Source of the DNA: a virus
Taxonomy: Duplodnaviria; Caudoviricetes
Length of the DNA stretch: 38,098 nt
IMG/VR virus record: IMGVR_UViG_3300046779_001840
Span: 1 to 38,098 of that record
Direction: 5' to 3' (one strand)
The notes beneath the pieces were generated by a model, which worked only from the letters and a program-made list of their open reading frames with translations, was not told where the DNA came from and did not search any database. The translations under genes and the position numbers were made by a program. Positions 1 to 38,098 of the stretch are shown in pieces. Numbering within the stretch: the stretch's first letter is position 1; each line of letters starts with the position of its first letter.

Positions 1-53
1 GTCATTGAGATAGTTTTAGTGTTTTCTATAACGTCTTTAATATTTGTGGCCAT
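1..53 (-). CDS. 5' end of a hypothetical phage protein running off the window (MATNIKDVIENTKTISMT...)
   Basis: ATG at 53 with an open frame to position 1, just downstream of the GATase gene. Confidence 0.55.
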   Translation of the reverse strand, partial: MATNIKDVIENTKTISM

Positions 54-71
54 ATCTGAATCCAATATTAG

Positions 72-620
72 TTATTTAGCTAATAATTGTTCGATCTCTT
101 CTGGAATCCATGGAGTCTCCATGCGCTCTGGGTGCCACACAATCCCTGCTATTTTTCCATCAATCCAGGCTTCGCAATTGCCGTCGTTGTCGTTGGCCAG
201 CACAATTGCTTTTTCATGTGGTCGCTGTATACCCAGGGAATGATGACTGTTAACGTATTTTAAATCGCCAAAGTAGTTAACAGTGTGCTCGATGTCACTG
301 TGCCCAACAATGTCAACAACTACTCCGCCCAGTATATCTGTGAGTAAAAAGCAGCCATGGCAAACACCAATCACGGGTTTGTTTTGCTGCATCATTGCAG
401 TTGCTAATCGTATTTCTGTTAGACGTCTAATGGCACTGTCGTCACCACCTGTAATAACAAAGCAATCCAGCGACTCTGCTAGTTCTTGAAAATTTTGTTC
501 GGGCCTGTTTGCAATAGGAAAGAGCGTATGCGACTTAAAGTAGGTATACCAACCTTGCTCTAGTGCGTCATACGCTCTATTTTTGTGTAACAGGACTCGT
601 TGACTGAGTCCTATTCGCAT
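72..620 (-). CDS. Class I glutamine amidotransferase / peptidase C26-like protein
   Basis: ITGGDD, nucleophile elbow GVCHG, VNSHH, WHPE triad; ATG at 620 overlaps the upstream TAA (TAATG). Confidence 0.88.
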   Translation of the reverse strand: MRIGLSQRVLLHKNRAYDALEQGWYTYFKSHTLFPIANRPEQNFQELAESLDCFVITGGDDSAIRRLTEIRLATAMMQQNKPVIGVCHGCFLLTDILGGVVVDIVGHSDIEHTVNYFGDLKYVNSHHSLGIQRPHEKAIVLANDNDGNCEAWIDGKIAGIVWHPERMETPWIPEEIEQLLAK

Positions 621-1315
621 TACCAACCGTAAGCGTCAGCAACCAACTGTTTACCAGATTCAGCAGCAGTTGTGTTCTTGCATGAAATGTCATACAAGTC
701 TTTACGCATACGAACAACCAGTGCTTCAACACGAGCTTGTTCTTCAGCTGTGGTAACTAATTTTTCTAGCTTGCTAGCACCAATTTTGCTGTGGAAACCT
801 TCGTCACGAGCAATCTTGGCATAAGCGCCACTAATAAACTTGTCTTCGATGCACTCGGCCATTTGATTCCAAACAGCTTCTGCACGACCTTCTGCTACCA
901 GCTGATAAGCAGCTAAAGCAGCAGCATCAGTTTCTGCGCCGTATTTTTGCAGCAGGCTAGCACCTTTAGCTGTTGGCTTTGCAGCTTCAGCAGCAATAGC
1001 AGCTTCTACGTCAACTGGCGAGCCTTGGATATGCTCAATAACTTCTTTAACCAGACGGAAGTGTACTGCTTCGTCGTGTGCTTGTTGCGTTAACAACTGT
1101 AGTTCAACTGGGTCTGCGTCTGCAGGCATGTTGGCCACTTGTTGAGCAATTTCAACCATGTTCATGCGTTCGTTGATCATGCGACCGATGAAATGTTCTA
1201 CTAGCTCGCTTTGAGCAGGCTTACTGTCAAAGTACTCTTTAACGTTAAGTTGACTAGCACGGAACAATGCTTGATTGTCCTCGACTAGTTTTTTAACAAA
1301 TTGTTTTGCATCCAT
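620..1315 (-). CDS. Ferritin-like di-iron carboxylate protein
   Basis: Helical protein with ligand pattern E (NERMN), DEAVH, E (AEGRA), DEGFH; AAGGAG RBS. Confidence 0.8.
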   Translation of the reverse strand: MDAKQFVKKLVEDNQALFRASQLNVKEYFDSKPAQSELVEHFIGRMINERMNMVEIAQQVANMPADADPVELQLLTQQAHDEAVHFRLVKEVIEHIQGSPVDVEAAIAAEAAKPTAKGASLLQKYGAETDAAALAAYQLVAEGRAEAVWNQMAECIEDKFISGAYAKIARDEGFHSKIGASKLEKLVTTAEEQARVEALVVRMRKDLYDISCKNTTAAESGKQLVADAYGW

Positions 1316-1348
1316 GGGGATTCTCCTTGTGTATCGATACGTTAATAT

Positions 1349-2029
1349 TTATGGATTTTTTAAGCCGCGGGCTTCTTTAGACTGTATGCCATTCCAAACT
1401 TCCTGATCGAGCCAGTATTCGTCAACATACTTAACATATTTATGATTTGCGTCTTTTTCAATAAAACGGTTAATTTTTGCCGGGTCTAGTTCAACTGGGA
1501 AATCAAGAGTTTTTCCTACCCACTGTAAGTAGTGTTCCTTGTGTAGGAAAAATGCTTCATGATCTAGAAAATGCACAGGAAAGTCTGACAATAATAATGT
1601 ATTATAATAGTAGTCCTGAGCAATTGGAGTAGTTACTGCTCCACGTACTCGGCGTTGTTGCTCTGCATTGATATTTTGATCTCTAACAATAATTGCTATT
1701 TCTACCTCAACACCAAAACTTCTAGCACGTTCTGCCACTTCAAGAATCTTGGGCACATAACGAACACCATCATACATGAACGGGCAGCTTACATTTGCCA
1801 AGTGATATTGGTAATTGTCAAACTTGTTTTTGGGCAGCAGATCGGGCCTGACCCAATAGTCTGCAAAAGGTTCAAGATCACTGGGTACCCAGTATTTGTC
1901 AAGCAGTTCTTCCCAGCCCGCAACCGCAGGGTGCAGACTCAGTAGTCTGCTGAATAGGTGATTACCTGATCCTTGTGGACCAGTTATGATCAAGAGTTTT
2001 TTAGCGGTGGAATCTTTGTTGTCCAACAT
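1349..2029 (-). CDS. Sulfotransferase-like / P-loop-fold protein
   Basis: N-terminal LIITGPQGSGNHLFSRLLSLHP and IIVRD resemble the 5'-PSB and 3'-PB sulfotransferase motifs; exact start uncertain. Confidence 0.6.
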   Translation of the reverse strand: MLDNKDSTAKKLLIITGPQGSGNHLFSRLLSLHPAVAGWEELLDKYWVPSDLEPFADYWVRPDLLPKNKFDNYQYHLANVSCPFMYDGVRYVPKILEVAERARSFGVEVEIAIIVRDQNINAEQQRRVRGAVTTPIAQDYYYNTLLLSDFPVHFLDHEAFFLHKEHYLQWVGKTLDFPVELDPAKINRFIEKDANHKYVKYVDEYWLDQEVWNGIQSKEARGLKNP

Positions 2030-2666
2030 AGGTTCTAATTTTCAATGGGTTGACTTCGTCTGTGGGGCCTGTACCTGAATCAGGTGCAAATACAAATAAC
2101 ACAACATCTTCTGTGGGACAGATAAAGTTGTGCAACACATTGCGATTCATAAAGAACACTTCGCCTTCAACTACATCGAAGAATTCTTTGTTATCTAATT
2201 CAATTTTTCCGTTGCCCTTTAGTACCATGCCAATACGATGGCTTGGATGTGTGTGCAAGGTTTGATACATGCCTGCAGGAAAGTGTACATAGTTGATAAC
2301 AGGATCACCTAGGCGTCCTGGGTTGACCGCAGTAGTGTTAGTGCCGCCATCCATGTAACTTAGATTACCCATGCCCAGCTGATCCTGTACATAGTAACGA
2401 CTTTCGGACAGACGCAAACCCAAGTATTCAACAACTACAGCAGTTCCTGCGCCGCATTTGACGGTAAAATGATTATTGACTGCCAGTGCTGCATTAACAT
2501 CTTCTAATTTTACATTGTCGCTAAAATAACTGGCATTCTGTAACATAATATAATATGTTCCAGGAGTATAATCAAATGCACGACTTTCGCCTGCTTCTAA
2601 TTTTGTTACTCGAAGAGGCCAACGATCTTGTGTTTCATAAACACCTTTAACATTTAACATTGTCAT
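2001..2666 (-). CDS. Cupin-domain protein
   Basis: Motif 1 PAGMYQTLHTHPSHRIGMVLKG and motif 2 GEVFFMNRNVLHNF. Confidence 0.82.
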   Translation of the reverse strand: MTMLNVKGVYETQDRWPLRVTKLEAGESRAFDYTPGTYYIMLQNASYFSDNVKLEDVNAALAVNNHFTVKCGAGTAVVVEYLGLRLSESRYYVQDQLGMGNLSYMDGGTNTTAVNPGRLGDPVINYVHFPAGMYQTLHTHPSHRIGMVLKGNGKIELDNKEFFDVVEGEVFFMNRNVLHNFICPTEDVVLFVFAPDSGTGPTDEVNPLKIRTYVGQQRFHR

Positions 2667-2673
2667 AATCTTC

Positions 2674-2907
2674 TCACTTAAAAAAATACATATAAATTAG
2701 GCCTGGGATGATGATAAAGAACTGGGGCAAGAAGTTCAACATTATAGCTCGCTCATTCCACCGGTATCCCACATAAACCCAACCTGTGGCGCCAATCATT
2801 TGTAAGATACTGTTCCAAGGAGTGATCCCTAGAACATGTCCTACCATGGCGCACAATATGGTTATGGCACTGGCGTATTTGATATACCAAACATGATCTC
2901 TTTTCAT
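2674..2907 (-). CDS. Small membrane protein (about 3 TM segments)
   Basis: 77 aa, hydrophobic; ATGA-coupled to the upstream gene. Confidence 0.7.
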   Translation of the reverse strand: MKRDHVWYIKYASAITILCAMVGHVLGITPWNSILQMIGATGWVYVGYRWNERAIMLNFLPQFFIIIPGLIYMYFFK

Positions 2908-3479
2908 TTCAACACCGTTACTAAAATATCTGGAAATGTCTTGGCTATTTCAACTCTATGCCCAAACGTGCTTTCTACCCATGCAGGAGTAAAGTGATGC
3001 CATGTGGCATTTTGACTGTGTGCATATTCAAGTATGCACTGATTCTGTCTTGTGATTGCGGCCAACATGCCCATGCTGTCTTGATAAGCATCATAACAAG
3101 GATACTTGATTTGAAACCCGCCGGCTTCGTGCCACCAAGCATAACTGGCCATGTCTGGACGATATACCAGCATGATCCAATCGTTTGGGAAATAATACTT
3201 GATGTTGTGTAGCATGTAAGGCCAGTCATGGCTTTTCACAAGTCGGGTACCACCAGGCTCGGACCAGGCCGCATCAATGTACGTGGCATCTAATCTTGGA
3301 TCAAATTCCATTCCCTTACCAAAGTAAGCGCCTTGGTGCCCAGTGTAGCTGTGATGGCTGTATGTACGTGCCGGTGTGCGATCTGAGGTGTTGAATCCCG
3401 GTATAGTTTCCAAAGTCTGAGCAATGCCCGACCAACGTGATCCCGGAACGCCGGTAAAAAATATTCTATTAGGTAACAT
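2904..3479 (-). CDS. Sulfotransferase-like / P-loop-fold protein
   Basis: IFFTGVPGSRWSG, LVKSH and LVYRP motifs; start reassigned to ATG 3479 (MLPNRIFF) to avoid overlap with the divergent gene. Confidence 0.6.
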   Translation of the reverse strand: MLPNRIFFTGVPGSRWSGIAQTLETIPGFNTSDRTPARTYSHHSYTGHQGAYFGKGMEFDPRLDATYIDAAWSEPGGTRLVKSHDWPYMLHNIKYYFPNDWIMLVYRPDMASYAWWHEAGGFQIKYPCYDAYQDSMGMLAAITRQNQCILEYAHSQNATWHHFTPAWVESTFGHRVEIAKTFPDILVTVLK

Positions 3480-3481
3480 GG

Positions 3482-3496
3482 TATAATTATAATTAT
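3482..3496. promoter_or_regulatory. Palindromic divergent -10 region (ATAATTATAATTAT)
   Basis: TATAAT on + at 3482-3487 and on - at 3486-3491, 7 and 6 nt before the divergent ATGs (3495, 3479). Confidence 0.5.
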
Positions 3497-4016
3497 GCAC
3501 AATCAACAACAACTCAATAATTATTTCAGTCAGTTCTGGGCACCGCGTATTGATCACTACCGCTATTCTGGATGGGCTTTACTTGATAAAGTAAAGGATC
3601 ACGAATCAGTAATTGACATCGGATGTGGTAACAATCCTTTTAAAGAAAAAATTGGTATCTTGGTTGGGATTGATCCGGCATTTGGACAAGCCGATTATCA
3701 GACCACTCTCGAAGACTTCCAAACAGATCAACGCTTTGATGTGGCGTTTTGTCTGGGCAGTATAAACTTTGGCACAGAAGAAACTATACTAAAACAAATA
3801 CAACTGGTAATAAATCTACTCAACCCCGCAGCAAGAATTTATTGGCGCTGTAATCCTGGGCTGCAAGACCACGGAAACAAAGAGTGCGAATCTATAGAAT
3901 TTTTTCCTTGGACCAAACAGCTACACAAAAAATATGCCAAACAGTTTGGCTTTGAGCTAGCGGATATACAGGACGACACCAACAACAGGATCTATGCAGA
4001 ATGGCGCAGAGCCTAA
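3495..4016 (+). CDS. Class I SAM-dependent methyltransferase
   Basis: VIDIGCG motif I, GID, FDVAFCLGSINF. Confidence 0.85.
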   Translation: MHNQQQLNNYFSQFWAPRIDHYRYSGWALLDKVKDHESVIDIGCGNNPFKEKIGILVGIDPAFGQADYQTTLEDFQTDQRFDVAFCLGSINFGTEETILKQIQLVINLLNPAARIYWRCNPGLQDHGNKECESIEFFPWTKQLHKKYAKQFGFELADIQDDTNNRIYAEWRRA

Positions 4017-4162
4017 TACTTAGTCCTGAATTAATTTTTTTCTATAGTCACTAAATGATTAAATCAATTCCTTAAATATTTGCGTGGACTTGAACCATTG
4101 CCAAGCCCACTTTCAAAAGGCACAGGCAAATGTCAGATCCACCAACTATAAAGGAGGCAGTC

Positions 4163-4894
4163 TTGAGTAAACGCCGTCGCAGCGAAGCAGTACAATTAGC
4201 AGTAGTCAATAACAACACCGTCAATATTGATTCATATCAAAAACAAAGAAGACCAATAAATTTAATCCCCAAAAGTCGTAACCAAGAAACTTACATCGAT
4301 TTACTAGAAAATCCACAACGCTTAATAGTTTTCGCTACCGGTCCAGCTGGTACAGGTAAAACTATGCTGGCTGTGTTGGCCGCACTAAAAGCATTTAGAG
4401 CAGGAGAGTGCTCTAAGATTGTTATTACTAGGCCCGCGGTAGGCGTTGACGACGAACAACATGGCTTTTTACCGGGTACACTGAATCAGAAGATGGAACC
4501 ATGGACTAGACCTATCTTTGATATTATAGAGGAGTATTACAGACCACAGGAAATAACTCGTTTGCTAGAAGAAAAATATATTGAGATAGCTCCACTAGCA
4601 TACATGCGGGGGCGGACATTTAAACAATCGTGGATTATTGCTGACGAAATGCAAAACGCGACACCTTCTCAGATGAAAATGCTGCTCACTAGACTAGGAG
4701 AAAATTCCAAGATGGTTGTAACGGGAGATACGCAGCAGGCTGACCGTCGGGCTACAGACAACGGATTATTAGACTTCGAACGCCTAATGGCGAATTTTGA
4801 TAGTCAATATATTGCTGGCGTAGAATTTGCAGTCAAGGATGTTCGTAGACATCCGGCAGTTGCAGAAGTTTTAAAACTATATGGAGATGCCTAA
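4163..4894 (+). CDS. phoH: PhoH-like ATPase
   Basis: GPAGTGKT, ITRPAV, GFLPG, YMRGRTF, DEMQN, GDTQQAD, RHP; TTG start at 4163 follows AAGGAGG. Confidence 0.95.
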   Translation: MSKRRRSEAVQLAVVNNNTVNIDSYQKQRRPINLIPKSRNQETYIDLLENPQRLIVFATGPAGTGKTMLAVLAALKAFRAGECSKIVITRPAVGVDDEQHGFLPGTLNQKMEPWTRPIFDIIEEYYRPQEITRLLEEKYIEIAPLAYMRGRTFKQSWIIADEMQNATPSQMKMLLTRLGENSKMVVTGDTQQADRRATDNGLLDFERLMANFDSQYIAGVEFAVKDVRRHPAVAEVLKLYGDA

Positions 4895-4906
4895 CGTAAA
4901 TACTTG

Positions 4907-5914
4907 ATGATTAACTTTACTGATATACGCAGCGTACACCTGGAAATCAGCACCAGGTGTAACGCGGCTTGCCCTGAGTGCCCAAGAAACTTTCACGGTG
5001 TTGACATTATAGAAAACTATCCGTTAACGGATATGTCATTAGAACAAGCAAAAACAATATTCACGGAACAGTTCCTTAAACAAATCGATCATATTCTTAT
5101 AAACGGCAATTACGGTGATTTTATTACTGCACGTGATGGACTGTTGATAATTGAATATTTTCGAGCTACTAACCCAAAATTACAAATAGAAATCAGTACC
5201 AATGCCAGTGGAAGACCAAACTGGTGGACACGGTTAGGAGAACTTGGTGTGAAAGTACATTTCAGACTTGACGGTTTAGAAGACACTCATCATTTATACA
5301 GACAATACACTGATTTCAAATTGATTATCGACAATGCAAAAAAATTCATTGCAGCAGGCGGACATGCAATTTGGGCAATGATTCCATTCAAACACAATCG
5401 TCATCAAATTGATCAATGTCGTGAGTTATCAAAGGAATTGGGATTTAAACATTTTTACTTAAATGATGCCGGAAGAGATACTGGTATAGTATTCACTAGG
5501 GATAAAAAATTCAGCCATGTGTTAGGAGATTACCAGCCTAAACCATTTGAAACATTTGACGGACTTTGGGAAACTTATATTAACTATGTAAACTTTCCTG
5601 AGATAACATTGAATGCCGATCATCCTAATAGACAAATTTCATGCAAAGCAAAAGCAGCAAAACAAATTTACATTGCGGCCAATGGGGAAGTATATCCTTG
5701 TTGTTGGCTTGGATTCTATCCTTTGGATGTTTCGGGTATCATGGGAAATCCAGGAAACTATCAGACCAAGCCAATGATAAAAAACAACAATGCACTAGAA
5801 CACGGTCTTGAAGAAACCATCAAATGGTTTAACCGTGTAGAAGAATCCTGGAACTTGGAATCAGTAAAGGCAGGTAAGATTTATACCTGCAACGAAACCT
5901 GCGGGATCAAGTGA
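4907..5914 (+). CDS. Radical SAM protein with SPASM/twitch domain
   Basis: CNAACPEC, NGNYGD, STN; C-terminal C..IAANGEVYPCCW..CNETC. Confidence 0.9.
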   Translation: MINFTDIRSVHLEISTRCNAACPECPRNFHGVDIIENYPLTDMSLEQAKTIFTEQFLKQIDHILINGNYGDFITARDGLLIIEYFRATNPKLQIEISTNASGRPNWWTRLGELGVKVHFRLDGLEDTHHLYRQYTDFKLIIDNAKKFIAAGGHAIWAMIPFKHNRHQIDQCRELSKELGFKHFYLNDAGRDTGIVFTRDKKFSHVLGDYQPKPFETFDGLWETYINYVNFPEITLNADHPNRQISCKAKAAKQIYIAANGEVYPCCWLGFYPLDVSGIMGNPGNYQTKPMIKNNNALEHGLEETIKWFNRVEESWNLESVKAGKIYTCNETCGIK

Positions 5915-6384
5915 TTGAGTTGTTCCATGGTGCTAACAAAATCAGTATGCAGGATAGCCTTACCACCGGCTGCTTGCCATTCCTCAATATTGCTCTTGCG
6001 ATCGTCAATTAGAATATCGCCTGCTTGACAATGTACGTGCTTGTCTCGGCTGAAAGGGCCAAACATTACCGGAATTCCTGGAAAGTAAGTTTGACACCAA
6101 ACAACTTTGTCGTAAAATGCCCAAGGCACATCGTTGCCTTTTGGTACCGCAGTCAAGAACTTTAATTCGTAGTTGTGCAGTTTGGCAAGACGACTGCATT
6201 GAAATACCAGCTCGTCGGCATAGGATGTTTTTACTAGGTCTCTGTAAAGTCTAGCATTGCTGGCCAATTTGTACCAAACTTCATCAGGATAAATGCCTGC
6301 ACTGGGAGGAACTCCTAAAGTCCGTGCGGCATACTCATCAAAGTCGGCTACTACACCGTCCATGTCTAAATATAATGTTGTCAT
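5881..6384 (-). CDS. HAD-family 5'(3')-deoxyribonucleotidase
   Basis: YLDMDGVVADF, LTA, K, ILIDDR. Confidence 0.88.
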   Translation of the reverse strand: MTTLYLDMDGVVADFDEYAARTLGVPPSAGIYPDEVWYKLASNARLYRDLVKTSYADELVFQCSRLAKLHNYELKFLTAVPKGNDVPWAFYDKVVWCQTYFPGIPVMFGPFSRDKHVHCQAGDILIDDRKSNIEEWQAAGGKAILHTDFVSTMEQLNHLIPQVSLQV

Positions 6385-6624
6385 TTATTTCTTTTGAGTA
6401 AGTTTATGATGCAGGGTTTGTAGATAATTTGTTTGATAGCGTAGCTTGGATTCTAAACTTTGTACACGATCTTTTAAATATGCAACTGTGGTAACTAGAT
6501 TATTAACATTGGTTTCTTGTTCTCTAATCTTGACATCGTGTGACATCAAATTAGGACGAGGCGGAGCATTGGGATCAACTGCCCGTTTTTTCTTCGCCTT
6601 CATGACTTTAAATATGTTGCTCAT
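6385..6624 (-). CDS. Hypothetical coiled-coil protein
   Basis: 79-aa ORF abutting its neighbours; TAAATA 6 nt upstream. Confidence 0.7.
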   Translation of the reverse strand: MSNIFKVMKAKKKRAVDPNAPPRPNLMSHDVKIREQETNVNNLVTTVAYLKDRVQSLESKLRYQTNYLQTLHHKLTQKK

Positions 6625-6944
6625 AATAGGTATTTATCGTCGGGTACGCTAGGATATTTTACTGCCACGGTATCAGTATCCTCGGTATAATGCCCACTAA
6701 CAATTTCTCCGGGTTCAACAACGACAATATCTCCAGTTCGATATTCCTCATCGTTGAGCACCATACAGCCTCTAGTGATCAACTGTATCTCTGTAACTAT
6801 TTTGTGATAGTGCTTTTGATACACAGTTCCGGCCGGGTTTGTTTGAAAGCAAACTTCGTAGTCCGTAGTACGATGTACAGCTTCAGGGAAATCGCCTACG
6901 AACCAACCCCGGGCTCCGGAATCACTCAGCTTTAGTTTCTTCAT
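6621..6944 (-). CDS. Small cupin-domain protein
   Basis: RGWFVGDF, HYHKIVTE, GDIVVVEPGE; start set to MKKLKL. Confidence 0.78.
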   Translation of the reverse strand: MKKLKLSDSGARGWFVGDFPEAVHRTTDYEVCFQTNPAGTVYQKHYHKIVTEIQLITRGCMVLNDEEYRTGDIVVVEPGEIVSGHYTEDTDTVAVKYPSVPDDKYLL

Positions 6945-7269
6945 GTGCCTTTTTAAATTCTGCCAAATAAGTGGGATCAAGATCGCCCATGACTTGATCT
7001 ATATACTTTTCGTATCCGGTGTAAAAGTATTCGAACAATTCGTCAAAATCTTTTTTACCGTTAAAGGCATTTTGCTCAACAACTTTGTCACTGAGATTTA
7101 TAATTACTTTGGCATTGACGTCTTGCTTGCGTAGGCGAGTACTGATTTGCACCTGCTCGTCAATTTGTGTGTTTGCAGGATCTTTCATGTAACCTGCGAT
7201 GTGAGTTTTTCTAGGATCTTTGGGCCTAGTAACATAATGTGCTACAAGATAAATGCTTCGTTTTTTCAT
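6922..7269 (-). CDS. Hypothetical protein
   Basis: 115-aa ORF, ATGA-coupled to the clamp loader gene. Confidence 0.7.
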   Translation of the reverse strand: MKKRSIYLVAHYVTRPKDPRKTHIAGYMKDPANTQIDEQVQISTRLRKQDVNAKVIINLSDKVVEQNAFNGKKDFDELFEYFYTGYEKYIDQVMGDLDPTYLAEFKKAHEETKAE

Positions 7270-8186
7270 GATATTTGACTTAATTCAACTAAGGTTGCAG
7301 AGAGATTGATTTCAAAGTCTGACACCAATGGATGTGTGGCAGCACCTTTGCGTATAATTTTAATGGCTTCGTCTTGCCCTTCGGGTGTAGCAGACCACAG
7401 ATCTAAGTTGTCGTACATCCAACGAAATATTTCTTCCATTTCGTCTGCTGTGGCATGTGTACAAAGCACTGTACGTGCGTTTCTAATGTCACCACGTTTG
7501 AACAGATCAACAACTTCCAATTTGTAGTCGGCTGTGCTGTTGTTTCCTTGCTTGCTTAGGACCAAAGTTCCAGATACACTGTTACTTTGACACAAGTTCA
7601 AGCATTTACGCAGATCAGGATACGTGGCTTTGACGTAACTGTCTAAGGTATCTAGTTCAAAGTCCACACCTTCAGTTACCAATACTGTGGCAACACGAGC
7701 AGTAAATTCTGTTTGATCAGTCTTGTCAATCACAATGTGTTGGCAACGACTTTTTAGTGGACCAATAATCTTGTGTGCCAGGTTTGCAGTTAGAATAAAT
7801 CTAGCTTGACTCTGATATGTTTCCATAAGGCCACGCAAGATAGCCTGTGCATTGTGACTCAAATAATCTGCTTCGTCCAGTAGCACAATCTTCAAATCAC
7901 CAAAAGGCATGGTACTAACAAAGCCTTCAATTTTGGTTTTAAGAAAGTCTACACCGTTGTCTCGACTGGCATTGACTTGCAAAAAGTCGTAAGGATCAAT
8001 GTCCAGGCTGTTGACAAGAATTTTTGCCAGTGTGGTTTTGCCTGTGCCAGCGGGCCCAGTAAACAACAAATGCGGAATTGATTTTTCTCGAATAAAATAT
8101 TCAACTTGTTCACGCTGTGCCGGATCCGCGAACACGTAACCGTCTACGGTTGACGGTCGATATTTTTCAGTCCAAAGTTCTTTCAT
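7266..8186 (-). CDS. Sliding-clamp loader AAA+ subunit (T4 gp44 / RFC small-subunit-like)
   Basis: LWTEKYRP, GPAGTGKTT, NAS, LDEAD, SRC, DLR motifs. Confidence 0.95.
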   Translation of the reverse strand: MKELWTEKYRPSTVDGYVFADPAQREQVEYFIREKSIPHLLFTGPAGTGKTTLAKILVNSLDIDPYDFLQVNASRDNGVDFLKTKIEGFVSTMPFGDLKIVLLDEADYLSHNAQAILRGLMETYQSQARFILTANLAHKIIGPLKSRCQHIVIDKTDQTEFTARVATVLVTEGVDFELDTLDSYVKATYPDLRKCLNLCQSNSVSGTLVLSKQGNNSTADYKLEVVDLFKRGDIRNARTVLCTHATADEMEEIFRWMYDNLDLWSATPEGQDEAIKIIRKGAATHPLVSDFEINLSATLVELSQIS

Positions 8187-8974
8187 AGATGGTCTCGATG
8201 TATGCAGATCAAGTCTTCGCTACGAACACTGGGATCTGCGGGTTGCATGGTTTCTGGATAAAATGCCTGATATCCAGCTTGATCAATTACTCGGAACAAT
8301 TCTGCGGTGTCTGCTTCACTGTAAGCAACAAACCATTCAGTAAACAACACAGGTTTATGTTTTTGTAAAAAGTCTCGGCTGCTGCGAATAATTTCAATGT
8401 CATGCCCTTCGGTATCTGTTTTAACAAAACCAATATTGGCAATTTCATCCGCGGTCAAATACTTTTCGCACATGTCTTCGAGAGTCATACCACTCACAGT
8501 GATACTTTCTCCACTCATTCCTGCCACACGTTCTGCTGTTTCGGCATCCCACTTTTCATTCACCAAGCCGCCATTACACATGGCATTCTGATGATCTTTA
8601 AATGTTAATCCTTCAGCTGTTTGATTTGTAACTGCTTCACGAGCAATAACAAAACGTCCCAAATGACTGTTTACTGCACAATTGAATTCCAAGTAAGGTA
8701 GTATAACAGGATTAGGCTCTACAGTCAACACTGTAGCGCGACATTGTGACATCATGGGAATAGCAGTATCTCCACTGTGTCCGCCAATGTCAATAACAGT
8801 CATGCCAGGTTTGATCCAGGTACTCCAGTGATGTTTGACAATGTAGTAGTCAAAGATTGTTTGAAAGTCGGGTACACGTTCTCTTGGATGATCCATTTCG
8901 AACCAAAAGCAACTTTCTCCGTCGGGCAAATCTATTTTGTAACCGTTGCGGACCTTGATTGATGTTTGTGTCAT
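8183..8974 (-). CDS. FkbM-family methyltransferase
   Basis: IDIGGHSG, VEPNP, KTDTEGHD, PVLFTE. Confidence 0.88.
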   Translation of the reverse strand: MTQTSIKVRNGYKIDLPDGESCFWFEMDHPRERVPDFQTIFDYYIVKHHWSTWIKPGMTVIDIGGHSGDTAIPMMSQCRATVLTVEPNPVILPYLEFNCAVNSHLGRFVIAREAVTNQTAEGLTFKDHQNAMCNGGLVNEKWDAETAERVAGMSGESITVSGMTLEDMCEKYLTADEIANIGFVKTDTEGHDIEIIRSSRDFLQKHKPVLFTEWFVAYSEADTAELFRVIDQAGYQAFYPETMQPADPSVRSEDLICIHRDHL

Positions 8975-9204
8975 TTTGATATTATTTTCCAAGTCTTTTC
9001 TTTAGCACGTTCTTCTAGCCATTCTTGTTCTACAGAATAGATAGGAGCATTTTCTAATATATCGTCTAAAATAAATTTGATTGTATATAAGTCTTGTTTG
9101 CAACCCCAGGTTGCAAACCCATCCATGTAAGGATCGTTCATTGCATAGCCGCAGGAACGCAGCTGGTTGGTTATTTCTTCAACGTTCCAACGTTTTATCA
9201 TCAT
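8971..9204 (-). CDS. Hypothetical protein
   Basis: 77-aa ORF overlapping both neighbours by 4 nt. Confidence 0.7.
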   Translation of the reverse strand: MMIKRWNVEEITNQLRSCGYAMNDPYMDGFATWGCKQDLYTIKFILDDILENAPIYSVEQEWLEERAKEKTWKIISK

Positions 9205-9623
9205 TCGTATTGTTCGCGTGTTTTACGTTCTGCGTAGACTGCGGTTGATATAGTGTCGTCCTGCTCGGGCTCTTCGTCGCTGGCAAAAATAATACAGTTT
9301 GGATCAGCTCTGCGTATTACAAATTCTTCACCGTGCTGTGTGATTTTTAGTCCACGACTCCAGCGTCCATGTTCGATTAGTACCCATTGTCCAACTTTTA
9401 CATCTTGCTGAGTTGGACCCACGGCATATACCTTGGCCCAGCGTGGGCGAATACCATCTGTTTTTCCATCGTCACCTAGCAACAGAATACCACTGCTGAG
9501 TTTACGTCCACTAAAGTCCATGTCTCTAACAATAACACTATCGTTTAGTGGTCTGATTTCGCCATTGATCTCCATAGCGAATTGATATCCACGTTTTTGA
9601 TCAAACGGATTCTCGACTGCCAT
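9201..9623 (-). CDS. groES: GroES/Cpn10-like co-chaperonin
   Basis: IRPLNDSVIV, SSGILL, VYAVGP, VKVGQWV. Confidence 0.85.
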   Translation of the reverse strand: MAVENPFDQKRGYQFAMEINGEIRPLNDSVIVRDMDFSGRKLSSGILLLGDDGKTDGIRPRWAKVYAVGPTQQDVKVGQWVLIEHGRWSRGLKITQHGEEFVIRRADPNCIIFASDEEPEQDDTISTAVYAERKTREQYE

Positions 9624-9635
9624 AATTTTCCTTTT

Positions 9636-10040
9636 TTAAATTCTTGAAGGACCTGTGCGCTTGGGAACAGGTTTTCCGACTGGTTGATTTTTTGCCACAG
9701 AGTCAGCCAGGCTACCACGTAATTTTGGCTGTGCTTCGGCTTCGTTACTAGCCGGCTGTTCAGCAACTTCAGTTACAGGTTCGACCCAATCATCGGTCAT
9801 GTCTTTGACAACTTCTCTGCGTCGTGGCTGCGGAGGCTCGTCGATGGCCAACGGGGTGTTTAGTTTATAATGATCGCTCATGACCTTGTCCCTTGTAAGT
9901 TCCACTTTACCACCAGGACCCAATTGATCACCACGTGCATTTACTTTCATATTACCCACAGCAATGGTACTTTCATTTTGTGCAATGATTGCATCAATAT
10001 TGACACGTTTACCATTTGCAGTAGTATATACTCTTTTCAT
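9636..10040 (-). CDS. Hypothetical phage protein
   Basis: AAGGAG RBS before ATG 10040; AVGNMKVNARGD segment; upstream TAAATA. Confidence 0.72.
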   Translation of the reverse strand: MKRVYTTANGKRVNIDAIIAQNESTIAVGNMKVNARGDQLGPGGKVELTRDKVMSDHYKLNTPLAIDEPPQPRRREVVKDMTDDWVEPVTEVAEQPASNEAEAQPKLRGSLADSVAKNQPVGKPVPKRTGPSRI

Positions 10041-10062
10041 TGAATTCTCCTTATTGCGATAT

Positions 10063-10581
10063 TTATCGCAAAAACTCGTGTACATCTAAATCATAATACA
10101 TGCTGTTAATTCTATGTACTCCTATTAAGTAAAGCACATAACTAGCAACACTGGATCCGCGTCCAACTCCCCAAACGACGTTATTTTTACGCCAAGTATC
10201 CACAATGTATTTTAACTGCTTCAGCAGATCAAACAAGTTGCGTTCTTGATACAGTATCAGTTCTTCACCAACTCTTTGCAGTTCCTCTTGAGTGCTGCAT
10301 TTGTCTAATAGCCATTGTGCGATATCTAAATTTTGATATTCTTCGGGCATGTGCCAAAGACTCTGTTGAGTTCTATGAAATACATCAACATCGTAATCAG
10401 GCGGCAGTGGATGATATTCACTAACCATTTCAAATTCGGCATGAGTACTGCGAACTGCGCTGTTGTATTGATCCCAATCTTCTAACTGGAATTTGCTGAT
10501 ATCAACGTCGGGCTGCTGATACAGTATTTCGCACAGTTCACTGCCGGTGGTATATGCTTGACCAAACTTGTCGTACTTCAT
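10063..10581 (-). CDS. DNA polymerase III alpha (DnaE)-like fragment
   Basis: RVGEEL..WGVGRGSSVASYVLYLIGVHRINSMYYDLDVHEFLR matches the DnaE G-GRGS..S-V-Y-L-I..FERFL segment; ends before the catalytic DxD. Confidence 0.82.
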   Translation of the reverse strand: MKYDKFGQAYTTGSELCEILYQQPDVDISKFQLEDWDQYNSAVRSTHAEFEMVSEYHPLPPDYDVDVFHRTQQSLWHMPEEYQNLDIAQWLLDKCSTQEELQRVGEELILYQERNLFDLLKQLKYIVDTWRKNNVVWGVGRGSSVASYVLYLIGVHRINSMYYDLDVHEFLR

Positions 10582-10820
10582 TTTTTAATATCGATTAAAC
10601 CCTTGAACTTGTCGCTTCTTGATTCCATTTCGTCCATTAGTTTTCTATTTCGATTATCCATCTCGGTGCGATAATCTTCTAGTACCATTTGCATTTGTGG
10701 TATAATACTAACGGGCCCAAATCTATACGCTTGGTTCATTTTGGTCGTTAATTCATTGTACTTTTTGTGTAGATCTTCTGTTGACAACTCAGACAAGTTT
10801 GTCATTAATGGATGACCCAT
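10578..10820 (-). CDS. Hypothetical helical protein
   Basis: GGAGG RBS; coupled to the DnaE-like gene. Confidence 0.72.
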   Translation of the reverse strand: MGHPLMTNLSELSTEDLHKKYNELTTKMNQAYRFGPVSIIPQMQMVLEDYRTEMDNRNRKLMDEMESRSDKFKGLIDIKK

Positions 10821-10831
10821 TGTAACCCTCC

Positions 10832-11263
10832 TTAAAGATCCCCGGCCTTTCTGTTTTCTGAATAGTACGGATCAAATTCGCCCCCGGGGTAGCGAGATTT
10901 AAGTTTATTTACATTCTCTGCAACAACATCATTAGGATCTAGATTTAATGCACGACAAGCATTGATCCAATACCACATAACGTCTCCAAGTTCACGCTTC
11001 ATATGGAACACATTTTCTTCTGTGAGTGGTTTGCCTTGGAAAAACATTTTTTTAGGAATTTCACAGAATTCGCCTGTTTCAGCAGCAAGTCCCAGTGCCG
11101 CGGTCAATAACAATGGAACATTGATGTCTGGACCGTGTGTGTCTGTTGTAGAATCAAAATTTGCATCTAGTTCGTCACACCGATTGAAAAAAGTGGTTAA
11201 ATCGTTTGAGGGTTTGGATGTTACTGCTTCGACAAAATCTTTATATTTGTTTAAATCAATCAT
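10832..11263 (-). CDS. mazG: MazG-like NTP pyrophosphohydrolase
   Basis: GLAAETGEFCE, RELGDVMWY, NVNKLKSRYP. Confidence 0.88.
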   Translation of the reverse strand: MIDLNKYKDFVEAVTSKPSNDLTTFFNRCDELDANFDSTTDTHGPDINVPLLLTAALGLAAETGEFCEIPKKMFFQGKPLTEENVFHMKRELGDVMWYWINACRALNLDPNDVVAENVNKLKSRYPGGEFDPYYSENRKAGDL

Positions 11264-11264
11264 T

Positions 11265-11310
11265 AAAAACTCCTAGTTTGCACAATTATATACTATGCAA
11301 CACTAGGAGT
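11265..11310 (-). terminator. Hairpin plus T-tract: terminator and/or RBS-sequestering stem after the structural genes
   Basis: ACTCCTAGT(G)TTGCA...TGCAAACTAGGAGT followed by a T-run on the minus strand. Confidence 0.6.
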
Positions 11311-11313
11311 CAA
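11285..11313 (-). promoter_or_regulatory. Sigma70-type promoter for mazG, nested in an inverted repeat
   Basis: TTGACT-17 nt-TATAAT. Confidence 0.8.
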
Positions 11314-11330
11314 TACAACGATTACCTAAA

Positions 11331-12404
11331 TTAAACTGATAACCAATCAGAATTGGCTGTGCTATAAATCAATTTGACACTAACATTACCAGATGAAGCA
11401 ATGCTGTTTGCTACCCATTTAACTTTGGCTGAATTGCCAGCGCCACCTTTGTTAACAAACACGCTGGTAACTGGTGCTAGGAAACTTAACACAATTTCCC
11501 TACCATCTTCGGCAGCGGTTGGCATGGTCACATACGCATTGGAAATGGTAGCTGAACTTGCAGTATCAAAAAACAGTGTTTGATAAGCAATATTTGCTGC
11601 ATAGTCTTGATTGTTTATCAGGGTAACGTAAGCATAATTTTTATTAATGGTTCCGCTGTTTGTAACAAGGTTACCACCAAGATTGATATTGCCAGCTATG
11701 CCTGCACCACCCTTGGCCACAAAAGAACCAGTTGTGGTTGATATAGAAGTAGTGGTACTGTTGGCAACCAAGTTGCCGCCTGACACAGTCAATCCGCTGA
11801 AATTGTATGCACGATTACGAGTCAAGTCTCGAATAGCAATAGTTGTACCATAGTCAACTGTGCTAAATTCAAAGAAGTAATCAGTTGCATTGGCCAATTC
11901 AATTGAGCTAAAAGTGATAGTGTTACTGCTCATACCTGCAATAGTATCTTTGTCGCCCAGTGTTGTGGCACTAGGTACAGTTAAAGTATATGACGGGTTG
12001 GCTACACTGACCCATAATGTAATTTTGGCATTTTGATTGGCAGCATTACTTGGGAAGTTAAATGATAAAGTAGTGGTACCTGCTAGTGTAATTTTTTGGA
12101 AATTGCCGTTGGCAAAATCAACAGTGATTGCTCCACTAACTGCACCAATGTTGTTGTATGTTTCTCTCCAGCTGGTAAAACTGGCACCAACAATGGCATT
12201 ACCTGCTAGGTCGTTACTTAGTGTTGTGTTGGTAAGAGCAGATTTAAAAACAGCCTTGTTTTGGATGTCTTCAAGTTCGGCTTTTACATAGGTAAAATTG
12301 TTGCGAATGTTGGTAAAATTATCACGGAAACCTTGGCTGTCGTTGTCTTGGCCTGCTACCGGATACGTACCGTCAATATTATTTGGATTAACTTGGCTTG
12401 TCAT
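11331..12404 (-). CDS. Virion structural protein (baseplate/tail-associated)
   Basis: N-terminal YPVAGQDNDSQGFRDNF; T/S/N-rich beta-strand composition; lies in the structural cluster. Confidence 0.72.
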   Translation of the reverse strand: MTSQVNPNNIDGTYPVAGQDNDSQGFRDNFTNIRNNFTYVKAELEDIQNKAVFKSALTNTTLSNDLAGNAIVGASFTSWRETYNNIGAVSGAITVDFANGNFQKITLAGTTTLSFNFPSNAANQNAKITLWVSVANPSYTLTVPSATTLGDKDTIAGMSSNTITFSSIELANATDYFFEFSTVDYGTTIAIRDLTRNRAYNFSGLTVSGGNLVANSTTTSISTTTGSFVAKGGAGIAGNINLGGNLVTNSGTINKNYAYVTLINNQDYAANIAYQTLFFDTASSATISNAYVTMPTAAEDGREIVLSFLAPVTSVFVNKGGAGNSAKVKWVANSIASSGNVSVKLIYSTANSDWLSV

Positions 12405-15400
12405 TTATACGAATACTCCATTTTGTGGGAACTTGATATATTTATCCTCAGATTCTGGAATAATATATTTGTCTCTGTTGTTGCTGAATGCTGTACCACC
12501 ACGTACACCGCCTTTGCCTGGATCACCTTCACGACATTGACAGCTACCCCCATCAAATGTAGTTTCTTCACTGGCCAAAGAACCCGTAAATACGCGGTAT
12601 CTTGGAACAGACTCACCAGGGTTTGTTCTATACTGTAACGTGGTTGCAGGGTATGTTTTACCAGTACGTACTTTTACAGTTTGAGTTAAATTGACTTCGT
12701 ACTTGAATTCTAAGGTGATTTCTGAATCATCGCCTTGATCAAAACGCGAATATGCAAAACCTGGACTAGCTTCGTCAAATCCTACTGCTGGGCTATCAAA
12801 GCCCAACGGCACCAACGGTTCCATGTTCATTGCCCAAGCGCCGCCACGTTGATTGAATTTGCTTAGTCCGGATAACTTGTCTAAATAACCAGGTACAGTA
12901 GTTACACCGTCAGTTAGTACCCAACCGTCATTGTAATACTCATCGCCAAAGTTTGCTTGATTTGCAAAAATAATTAATTCGTTTTCGACAAATGTAGTGA
13001 CTCCGTCAATTAGGCCTAGTCGCTGACAGTTGCCCACGGTATTGCCATTGATCTGACTAAACGGCCCTTGTGCTGCGTAGTCAACTCGGGCAGTACCGTC
13101 AAATTTTAATACTGCGCCTGTTTGTGCAGTAATATTTGACGATAGTACCATGTTCAATGCTCTAAGTCCATCTACGGATGTAAGCTCAACTGATCTAACT
13201 AATACATTGCCTTCGACTGATGACAATGTATCGATACCAGTACAAATCCATCCGTAGCCAATTTTTAAATTGTCTGTGATGGTGACTGCATTGCTATCAG
13301 TAACTGGATAAATTACACTACCAACAATAACATCACTGCCAGCACCTAGATTAGGATATTTGTCAAATGTTGTGTCTCGACTTGGTAAGAATCTATTAGA
13401 TTCCACGTCGTAGAACTTGGACAAGTAGTTGTCCCATTGGTATCTATCTACTACAAAGTCAATCGAATTTAATTTAAATCCACTGTTCTTTAATCTATAG
13501 GCCACAAGTTTTGACGCACCAGGTTTGGTATAGGCCAGTACTACAGCTCTAGTCAAGCCTAGCACATATCCATCTTCTTGCACACTGGTCATCCAACGTG
13601 GCAAAGCACCTCTGTTGGTGTAACCCAATCCTTGTTCGACTCTGTTTTGCATGTTGTTGAAACTGTTTGGATATATTGTGTCGTACTCGGCTGAACTGTA
13701 TTTGAATTTATTTTGATTGTTTAACGTAACGCTCAATGGAGGACCGGCAGTATCAAATTGTTGATTGTCAATGACATCGGCATAGACTACTTCATAATCG
13801 ACTGTACCGTCAGTGTTAACAGCTCGCGCAGTTCTAATGTTACCAAAGTTCAATGATTTTGTGTAATGATTTAGTGCAATAGAATCAATTACTGTACTGG
13901 CTTTTGATGCACTTAGTCCAGGCAAGAATAAAAATTTCAAATTCTTTTGTAGACCAAAGAAAGCATCATCGGGTCTGTATAATAATTCTTGCGGAATAAT
14001 ATTTGTATCTTCCAGTATGTTCTTTAATGCCAGTCGTTGTTCTTGCTTGGGCAACGCTTTTAGATATAAGTTTTCAAATGGTGCTAGGTTACGTGGTCGC
14101 ACATGAACCACAAAGTTCTTCACTGATGAAATAGATCCGTCAATTGCTTCGGCTTTGACACTGAAACGAGAGTCTTGGTCAAATGTAGTTCCACCGTTAT
14201 CAATTACTGTTGATATAGCATTGGCAATTGTGTTTATAACAATAGTTGATGTGTCGTTGCTAAAAGTCAATGCCGCACCTTGTGCAACGTAAATTGCTGG
14301 TCGTACTTCAATGACATTGTCTTCTAGTATGTCTGTTACTTCACATCCTGATGCAACACCAACACCTTGGATGCTCATTCCTACTTCGACTCCTTCAGTT
14401 GTCGAAAGAGGCAAAAATCCTCTGGCACCGTCAAGACTAAAATATCGGAAAGTCACTTTACCAACAAAGTTACCCGAACGTAACATTTTCAAACCCTGTG
14501 GTACTCGACGATAGGGTTCGTAGATCAAACTGTATTCAAGTTCTTTGCCAACTGTATTTGTTGCACTAATAGTAAGTTCACTGGTAGATCCATTATCAAT
14601 AGATCCTAAATTGTATGGAGTATTCCAAATAATTTCTTCATTGCGTGTTCGTTTAACAGTTAGTTTGAATGTAACTGGATCACTCAAATAGTCAACTGCA
14701 AGAGTTCTAAATGCACGAACAGACAACTCATATGTTTTTGTATCTTCGGTCTGTTCTGGCAATTTACCAAATAACCATCCAGTGTCTTGACTGATAACCA
14801 AACCAGATGGCAAGCCAGCTGCACCTTGGTCAAATCTAATGGTATCAAAACCAGTTACACTGCTGATAAACTGAACTTCTACAACATCAGTGGCATTTGG
14901 AGCTCGTGTGGCCACAGTTCCTGTACTGTCAGTAGCATCGGTAGCGTCTTGTTCATATTTAAAAACATAATCTGACACAACCTCGGTAATTGTAAAACGT
15001 CCATTCATGTTGCTGGTTGTTACACCGTATATGTCAACAGTGTCGCCTACAGTGTATGCATGAATTGAAGATAAGGTCACAACTACTTCACCACTAGTTC
15101 TTGCAATTGTTGATATTGCGTAATTAGTAAATGTCAGCTGATTTAATACTGTGGTATAATCATCAGTTGCAGTTAGTAGTACATCATTGACTCTCACGCA
15201 AATTTCTGTAGGTCCTGCAGGATTGTCTAGTGTATAAGGACCAGCAGTACCAATACCAGTTACTATTTGTGTAACTGCGGCATCTAGGTCGTCCATACCA
15301 CTGAACTTTAGTTCATCAACACGCCACGACACATCCTCATCTTCAGGATCGTATGCTAAAAATTTATATGCAAACGTGTCACCAACTACACGAATTGGCA

Positions 15401-16154
15401 ATGAATCAGGAGCATTTAAAATAATTGGACGATAACGATTGTCTTGGTCAATGGTCAGGAATGTGTTGTTGACAATGGTAATGTCATTGTCGCCGGTAAA
15501 GTTTCCTTTACTTACAACCAACACGCGAACGTTTAATGTGTCGTATTTGACACCGTCTGTAACTTGTACAGTAAAGTTGTAGTTTCTATCTGTGCTTTCG
15601 GGCAATACGTCAAATAATACTGATTCTATACCAGTTGCTTCGAAGCCCAGCGAATCAGTGTTGGATGCAACAATGTCAAGATATCCAGACAGCTTACCAT
15701 CTGTAGTTAATGTAGTGCCTGGAGGAATATTACCGCTAATTACTGTCCATGTTTGTTCGGCCGAAGGATTATCATTGATTGATCCAAATTGATAATCAAG
15801 ATATTCACCATCAAAAAATGCTCCTACTAGATTTGGTCGTGGATAAATTTGAGGACCGGCTACATTGCTGACACTGATGAAAAAAGATCTATCTGCGACT
15901 CGACCCTGTGGATTTGTAGCTCTAATAGTAAACGAATACAAGGCTGTTTGTCCAACAGCACTTAGTATAGTTGGAACGCCGCGCAATTCGCCTGTACGGG
16001 TAATATACATACCGCCAGGTAAGTCACCACTTATGTAACTGTAAATCAATGGTTGAGAATCACTATCCGTTGCTTCAAATTGAATAGAGAAGAATTGCGA
16101 CTCAGGTACTGTGCCTAAATCGCCTTTTGGTGTAACCCATGTAATAGTACTCAT
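12405..16154 (-). CDS. Large virion protein with repeated Ig-like domains (baseplate-wedge-like)
   Basis: Repeated SG.LP.G...G.L.G.P Ig-like units and recurrent TTFD/GFD motifs; 1249 aa. Confidence 0.75.
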   Translation of the reverse strand: MSTITWVTPKGDLGTVPESQFFSIQFEATDSDSQPLIYSYISGDLPGGMYITRTGELRGVPTILSAVGQTALYSFTIRATNPQGRVADRSFFISVSNVAGPQIYPRPNLVGAFFDGEYLDYQFGSINDNPSAEQTWTVISGNIPPGTTLTTDGKLSGYLDIVASNTDSLGFEATGIESVLFDVLPESTDRNYNFTVQVTDGVKYDTLNVRVLVVSKGNFTGDNDITIVNNTFLTIDQDNRYRPIILNAPDSLPIRVVGDTFAYKFLAYDPEDEDVSWRVDELKFSGMDDLDAAVTQIVTGIGTAGPYTLDNPAGPTEICVRVNDVLLTATDDYTTVLNQLTFTNYAISTIARTSGEVVVTLSSIHAYTVGDTVDIYGVTTSNMNGRFTITEVVSDYVFKYEQDATDATDSTGTVATRAPNATDVVEVQFISSVTGFDTIRFDQGAAGLPSGLVISQDTGWLFGKLPEQTEDTKTYELSVRAFRTLAVDYLSDPVTFKLTVKRTRNEEIIWNTPYNLGSIDNGSTSELTISATNTVGKELEYSLIYEPYRRVPQGLKMLRSGNFVGKVTFRYFSLDGARGFLPLSTTEGVEVGMSIQGVGVASGCEVTDILEDNVIEVRPAIYVAQGAALTFSNDTSTIVINTIANAISTVIDNGGTTFDQDSRFSVKAEAIDGSISSVKNFVVHVRPRNLAPFENLYLKALPKQEQRLALKNILEDTNIIPQELLYRPDDAFFGLQKNLKFLFLPGLSASKASTVIDSIALNHYTKSLNFGNIRTARAVNTDGTVDYEVVYADVIDNQQFDTAGPPLSVTLNNQNKFKYSSAEYDTIYPNSFNNMQNRVEQGLGYTNRGALPRWMTSVQEDGYVLGLTRAVVLAYTKPGASKLVAYRLKNSGFKLNSIDFVVDRYQWDNYLSKFYDVESNRFLPSRDTTFDKYPNLGAGSDVIVGSVIYPVTDSNAVTITDNLKIGYGWICTGIDTLSSVEGNVLVRSVELTSVDGLRALNMVLSSNITAQTGAVLKFDGTARVDYAAQGPFSQINGNTVGNCQRLGLIDGVTTFVENELIIFANQANFGDEYYNDGWVLTDGVTTVPGYLDKLSGLSKFNQRGGAWAMNMEPLVPLGFDSPAVGFDEASPGFAYSRFDQGDDSEITLEFKYEVNLTQTVKVRTGKTYPATTLQYRTNPGESVPRYRVFTGSLASEETTFDGGSCQCREGDPGKGGVRGGTAFSNNRDKYIIPESEDKYIKFPQNGVFV

Positions 16155-18580
16155 TATGTTTTAATAATAAATTGTATACCCATAAATGGGGGCATGTTGG
16201 CATCTGTTCCTGAAGTACCAGTACTACTCATTGTAATGCCAGTCGTTTGTGTTCCAGTATTTTGTGATCCTGAATAATTTGCATCATTGGCATTGGCAAA
16301 TTCACTGGTTGCATCAATACTTCCATCACTACCTAATCGTTTAGCAACGTCACGACCATCTGCATTCATTGCATGTAAGTGACCTGGGTCAGTCAATGTG
16401 TGACTGTGTGCTACTACAATAGCGTCTTTGCTACCACCGGTTCCAGCAACAGCATACAAACCACCAGCACCCACTGGCATTCTGTTAGTGTAATTTGGTA
16501 AATTAAATGTACTTGATCCGTTACCTAGACCAAATGTGGTACCAATCACAGAAAACAGTGTTGCATACGTAGTACGAGAAACTTCAGCACCATTACACAA
16601 TAACCAACCTGTTGGCGCAGTTCCTGTAGCCCACATCATTAACGCACCACTTGGAGTGCCGTTATTGACCACAAACTCTGTGGTTGCAATCATGGTGTTT
16701 GCAGTTTGGTTAGGTGCAGTCAGTGCAGTAACAACTCCGGTGAATGCACCAGATTCTGATACAATATTAGCAGTAGTAACATTTGCAGATTCGACAAACA
16801 ACGAGTTGGTTACATTTGCCCAGATAGTTTCATATCTACGCAGGTGCGATCCCACGCTGTATCGAACGTTTGCAGTCGGTAACAAGTGTGAACCAACGTG
16901 TGTGTTACCAGTTATTGGTGAACCAAACAAGTTTCCTAAGAAACCGCGTGATGCTTCGAAACCGCCAACAATATTGCCTGATGCAAAAATATTTGACAAA
17001 GTAACTAGGTTACCTGTTGCACTTATGTTGCCTGTGGCAACAACAGCATTTCCAGCCGAGCCCCCAATGTATAAATTACCTTGGGTAATACTCATGCCGC
17101 CGTTGGTTACACGTACAGCACCAGATATGGTTGATATTGCCGGTAAAGCATTACCAAATATAGTTTGACCACTTCTACCAATTTCGATAGTTGTTGCAGT
17201 TTCGTTAAACACATAGGCTGTTGATGTTGATGCAATCAAACCAGCTGTGTCATTGATGTTGTCTATGTATACGTTACCACCAACATGAACAGTACCACCA
17301 ACTCCTAGTCCACCAAACCCAGTTATAACAACTGCACCTGTGGTTTTGTCTGTGCTGTCTGTTCCGCTGGTTGCTAATACATTAGAACCAAAGTTTGTTA
17401 CAGCATTGAACGAAGTTGCACCATTAATCTGGCTAGCAGTCAAATTAAAGAAATGCCCTTGTACCCATCTGCTGCCCGGAGTTCCTAACCAATGCTGATT
17501 ATCGACTGTGGGTACAATGTTTGCTTGAGTACTTTGACCATTAACAATCAATCCTGTCAACGATCCTAGACTGGTAATAAATGGTTGATGGCTAGTAATA
17601 ACATTACCGATGATGTTCGATCTAATATTACCACCAGTTACAGTATGTAGGTTGCTTACAAATACGTTACCATTGGCACTGAATCCACCTGCTACTCTGA
17701 CTGCACCGGTACCAAGACCGGTACTTGCAGTGGTGTCTGCAAAAACTGTGGCTAGGCCAACAGTACCACCATTAAATGCCTGTGCTGCGGTTTGCACTGG
17801 ACTGCCGTTGATATAAATTGTATCAGAGCCAGCAAAATTCAAATGCCCCACGTGATAGCCACGCACAGTAATATTTCCAATATTGGCATTTTTGCCTACA
17901 AACACATTGCTGGCCACATACAAGTTTCCTTGTATACCGGTGCCACCAAATACTTGTAATGCACCGGTCACGTTGCTGGTCGAACTGGTAGTGTTGCTGA
18001 TAGTTAAACTACCAACCTGCATGTTACCAAAATAACCAGCAGTAATAACGTTGGCTGTGTCTGTTATGTCATCCAAGTAAACCAAACTGCGACTGCTGTT
18101 CTGCCAACCCAAGAATGCTTTTTTCTCTGCTGCTCCGTCGTAATACTGCCATTCGGTTCCAATGTCTTTACCGTCGTTGATCACTAGCGGACTAGCTGAA
18201 TAATGTAATGCCAGAATTGGACTACCTGACTGCTGGCTTTGGCTCGCAGCTTGACTTCCGGTAACTGACAAGTTACCAATAATGTTAACATTACCAAAAA
18301 TATAAGCGCCGCCTTGGCTTACATACAAATTACCGTTACTGGTAAGAGTATTACCTATTAGACTATCGGCAGACACATAAGTGTTAGCTAATATGTAGGA
18401 ATTTGAAACAAAAGTGTCGCTTTGAACGCTTAATGCACTGATGATTGTTTGTCTTGTACCTGCATATAGACCATCGTTAACAATTTGAAAATTATCATTA
18501 ACGGTGTCAAACGCTGTTCTAAGCGGACTACCAGTTCCATCGTTGGCTTCAACACCGATATTAATTATTGTATATGACAT
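16154..18580 (-). CDS. Tail fibre protein with tail-collar domain
   Basis: N-terminal ANDGTGSPLRTAF; TGAL.V.GG repeats; C-terminal PTGWLLCNG..SRTTYATLF..FNLP collar. Confidence 0.88.
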   Translation of the reverse strand: MSYTIINIGVEANDGTGSPLRTAFDTVNDNFQIVNDGLYAGTRQTIISALSVQSDTFVSNSYILANTYVSADSLIGNTLTSNGNLYVSQGGAYIFGNVNIIGNLSVTGSQAASQSQQSGSPILALHYSASPLVINDGKDIGTEWQYYDGAAEKKAFLGWQNSSRSLVYLDDITDTANVITAGYFGNMQVGSLTISNTTSSTSNVTGALQVFGGTGIQGNLYVASNVFVGKNANIGNITVRGYHVGHLNFAGSDTIYINGSPVQTAAQAFNGGTVGLATVFADTTASTGLGTGAVRVAGGFSANGNVFVSNLHTVTGGNIRSNIIGNVITSHQPFITSLGSLTGLIVNGQSTQANIVPTVDNQHWLGTPGSRWVQGHFFNLTASQINGATSFNAVTNFGSNVLATSGTDSTDKTTGAVVITGFGGLGVGGTVHVGGNVYIDNINDTAGLIASTSTAYVFNETATTIEIGRSGQTIFGNALPAISTISGAVRVTNGGMSITQGNLYIGGSAGNAVVATGNISATGNLVTLSNIFASGNIVGGFEASRGFLGNLFGSPITGNTHVGSHLLPTANVRYSVGSHLRRYETIWANVTNSLFVESANVTTANIVSESGAFTGVVTALTAPNQTANTMIATTEFVVNNGTPSGALMMWATGTAPTGWLLCNGAEVSRTTYATLFSVIGTTFGLGNGSSTFNLPNYTNRMPVGAGGLYAVAGTGGSKDAIVVAHSHTLTDPGHLHAMNADGRDVAKRLGSDGSIDATSEFANANDANYSGSQNTGTQTTGITMSSTGTSGTDANMPPFMGIQFIIKT

Positions 18581-18611
18581 CTTTTATCCATTTTACATAT
18601 TTACTCAATTT

Positions 18612-21600
18612 TTATGGGTTCTCTAGTGCGTATATTCTAGCAGCCAATTGATCTAGTGCTGCTGCAACATTCGAAACTGGAGTAGTCCAATGGGCAGAGT
18701 TGCCCATAGTGTACGAAACATTTGATGTTACAACTCGAGTTGCATTGATATTACCACCAGTAATATTAGCAGTTGCAGTGATGTATAGTGCTGCAATATT
18801 GGCAGTAGCATTAAAGTTAGTTGCAGTGACATTGGCATTGTGGTGCGCTAGATACTGCGCCACCTGAGTGTTACCATAGGTGCCGGCACCAACTGGATTA
18901 CCGTCAACATAAATGTTACCACCACCTGTAGTAATTGCACTATAGCCCAGATACAATGTTGCATTGGCATATATGTTACTCCAACGTTTGCTATTTTCGC
19001 CAAGATCGTAAATTAAATTGGCGCTTGGTACCACGTTGCTGCTAATAGCACGTAAGTTAGATAATGCATTTCCGGCAGTGATATTTGCTCTCAGCGAATC
19101 GATTTCGACGTTGGCTGCTGTGATATTTCCTCTTAGCGAATTAATTTCAACGTTGGCCGCTGTGATATTTGCACTAACTGATACAATGGCAGCGTTGGCT
19201 GCTGTGACATTTGCATTGGTTGCAGTTAACGCACTAAAGTCAATAGCAGCAATTGCTGTATTGGCTGCTGCCACATTGGCATTAAGAGCACTGATAGATA
19301 CAGTCTGGGTTGCTAAATTGGCATTGGCAAATACCTGGAACGCTTGCAATGTCTGAACATTGCCTAGCAGACCTAACACATCAGTTACCGCAGTTGTTTG
19401 AATAGAACCATCTCGGAATTTTAAATTGGCATTATAAAGCTGTAAATCGCCATCTTGTTCCATGACAATCACGTGCGAATTAGCAGCAATAAACACATTG
19501 CCGTCGGAACGAATTGCGGCATTACCACCAATCACAGTCAAATAGCCATCATGCGGAAATTCTTCTAGATTAGTGTCAGCAAATGTGCCAACCCAATTAC
19601 TACTGTTCATTCCAAGGTTGATGTAATTGTTTTCATCGTCGCCGTCATCGGCAGTGATAACCAAGTCGCCACTGGCACTAGAATCAGAACTCAAATTCTG
19701 TATAACTATCTGTGAGTAACTGGCCACGTTACTGATAAACACGCCAGTTAGCCCTGGGTAATTGACTGGAGATGTGTTACCAACTTTTATAGTGGATCCC
19801 ACATGCACGTTGGCGTTGGCCAACAAGTTAGGTGCTTGTATATTGCCAGTAAAGATTTGTCCATCAATTATTCCAGCAACATTGGCATTAACACTGGCAA
19901 TGGCCACACTTTGGGCGGCTGCATTGCTTAACAATGTGGCGATGTTTGTGCTCGCTGTGCCTAGGTTAGCATCAATGGTGGTCAATGATGTTGCTTGTAC
20001 AGCAGCATTGGCATTGGCGTAAGTTTGATACGCAGATAAACCAGACTGTATGGCAACCACATTGGCATTCGCATAAGTTTGGTACGCACCAACATTGGCA
20101 TTGATGGTATTAATTGCAGAAGCTTGTGCGCCCGCATTACTCAACAATGTGTCGATGTTTGTAGTAGCTGTTCCTAGGTTAGCATCAATTGTGTTTAACG
20201 AAGCTGCTTGAGCACCAGCATTGCTGAGTAATACAGAAATGTTTGAGCTATGAGTTGATGTTGTAGAAAACAATGTTGCAACATTGACTGATAGTGTTCC
20301 AATATTGGCATACAAACCAGGTACATTCTGGATAGCAGTAGTTTGAATGGTATCGTCTCTGAACTTCAAATTAGCAGTGCGTAAGAAGAAATTGCCATCT
20401 TGTTCTAATCGCACACTTGCAGTATTGGCATTTAGAGTTACATTTAGGTTTGAACTTAGTACAAGGTTTGCACCAATTGCATTTACAAATCCAGTGTATG
20501 CTCCGCTAGCATCTCCGAATGTTGCGTTTGCATTTACATTGTAGTTACTGCCAGTAATACCAGTTAGTATGTATGCCACGCTGTCAGAAGCAACATCAGC
20601 TACTACCTTCATACCACCAATTGAACTGTTACCAGTTGATCTGTTTTGTAAAACCAATTGATATAAAGCATCAACATTGCCTGTAAAGGTTGCGCCCACA
20701 TTGGCAAAAGTGTTGGCTGCTTGGGCACCAACAGTTAGTTTGCCGAGGCTGAATATATTGGTATTGGCAGTAATGTATGGAGCTTGGATATTACCAGTAA
20801 AGATTTGTCCACTTGTTGCAGCCTTGCTAGCAATAGCAGAGTTGGCCGCAGCCACGTTGGCATTGACTGCGGTAATGTTATTTGTTGCGGTACCAATATT
20901 TGCATCGTAGCTGGCAACCACAGCATTGGCTGCTGTGATGTTGGCACGTAGTTTACCAATTTCAATATTGGCAGCAGCAACGTTGGCATTAGTTAATGCA
21001 ATATTTGAAACATATATTCCTACGTTGGTTTGTAACGCAGAAATATTAACATTGCTCAATGCCGACGAAACTTGCAGGCTTGCAATATTAGCGTTGGCTG
21101 CTGACACATTGGCATTGATTAAATTGATCTGTGTAGCCTGTGTGGCCGAATTACTTGTCAAGCCTATTAGGCTTGCATCTTGCGCGGCTGCATTGGCATA
21201 CAACGCAGCCATGGTAATAGCCTGCGATGCAGCATTTGATAACAAAGTATTTAGAATGGTGGCTTGTGCGCCAGCATTCGAATACAAATTGTCGATATCT
21301 AATGTGCGTACTCCAGCGTTGGCATAAAGTGCTGCTATTTGTACGTTGGCTGCGGTTACATTGGCATTGACGGAAGTTATCGCAATAGACTGCACAGCAG
21401 CATTGGCATTTGATAAAGTTAGTGCAGTATTGATTGCTGACAACGAAATACTCTGAGTAGCAGCATTGGCAGTTAGAACAGTAATAGCAGCAGACTGAAC
21501 TCCGGCGTTGGCATACAGCGCGGCAATATCTAAATCATGATCTGATGTGTAACCTTGCAATGAAGTAATCGCTGCATTGGCTGCAGAAATATTTGCATTA

Positions 21601-22601
21601 ATGGCTGCTATATTGGCATTGCCACCAAATGCAGTTGATTGTACACTGCCATCAGCAAATTTAATATTGACATTGTGCAATTCTAAAGCAGATGTACTAG
21701 GGTTCATGTACATGCGTTTAGTAGCTGCGGCAAATACAATACCGTTGGTATTAGAAATTACACGAAGATTTGCACCATCAGCAAAGATAAATGCCTCATG
21801 GGGTTGTGCATCAGGGAACGTTGGATCGTTGTAGTTACTGTTATTGACCCCAATAGCAACAAGATTGTCATTGAAGTTGGAATCATCTGCAAGTACTGTA
21901 ATCACACCTACTGCATTGGCTGCTGTGCTGGCATTTTGAACCACCATACCAAACGGTCCAGCATTAGAATCAGAAATAACAAAAACGTTATTTGGGTAGT
22001 CAATTGATTGATTACCAATCACAGCACCTTGTGCAAAGATGTACGGTGCTTGTATGTTACCAGTAAATGTTGCTCCACTCAGGCTGGCTTTGGTAGCAAT
22101 AGCAGCATTGGCTGCGGCCACGTTGGCATTAACACTGACTACATTTGCCAAAATTGCATTGCTGCTTAGGGCACTGGCAATGCTGGAATCAACGTAAGAA
22201 ACGTATGCTTTGCTGGCAGTTAGGTTAGCAAGAGTTACTGCTTGGCTAGCAGCGTTGCTTTCAAGAGTAGAAATACGAGCAGTATGGTTGCTGATCACAA
22301 GATTGGCAGCAGCCACATTGGCATTAACGGAATTAAAAGAAGAATTGAGTACAGCGATATTACCAGCAACAGCGGTATTAACATAGCCTTTGCTGGCTGC
22401 ATTGGGTATGTCTGCAACGGTTAACGATACATTACCAATTTGTCCATTGACAGAATAAACCAACACATTGGCAGCGGTAATCTGTACGTTGCCGCTGTAA
22501 AGCTCAGTAAAATTATCATTTATTTTATCAAACGCGGACCGTAGGGTGTCGCCGTTTCCGTCACCTGCGCTGGTACCGATATCAATATTCTGTTGTGCCA
22601 T
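18612..22601 (-). CDS. Long fibre protein: coiled-coil segments alternating with three repeated beta modules
   Basis: N-terminal GDGNGDTLRSAFDKINDNF; heptad ANVAAAN repeats; three FTGNIQAP...KFxD modules. Confidence 0.82.
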   Translation of the reverse strand: MAQQNIDIGTSAGDGNGDTLRSAFDKINDNFTELYSGNVQITAANVLVYSVNGQIGNVSLTVADIPNAASKGYVNTAVAGNIAVLNSSFNSVNANVAAANLVISNHTARISTLESNAASQAVTLANLTASKAYVSYVDSSIASALSSNAILANVVSVNANVAAANAAIATKASLSGATFTGNIQAPYIFAQGAVIGNQSIDYPNNVFVISDSNAGPFGMVVQNASTAANAVGVITVLADDSNFNDNLVAIGVNNSNYNDPTFPDAQPHEAFIFADGANLRVISNTNGIVFAAATKRMYMNPSTSALELHNVNIKFADGSVQSTAFGGNANIAAINANISAANAAITSLQGYTSDHDLDIAALYANAGVQSAAITVLTANAATQSISLSAINTALTLSNANAAVQSIAITSVNANVTAANVQIAALYANAGVRTLDIDNLYSNAGAQATILNTLLSNAASQAITMAALYANAAAQDASLIGLTSNSATQATQINLINANVSAANANIASLQVSSALSNVNISALQTNVGIYVSNIALTNANVAAANIEIGKLRANITAANAVVASYDANIGTATNNITAVNANVAAANSAIASKAATSGQIFTGNIQAPYITANTNIFSLGKLTVGAQAANTFANVGATFTGNVDALYQLVLQNRSTGNSSIGGMKVVADVASDSVAYILTGITGSNYNVNANATFGDASGAYTGFVNAIGANLVLSSNLNVTLNANTASVRLEQDGNFFLRTANLKFRDDTIQTTAIQNVPGLYANIGTLSVNVATLFSTTSTHSSNISVLLSNAGAQAASLNTIDANLGTATTNIDTLLSNAGAQASAINTINANVGAYQTYANANVVAIQSGLSAYQTYANANAAVQATSLTTIDANLGTASTNIATLLSNAAAQSVAIASVNANVAGIIDGQIFTGNIQAPNLLANANVHVGSTIKVGNTSPVNYPGLTGVFISNVASYSQIVIQNLSSDSSASGDLVITADDGDDENNYINLGMNSSNWVGTFADTNLEEFPHDGYLTVIGGNAAIRSDGNVFIAANSHVIVMEQDGDLQLYNANLKFRDGSIQTTAVTDVLGLLGNVQTLQAFQVFANANLATQTVSISALNANVAAANTAIAAIDFSALTATNANVTAANAAIVSVSANITAANVEINSLRGNITAANVEIDSLRANITAGNALSNLRAISSNVVPSANLIYDLGENSKRWSNIYANATLYLGYSAITTGGGNIYVDGNPVGAGTYGNTQVAQYLAHHNANVTATNFNATANIAALYITATANITGGNINATRVVTSNVSYTMGNSAHWTTPVSNVAAALDQLAARIYALENP

Positions 22602-22672
22602 AAATCATCCTTATACAAGGTATTTATGGCTATTTAGAACTATTGGTCGTTAGCGTGAATTATGTGGGTAGT

Positions 22673-22996
22673 TTAAATGCTGAAACTGCTGCCGCAGCCG
22701 CATGTGGTTTGTGCGTTTGGATTTTCGATAGCAAAACTTGAACCCATTGCATCTTCGGTGTATTTGATTTTTGCGCCTTGCAAATATTGTGCGCTCATGC
22801 TGTCAACCAGTAGGCCTACACCGTTGAATTCCAAGGCGAAATCGTCGTCGTTTTGATCTTCGTCGAAGGTAAAACCGTATTGAAAACCCGAGCAACCGCC
22901 ACCTTGCACAAATACACGCAGTTTAAGATCTGGATTGTTTTCTTCGGCCAACAAGTCTTTAAGTTTGATAACAGCTGATTCTGCTAGATCAATCAT
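22673..22996 (-). CDS. erpA: A-type Fe-S cluster carrier (ErpA/IscA family)
   Basis: [36 protein letters not shown]. Confidence 0.93.
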
Positions 22997-23544
22997 GCAC
23001 GGTCTCCTGCGTAAATTCTTCGATTAACATAATCCCAATTGATAATACGCCATATATTTTTCAAGTACTTTTTCTTGTCTGCACCGTAGTCCAGTGCCCA
23101 GGCATGTTCCCACCAATCTACCAGCAATGCAATATCATTGCGTTTGGCATGATTCTTGATTGTTTTGATCTGCCCGTTGCGGCTCAGATAAATCCAATTG
23201 GATCCTTGCAGTTTCATGGCTTCTTCTTCGAATGCTTTTTTAAAGTCCGTGAACGAACCAAAATGTCTGTTGATCAGGGCAAGACTTGCGCCCGACGGAC
23301 TGTTTGCATTTTTTGGTGCTCGAAGCTGTGGGAAGAAAATGTTGTGCAAGTATGCACCTGCTTCGTTGAAGCTGGCATCACCTTCGCCCTTGTTGTAACG
23401 ATCAACGTATCCACGTGCTAGTTTACCGTAATGGTTATCAATAGTGGATTTGCTCATAACCGGAGATAACGAGCTAGTACCGTAGGGTAACTTTTTAAGC
23501 TCAAGTTTTTGTTTTTCTTCAGTTAAGGTAATAAGATCTCGCAT
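22993..23544 (-). CDS. Fe/Mn superoxide dismutase
   Basis: LPY..L.P, HYGK, LHNIFF, DWWEHAW, INW; start set to MRDLITL. Confidence 0.9.
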
Positions 23545-23548
23545 ACTG

Positions 23549-23767
23549 CTATTTAGTGCGATACACAATGCGTCCTCTATTCAAGTCATATGGACTCATT
23601 TCTACGTCCACTGAGTCCCCGGCTAGAATTCGAATATTATTTTGGCGCAGTTTGCCAGCTAGTGTGGCAATAATCTGATGATTATTTTCTAAGGTTACTC
23701 TAAACATTGCACTAGGCAACAGTTCGTCCACTACTCCAGTTAACCTAATTAGGTCTTCTTTACTCAC
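23549..23767 (-). CDS. infA: Translation initiation factor IF-1
   Basis: MSKED.I...[31 protein letters not shown]; GTG start. Confidence 0.96.
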
Positions 23768-23791
23768 AAATGTCCTTCATAAAGCATGTAT

Positions 23792-24097
23792 TTAACCTAA
23801 ATTCTTGGCTTTTAATTTAACCCAAGCAAATTCTTTCATTGCCGTTTTATTGTTTGTGACATATCCATATGTATATGTGCCTCCCGGATAGGTTATTCTA
23901 TCTTTTACGATCTTGACACCACCTTTAGGTCCTTGACGCCATACCCTGTCACTGTTATGTGATAGTCTGGTTTGCCAGCCCCAATAACCGCCCATATAAC
24001 CCGGGGATGTATATACACCGGCTTTCCAAGAATCTATGCCATCACTGCGGTTTTGTAGCAATTCATAATAATAAGTGCATCTATTAGGTTTAGCCAC
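23792..24097 (-). CDS. Hypothetical protein
   Basis: Likely GTG start at 24097 (VAKPNRC); the longer ORF overlaps the upstream gene. Confidence 0.6.
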   Translation of the reverse strand: MAKPNRCTYYYELLQNRSDGIDSWKAGVYTSPGYMGGYWGWQTRLSHNSDRVWRQGPKGGVKIVKDRITYPGGTYTYGYVTNNKTAMKEFAWVKLKAKNLG

Positions 24098-24482
24098 GAC
24101 GCATCCTTGAAATTTCCACAGCCTCTTCGTCCGAGAACACAGGCACAGCATTTGACTTGTGCATGGTAGCAATGCCTTTGACCTTGGTACCAGTGTACAC
24201 CTTGGCAGGTGCAAGTGTAGCATTACCGCCAGTGTCCAGACTCTTGTATTGTCGTGTACTACGATCAACAGGAACGCTGAGGCTATAGCCAGTTAGTGGT
24301 GCGGCCTTGAGAGCACGAGTACGCTTTTTTTCTTCGGCTTCAATACCCCAACGTTTTTGCAGTTCTTTCCACTCTGTGTCCAGCTCACGTGCTTTGCGAG
24401 CATGTTCTGCAGATGCATACTTTTGTTTACCGCGACGTTTACCAGTTGTAGTAAGTGCAGGGTGTGCAAGGTGCATGGTCAT
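24090..24482 (-). CDS. Basic hypothetical phage protein
   Basis: C-terminal KGIATMHKSNAVPVF..ISRMRR; own sigma70 promoter. Confidence 0.75.
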   Translation of the reverse strand: MTMHLAHPALTTTGKRRGKQKYASAEHARKARELDTEWKELQKRWGIEAEEKKRTRALKAAPLTGYSLSVPVDRSTRQYKSLDTGGNATLAPAKVYTGTKVKGIATMHKSNAVPVFSDEEAVEISRMRRG

Positions 24483-24513
24483 AGTATTAGCCCAAAGTTG
24501 TACATAGAAGTAT

Positions 24514-24542
24514 ATTATAGCATTATTGGGATTTTAGGTCAA
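24514..24542 (-). promoter_or_regulatory. Sigma70-type promoter
   Basis: TTGACC-17 nt-TATAAT with extended -10 TGn. Confidence 0.8.
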
Positions 24543-25699
24543 CCACGTTCGGGAAAGTAGTCGTTTTGGACACCGCTTCGGTGCAAATCGGATGTCAAGC
24601 AATGGATTCCGCCATCCCAAAAATAACGATGACGTATGTTAACAATGTGTGGAGTTATGCCTCTTTTGGAAAAAGCATCAAACACTTGTTGATTGTAACC
24701 ATTGCATAATACATTTTTTTCATCAATTACCAACATGTTAACGTCAAACACAGTTTCTTCAACATAGCCCGCCCAATGATTCATCCATGTTTCCATGTAG
24801 TTGGTAAAATCATCATTGAGCTCTTGCCCTGGCACCCACCATTTACCGGCATTTTTCTTTTTCAATTCCATGAATTCTGGAATGGCATTAAAACTTTGAT
24901 TTGGAAGATAAACCACTTCCCAACCAGGGAATGTTTCCTCGTAGTTTTTTACTTCTTTTAGAGAAACTATCAGTCCCGGAACAACCGGGCAAAATACAGA
25001 ATCGTAATGCCCTTGTGTGTCAACCACGTGACAGCGATAATCAGGAAAGTATTTTGATACAGCTTCACGATATTTTGAAAGGTCAATTGGAGAGTCGACT
25101 TTGGGAATTGATTCTGTTCCAATGTAAAGATCTTTACCAATTCTAGAGATCATTGCTGTGTTCATGGGAACAGTAACAACTTTATCGTCAAAGATATCTT
25201 TGGTTAGAATTACTTGATTGCCCTGCGATTCTACCAGTTCAATTATTGGCAACAGTTCTTGATAATAGGACGACAAATTGACATGTCCTTGCAATATTGC
25301 TTTGCCCCAGTCAGGTACTTTTCCATCGACACCCAAAAATCTTCCCTGCTCAATCAATTGTTTTACTTGTTCTTTTTTACCAGGCGCCGGAGCATAAAAT
25401 GTATTGCCAATCATGGCTGTTTCATCTCTAGGATACATCAAGGGTCTTTTGATTTTTCCGTTATGCAAAATTTCAGCATCAGTATGTTTTTCAGCGATGC
25501 TGGGTCGTACAGTTTCAATACCAAAAGATTCCAATTTAGCAATCAAGGCCTGCAAATCTTCTTCGGTTTCTTCGGCAATTTTGTAAAATACACTACGAAC
25601 TTTCTTGTTTGTAATGTAATCGTAAAACTCTGGTGGATAGGATCTACCAACTGCACAAACTTGCAGTGGATCCCAGTGTTGGTGTACTGAATAAGTCAT
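24539..25699 (-). CDS. Amidinotransferase (glycine/inosamine-phosphate amidinotransferase-like, pentein fold)
   Basis: WDPLQVCAVGR, PRD, GHYD, FDVNML, HRYFWDGGIHCLT. Confidence 0.85.
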   Translation of the reverse strand: MTYSVHQHWDPLQVCAVGRSYPPEFYDYITNKKVRSVFYKIAEETEEDLQALIAKLESFGIETVRPSIAEKHTDAEILHNGKIKRPLMYPRDETAMIGNTFYAPAPGKKEQVKQLIEQGRFLGVDGKVPDWGKAILQGHVNLSSYYQELLPIIELVESQGNQVILTKDIFDDKVVTVPMNTAMISRIGKDLYIGTESIPKVDSPIDLSKYREAVSKYFPDYRCHVVDTQGHYDSVFCPVVPGLIVSLKEVKNYEETFPGWEVVYLPNQSFNAIPEFMELKKKNAGKWWVPGQELNDDFTNYMETWMNHWAGYVEETVFDVNMLVIDEKNVLCNGYNQQVFDAFSKRGITPHIVNIRHRYFWDGGIHCLTSDLHRSGVQNDYFPERG

Positions 25700-26121
25700 A
25701 GTGTTCCTAGGATTTCGTATCCATCAAATTGAGATTTATAGTCTGCGGCTTCTCCAAGATAAAGATACTTGCAGCCCGTTTTTTTGTATATTGCACATTC
25801 ATTTTCTAAACTACGTATGCCTAATCGCAAGGTTGGATCTTCATAGTCCCAGGCAAACTGCAAGGATTCTGCATTGCTATCATCGTGGTGTCTAACAATG
25901 CTAAATGCTACCAGTTTGTTGTTGTTGTAATAACCGTACACAGTGTTTTTTGAATCCGTAAATTGAGAATCAAAAATTGGCATCACACTTGCAAATTTTT
26001 TATATTCACAGTATTTTTTATAGATAGCTTGCAATTGATCTACAGGTGGGTCTTGAAATATAACAAAATGTGCTAAAGTGTTGTAATTGGTTTTGGTTAA
26101 ATTAATTCTGCAATAGGTCAT
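25696..26121 (-). CDS. GNAT-fold protein resembling the C-terminal domain of Arg/Leu-tRNA-protein transferase (ATE1/Bpt)
   Basis: KLVAFS..FAWDY..LRLGIRSLENE..YLYLG..YK..EIL pattern. Confidence 0.6.
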   Translation of the reverse strand: MTYCRINLTKTNYNTLAHFVIFQDPPVDQLQAIYKKYCEYKKFASVMPIFDSQFTDSKNTVYGYYNNNKLVAFSIVRHHDDSNAESLQFAWDYEDPTLRLGIRSLENECAIYKKTGCKYLYLGEAADYKSQFDGYEILGTL

Positions 26122-26615
26122 TTATAATAGCGCCAGGCCACTACGCTGTCAAGTGCTGCTTGATCCCACTTATCGTAATAGCCTTTTTCTCGAAGTTGAT
26201 CTGCTGCTGTATTTAATTTATCTAGCTTCTGTAGTATTAATAATCCGCAGTGACCAAAGTTCATTTTTACACCATTTACAAATTCAGGACTGTCCGGATG
26301 GTCTTCCAGTATCACGTAGTTTGCTGGCATCAACATTTTGTTTGTGCCTGCTACATATTCCTGTAGACTCACCGGATCAATTTGATTGTGATTGAAACAG
26401 ATTACTACTACATCTTTTTCTTCCAGTGCAGGCAGGCTTTCACGTATGACATCCATGAACTCGACGACTTCACAAAACTTGATAGTGATCTTGTTGTTGA
26501 TACGTGCTTGTCTTGCATAAGGACAAGGTGGCCAATCACCGAGGGCAGCATTGGGCTGTTCCACAAATTCTTGTAGCCATTGATTGAGCTGTTCGACGAT
26601 TAGAGTTTGATTCAT
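26118..26615 (-). CDS. DUF1415-like protein
   Basis: PPCPYA, EDHPD, YYDKW; ATGA-coupled to the transferase-like gene. Confidence 0.5.
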   Translation of the reverse strand: MNQTLIVEQLNQWLQEFVEQPNAALGDWPPCPYARQARINNKITIKFCEVVEFMDVIRESLPALEEKDVVVICFNHNQIDPVSLQEYVAGTNKMLMPANYVILEDHPDSPEFVNGVKMNFGHCGLLILQKLDKLNTAADQLREKGYYDKWDQAALDSVVAWRYYK

Positions 26616-26984
26616 TTAATCTGTTGATAGTTTTTCTATTTTCCAATTGGGCGCAGACAGTTTGAGCACAGTATCTGTGTCATTGGATTCTAACAAAAAG
26701 ATATGCTGAGGGAATCGTACTTTTAAACGATCAATCAGTTCAGCCGGGGTGGCACCTTGCGCCAGAAACTTGTCCGAATCAGCATCATACCAATAAAAGT
26801 TGTTGTAGTGTTCTTCCACTCGAACTCGATGCACAACTTCGTTCACACGATGTAGGATATCGGACAGTTCTTCGGCTCTTCGTTCAGTGCGCCGCAACAG
26901 CAGATGCAGCACAACAGAACTGACTATGTACCAAAACAACATGTTCAATGCAAAACTAAAAAATTCTGTAATAAATTCAATCAT
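26616..26984 (-). CDS. Hypothetical protein with N-terminal TM helix
   Basis: Hydrophobic N-terminus; FLAQG motif. Confidence 0.68.
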   Translation of the reverse strand: MIEFITEFFSFALNMLFWYIVSSVVLHLLLRRTERRAEELSDILHRVNEVVHRVRVEEHYNNFYWYDADSDKFLAQGATPAELIDRLKVRFPQHIFLLESNDTDTVLKLSAPNWKIEKLSTD

Positions 26985-26985
26985 A

Positions 26986-27807
26986 TCAAGTCCAAAGTGC
27001 GCCACGAATTTTAATTAGACGAATCAACATCGCTTCATCCTCCTGTTCATACTCAGCTTCTAGCTTGTGCATTTGATCCAGCATGGGACCAGTGTCTTCT
27101 TTGTCGCTGCCAAGAATCCAGTCATCAGGATCGGCGGCACGACGACGATCACAGTAAGCACTCCAACCACTGGCTTCCATGGGATCCACACGCCGAGGGC
27201 GTTCCACAGTCCACCATGTGTACAACTCCAGGATTTCTTGAGCTGTGACTGCTTGTGGTGTTGGTTGACCAATATTTGGACTATCTTCGGCACATTCATC
27301 TTCGCTCCAACGGAGATTACGCTGCCATTCAAGATTGTCCAAACCTGCTTGTGGACAACGCCATGTACGTACTCGCCACCATCCTACTGCCCACCAAGGC
27401 ATGTTATACTGTTTGCGTTTTTCTTTGTTTTCCCAAACAAGATGGAACCAGGCCAGTTCTACTTCAACAAAATCCACAAGCTCGCCAAATAGACAAGGCA
27501 AAAAGCGATGCCCCACATCACACCAAGTGCCCGGTTTAATATCTCGGGGATGGGCAGTAAGGGCATGAGTGCGAGTAATCCAGCGATTATTAATATAATA
27601 CTTAATTGCATATAGTCGGTCCGTGGGCCAATAAAAAATTGTTTGAAGAAAGTCCAGTCCATCATCAGCTAGCCAATAGCGGAATGGATGTGCGGCCTTG
27701 GCTTTCTTATGCCAAACACGCCAACCGTCGCTGGTCTCTGCGCCGGGTTTGGGAGTGCCGCGCAGCCAGTCTGCAAATTTGCTACAGGTCCAATAATGAT
27801 TACGCAT
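26986..27807 (-). CDS. Trp-rich hypothetical protein
   Basis: Start MRNHYW at 27807; long ORF on the coding strand. Confidence 0.75.
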   Translation of the reverse strand: MRNHYWTCSKFADWLRGTPKPGAETSDGWRVWHKKAKAAHPFRYWLADDGLDFLQTIFYWPTDRLYAIKYYINNRWITRTHALTAHPRDIKPGTWCDVGHRFLPCLFGELVDFVEVELAWFHLVWENKEKRKQYNMPWWAVGWWRVRTWRCPQAGLDNLEWQRNLRWSEDECAEDSPNIGQPTPQAVTAQEILELYTWWTVERPRRVDPMEASGWSAYCDRRRAADPDDWILGSDKEDTGPMLDQMHKLEAEYEQEDEAMLIRLIKIRGALWT

Positions 27808-28150
27808 TTCTTTTGTCCTTACGTTGTCGACGAAACTCAGCAACATCTTTGCTGGCTGACTGTAACACAGCGGCATAGTTGACGGCCTGCTGTTCTGTCA
27901 TGATGATGGAGGCTTCATATTTGACATAGCCGCGTGTAAGTAATCCCCAAATGACTTGCCATCTGTTTTTGCTCCACCAGTTGGTTTTTTGTGTGGTGTA
28001 GGTTGTGACTGTGATTCCTGTTTCGTCTGCTTCAACGCAGACGTCGTGGGCACAATCGGAGTTACAGCAGTCACACGGGACCGTATAGAATCGGGCATCT
28101 CCAAAATCCTTGTGTAGTAGTATACCTTGTGCAGGTGCCTGTGCGTCCAT
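27800..28150 (-). CDS. Hypothetical protein (CxCC..C.H possible metal site)
   Basis: Start MDAQAP at 28150; VPCDCCNSDCAH. Confidence 0.68.
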   Translation of the reverse strand: MDAQAPAQGILLHKDFGDARFYTVPCDCCNSDCAHDVCVEADETGITVTTYTTQKTNWWSKNRWQVIWGLLTRGYVKYEASIIMTEQQAVNYAAVLQSASKDVAEFRRQRKDKRNA

Positions 28151-28158
28151 TTTGAATC

Positions 28159-28404
28159 CTAAGAAAAAACATGTTGCCAACTAACAATAATTATCCAAAA
28201 ACAAATAGATCCTAACAATAGTATTGCAAAATCCAGCAATAATATTGCAACACCTGGTGGCTTGGGTCCGTACTTTTTGACCCACCAGTCTTTGTCAAAT
28301 CTTTTAACTTCCGGGACGCCTAGATGCAAATCTAGGACAGGATCTTTGCGACTTGTATAAAAATCGTCAGGCAAGTCCGGAAGGTCATCATTAGATGTCG
28401 ACAT
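28159..28404 (-). CDS. Hypothetical membrane protein
   Basis: C-terminal hydrophobic helix. Confidence 0.55.
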   Translation of the reverse strand: MSTSNDDLPDLPDDFYTSRKDPVLDLHLGVPEVKRFDKDWWVKKYGPKPPGVAILLLDFAILLLGSICFWIIIVSWQHVFS

Positions 28405-29305
28405 ACTTGAGTTTAAAGTCATCAGCGCGAGCTTCGTAATTTATGTAGCCACGTGGGTTACACACGATTCGACAAGAGCCAACCATGTAGTCAAAATCCT
28501 CGTGAGTATGACCATGTGTCCATAATCGTATCTTTGGGTTTGTGATGATGAAATCTTCCAAGTCACTGCTATAGCCACCGTTCATCAGAGTCTCGTGCTG
28601 GTATCTGGGATGAGTAGATCGCTTGCTTGGACTGTGGTGCCCAACAACAACAAATTTGGCATCATCCGCAGAGTTTGCCAGCTCGGCAGTCAAGTGTGCC
28701 AAAAACGCTTTATGATCCACTACAGCATCTTCAGGACTGAACCAAGCAGTATCATCTTTGAACTTGAATCCTTCTTCGATATAGCCACCGGTCTTTTCAT
28801 TGCGAACATAAGATCCATCTTCGGCTTTTTTGTACAAAGGCACACGGCGTTTTTTTGTACCGTTGGCCACAATGCGAAAATCGTTCATCATGCGAGCAAT
28901 GGTTCCGAGGGTGTCGGGATCTTCGCGGTTCATGTCGGTCCACAATGTACCACCAACAAAGGTAAAGTCTTGAATCTGTACAGTTGCTTTGTCAAGAAAA
29001 TGTACATTTTCAAATTCTGCACACAGCTCTTGCAAACGAGCAGCCGACATTGCAAAGTCACCGTGGTAGTGTTCGTGGTTGCCCATAACAAATACCACAT
29101 GCGGGAATTCAAAAGCACAGCGTGAAATGAAGTCACGATAGCGACTGCTACGTGCGCCTTCCATGAAATTGTTGGGATCAGGTCGACCAATGTCATTGGC
29201 AACCATGATGTCACCACCCAGAATCAGCACATCGGCTGCTTCTTCGTTTTTAAGAAAAATGTCTCCAAATTCCAAGTGGAGGTCTGAGCATACGGCAATT
29301 TTCAT
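28391..29305 (-). CDS. Calcineurin-like metallophosphoesterase
   Basis: SDLHLE, GGD, GNHE, GHH, HGHTH, NPRGY. Confidence 0.92.
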   Translation of the reverse strand: MKIAVCSDLHLEFGDIFLKNEEAADVLILGGDIMVANDIGRPDPNNFMEGARSSRYRDFISRCAFEFPHVVFVMGNHEHYHGDFAMSAARLQELCAEFENVHFLDKATVQIQDFTFVGGTLWTDMNREDPDTLGTIARMMNDFRIVANGTKKRRVPLYKKAEDGSYVRNEKTGGYIEEGFKFKDDTAWFSPEDAVVDHKAFLAHLTAELANSADDAKFVVVGHHSPSKRSTHPRYQHETLMNGGYSSDLEDFIITNPKIRLWTHGHTHEDFDYMVGSCRIVCNPRGYINYEARADDFKLKYVDI

Positions 29306-29306
29306 G

Positions 29307-29471
29307 TTAAGTCCATTTAAGGGCAAATTCTACAGCGTGTTTGGGATCAGCAAATTCGAAACTATAGGCTTTGCTTGGAAAAAAATTCTGTACTTGAAAG
29401 TTGTTACCAAATTTTTGACTAGCCCAGACGATAGCATCGTATGTGTTGTTGTGGATTGTGATTTTATTCAT
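29307..29471 (-). CDS. Small hypothetical protein (54 aa; not in ORF track)
   Basis: MNKITIHNN...EFALKWT*; ATG 7 nt after a TATAAT; fills the gap exactly. Confidence 0.65.
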   Translation of the reverse strand: MNKITIHNNTYDAIVWASQKFGNNFQVQNFFPSKAYSFEFADPKHAVEFALKWT

Positions 29472-29478
29472 ACAACAT

Positions 29479-29507
29479 ATTATAGCAAAACATTGTATTT
29501 TGGTCTA
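29479..29507 (-). promoter_or_regulatory. Sigma70-type promoter
   Basis: TAGACC-17 nt-TATAAT with TGn. Confidence 0.72.
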
Positions 29508-29906
29508 CGATTTTTTAAGGATATCCCAGACTTTTTGTTTTTCCAAGATTTCTCGTTCCAACGCCCGATATTGATCGCCAAGCTCTTTTAATTTATTAAA
29601 TTCTTGTTCTAGTTTGGGGTTTGGTTGTAACATGGCTAGCCTTGACTCTACTGATTCAATCCATTTGTCCATATCTCTATCGCGCCATTTTAAATTTCCA
29701 GATATATCAGCATCGCCCGAAACTTTTAAACTGGGCTGACTGCCAGCACTTACTGTAAGTACCGAAGTATCATAACCAGGTGATGTTCCGTAAGTTGTTG
29801 TTCCGTTCCATACATAGCTACTGCCACTGCTGGTACCGCCTGTGGATATAAGCACATTTCCATAATTAGTGGGTACTGCTCCGTACCCTGGGTAAGTTAT
29901 TGGCAT
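29505..29906 (-). CDS. Hypothetical protein
   Basis: G/S/T-rich N-terminus and C-terminal coiled coil; TAAATA 4 nt upstream. Confidence 0.72.
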   Translation of the reverse strand: MPITYPGYGAVPTNYGNVLISTGGTSSGSSYVWNGTTTYGTSPGYDTSVLTVSAGSQPSLKVSGDADISGNLKWRDRDMDKWIESVESRLAMLQPNPKLEQEFNKLKELGDQYRALEREILEKQKVWDILKKS

Positions 29907-29933
29907 TGAATATTTATTTTTTGTATCTGTTGC

Positions 29934-29962
29934 ATTTTAGCAAATACAGATCGTACAGTCAA
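29934..29962 (-). promoter_or_regulatory. Sigma70-type promoter
   Basis: TTGACT-17 nt-TAAAAT with TGn, directly after a terminator. Confidence 0.62.
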
Positions 29963-29963
29963 T

Positions 29964-29985
29964 AAAAAACGGGCCGAAGCCCGTT
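29964..29985 (-). terminator. Rho-independent terminator
   Basis: AACGGGC-TTCG-GCCCGTT followed by a T-run. Confidence 0.88.
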
Positions 29986-29987
29986 AG

Positions 29988-30146
29988 TTATTTGTTCTTT
30001 TGTTGATGTCGATATTCTCTACGCAACCACCAACGATATCGTTGCCAGTATTCCTGTAGTGTATAAGGCAGCTCTTGATATTCTTCATGCTCCCGACAAT
30101 TTTCTAACCAGATATTTCTTAACCAATGTCTAAATTTTGAATCCAT
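29988..30146 (-). CDS. Small Trp/Arg-rich hypothetical protein
   Basis: GGAG RBS before ATG 30146 (MDSKFRHW). Confidence 0.62.
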   Translation of the reverse strand: MDSKFRHWLRNIWLENCREHEEYQELPYTLQEYWQRYRWWLRREYRHQQKNK

Positions 30147-30149
30147 ATC

Positions 30150-30359
30150 TGACTCCCAAATTAGTGTTCGGCTACTGATCCTCATCAGCCCCGAACTGAG
30201 CGGTTACTCTGTCCACTACATTTACTTCTAGCAAGGTGTAGTACCCACTTACGATGTTTCCAGGCTCCCATGTAAGCGGGACTTGAGGTCATTGATCGTA
30301 TGCACCCTGACATTTTGGTGAAGTCATTTACCCCCTTTAATAACGCAGAAGGGACTGCG
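30150..30359 (-). ncRNA. Unassigned multi-stem structured RNA downstream of tRNA-Met
   Basis: Closing stem TGACTTC..CCAAA/TTTGGGAGTCA; inner helices CCCGCTTAC/GTAAGTGGG, ACTACA/TGTAGT, GTTCGG/CCGAAC, CTGAT/ATCAG, GTCA/TGAC; 5' hairpin CGCAG/CTGCG. Confidence 0.62.
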
Positions 30360-30364
30360 AGGTT

Positions 30365-30438
30365 TGGTTGCGGGACCTGGAATCGAACCAAGATCTGGAG
30401 CTTATGAGACTCCTGAATTACCGTTACTCTATCCCGCG
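30365..30438 (-). tRNA. tRNA-Met(CAT), initiator-like
   Basis: Cloverleaf, loop CTCATAA, C1xA72 mismatch, A11-U24, encoded CCA. Confidence 0.92.
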
Positions 30439-30447
30439 GCTGTTAGT

Positions 30448-30555
30448 TGGGAGTTGTCCTCCCGGAAGAAGTCCGTAGCCCTATACGTCTATAGGGTTCA
30501 CTAGTAAATCCTAGCTATTCCTGGTGCGGTCACTTGCGTGATCCCGTGACGGACA
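30448..30555 (-). ncRNA. Unassigned multi-branch structured RNA between tRNA-Trp and tRNA-Met
   Basis: Closing GTCCGT/ACGGAC enclosing TCAC-GCAA-GTGA, CTAG/CTAG and CCCTATA-GACG-TATAGGG, then GGGAG/CTCCC. Confidence 0.52.
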
Positions 30556-30560
30556 ATTTT

Positions 30561-30634
30561 TGGCTCCGGTGGAGGGAATCGAACCCCCACTAGCGGTTTT
30601 GGAGACCGCCGCACTGCCATTATACTACACCGGA
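30561..30634 (-). tRNA. tRNA-Trp(CCA)
   Basis: Cloverleaf, anticodon arm GCGGT-CTCCAAA-ACCGC, CCA end. Confidence 0.95.
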
Positions 30635-30639
30635 TTATA

Positions 30640-30876
30640 TTACGATTTGTTTTCTAACTTGGCGACAGTTTCTTTCAGCTTGTCGTCGTATTTAAGCTGA
30701 TAAAGAAAAATATTGTAAATGGTCCAAATCATGTAACCAAAAAATCCTACAAAGAACATCCAACCGATTGTTTCGGAACTGACATTCAGCCATATCATCA
30801 AGGCAGGAATGGAAGTAACAATGGCCAACCAACCTGCCGTTTTGCCGGCTGCGCGAACTCGAATATCCATGTACAA
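30640..30876 (-). CDS. Small two-TM membrane protein
   Basis: Two hydrophobic helices; AGGAG RBS; start codon (30876 or 30870) uncertain. Confidence 0.68.
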   Translation of the reverse strand: MYMDIRVRAAGKTAGWLAIVTSIPALMIWLNVSSETIGWMFFVGFFGYMIWTIYNIFLYQLKYDDKLKETVAKLENKS

Positions 30877-30944
30877 ACTCCTATAAAAGTTAACTACTGA
30901 ACCTATATTTTACATGAAGTTGCCTTTAAGGTCAACTGTTATTT

Positions 30945-31034
30945 TGGCGGAAGCGGTGAGATTCGAACTCACGGAACCTTTCGGTTCGTCTGTTTTCAAG
31001 ACAGGTGCAATCAGCCAGACTCTGCCACACTTCC
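30945..31034 (-). tRNA. tRNA-Ser(TGA)
   Basis: Long variable arm, loop CTTGAAA, GCCA end. Confidence 0.95.
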
Positions 31035-31040
31035 TTATTC

Positions 31041-31118
31041 TGGAGCACTGGGTAGGATTTGAACCTACGGTTTTATGGATTTGCAATCCACTGCATTGGG
31101 CCGCTCTGCCACCAGTGC
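31041..31118 (-). tRNA. tRNA-Cys(GCA)
   Basis: Loop TTGCAAA, U73 discriminator, CCA end. Confidence 0.93.
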
Positions 31119-31126
31119 GCTGTTAT

Positions 31127-31201
31127 TGGTCCGGCGTGCAGGAATCGAACCCACATTCTAGAGGTAGAAGCTCTATGTTCTATCCATTGAACTAACGCCA
31201 G
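31127..31201 (-). tRNA. tRNA-Arg(TCT)
   Basis: TAGAG-CTTCTAC-CTCTA, CCA end. Confidence 0.94.
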
Positions 31202-31209
31202 CAAATTCT

Positions 31210-31292
31210 TGGTACCCGAGACCGGACTCGAACCGGTACGCCATAAGCGGGAGATTTTAAGTCTCCTGTGTCTACCATTCCACCACCCGGGC
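31210..31292 (-). tRNA. tRNA-Leu(TAA)
   Basis: GGAGA-CTTAAAA-TCTCC, variable arm, ACCA end. Confidence 0.95.
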
Positions 31293-31297
31293 AATCG

Positions 31298-31429
31298 TTA
31301 ACTATAATCGCTGATAATTTTCAACACTTCTTCTAAGGTAATGCCTACTGCCCGAGCAATTTCTTCTGGTGTGTTACCATCTAAATGCATGTCCATTACC
31401 TGCATGACTATACCTTTATACGCACCCAT
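31298..31429 (-). CDS. Small HTH-like protein (43 aa; not in ORF track)
   Basis: AGGAG RBS; MGAYKGIVMQVMDMHLDGNTPEEIARAVGITLEEVLKIISDYS*. Confidence 0.65.
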   Translation of the reverse strand: MGAYKGIVMQVMDMHLDGNTPEEIARAVGITLEEVLKIISDYS

Positions 31430-31446
31430 ACTCGTCTCCTAAAAAT

Positions 31447-31520
31447 TGGTGCCCCTACACAGAATCGAACTGCAAACTACGGATTACAAAACCGTCGTTA
31501 TACCATTTAACTATAAGGGC
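31447..31520 (-). tRNA. tRNA-Thr(TGT)
   Basis: Loop TTTGTAA, ACCA end. Confidence 0.93.
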
Positions 31521-31526
31521 GAAACT

Positions 31527-31616
31527 TGGCGGAAGACCGGGGACTCGAACCCCGAAGACGTTTTTAAGCGACCGACAGATTAGCAATCTGCTCCAATACC
31601 ATTATGGGAGTCTTCC
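31527..31616 (-). tRNA. tRNA-Ser(GCT)
   Basis: Loop TTGCTAA, long variable arm, GCCA end. Confidence 0.94.
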
Positions 31617-31684
31617 AATACTACAATACTTAGTTAACAACCAAGCAACAACTTTTTAATGAACAATTAACAACTTATGTATCT

Positions 31685-31713
31685 ATTATATACAATACTT
31701 CATTTATTGTCAA
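31685..31713 (-). promoter_or_regulatory. Consensus sigma70 promoter driving the tRNA array
   Basis: TTGACA-17 nt-TATAAT. Confidence 0.88.
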
Positions 31714-31891
31714 CTGCTTTTTGCAATCTTTCTATTTCTTCAGCTGCCTCTTCGAGTAGATCTGCAATCCTATCCCTTGCACCTTCTTCTACACTCTTAC
31801 GCCCGGGAATTTGTCGCCTAATCTCTGCCCGCTTACGTAGGCGAAAGATCAGGCTTTGTTCCGAGACAGGCAAATGACTTTCGTCTTTCAT
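31700..31891 (-). CDS. Small hypothetical phage protein
   Basis: GGAGG RBS, MKDESH..; RLRKRAEIRRQI..DRIADLLEEAA; ATGA-coupled to the ligase gene. Confidence 0.72.
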   Translation of the reverse strand: MKDESHLPVSEQSLIFRLRKRAEIRRQIPGRKSVEEGARDRIADLLEEAAEEIERLQKAVDNK

Positions 31892-32778
31892 GCTGCCTCC
31901 ATATAGTTGCGTACCCATGCCAGGCGAGCTTGCTCGTCCATGGCAGTATATTCTGCAATATTAGCACGAATAGCGTCAACCAAGGGATAGTATTCTTCGT
32001 CCAGATTCTGCTTGATATCATTTTGCATGTTAACAAGTTTGTCTGTACGAGGATTACGTGCAACCCACTTTGAAGTCAAGTAGTACGGACTCTTGATCTT
32101 TGCGCTCACATCATCTTTGGTGTAAAATACAAAACCTTCGTGACGAACATTCTTAACATGTTGCAGCAAGTTGCCTACGGTTGTGTTGAATATTTCTACC
32201 CGACGACAACCAAGCTGGTCTCCCAATGGATGCAAAGTATGAGCTTGGTAATACAACTTACCGTCCCATGCCTTGTGACGGAAGCCTAGCAAATACATGC
32301 CTTCTTCTTCTGGAATAATGTGAGGATCGTTACGATGCACGCATTCAAACATAAAAGTGAAGTCTGGCATTTGTTGCAGTACATCAGCATACTTTGTTTC
32401 ATCAATTAGTTCACGTGCCATAGCAACAAAGTCACTGTCAGTGCTACCAGTGGTAGAAATTAACAATGCATCGTTGTGCCAGGTCACTGCAACCATAAAA
32501 CCATTGATTTTACGATGTGCTGTAACTTCAGTTGCAGGGTCAAGTACTGGTGCGTTCTTTTCTACACCATAGTTGTAAATCTTAGTAAAAGGACGCTGTA
32601 CTACATTAAAATCTTCATCAACAATAGTACCACGGCATTCTTCCAAGTAGTCATTCCACAGATCGTCGAAGAAAACTTTTTTCTTGTACTTGAGTACAAA
32701 GATACCATCACCAGCAGGCTTCCGGCTAACTAGGTTAGGGTTTTCTTCAACAAAATTTTTTAATGCTAATTTATCCAT
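31888..32778 (-). CDS. T4 Rnl1-like RNA ligase
   Basis: PFTKIYNYG, motif I KINGFM, FMFE, motif IV EGFV, motif V KIKS. Confidence 0.88.
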   Translation of the reverse strand: MDKLALKNFVEENPNLVSRKPAGDGIFVLKYKKKVFFDDLWNDYLEECRGTIVDEDFNVVQRPFTKIYNYGVEKNAPVLDPATEVTAHRKINGFMVAVTWHNDALLISTTGSTDSDFVAMARELIDETKYADVLQQMPDFTFMFECVHRNDPHIIPEEEGMYLLGFRHKAWDGKLYYQAHTLHPLGDQLGCRRVEIFNTTVGNLLQHVKNVRHEGFVFYTKDDVSAKIKSPYYLTSKWVARNPRTDKLVNMQNDIKQNLDEEYYPLVDAIRANIAEYTAMDEQARLAWVRNYMEAA

Positions 32779-32795
32779 GATACAACTCCAATACT

Positions 32796-33260
32796 TTACA
32801 CTACTATAATTTTGGTGTAACCTTCGTCTTCTGTTGGCATCACAAACCCATCAATCATGCTACGCATCACATGATCGGGAATGTTCTTTCCCGGCCGACC
32901 AGCCAAACGGCGTGCCAACTCATCTTTGTCAGGAGTAGGAAACACAACCGCGATATGCTCATAGTCGGGCAACATGTTAAACTTTCTAGCACGAGCACCT
33001 ATACTAGTAGATGTTTGGTCCCAGATAATGTTCCTGTTGTTTGCTTTGGCAGTTGAGACTTGATTGGTCATTAATTTAACTGCAACAGGCATGTAGTCTG
33101 CGAACACTTCGTTATAAGTTTTACCTTGTTCTTGTGCATACTTTTCCACAAAATTATCAGTAGACACTACAACAAAATTGTCCAACATGTTCTGAGTCTT
33201 GATCCAGGTACTTTTACCAGCACCAGGTACACCTACCAAATGAATACACTTCAACTTCAC
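32796..33260 (-). CDS. P-loop polynucleotide-kinase-like protein (AAA_33 type)
   Basis: GVPGAGKST, STD, WDQT, lid RR..R; probable GTG start at 33260. Confidence 0.85.
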   Translation of the reverse strand: MKLKCIHLVGVPGAGKSTWIKTQNMLDNFVVVSTDNFVEKYAQEQGKTYNEVFADYMPVAVKLMTNQVSTAKANNRNIIWDQTSTSIGARARKFNMLPDYEHIAVVFPTPDKDELARRLAGRPGKNIPDHVMRSMIDGFVMPTEDEGYTKIIVV

Positions 33261-33261
33261 G

Positions 33262-33819
33262 TTACACCTCGTATTTGTCATGGTGCGATTTAATTGCACC
33301 TGTTAATGCGCTGGCAATCGCTTGGTCCAAAGACATAACAATCTGACCTGTTGCATCCATGCCCATGTCTCGAACACGATAGTGTTCTAAGCCACTACGG
33401 TTGCCGTGCAAGTGACCATGCAAATGAACTGCTCCGCGATGCATTTGATCAAACTCTGCAATAGGATAGTGAAACATTACAACCTTATGTCCGTTATAGT
33501 TAACAGACAAGTAGGTGTGGATCTCCACAAAGCAATCACGGAATGGTTGGTGCTTTAACAATTTACGATCGTGGTTACCTTCAACCAAGATCTTGCGACC
33601 GTTCAAACTACGCATGATTCCAGTGGCTTTGTCTGCACCACAGAATGCAACGTCACCTAAAATATACACAGTATCTTCGGGCATGACAATCTCATTCCAT
33701 TCCCGAATCATCATGCTGGTCATTGACTCTACGTCAGGAAATCGTGCCCTGGACTCAGGACAAAACTTTAAAATGTTTGTGTGACCAAAATGCAAGTCAC
33801 TGGTTACGTATGTTTTCAT
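33262..33819 (-). CDS. Calcineurin-like metallophosphoesterase
   Basis: SDLHFGH, LGD, GNHD, FHYP, HGHLH. Confidence 0.92.
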   Translation of the reverse strand: MKTYVTSDLHFGHTNILKFCPESRARFPDVESMTSMMIREWNEIVMPEDTVYILGDVAFCGADKATGIMRSLNGRKILVEGNHDRKLLKHQPFRDCFVEIHTYLSVNYNGHKVVMFHYPIAEFDQMHRGAVHLHGHLHGNRSGLEHYRVRDMGMDATGQIVMSLDQAIASALTGAIKSHHDKYEV

Positions 33820-33851
33820 GATACAAATTCTTTCTTATTCTCTATACCAAT

Positions 33852-33880
33852 ATTATAGCAAAATGGGTCTTTTTGAGCAA
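33852..33880 (-). promoter_or_regulatory. Sigma70-type promoter for the phosphoesterase-kinase-ligase operon
   Basis: TTGCTC-17 nt-TATAAT with TGn. Confidence 0.72.
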
Positions 33881-33884
33881 CCAG

Positions 33885-33913
33885 AAAAAACCCTAGTATT
33901 TACTAGGGTTTTT
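33885..33913. terminator. Bidirectional intrinsic terminator
   Basis: AAAAACCCTAGTA-TT-TACTAGGGTTTTT inverted repeat. Confidence 0.82.
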
Positions 33914-33941
33914 GGGGCAATTTTGTTGCTTTTTTGCAACA

Positions 33942-34400
33942 TTAGAACATTGTACGCCAATCATCTATATTTGGCTTTTCGTTTTCATCATAGGTCCAGC
34001 CCAGTGCCCGCATCATACGATGCTTTACCAGCAAGTTAGGGCTACGGAAACGTCCAGTATCTTCAAAGCCCAACATAACACCAATCTCGCATACTGCCCC
34101 TGAGCGACATATACCAGCAAAGCAATGAACGACCACGTTCATGTTATTATTCTTTGCATGCTGTAGCAAACGAACAAGCTCGTTGGCCTGCTCTTGGCTA
34201 CACCGCATGGCTTCATCATCTACGTGATCATCACGTTCTACATCAAGGAATTCAAAGTTGTGAATCTCTTTGAACTGGTGTGCAGGTGTAGGGCGCCAAC
34301 TGGCTGGATCGGTAATGCTGATCAGCATGCTGTTCTCACCAGCTTCGTGATGAAATCTTTTTGGGATATCATCTGCCGCTACATTTTCAATCCATGGCAT
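33942..34400 (-). CDS. CX5R (PTP/dual-specificity-like) phosphatase
   Basis: VVHCFAGICRSGAV, ISITDP, FLD; start MPWIENV after GGAG. Confidence 0.85.
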   Translation of the reverse strand: MPWIENVAADDIPKRFHHEAGENSMLISITDPASWRPTPAHQFKEIHNFEFLDVERDDHVDDEAMRCSQEQANELVRLLQHAKNNNMNVVVHCFAGICRSGAVCEIGVMLGFEDTGRFRSPNLLVKHRMMRALGWTYDENEKPNIDDWRTMF

Positions 34401-34401
34401 G

Positions 34402-34608
34402 TCAAATTCTCCGCTTTTTCCAATCGTAATCAGGACCTGTTTCGGCGACACCAAATTCGCCAACCATGTCATCAAGCTCACTAGCCATAGTGACAAGTCT
34501 GCGTCCTGAATTTCTTAGTTCCTGACAACGATTAAGCGCCTGACCCATGTCGTGGAATATTTCACCACTGGTCGCGCCACCTGGTTCGGTCCAATATACT
34601 TTAAACAT
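34402..34608 (-). CDS. Hypothetical protein
   Basis: MFKVYW..YDWKKRRI; ATG 6 nt after a -10 box. Confidence 0.72.
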   Translation of the reverse strand: MFKVYWTEPGGATSGEIFHDMGQALNRCQELRNSGRRLVTMASELDDMVGEFGVAETGPDYDWKKRRI

Positions 34609-34614
34609 GATTAT

Positions 34615-34643
34615 ATTATAGTAAAATAGCGATTTTTGGTCAA
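34615..34643 (-). promoter_or_regulatory. Sigma70-type promoter
   Basis: TTGACC-17 nt-TATAAT. Confidence 0.8.
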
Positions 34644-34662
34644 CCGTTGCTATTTTGTTAAG

Positions 34663-34738
34663 TGGAGCGGGAGGCGAGATTCGAACTCGTCTATTTCAGT
34701 TTGGAAGACTGACGTGTAACCGTAAACACTTCACCCGC
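34663..34738 (-). tRNA. tRNA-Gly(TCC)
   Basis: TCAGT-CTTCCAA-ACTGA, TCCA end; A at position 8 and one acceptor-stem mismatch. Confidence 0.9.
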
Positions 34739-35036
34739 GTTGTTTTTTTGCTACCATTAGATCGTCGGTACAACCACCGCAACGATCTCGTTTACATACA
34801 GTGCTATTTAACAGATCAAAATCAAACACAGTTCCTAAACAATCATTTTCACATTCACCACTGAACACGTTTAGATCCTTGTCTATATAAAGTCGTGTTG
34901 CGCCAGCATTGCATTGCCAACCTTGCCAATGGTCCTGCTGATTGTTGTGCAACCAATTGGCATACAGCAGGTATTCTTCCCCGGTATCGGTTCGTACACG
35001 ACAATTATAATTGCTTTGATTTTCTAATTTCATCAA
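34731..35036 (-). CDS. Stand-alone SPASM/twitch-like Cys-rich domain
   Basis: GWQCNAG..LYID..GEC..C....C..CTDD. Confidence 0.7.
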   Translation of the reverse strand: MMKLENQSNYNCRVRTDTGEEYLLYANWLHNNQQDHWQGWQCNAGATRLYIDKDLNVFSGECENDCLGTVFDFDLLNSTVCKRDRCGGCTDDLMVAKKQRG

Positions 35037-35643
35037 AATTCAACTTGCTTTCTGTTTTTACAAAATCTCTAGTCTTGAAACTGTAATCAATTTCATTAAC
35101 CGAATATGATATACAGTTTTCGTCAAGCAGTTGCCGGTACATGGCAATACGATCTTGATTCCAGTACTCGTTCATAATGTTAACATGAAAACTCTTTGCT
35201 GGACGTATCATTACCTGATCAATGGCCATGGCCTTTTGAAAAAACTTTTTCTCGTCAAAGAATTCACTGTGTGTACTAAAACAGATAGATTCTACTACCT
35301 GAGCCAAGTTCTTGTAATAACCAAGACTTGCACTACCATTTGTGGTAACATGTATTTCTTTAACTTCAGCGTAGTTACTGCGTAGCCATTGCACAAATGG
35401 CAAAAAATTACGATTGGCAGTAATTTCTCCGCCGGTTATGCTGATTTTATAATCCAGGCCAAGATGCTTGCTCTTTGCATGAATATTCTTCCATGCTGTT
35501 TGCATGGTTTCCAAGCTGTGTGGCACACTTGTGCTGTCATGCAAATTTGTTGGACAGTACATGCAATCGTAATTGCACCTAGATCCAATCATCCACGTGA
35601 TTGAAAAGGTTTTTACTGTTGGTTCAACTTGAATAATTTTCAT
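35005..35643 (-). CDS. Radical SAM protein (core domain only)
   Basis: CNYDCMYC, TGGE, TTNGS, FSTH. Confidence 0.9.
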   Translation of the reverse strand: MKIIQVEPTVKTFSITWMIGSRCNYDCMYCPTNLHDSTSVPHSLETMQTAWKNIHAKSKHLGLDYKISITGGEITANRNFLPFVQWLRSNYAEVKEIHVTTNGSASLGYYKNLAQVVESICFSTHSEFFDEKKFFQKAMAIDQVMIRPAKSFHVNIMNEYWNQDRIAMYRQLLDENCISYSVNEIDYSFKTRDFVKTESKLNFDEIRKSKQL

Positions 35644-35655
35644 AACACTCTAATT

Positions 35656-35731
35656 TGGCTCCACAGGGTGGGATCGAACCACCGACACCCTGATTAACAG
35701 TCAGGTGCAACTGCCGCTGTGCTACTGTGGA
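35656..35731 (-). tRNA. tRNA-Asn(GTT)
   Basis: CCTGA-CTGTTAA-TCAGG, GCCA end. Confidence 0.95.
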
Positions 35732-35737
35732 ATAAAA

Positions 35738-35813
35738 TGGTAGGAGATGACGGTCTCGAACCGCCGACCTACGCCTTGTAAGGGCGCCGCTCTACCAACT
35801 GAGCTAATCTCCC
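35738..35813 (-). tRNA. tRNA-Val(TAC)
   Basis: GCGCC-CTTACAA-GGCGT, ACCA end. Confidence 0.95.
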
Positions 35814-37318
35814 AAAAACTTTCTACATTCCTCCAATTCAGGAATGTAATCTTGTAATTTTACATTACGTGCATGATCCAATTGATCATTATACACAAAA
35901 AATTCTTTTAGTGCAACCGGATCAAATGAGGGGTTGCTTTTGTAATACTCATACAACGAATCAATGGCAGTTCGATTTGACTTGCCATCACTGTGATAAA
36001 CCTTGGTCTTTCTGCATCTTTCCATTGATGCGACTACCAAGTCAGCACGAGGATGATTGTATGCAGACTGTATACCAACATGGTTAATCTGCAGATATAT
36101 TGCTGTATGCGGGAATTCTTGATCTAGAAATTCAAACAACAGATGCAGATTGGTCACATTGTACAGGCCTGGCACACAATTGATAGACACATTGTGTCCG
36201 CGTGATTCCAATAGATGCATGTTTTGTATAACAGTGTCCCACTGAGATCCCCAACGCCAGTAATCATTTACTGCACCATATCCGTCAAGACTGACAGAAA
36301 AATTCATGTTGGTAAATTGGTCTGCTAGCTCTAAAAATCGAGCACTGAGCTTGACACCGTTTGTGCCCAGCGTAAAATCAAAATCAGTACGACCAGCTGC
36401 AATACACTTTTCCATAAAGTCCAACACTTCGCTCATTATGGTTGGTTCGCCACCAGTTAAGTATACTCTTACTCGTGGATTCAATGTGGCAATATCTACA
36501 TAATCCAGGCTGGAGTATTTGAATATCTGCGGATGCGGATACACAATGTTAAACTTTTTGTATTCTCTGTCAATCAAGTGACTGTGTTCGGGCTTGCACG
36601 AACGGCACATGATGTTGCACTTGTTGCTGAGTCTAATCTCGTAATAGTACGGATGCTCGATGCGGTCAAGATCTTCAACAGTTTGTAGATCCAGTTTACT
36701 AACCCATTCTTTGGTTTCAAATTGCCGATAACTTTCAATGCCCTTGCTTTCGTAAGCATAGCAAAAACTACAGTAGTCGGGCAAGGGATCGCCTCTCAGC
36801 ATGGCTTCACGCACTTGAGCAAAATCGGCATTGGTTTTCCAATTGATCACTTGGTCAATGGTGGTTACTTTTTTCTTTGATCGTGTACACAAGGTCACAT
36901 ATCCATGATCCTCAGTTAACAGTACCCATGGATAAATGCAAAAACTTTTGTTGTTTACAAGTTCATCAAAATTCTTAAATGGTTGGATGTTGCGGTTGTC
37001 TTTGTATACAGTATCATAACCTAGTACATCAAGCTCTAGCATGACCTTGTAGGTAGACAGCAACGGTTTCCAATGAGTCCACTCTTTTTGGGATTGATCT
37101 AAAAATACAATGGTATCAAAGTGCTTGGCTATAGCAATTATAGCACCAAACGATAGATCCAAAATAGAAGTATGGTAATAGCCTGCGGTTGCTGGCACGT
37201 AATCATCGTGGTCAATTAACCCGTGATTAACAGTACGATTTTTTCTTGCTAGGATTGAAGTTTGGATATCTGTGTTAGACCCGTTATTACCAAGGCATAA
37301 GATCTTTTTATCGAACAT
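35804..37318 (-). CDS. Radical SAM protein with N-terminal extra domain and twitch-like region
   Basis: FCIYPW..LC..CSFCY, then CNIMCRSC, TGGEP, TNG, SLDG; start moved to MFDKK because the ORF-track extension crosses tRNA-Ala. Confidence 0.9.
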   Translation of the reverse strand: MFDKKILCLGNNGSNTDIQTSILARKNRTVNHGLIDHDDYVPATAGYYHTSILDLSFGAIIAIAKHFDTIVFLDQSQKEWTHWKPLLSTYKVMLELDVLGYDTVYKDNRNIQPFKNFDELVNNKSFCIYPWVLLTEDHGYVTLCTRSKKKVTTIDQVINWKTNADFAQVREAMLRGDPLPDYCSFCYAYESKGIESYRQFETKEWVSKLDLQTVEDLDRIEHPYYYEIRLSNKCNIMCRSCKPEHSHLIDREYKKFNIVYPHPQIFKYSSLDYVDIATLNPRVRVYLTGGEPTIMSEVLDFMEKCIAAGRTDFDFTLGTNGVKLSARFLELADQFTNMNFSVSLDGYGAVNDYWRWGSQWDTVIQNMHLLESRGHNVSINCVPGLYNVTNLHLLFEFLDQEFPHTAIYLQINHVGIQSAYNHPRADLVVASMERCRKTKVYHSDGKSNRTAIDSLYEYYKSNPSFDPVALKEFFVYNDQLDHARNVKLQDYIPELEECRKFLGD

Positions 37319-37355
37319 ACTATTAGTTATACCTAGCAACAACAACAGAAAACTT

Positions 37356-37430
37356 TGGTGGAGGATAGCGGGGTCGAACCGCTGACTGAAGCTTGCAAAG
37401 CTACTGTGTTCCCAACTATACCAATCCCCC
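37356..37430 (-). tRNA. tRNA-Ala(TGC)
   Basis: G3-U70 pair, loop TTTGCAA, ACCA end. Confidence 0.94.
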
Positions 37431-37443
37431 GGAAACATATTTA

Positions 37444-37523
37444 TATACTGAAACACACTACCTGCTCTGTTGCGGCTACATATCTGTAGTTTGGTATCCA
37501 TTCATGCAATGTGTTTTAGTATA
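37444..37523. ncRNA. Unassigned 80-nt stem-loop element
   Basis: 14-bp terminal inverted repeat TATACTGAAACACA/TGTGTTTTAGTATA with inner hairpin CTACA/TGTAG. Confidence 0.45.
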
Positions 37524-37524
37524 G

Positions 37525-38098
37525 TGGTGGACTGAGATTACATCCTACCCATAAGCACCTCTAGCATTATACTGCACCTTGCGAGCACAGCTTCTCTAGA
37601 CATCCACTAAGACCATATTGCTATGTATCCTAGTCTGCTTACAGTATCGCCGTTTTTAAAGACAGGCAGTAGTCTTGTCGTTACATGCTACTCTACACCA
37701 TCTATCCCGTTAACCTTGCGAGCTATTCAGAGTCGCTAAACCCTTACGAAACTTCCAGTATAAACTGATATTACCTTGCGAGCTTTATCAGACTCAGTTA
37801 GCCGAAGCCCTGAGCGTTAGATACTTTTCACACATAACCGAGTCAGTCTTTGCATTTTATAAATGACAGGATTTGAACCTGTAGCATTCTGATTAAAAGT
37901 CAGACGATCTACCATTGATCTACATTAACCTACTGCGATGTGCTGACTCAGTTGCTCTATACTCTTTTGGAATACAGAATACAACACACCACGTACCTTT
38001 CCTCTCGCGGAGTAATCAGTCGTTTTTTGCGATCGGTGTCCGTACTGCTACGTCCACTAACCACTCAAACTGCATACGAGCCCTTAGGAGCGACCCTT
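37525..38098 (-). ncRNA. GOLLD-like giant ncRNA (3' portion; continues beyond the window)
   Basis: >570 nt with no ORF in the track; many helices; three GCTCGCAAGG GNRA hairpins; 3' TAATCTCA; tRNA-array context; embedded tRNA. Family call is from memory of GOLLD features. Confidence 0.75.
37858..37929 (-). tRNA. tRNA-Lys(TTT)-like element embedded in the large ncRNA (no CCA, weak acceptor stem)
   Basis: D arm GATC/GATC, TCTGA-CTTTTAA-TCAGA, T arm ACAGG-TTCAAAT-CCTGT; acceptor GTTAATG/CATTTAT. Confidence 0.78.

What the first reader, a model, noticed from the sequence alone, without database searches (positions are those of the whole stretch)
30150..30359. Unassigned ornate RNA of about 200 nt behind tRNA-Met, whose closing stem covers the next gene's RBS
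Seen: a multi-junction fold with a closing stem (30326 side with 30150 side), a GTCC/GGAC three-way junction carrying two long arms, and three more hairpins. It is preceded by a compact H-type pseudoknot candidate (stem CGCAG/CTGCG, loop TCCCTT pairing with AAGGGG) starting a few nt after the tRNA CCA. The 3' strand GGGAG is the SD of the ORF at 30146. It does not look like tRNA, tmRNA, RNase P, 6S or SRP to me. Inference: a novel phage ncRNA, ribozyme or riboswitch processed from the tRNA transcript.
Basis: partly seen in the sequence, partly recalled or inferred. Interest (0 to 1): 0.72.

Follow-up and report, generated by a model that had tools for sequence, protein, structure and literature searches.

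The report
Five-pseudoknot RNA in phage tRNA operon
Behind a tRNA gene of a lake jumbo phage lies the gene for a conserved 200-base RNA of a family missing from Rfam, predicted to fold into a closed chain of five pseudoknots; it is likely cut free from the tRNA transcript and likely works by its shape, not as a switch for the next gene.

Summary
It spans 30362 to about 30164 (minus strand), 2 nt behind the tRNA-Met CCA. No Rfam hit. Pattern scans gave 194 distinct full-length homologues from uncultured phage and metagenome contigs. Covariation supports nine stems plus five pseudoknots, one joining the 5' end to the last loop. The stem over the next gene's RBS exists only in this copy (own versus cross z = 0), and 0 of 21 relatives of that gene carry the RNA. 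It is not manA, GOLLD, theta or T4 rnaC/rnaD. A rewired class lies outside tRNA arrays, followed by a type I hammerhead. RNA-library contigs of relatives cover it, a weak hint of expression. Best reading: a processed, free structural RNA that likely self-associates like manA, GOLLD and ROOL; function untested. The scan described this family before on other DNA (e1-5851851, e1-6174448).

The parts
30164..30362 (-). The ncRNA gene (about 199 nt)
   Evidence: Model R1 match 30160-30365, 185.8 bits, single copy in the record (the window was in the seed); conservation ends at A30165
30365..30438 (-). tRNA-Met(CAT) with encoded CCA, 2 nt upstream of the RNA
30359..30362 (-). PK0 5' strand (CCTC), pairs with the last loop 30183-30180 (GAGG)
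   Evidence: own vs cross z 9.8, 0 of 5000; compensatory types recur on separate branches
30333..30359 (-).
   Evidence: PK1 91% paired, 5 of 5 pairs with double changes; z 18.3; P1 z 11.0
30308..30332 (-). PK2 (30332-30330/30319-30317) and P2 (30326-30323/30311-30308)
   Evidence: PK2 z 7.8; P2 z 16.0
30247..30306 (-). P3 (30306-30304/30289-30287) crossing P4 (30303-30295/30255-30247), with bulged hairpin P5 (30286-30259) inside
   Evidence: P3 99.5% paired, z 10.7; P4 z 17.5, P5b z 15.2
30213..30246 (-). P6 (30246-30234), whose loop 30242-30238 kisses 30219-30215 (PK3), and short P7 (30231-30230/30214-30213)
   Evidence: PK3 z 15.2, 37 helix types; P6 z 5.2; P7 has no double-sided change because its 3' strand is nearly invariant
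30166..30214 (-). Conserved 3' face: GGAC, P8 hairpin with AAC loop, CAG linker, P9 with G-rich internal loop
   Evidence: In 93 sequences collected by the P9 pattern, 86 keep GGAC in register and all 86 keep AAC; P8 shows A-T to G-C in 12; P9 97-99.7% paired
29988..30157 (-). SD and 52-aa ORF (30146-29988) downstream; co-transcribed neighbour, not part of the RNA
31685..31713 (-). 12/12 sigma-70 consensus promoter ahead of the tRNA array
   Evidence: consensus match only
29968..29985 (-). Intrinsic-terminator-like hairpin ending the inferred operon
   Evidence: consensus match only

Best explanation
This is the gene of a conserved 200-base phage RNA, predicted to fold into a closed chain of five pseudoknots, that is likely released from the tRNA operon transcript as a free stable RNA and likely works by its shape, most likely by docking onto copies of itself to build an RNA-only particle as manA, GOLLD and ROOL do. 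Shown: conservation, the pairings by covariation, position in tRNA slots, independence from the neighbouring genes. Inferred: transcription from the array promoter; release by host tRNA-processing nucleases (or, in the rewired class, by a hammerhead); protection of the 5' end by its pairing with the last loop; use of the invariant GGAC / AAC-loop / CAG / G-rich internal-loop face and one or more kissing helices as docking surfaces. Untested: oligomerisation and any benefit to the phage.
For: Sequence-only alignment of 61 homologues: 81.0% of cells paired vs 67.0% shuffled, 50 of 60 pairs with double changes, slid controls 36-49%. Five pseudoknots beat cross pairing in 89 homologues, 0 of 5000 each. 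Helix sequences are free while the 3' face is nearly invariant. 154 of 194 have a same-strand tRNA nearby; 78 follow a tRNA of 13 different isotypes; all 241 tRNA calls are on the same strand. Six tRNA-free sequences keep the core and are followed by a hammerhead, complete in 5 of 6, so a made 3' end seems to matter. RNA-library contigs of a relative end at 30171 and 30166 in two studies, while a DNA contig of that variant runs on (weak hint). manA sits in the same slot in S-CREM1 and forms 8-, 10- and 60-mers by kissing loops (bioRxiv 2026.07.01.735769). A ROOL kissing loop first read as intramolecular proved intermolecular (PMC12286853).
Against: Covariation cannot tell intra- from intermolecular pairing. 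In the rewired class the last loop pairs with an internal strand next to P3, which fits an intramolecular strut at least as well. No sequence or fold relation to manA or GOLLD, so self-assembly rests on analogy. Expression rests on assembled contigs of relatives in libraries that may hold DNA; no raw reads, strand or level. 64 of 194 follow a reading-frame stop rather than a tRNA and 45 follow neither, so tRNA processing cannot make every 5' end. The permutation controls ignore relatedness; the tree addresses this only for PK0 and P3.
Confidence: 0.4

Rival explanations
1. A free monomeric knot that binds a host factor by shape: a decoy for an RNA-directed defence protein or nuclease, or a ribosome or protein ligand.
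For: Invariant face on a sequence-free scaffold; paralogues in one genome (L111, G003); RNA ligase, kinase-like and phosphoesterase genes just upstream of the array. Pseudoknot RNAs that neutralise toxins are recalled, not from a call.
Against: No partner gene is fixed beside it; no likeness to a known target RNA; RNA-repair genes are common beside phage tRNA arrays (recalled).
Confidence: 0.25
2. A ribozyme of an undescribed class (self-cleaving, ligating, or excising itself from the operon transcript).
For: Many pseudoknots and near-invariant unpaired bases, the marks proposed for biochemically demanding RNAs (PMC5737381). One RNA-library contig joins the tRNA-Met end to 30160, skipping 202 nt at the element's borders.
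Against: That joint is one contig of depth 2.3 from a relative (13 differences in 153 nt), letters between unknown; it was in 1 of 4 RNA runs. Gap to the tRNA end varies and the tRNA here encodes CCA, unlike theta ribozymes. The rewired class carries a separate hammerhead. Hammerhead core in 1 of 89.
Confidence: 0.13
3. A cis-acting stabiliser or punctuation element: the knotted 5' end blocks decay of the downstream tRNAs and RNAs, like an xrRNA.
For: 5' end is paired in a conserved pseudoknot; always co-oriented with tRNAs.
Against: The most conserved part is at the 3' end; the rewired class lacks the 5'-end pairing; tRNAs are stable once processed (established knowledge).
Confidence: 0.1
4. 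A riboswitch or translational control element for the downstream ORF, through the stem over the SD.
For: A 7-bp helix over the SD exists in this copy, and the MFE fold holding it is far more stable than the nested part of the conserved fold (-68.0 vs -37.5 kcal/mol, pseudoknots not counted).
Against: No conservation of that stem (z 0); SD+ATG follows in 13 of 194; 0 of 21 loci of the ORF family hold the anchor motif.
Confidence: 0.05
5. A selfish or neutral mobile cassette kept only by array shuffling.
For: Many different neighbours, tandem paralogues, truncated copies (L117, L122) and a possible empty allele.
Against: Compensatory changes in five pseudoknots across divergent copies; no mobility gene or terminal repeats seen beside it.
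Confidence: 0.05

Closest known systems
manA RNA (Rfam RF01745)
   Same: About 200 nt, multi-stem, phage-borne; in S-CREM1 it starts 1 nt after a tRNA and ends at the next; kissing loops drive oligomers.
   Different: manA has a closing stem around a multibranch core; this RNA has a chain of pseudoknots and no closing stem. No cross-hit either way.
GOLLD (RF02032) and ROOL
   Same: Ornate RNAs near phage tRNA islands, function unknown, RNA-only cages; conserved 3' domain with exchangeable 5' part, also seen here (L505).
   Different: Two to four times longer, unrelated fold. A true GOLLD lies elsewhere in this window; none was found in 5 other carriers, a search without a positive control.
Phage T4 rnaC and rnaD (species 1 and 2)
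   Same: Small stable RNAs in tRNA slots of a tRNA cluster, function unknown.
   Different: 139 and 119 nt; rnaD ends in CCA, whereas 4 of 89 homologues have CCA at the 3' end; R1 gives no significant hit (best 5.6 bits, opposite strand).
Theta (minimal HDV-like) ribozymes
   Same: Pseudoknotted RNA directly 3' of phage tRNAs.
   Different: Theta: nested double pseudoknot, cleavage site at the tRNA end, 4.5% of partner tRNAs encode CCA, mostly gut phages. This RNA is 200 nt, has another topology and often follows no tRNA.

Membership tests
manA (RF01745) | Score above gathering threshold of the Rfam model | tested here: not met
   No hit at E<=10 in the window region, E<=1 in 20 homologue loci, E<=0.5 in 14 more; control S-CREM1 scores 96.6 bits
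manA (RF01745) | Closing stem enclosing the multibranch core | tested here: not met
   R1 does not hit manA
manA / GOLLD / ROOL as a kind | Location in phage tRNA arrays, co-oriented | tested here: met
   154 of 194
manA / GOLLD / ROOL as a kind | Homo-oligomer through intermolecular kissing loops | not testable with these tools
   Needs native gel, mass photometry or cryo-EM
GOLLD, ROOL, EGFOA, raiA and other Rfam 15 families | Rfam model hit | tested here: not met
Theta / HDV-like ribozyme | Nested double pseudoknot P1-P2-P3-(P4) with catalytic C | tested here: not met
   Covariation gives another topology; no Rfam hit. A recalled descriptor hit 0 of 89 but had no positive control
Theta / HDV-like ribozyme | 5' end at the tRNA 3' end, partner tRNA mostly without CCA | tested here: inconclusive
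   78 of 194 follow a tRNA at variable distance; the window's tRNA encodes CCA
Self-cleaving ribozyme (any class) | Site-specific cleavage in vitro | not testable with these tools
   Bench test needed
Riboswitch / cis-regulator | Consistent place 5' of a related gene set | tested here: not met
   13 of 194 with SD+ATG; 0 of 21
Riboswitch / cis-regulator | Conserved expression platform | tested here: not met
   SD-covering stem own = cross
T4 rnaC / rnaD | Sequence or structure homology | tested here: not met
tRNA, tmRNA, RNase P, 6S, SRP, Y RNA | ARAGORN or Rfam hit over the element | tested here: not met
Type I hammerhead (downstream of the rewired class only) | Stems I-III, CUGAnGA and GAAA core, GUA triplet | tested here: met
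   5 of 6 distinct sequences complete; core as in PMC10085705; Rfam hammerhead model 32.3 bits, below gathering, in L297 only

The most novel reading that the evidence does not exclude
The five-pseudoknot RNA is a new class of ribozyme that cuts itself out of the phage tRNA operon transcript and rejoins the flanks, as the single RNA-library contig that skips exactly this element would suggest.
Probability: 0.06. Interest if true: 0.93.

Novelty: new variant of a known kind. Interest (0 to 1): 0.66.

Why it matters
It is a widespread, uncatalogued RNA family with five covariation-supported pseudoknots in 200 bases and a natural rewiring of one long-range contact. It is small enough for in vitro transcription and cryo-EM, so it makes testable the old question of what the non-tRNA RNAs of phage tRNA clusters (T4 rnaC/rnaD, manA, GOLLD) do, and whether RNA-only cages are their common theme. 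The hammerhead-linked class gives a natural construct with a self-made 3' end.

Tried and rejected
A pairing between the P8 and P9 loops was considered and dropped (z 1.4, 458 of 5000). An unconstrained descriptor for the 5' domain picked many wrong helices and was not used for counts. The 'CCA' row was a placeholder and is void; one search gives the real count. Recalled twister and pistol motif patterns (4 and 12 of 89, not the window) are too loose to mean anything. blastn of four family members against cultured phages found nothing real; R1 found nothing in 5 cultured phages chosen by protein likeness; the upstream 191-aa protein of L002 has no cultured match and no family above cut-off. 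Prokaryote genomes: exact 19-mer 0 hits; degenerate form 10 hits, all lacking the rest of the RNA, at most 17.6 bits. Empty-site search gave 3 unrelated hits; the 202-nt skip was in 0 of 4 DNA runs, which shows no absence. Flanking ORFs were little covered in RNA runs, and summed depths differ, but contigs cannot rank genes, so neither is used. Habitat is taken only from the well-covering runs. Dropped before the count of 194: 19 of 217 distinct cores (17 chance motif hits, 2 truncated copies) and 4 of the hammerhead class.

Full report
Setting. The window is a whole 38,098-base virus record, about 10% complete. Its clamp loader is closest to Pseudomonas jumbo phages (52.6%), the best-covering runs are freshwater metagenomes, and two near-complete carriers of the same RNA are 343 and 356 kb. 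It holds 13 tRNA genes and a GOLLD RNA, all on the minus strand. The finding lies in an inferred operon from a 12/12 sigma-70 consensus (31713-31685) to a terminator-like hairpin (29985-29968).

Observation. The element begins 2 nt after the tRNA-Met CCA. Rfam 15 gives no hit at gathering or at E<=10, nor over the element in 20 and 14 homologue loci.

Homologues. An exact 19-mer hit 92 IMG/VR stretches. Of 343 loci with the anchor, 328 had enough flank and gave 217 distinct cores; 19 were dropped as chance or truncated and 4 set apart as a separate class, leaving 194. A model from 61 of them matched 98 of 100 sources at 48 bits or more, missing only the manA control and scoring a chance locus at 17.6, and 49 of 51 further representatives found with a variant pattern. 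No cultured phage or prokaryote genome searched held it.

Fold. I derived the pairings by eye from the first alignments (note) and then tested them. On the sequence-only alignment, 81.0% of cells pair against 67.0% in shuffles, 50 of 60 pairs change on both sides, and slid controls reach 36-49%; misalignment lowers P6 and PK3 there (43-52%). On 89 model-aligned sequences, each strand was scored against its own and against other sequences' partner regions: PK0 z 9.8, PK1 18.3, PK2 7.8, P3 10.7, PK3 15.2, each 0 of 5000; P1 11.0, P2 16.0, P4 17.5, P5b 15.2, P6 5.2. These controls ignore kinship. On a tree built without the PK0 columns, the CCTC/GAGG type appears on at least four separate branches (L176, L310, L111, the window's clade), and ACT/AGT and CCC/GGG types appear apart from it (bootstrap values rough). 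The order is PK0 5' strand, P1/PK1, PK2/P2, P3/P4 with P5 inside, P6/PK3/P7, P8, P9 whose loop closes on the 5' end; coordinates are. P7 lacks double changes. Because the first patterns fixed the GGAC-P8 segment, I resampled by the P9 pattern: 86 of 93 keep GGAC in register, all 86 keep the AAC loop, and P8 covaries.

The small pseudoknot stands. The stem over the SD is real in this copy but shows no signal in the family (own 10.35, cross 10.36), and conservation ends at 30165. The GTCC strand belongs to P5 and is kept in 24 of 89. The downstream ORF is real, yet none of its 21 relatives has the anchor motif nearby (one has no upstream DNA).

Context. Upstream: tRNA 78 (13 isotypes), reading-frame stop 64, other 45, no start called 7; downstream: tRNA 36, SD+ATG 13, other 144, short 1, of 194. 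The RNA behaves as an independent unit of the array. Six distinct sequences outside tRNA arrays keep most of the core, pair the last loop with an internal strand instead, and are followed by a type I hammerhead, complete in 5 of 6.

Expression. Contigs of relatives cover the element in RNA runs X15, X16 and X18, and only its edge in X17. Two studies' contigs stop at 30171 and 30166, at the predicted 3' end, while a DNA contig sharing their variants continues. This is a weak hint; DNA in the libraries is not excluded. One X15 contig skips 202 nt at the element's borders; it was not seen in 4 DNA runs or as an exact junction in IMG/VR. An element-less relative is the simpler reading.

Mechanism. 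Free helix sequences with an invariant 3' face, many neighbours and a separately supplied 3' end in the rewired class point to a free RNA that works by shape. Self-assembly is my first choice by analogy with manA and ROOL (0.40), a monomeric decoy second (0.25), then ribozyme (0.13), 5' stabiliser (0.10), riboswitch (0.05) and neutral cassette (0.05). None was tested at the bench.

What is known. Paper searches showed no description of this family; the library lacks most subscription journals. Seen: bioRxiv 2026.07.01.735769, parts 1-3 of 5; passages only of PMC2864571, PMC9964418, PMC5737381, PMC10690425, PMC10085705, PMC10879173, PMC12286853, PMC9697503 and bioRxiv 2026.09.22.753630. For PMC10690425, which mined IMG/VR, four supplementary files were searched without a hit, but two zip files gave no text and three files were too large; its candidates are at most 151 nt, so a fragment of this RNA could be among them. 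bioRxiv supplements were not read. Earlier notes of this scan describe a five-pseudoknot, ~206-base family in tRNA slots, seen after my own model was noted; they are not independent support. The T4 rnaC/rnaD comparison came from such notes and was tested.

Verdict. A real, well-supported, uncatalogued RNA family with an unusually knotted fold, a new structural variant among the ornate RNAs of phage tRNA arrays; function untested. Interest 0.66.

Noticed in passing
window 37529-37992 (-): GOLLD RNA (197.1 bits) with tRNA-Lys embedded at 37858-37929.
   Followed up: partly
window 30439-30560 (-): The 120-nt spacer between tRNA-Trp and tRNA-Met folds into a four-way junction closed by a 6-bp stem, plus a hairpin; no Rfam hit. 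Possibly a second small RNA.
   Followed up: no
L613:2322-2620 (+), L614, L615, L293, L294, L297, L351: Rewired class outside tRNA arrays: own promoter-like site, plain hairpin in place of P1/PK1, last loop pairing with a strand next to P3, then a type I hammerhead. No tRNA within 2.5 kb in L613-L615.
   Followed up: partly
L505:472-644 (-): A tRNA inside a long stem replaces the 5' domain while the 3' domain is kept, recalling tRNAs embedded in GOLLD.
   Followed up: no
L111:7-211 and 389-591 (-); L343; G003:C1:29885-30091 and 32541-32745: Two divergent paralogues in one array, each with its own 5'-end/last-loop match in L111.
   Followed up: partly
window 31888-33819 (-): RNA ligase, kinase-like and phosphoesterase genes in a row just upstream of the tRNA operon.
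   Followed up: no
L002:772-1347 (+): 191-aa protein of no family above cut-off whose stop codon lies just before the RNA; similar gene ends precede many homologues.
   Followed up: partly
3' flanks of homologues, e.g. L004, L075, L082: Recurrent cassettes that begin right after the RNA and look closed by long AT-rich stems; compare e1-6210778.
   Followed up: no
window 30160/30363, run X15 record 1: One RNA-library contig of a relative skips the element exactly: empty allele or excision.
   Followed up: partly
L117, L122: Truncated copies in which an ORF end or a tRNA is fused into the middle of the RNA.
   Followed up: no
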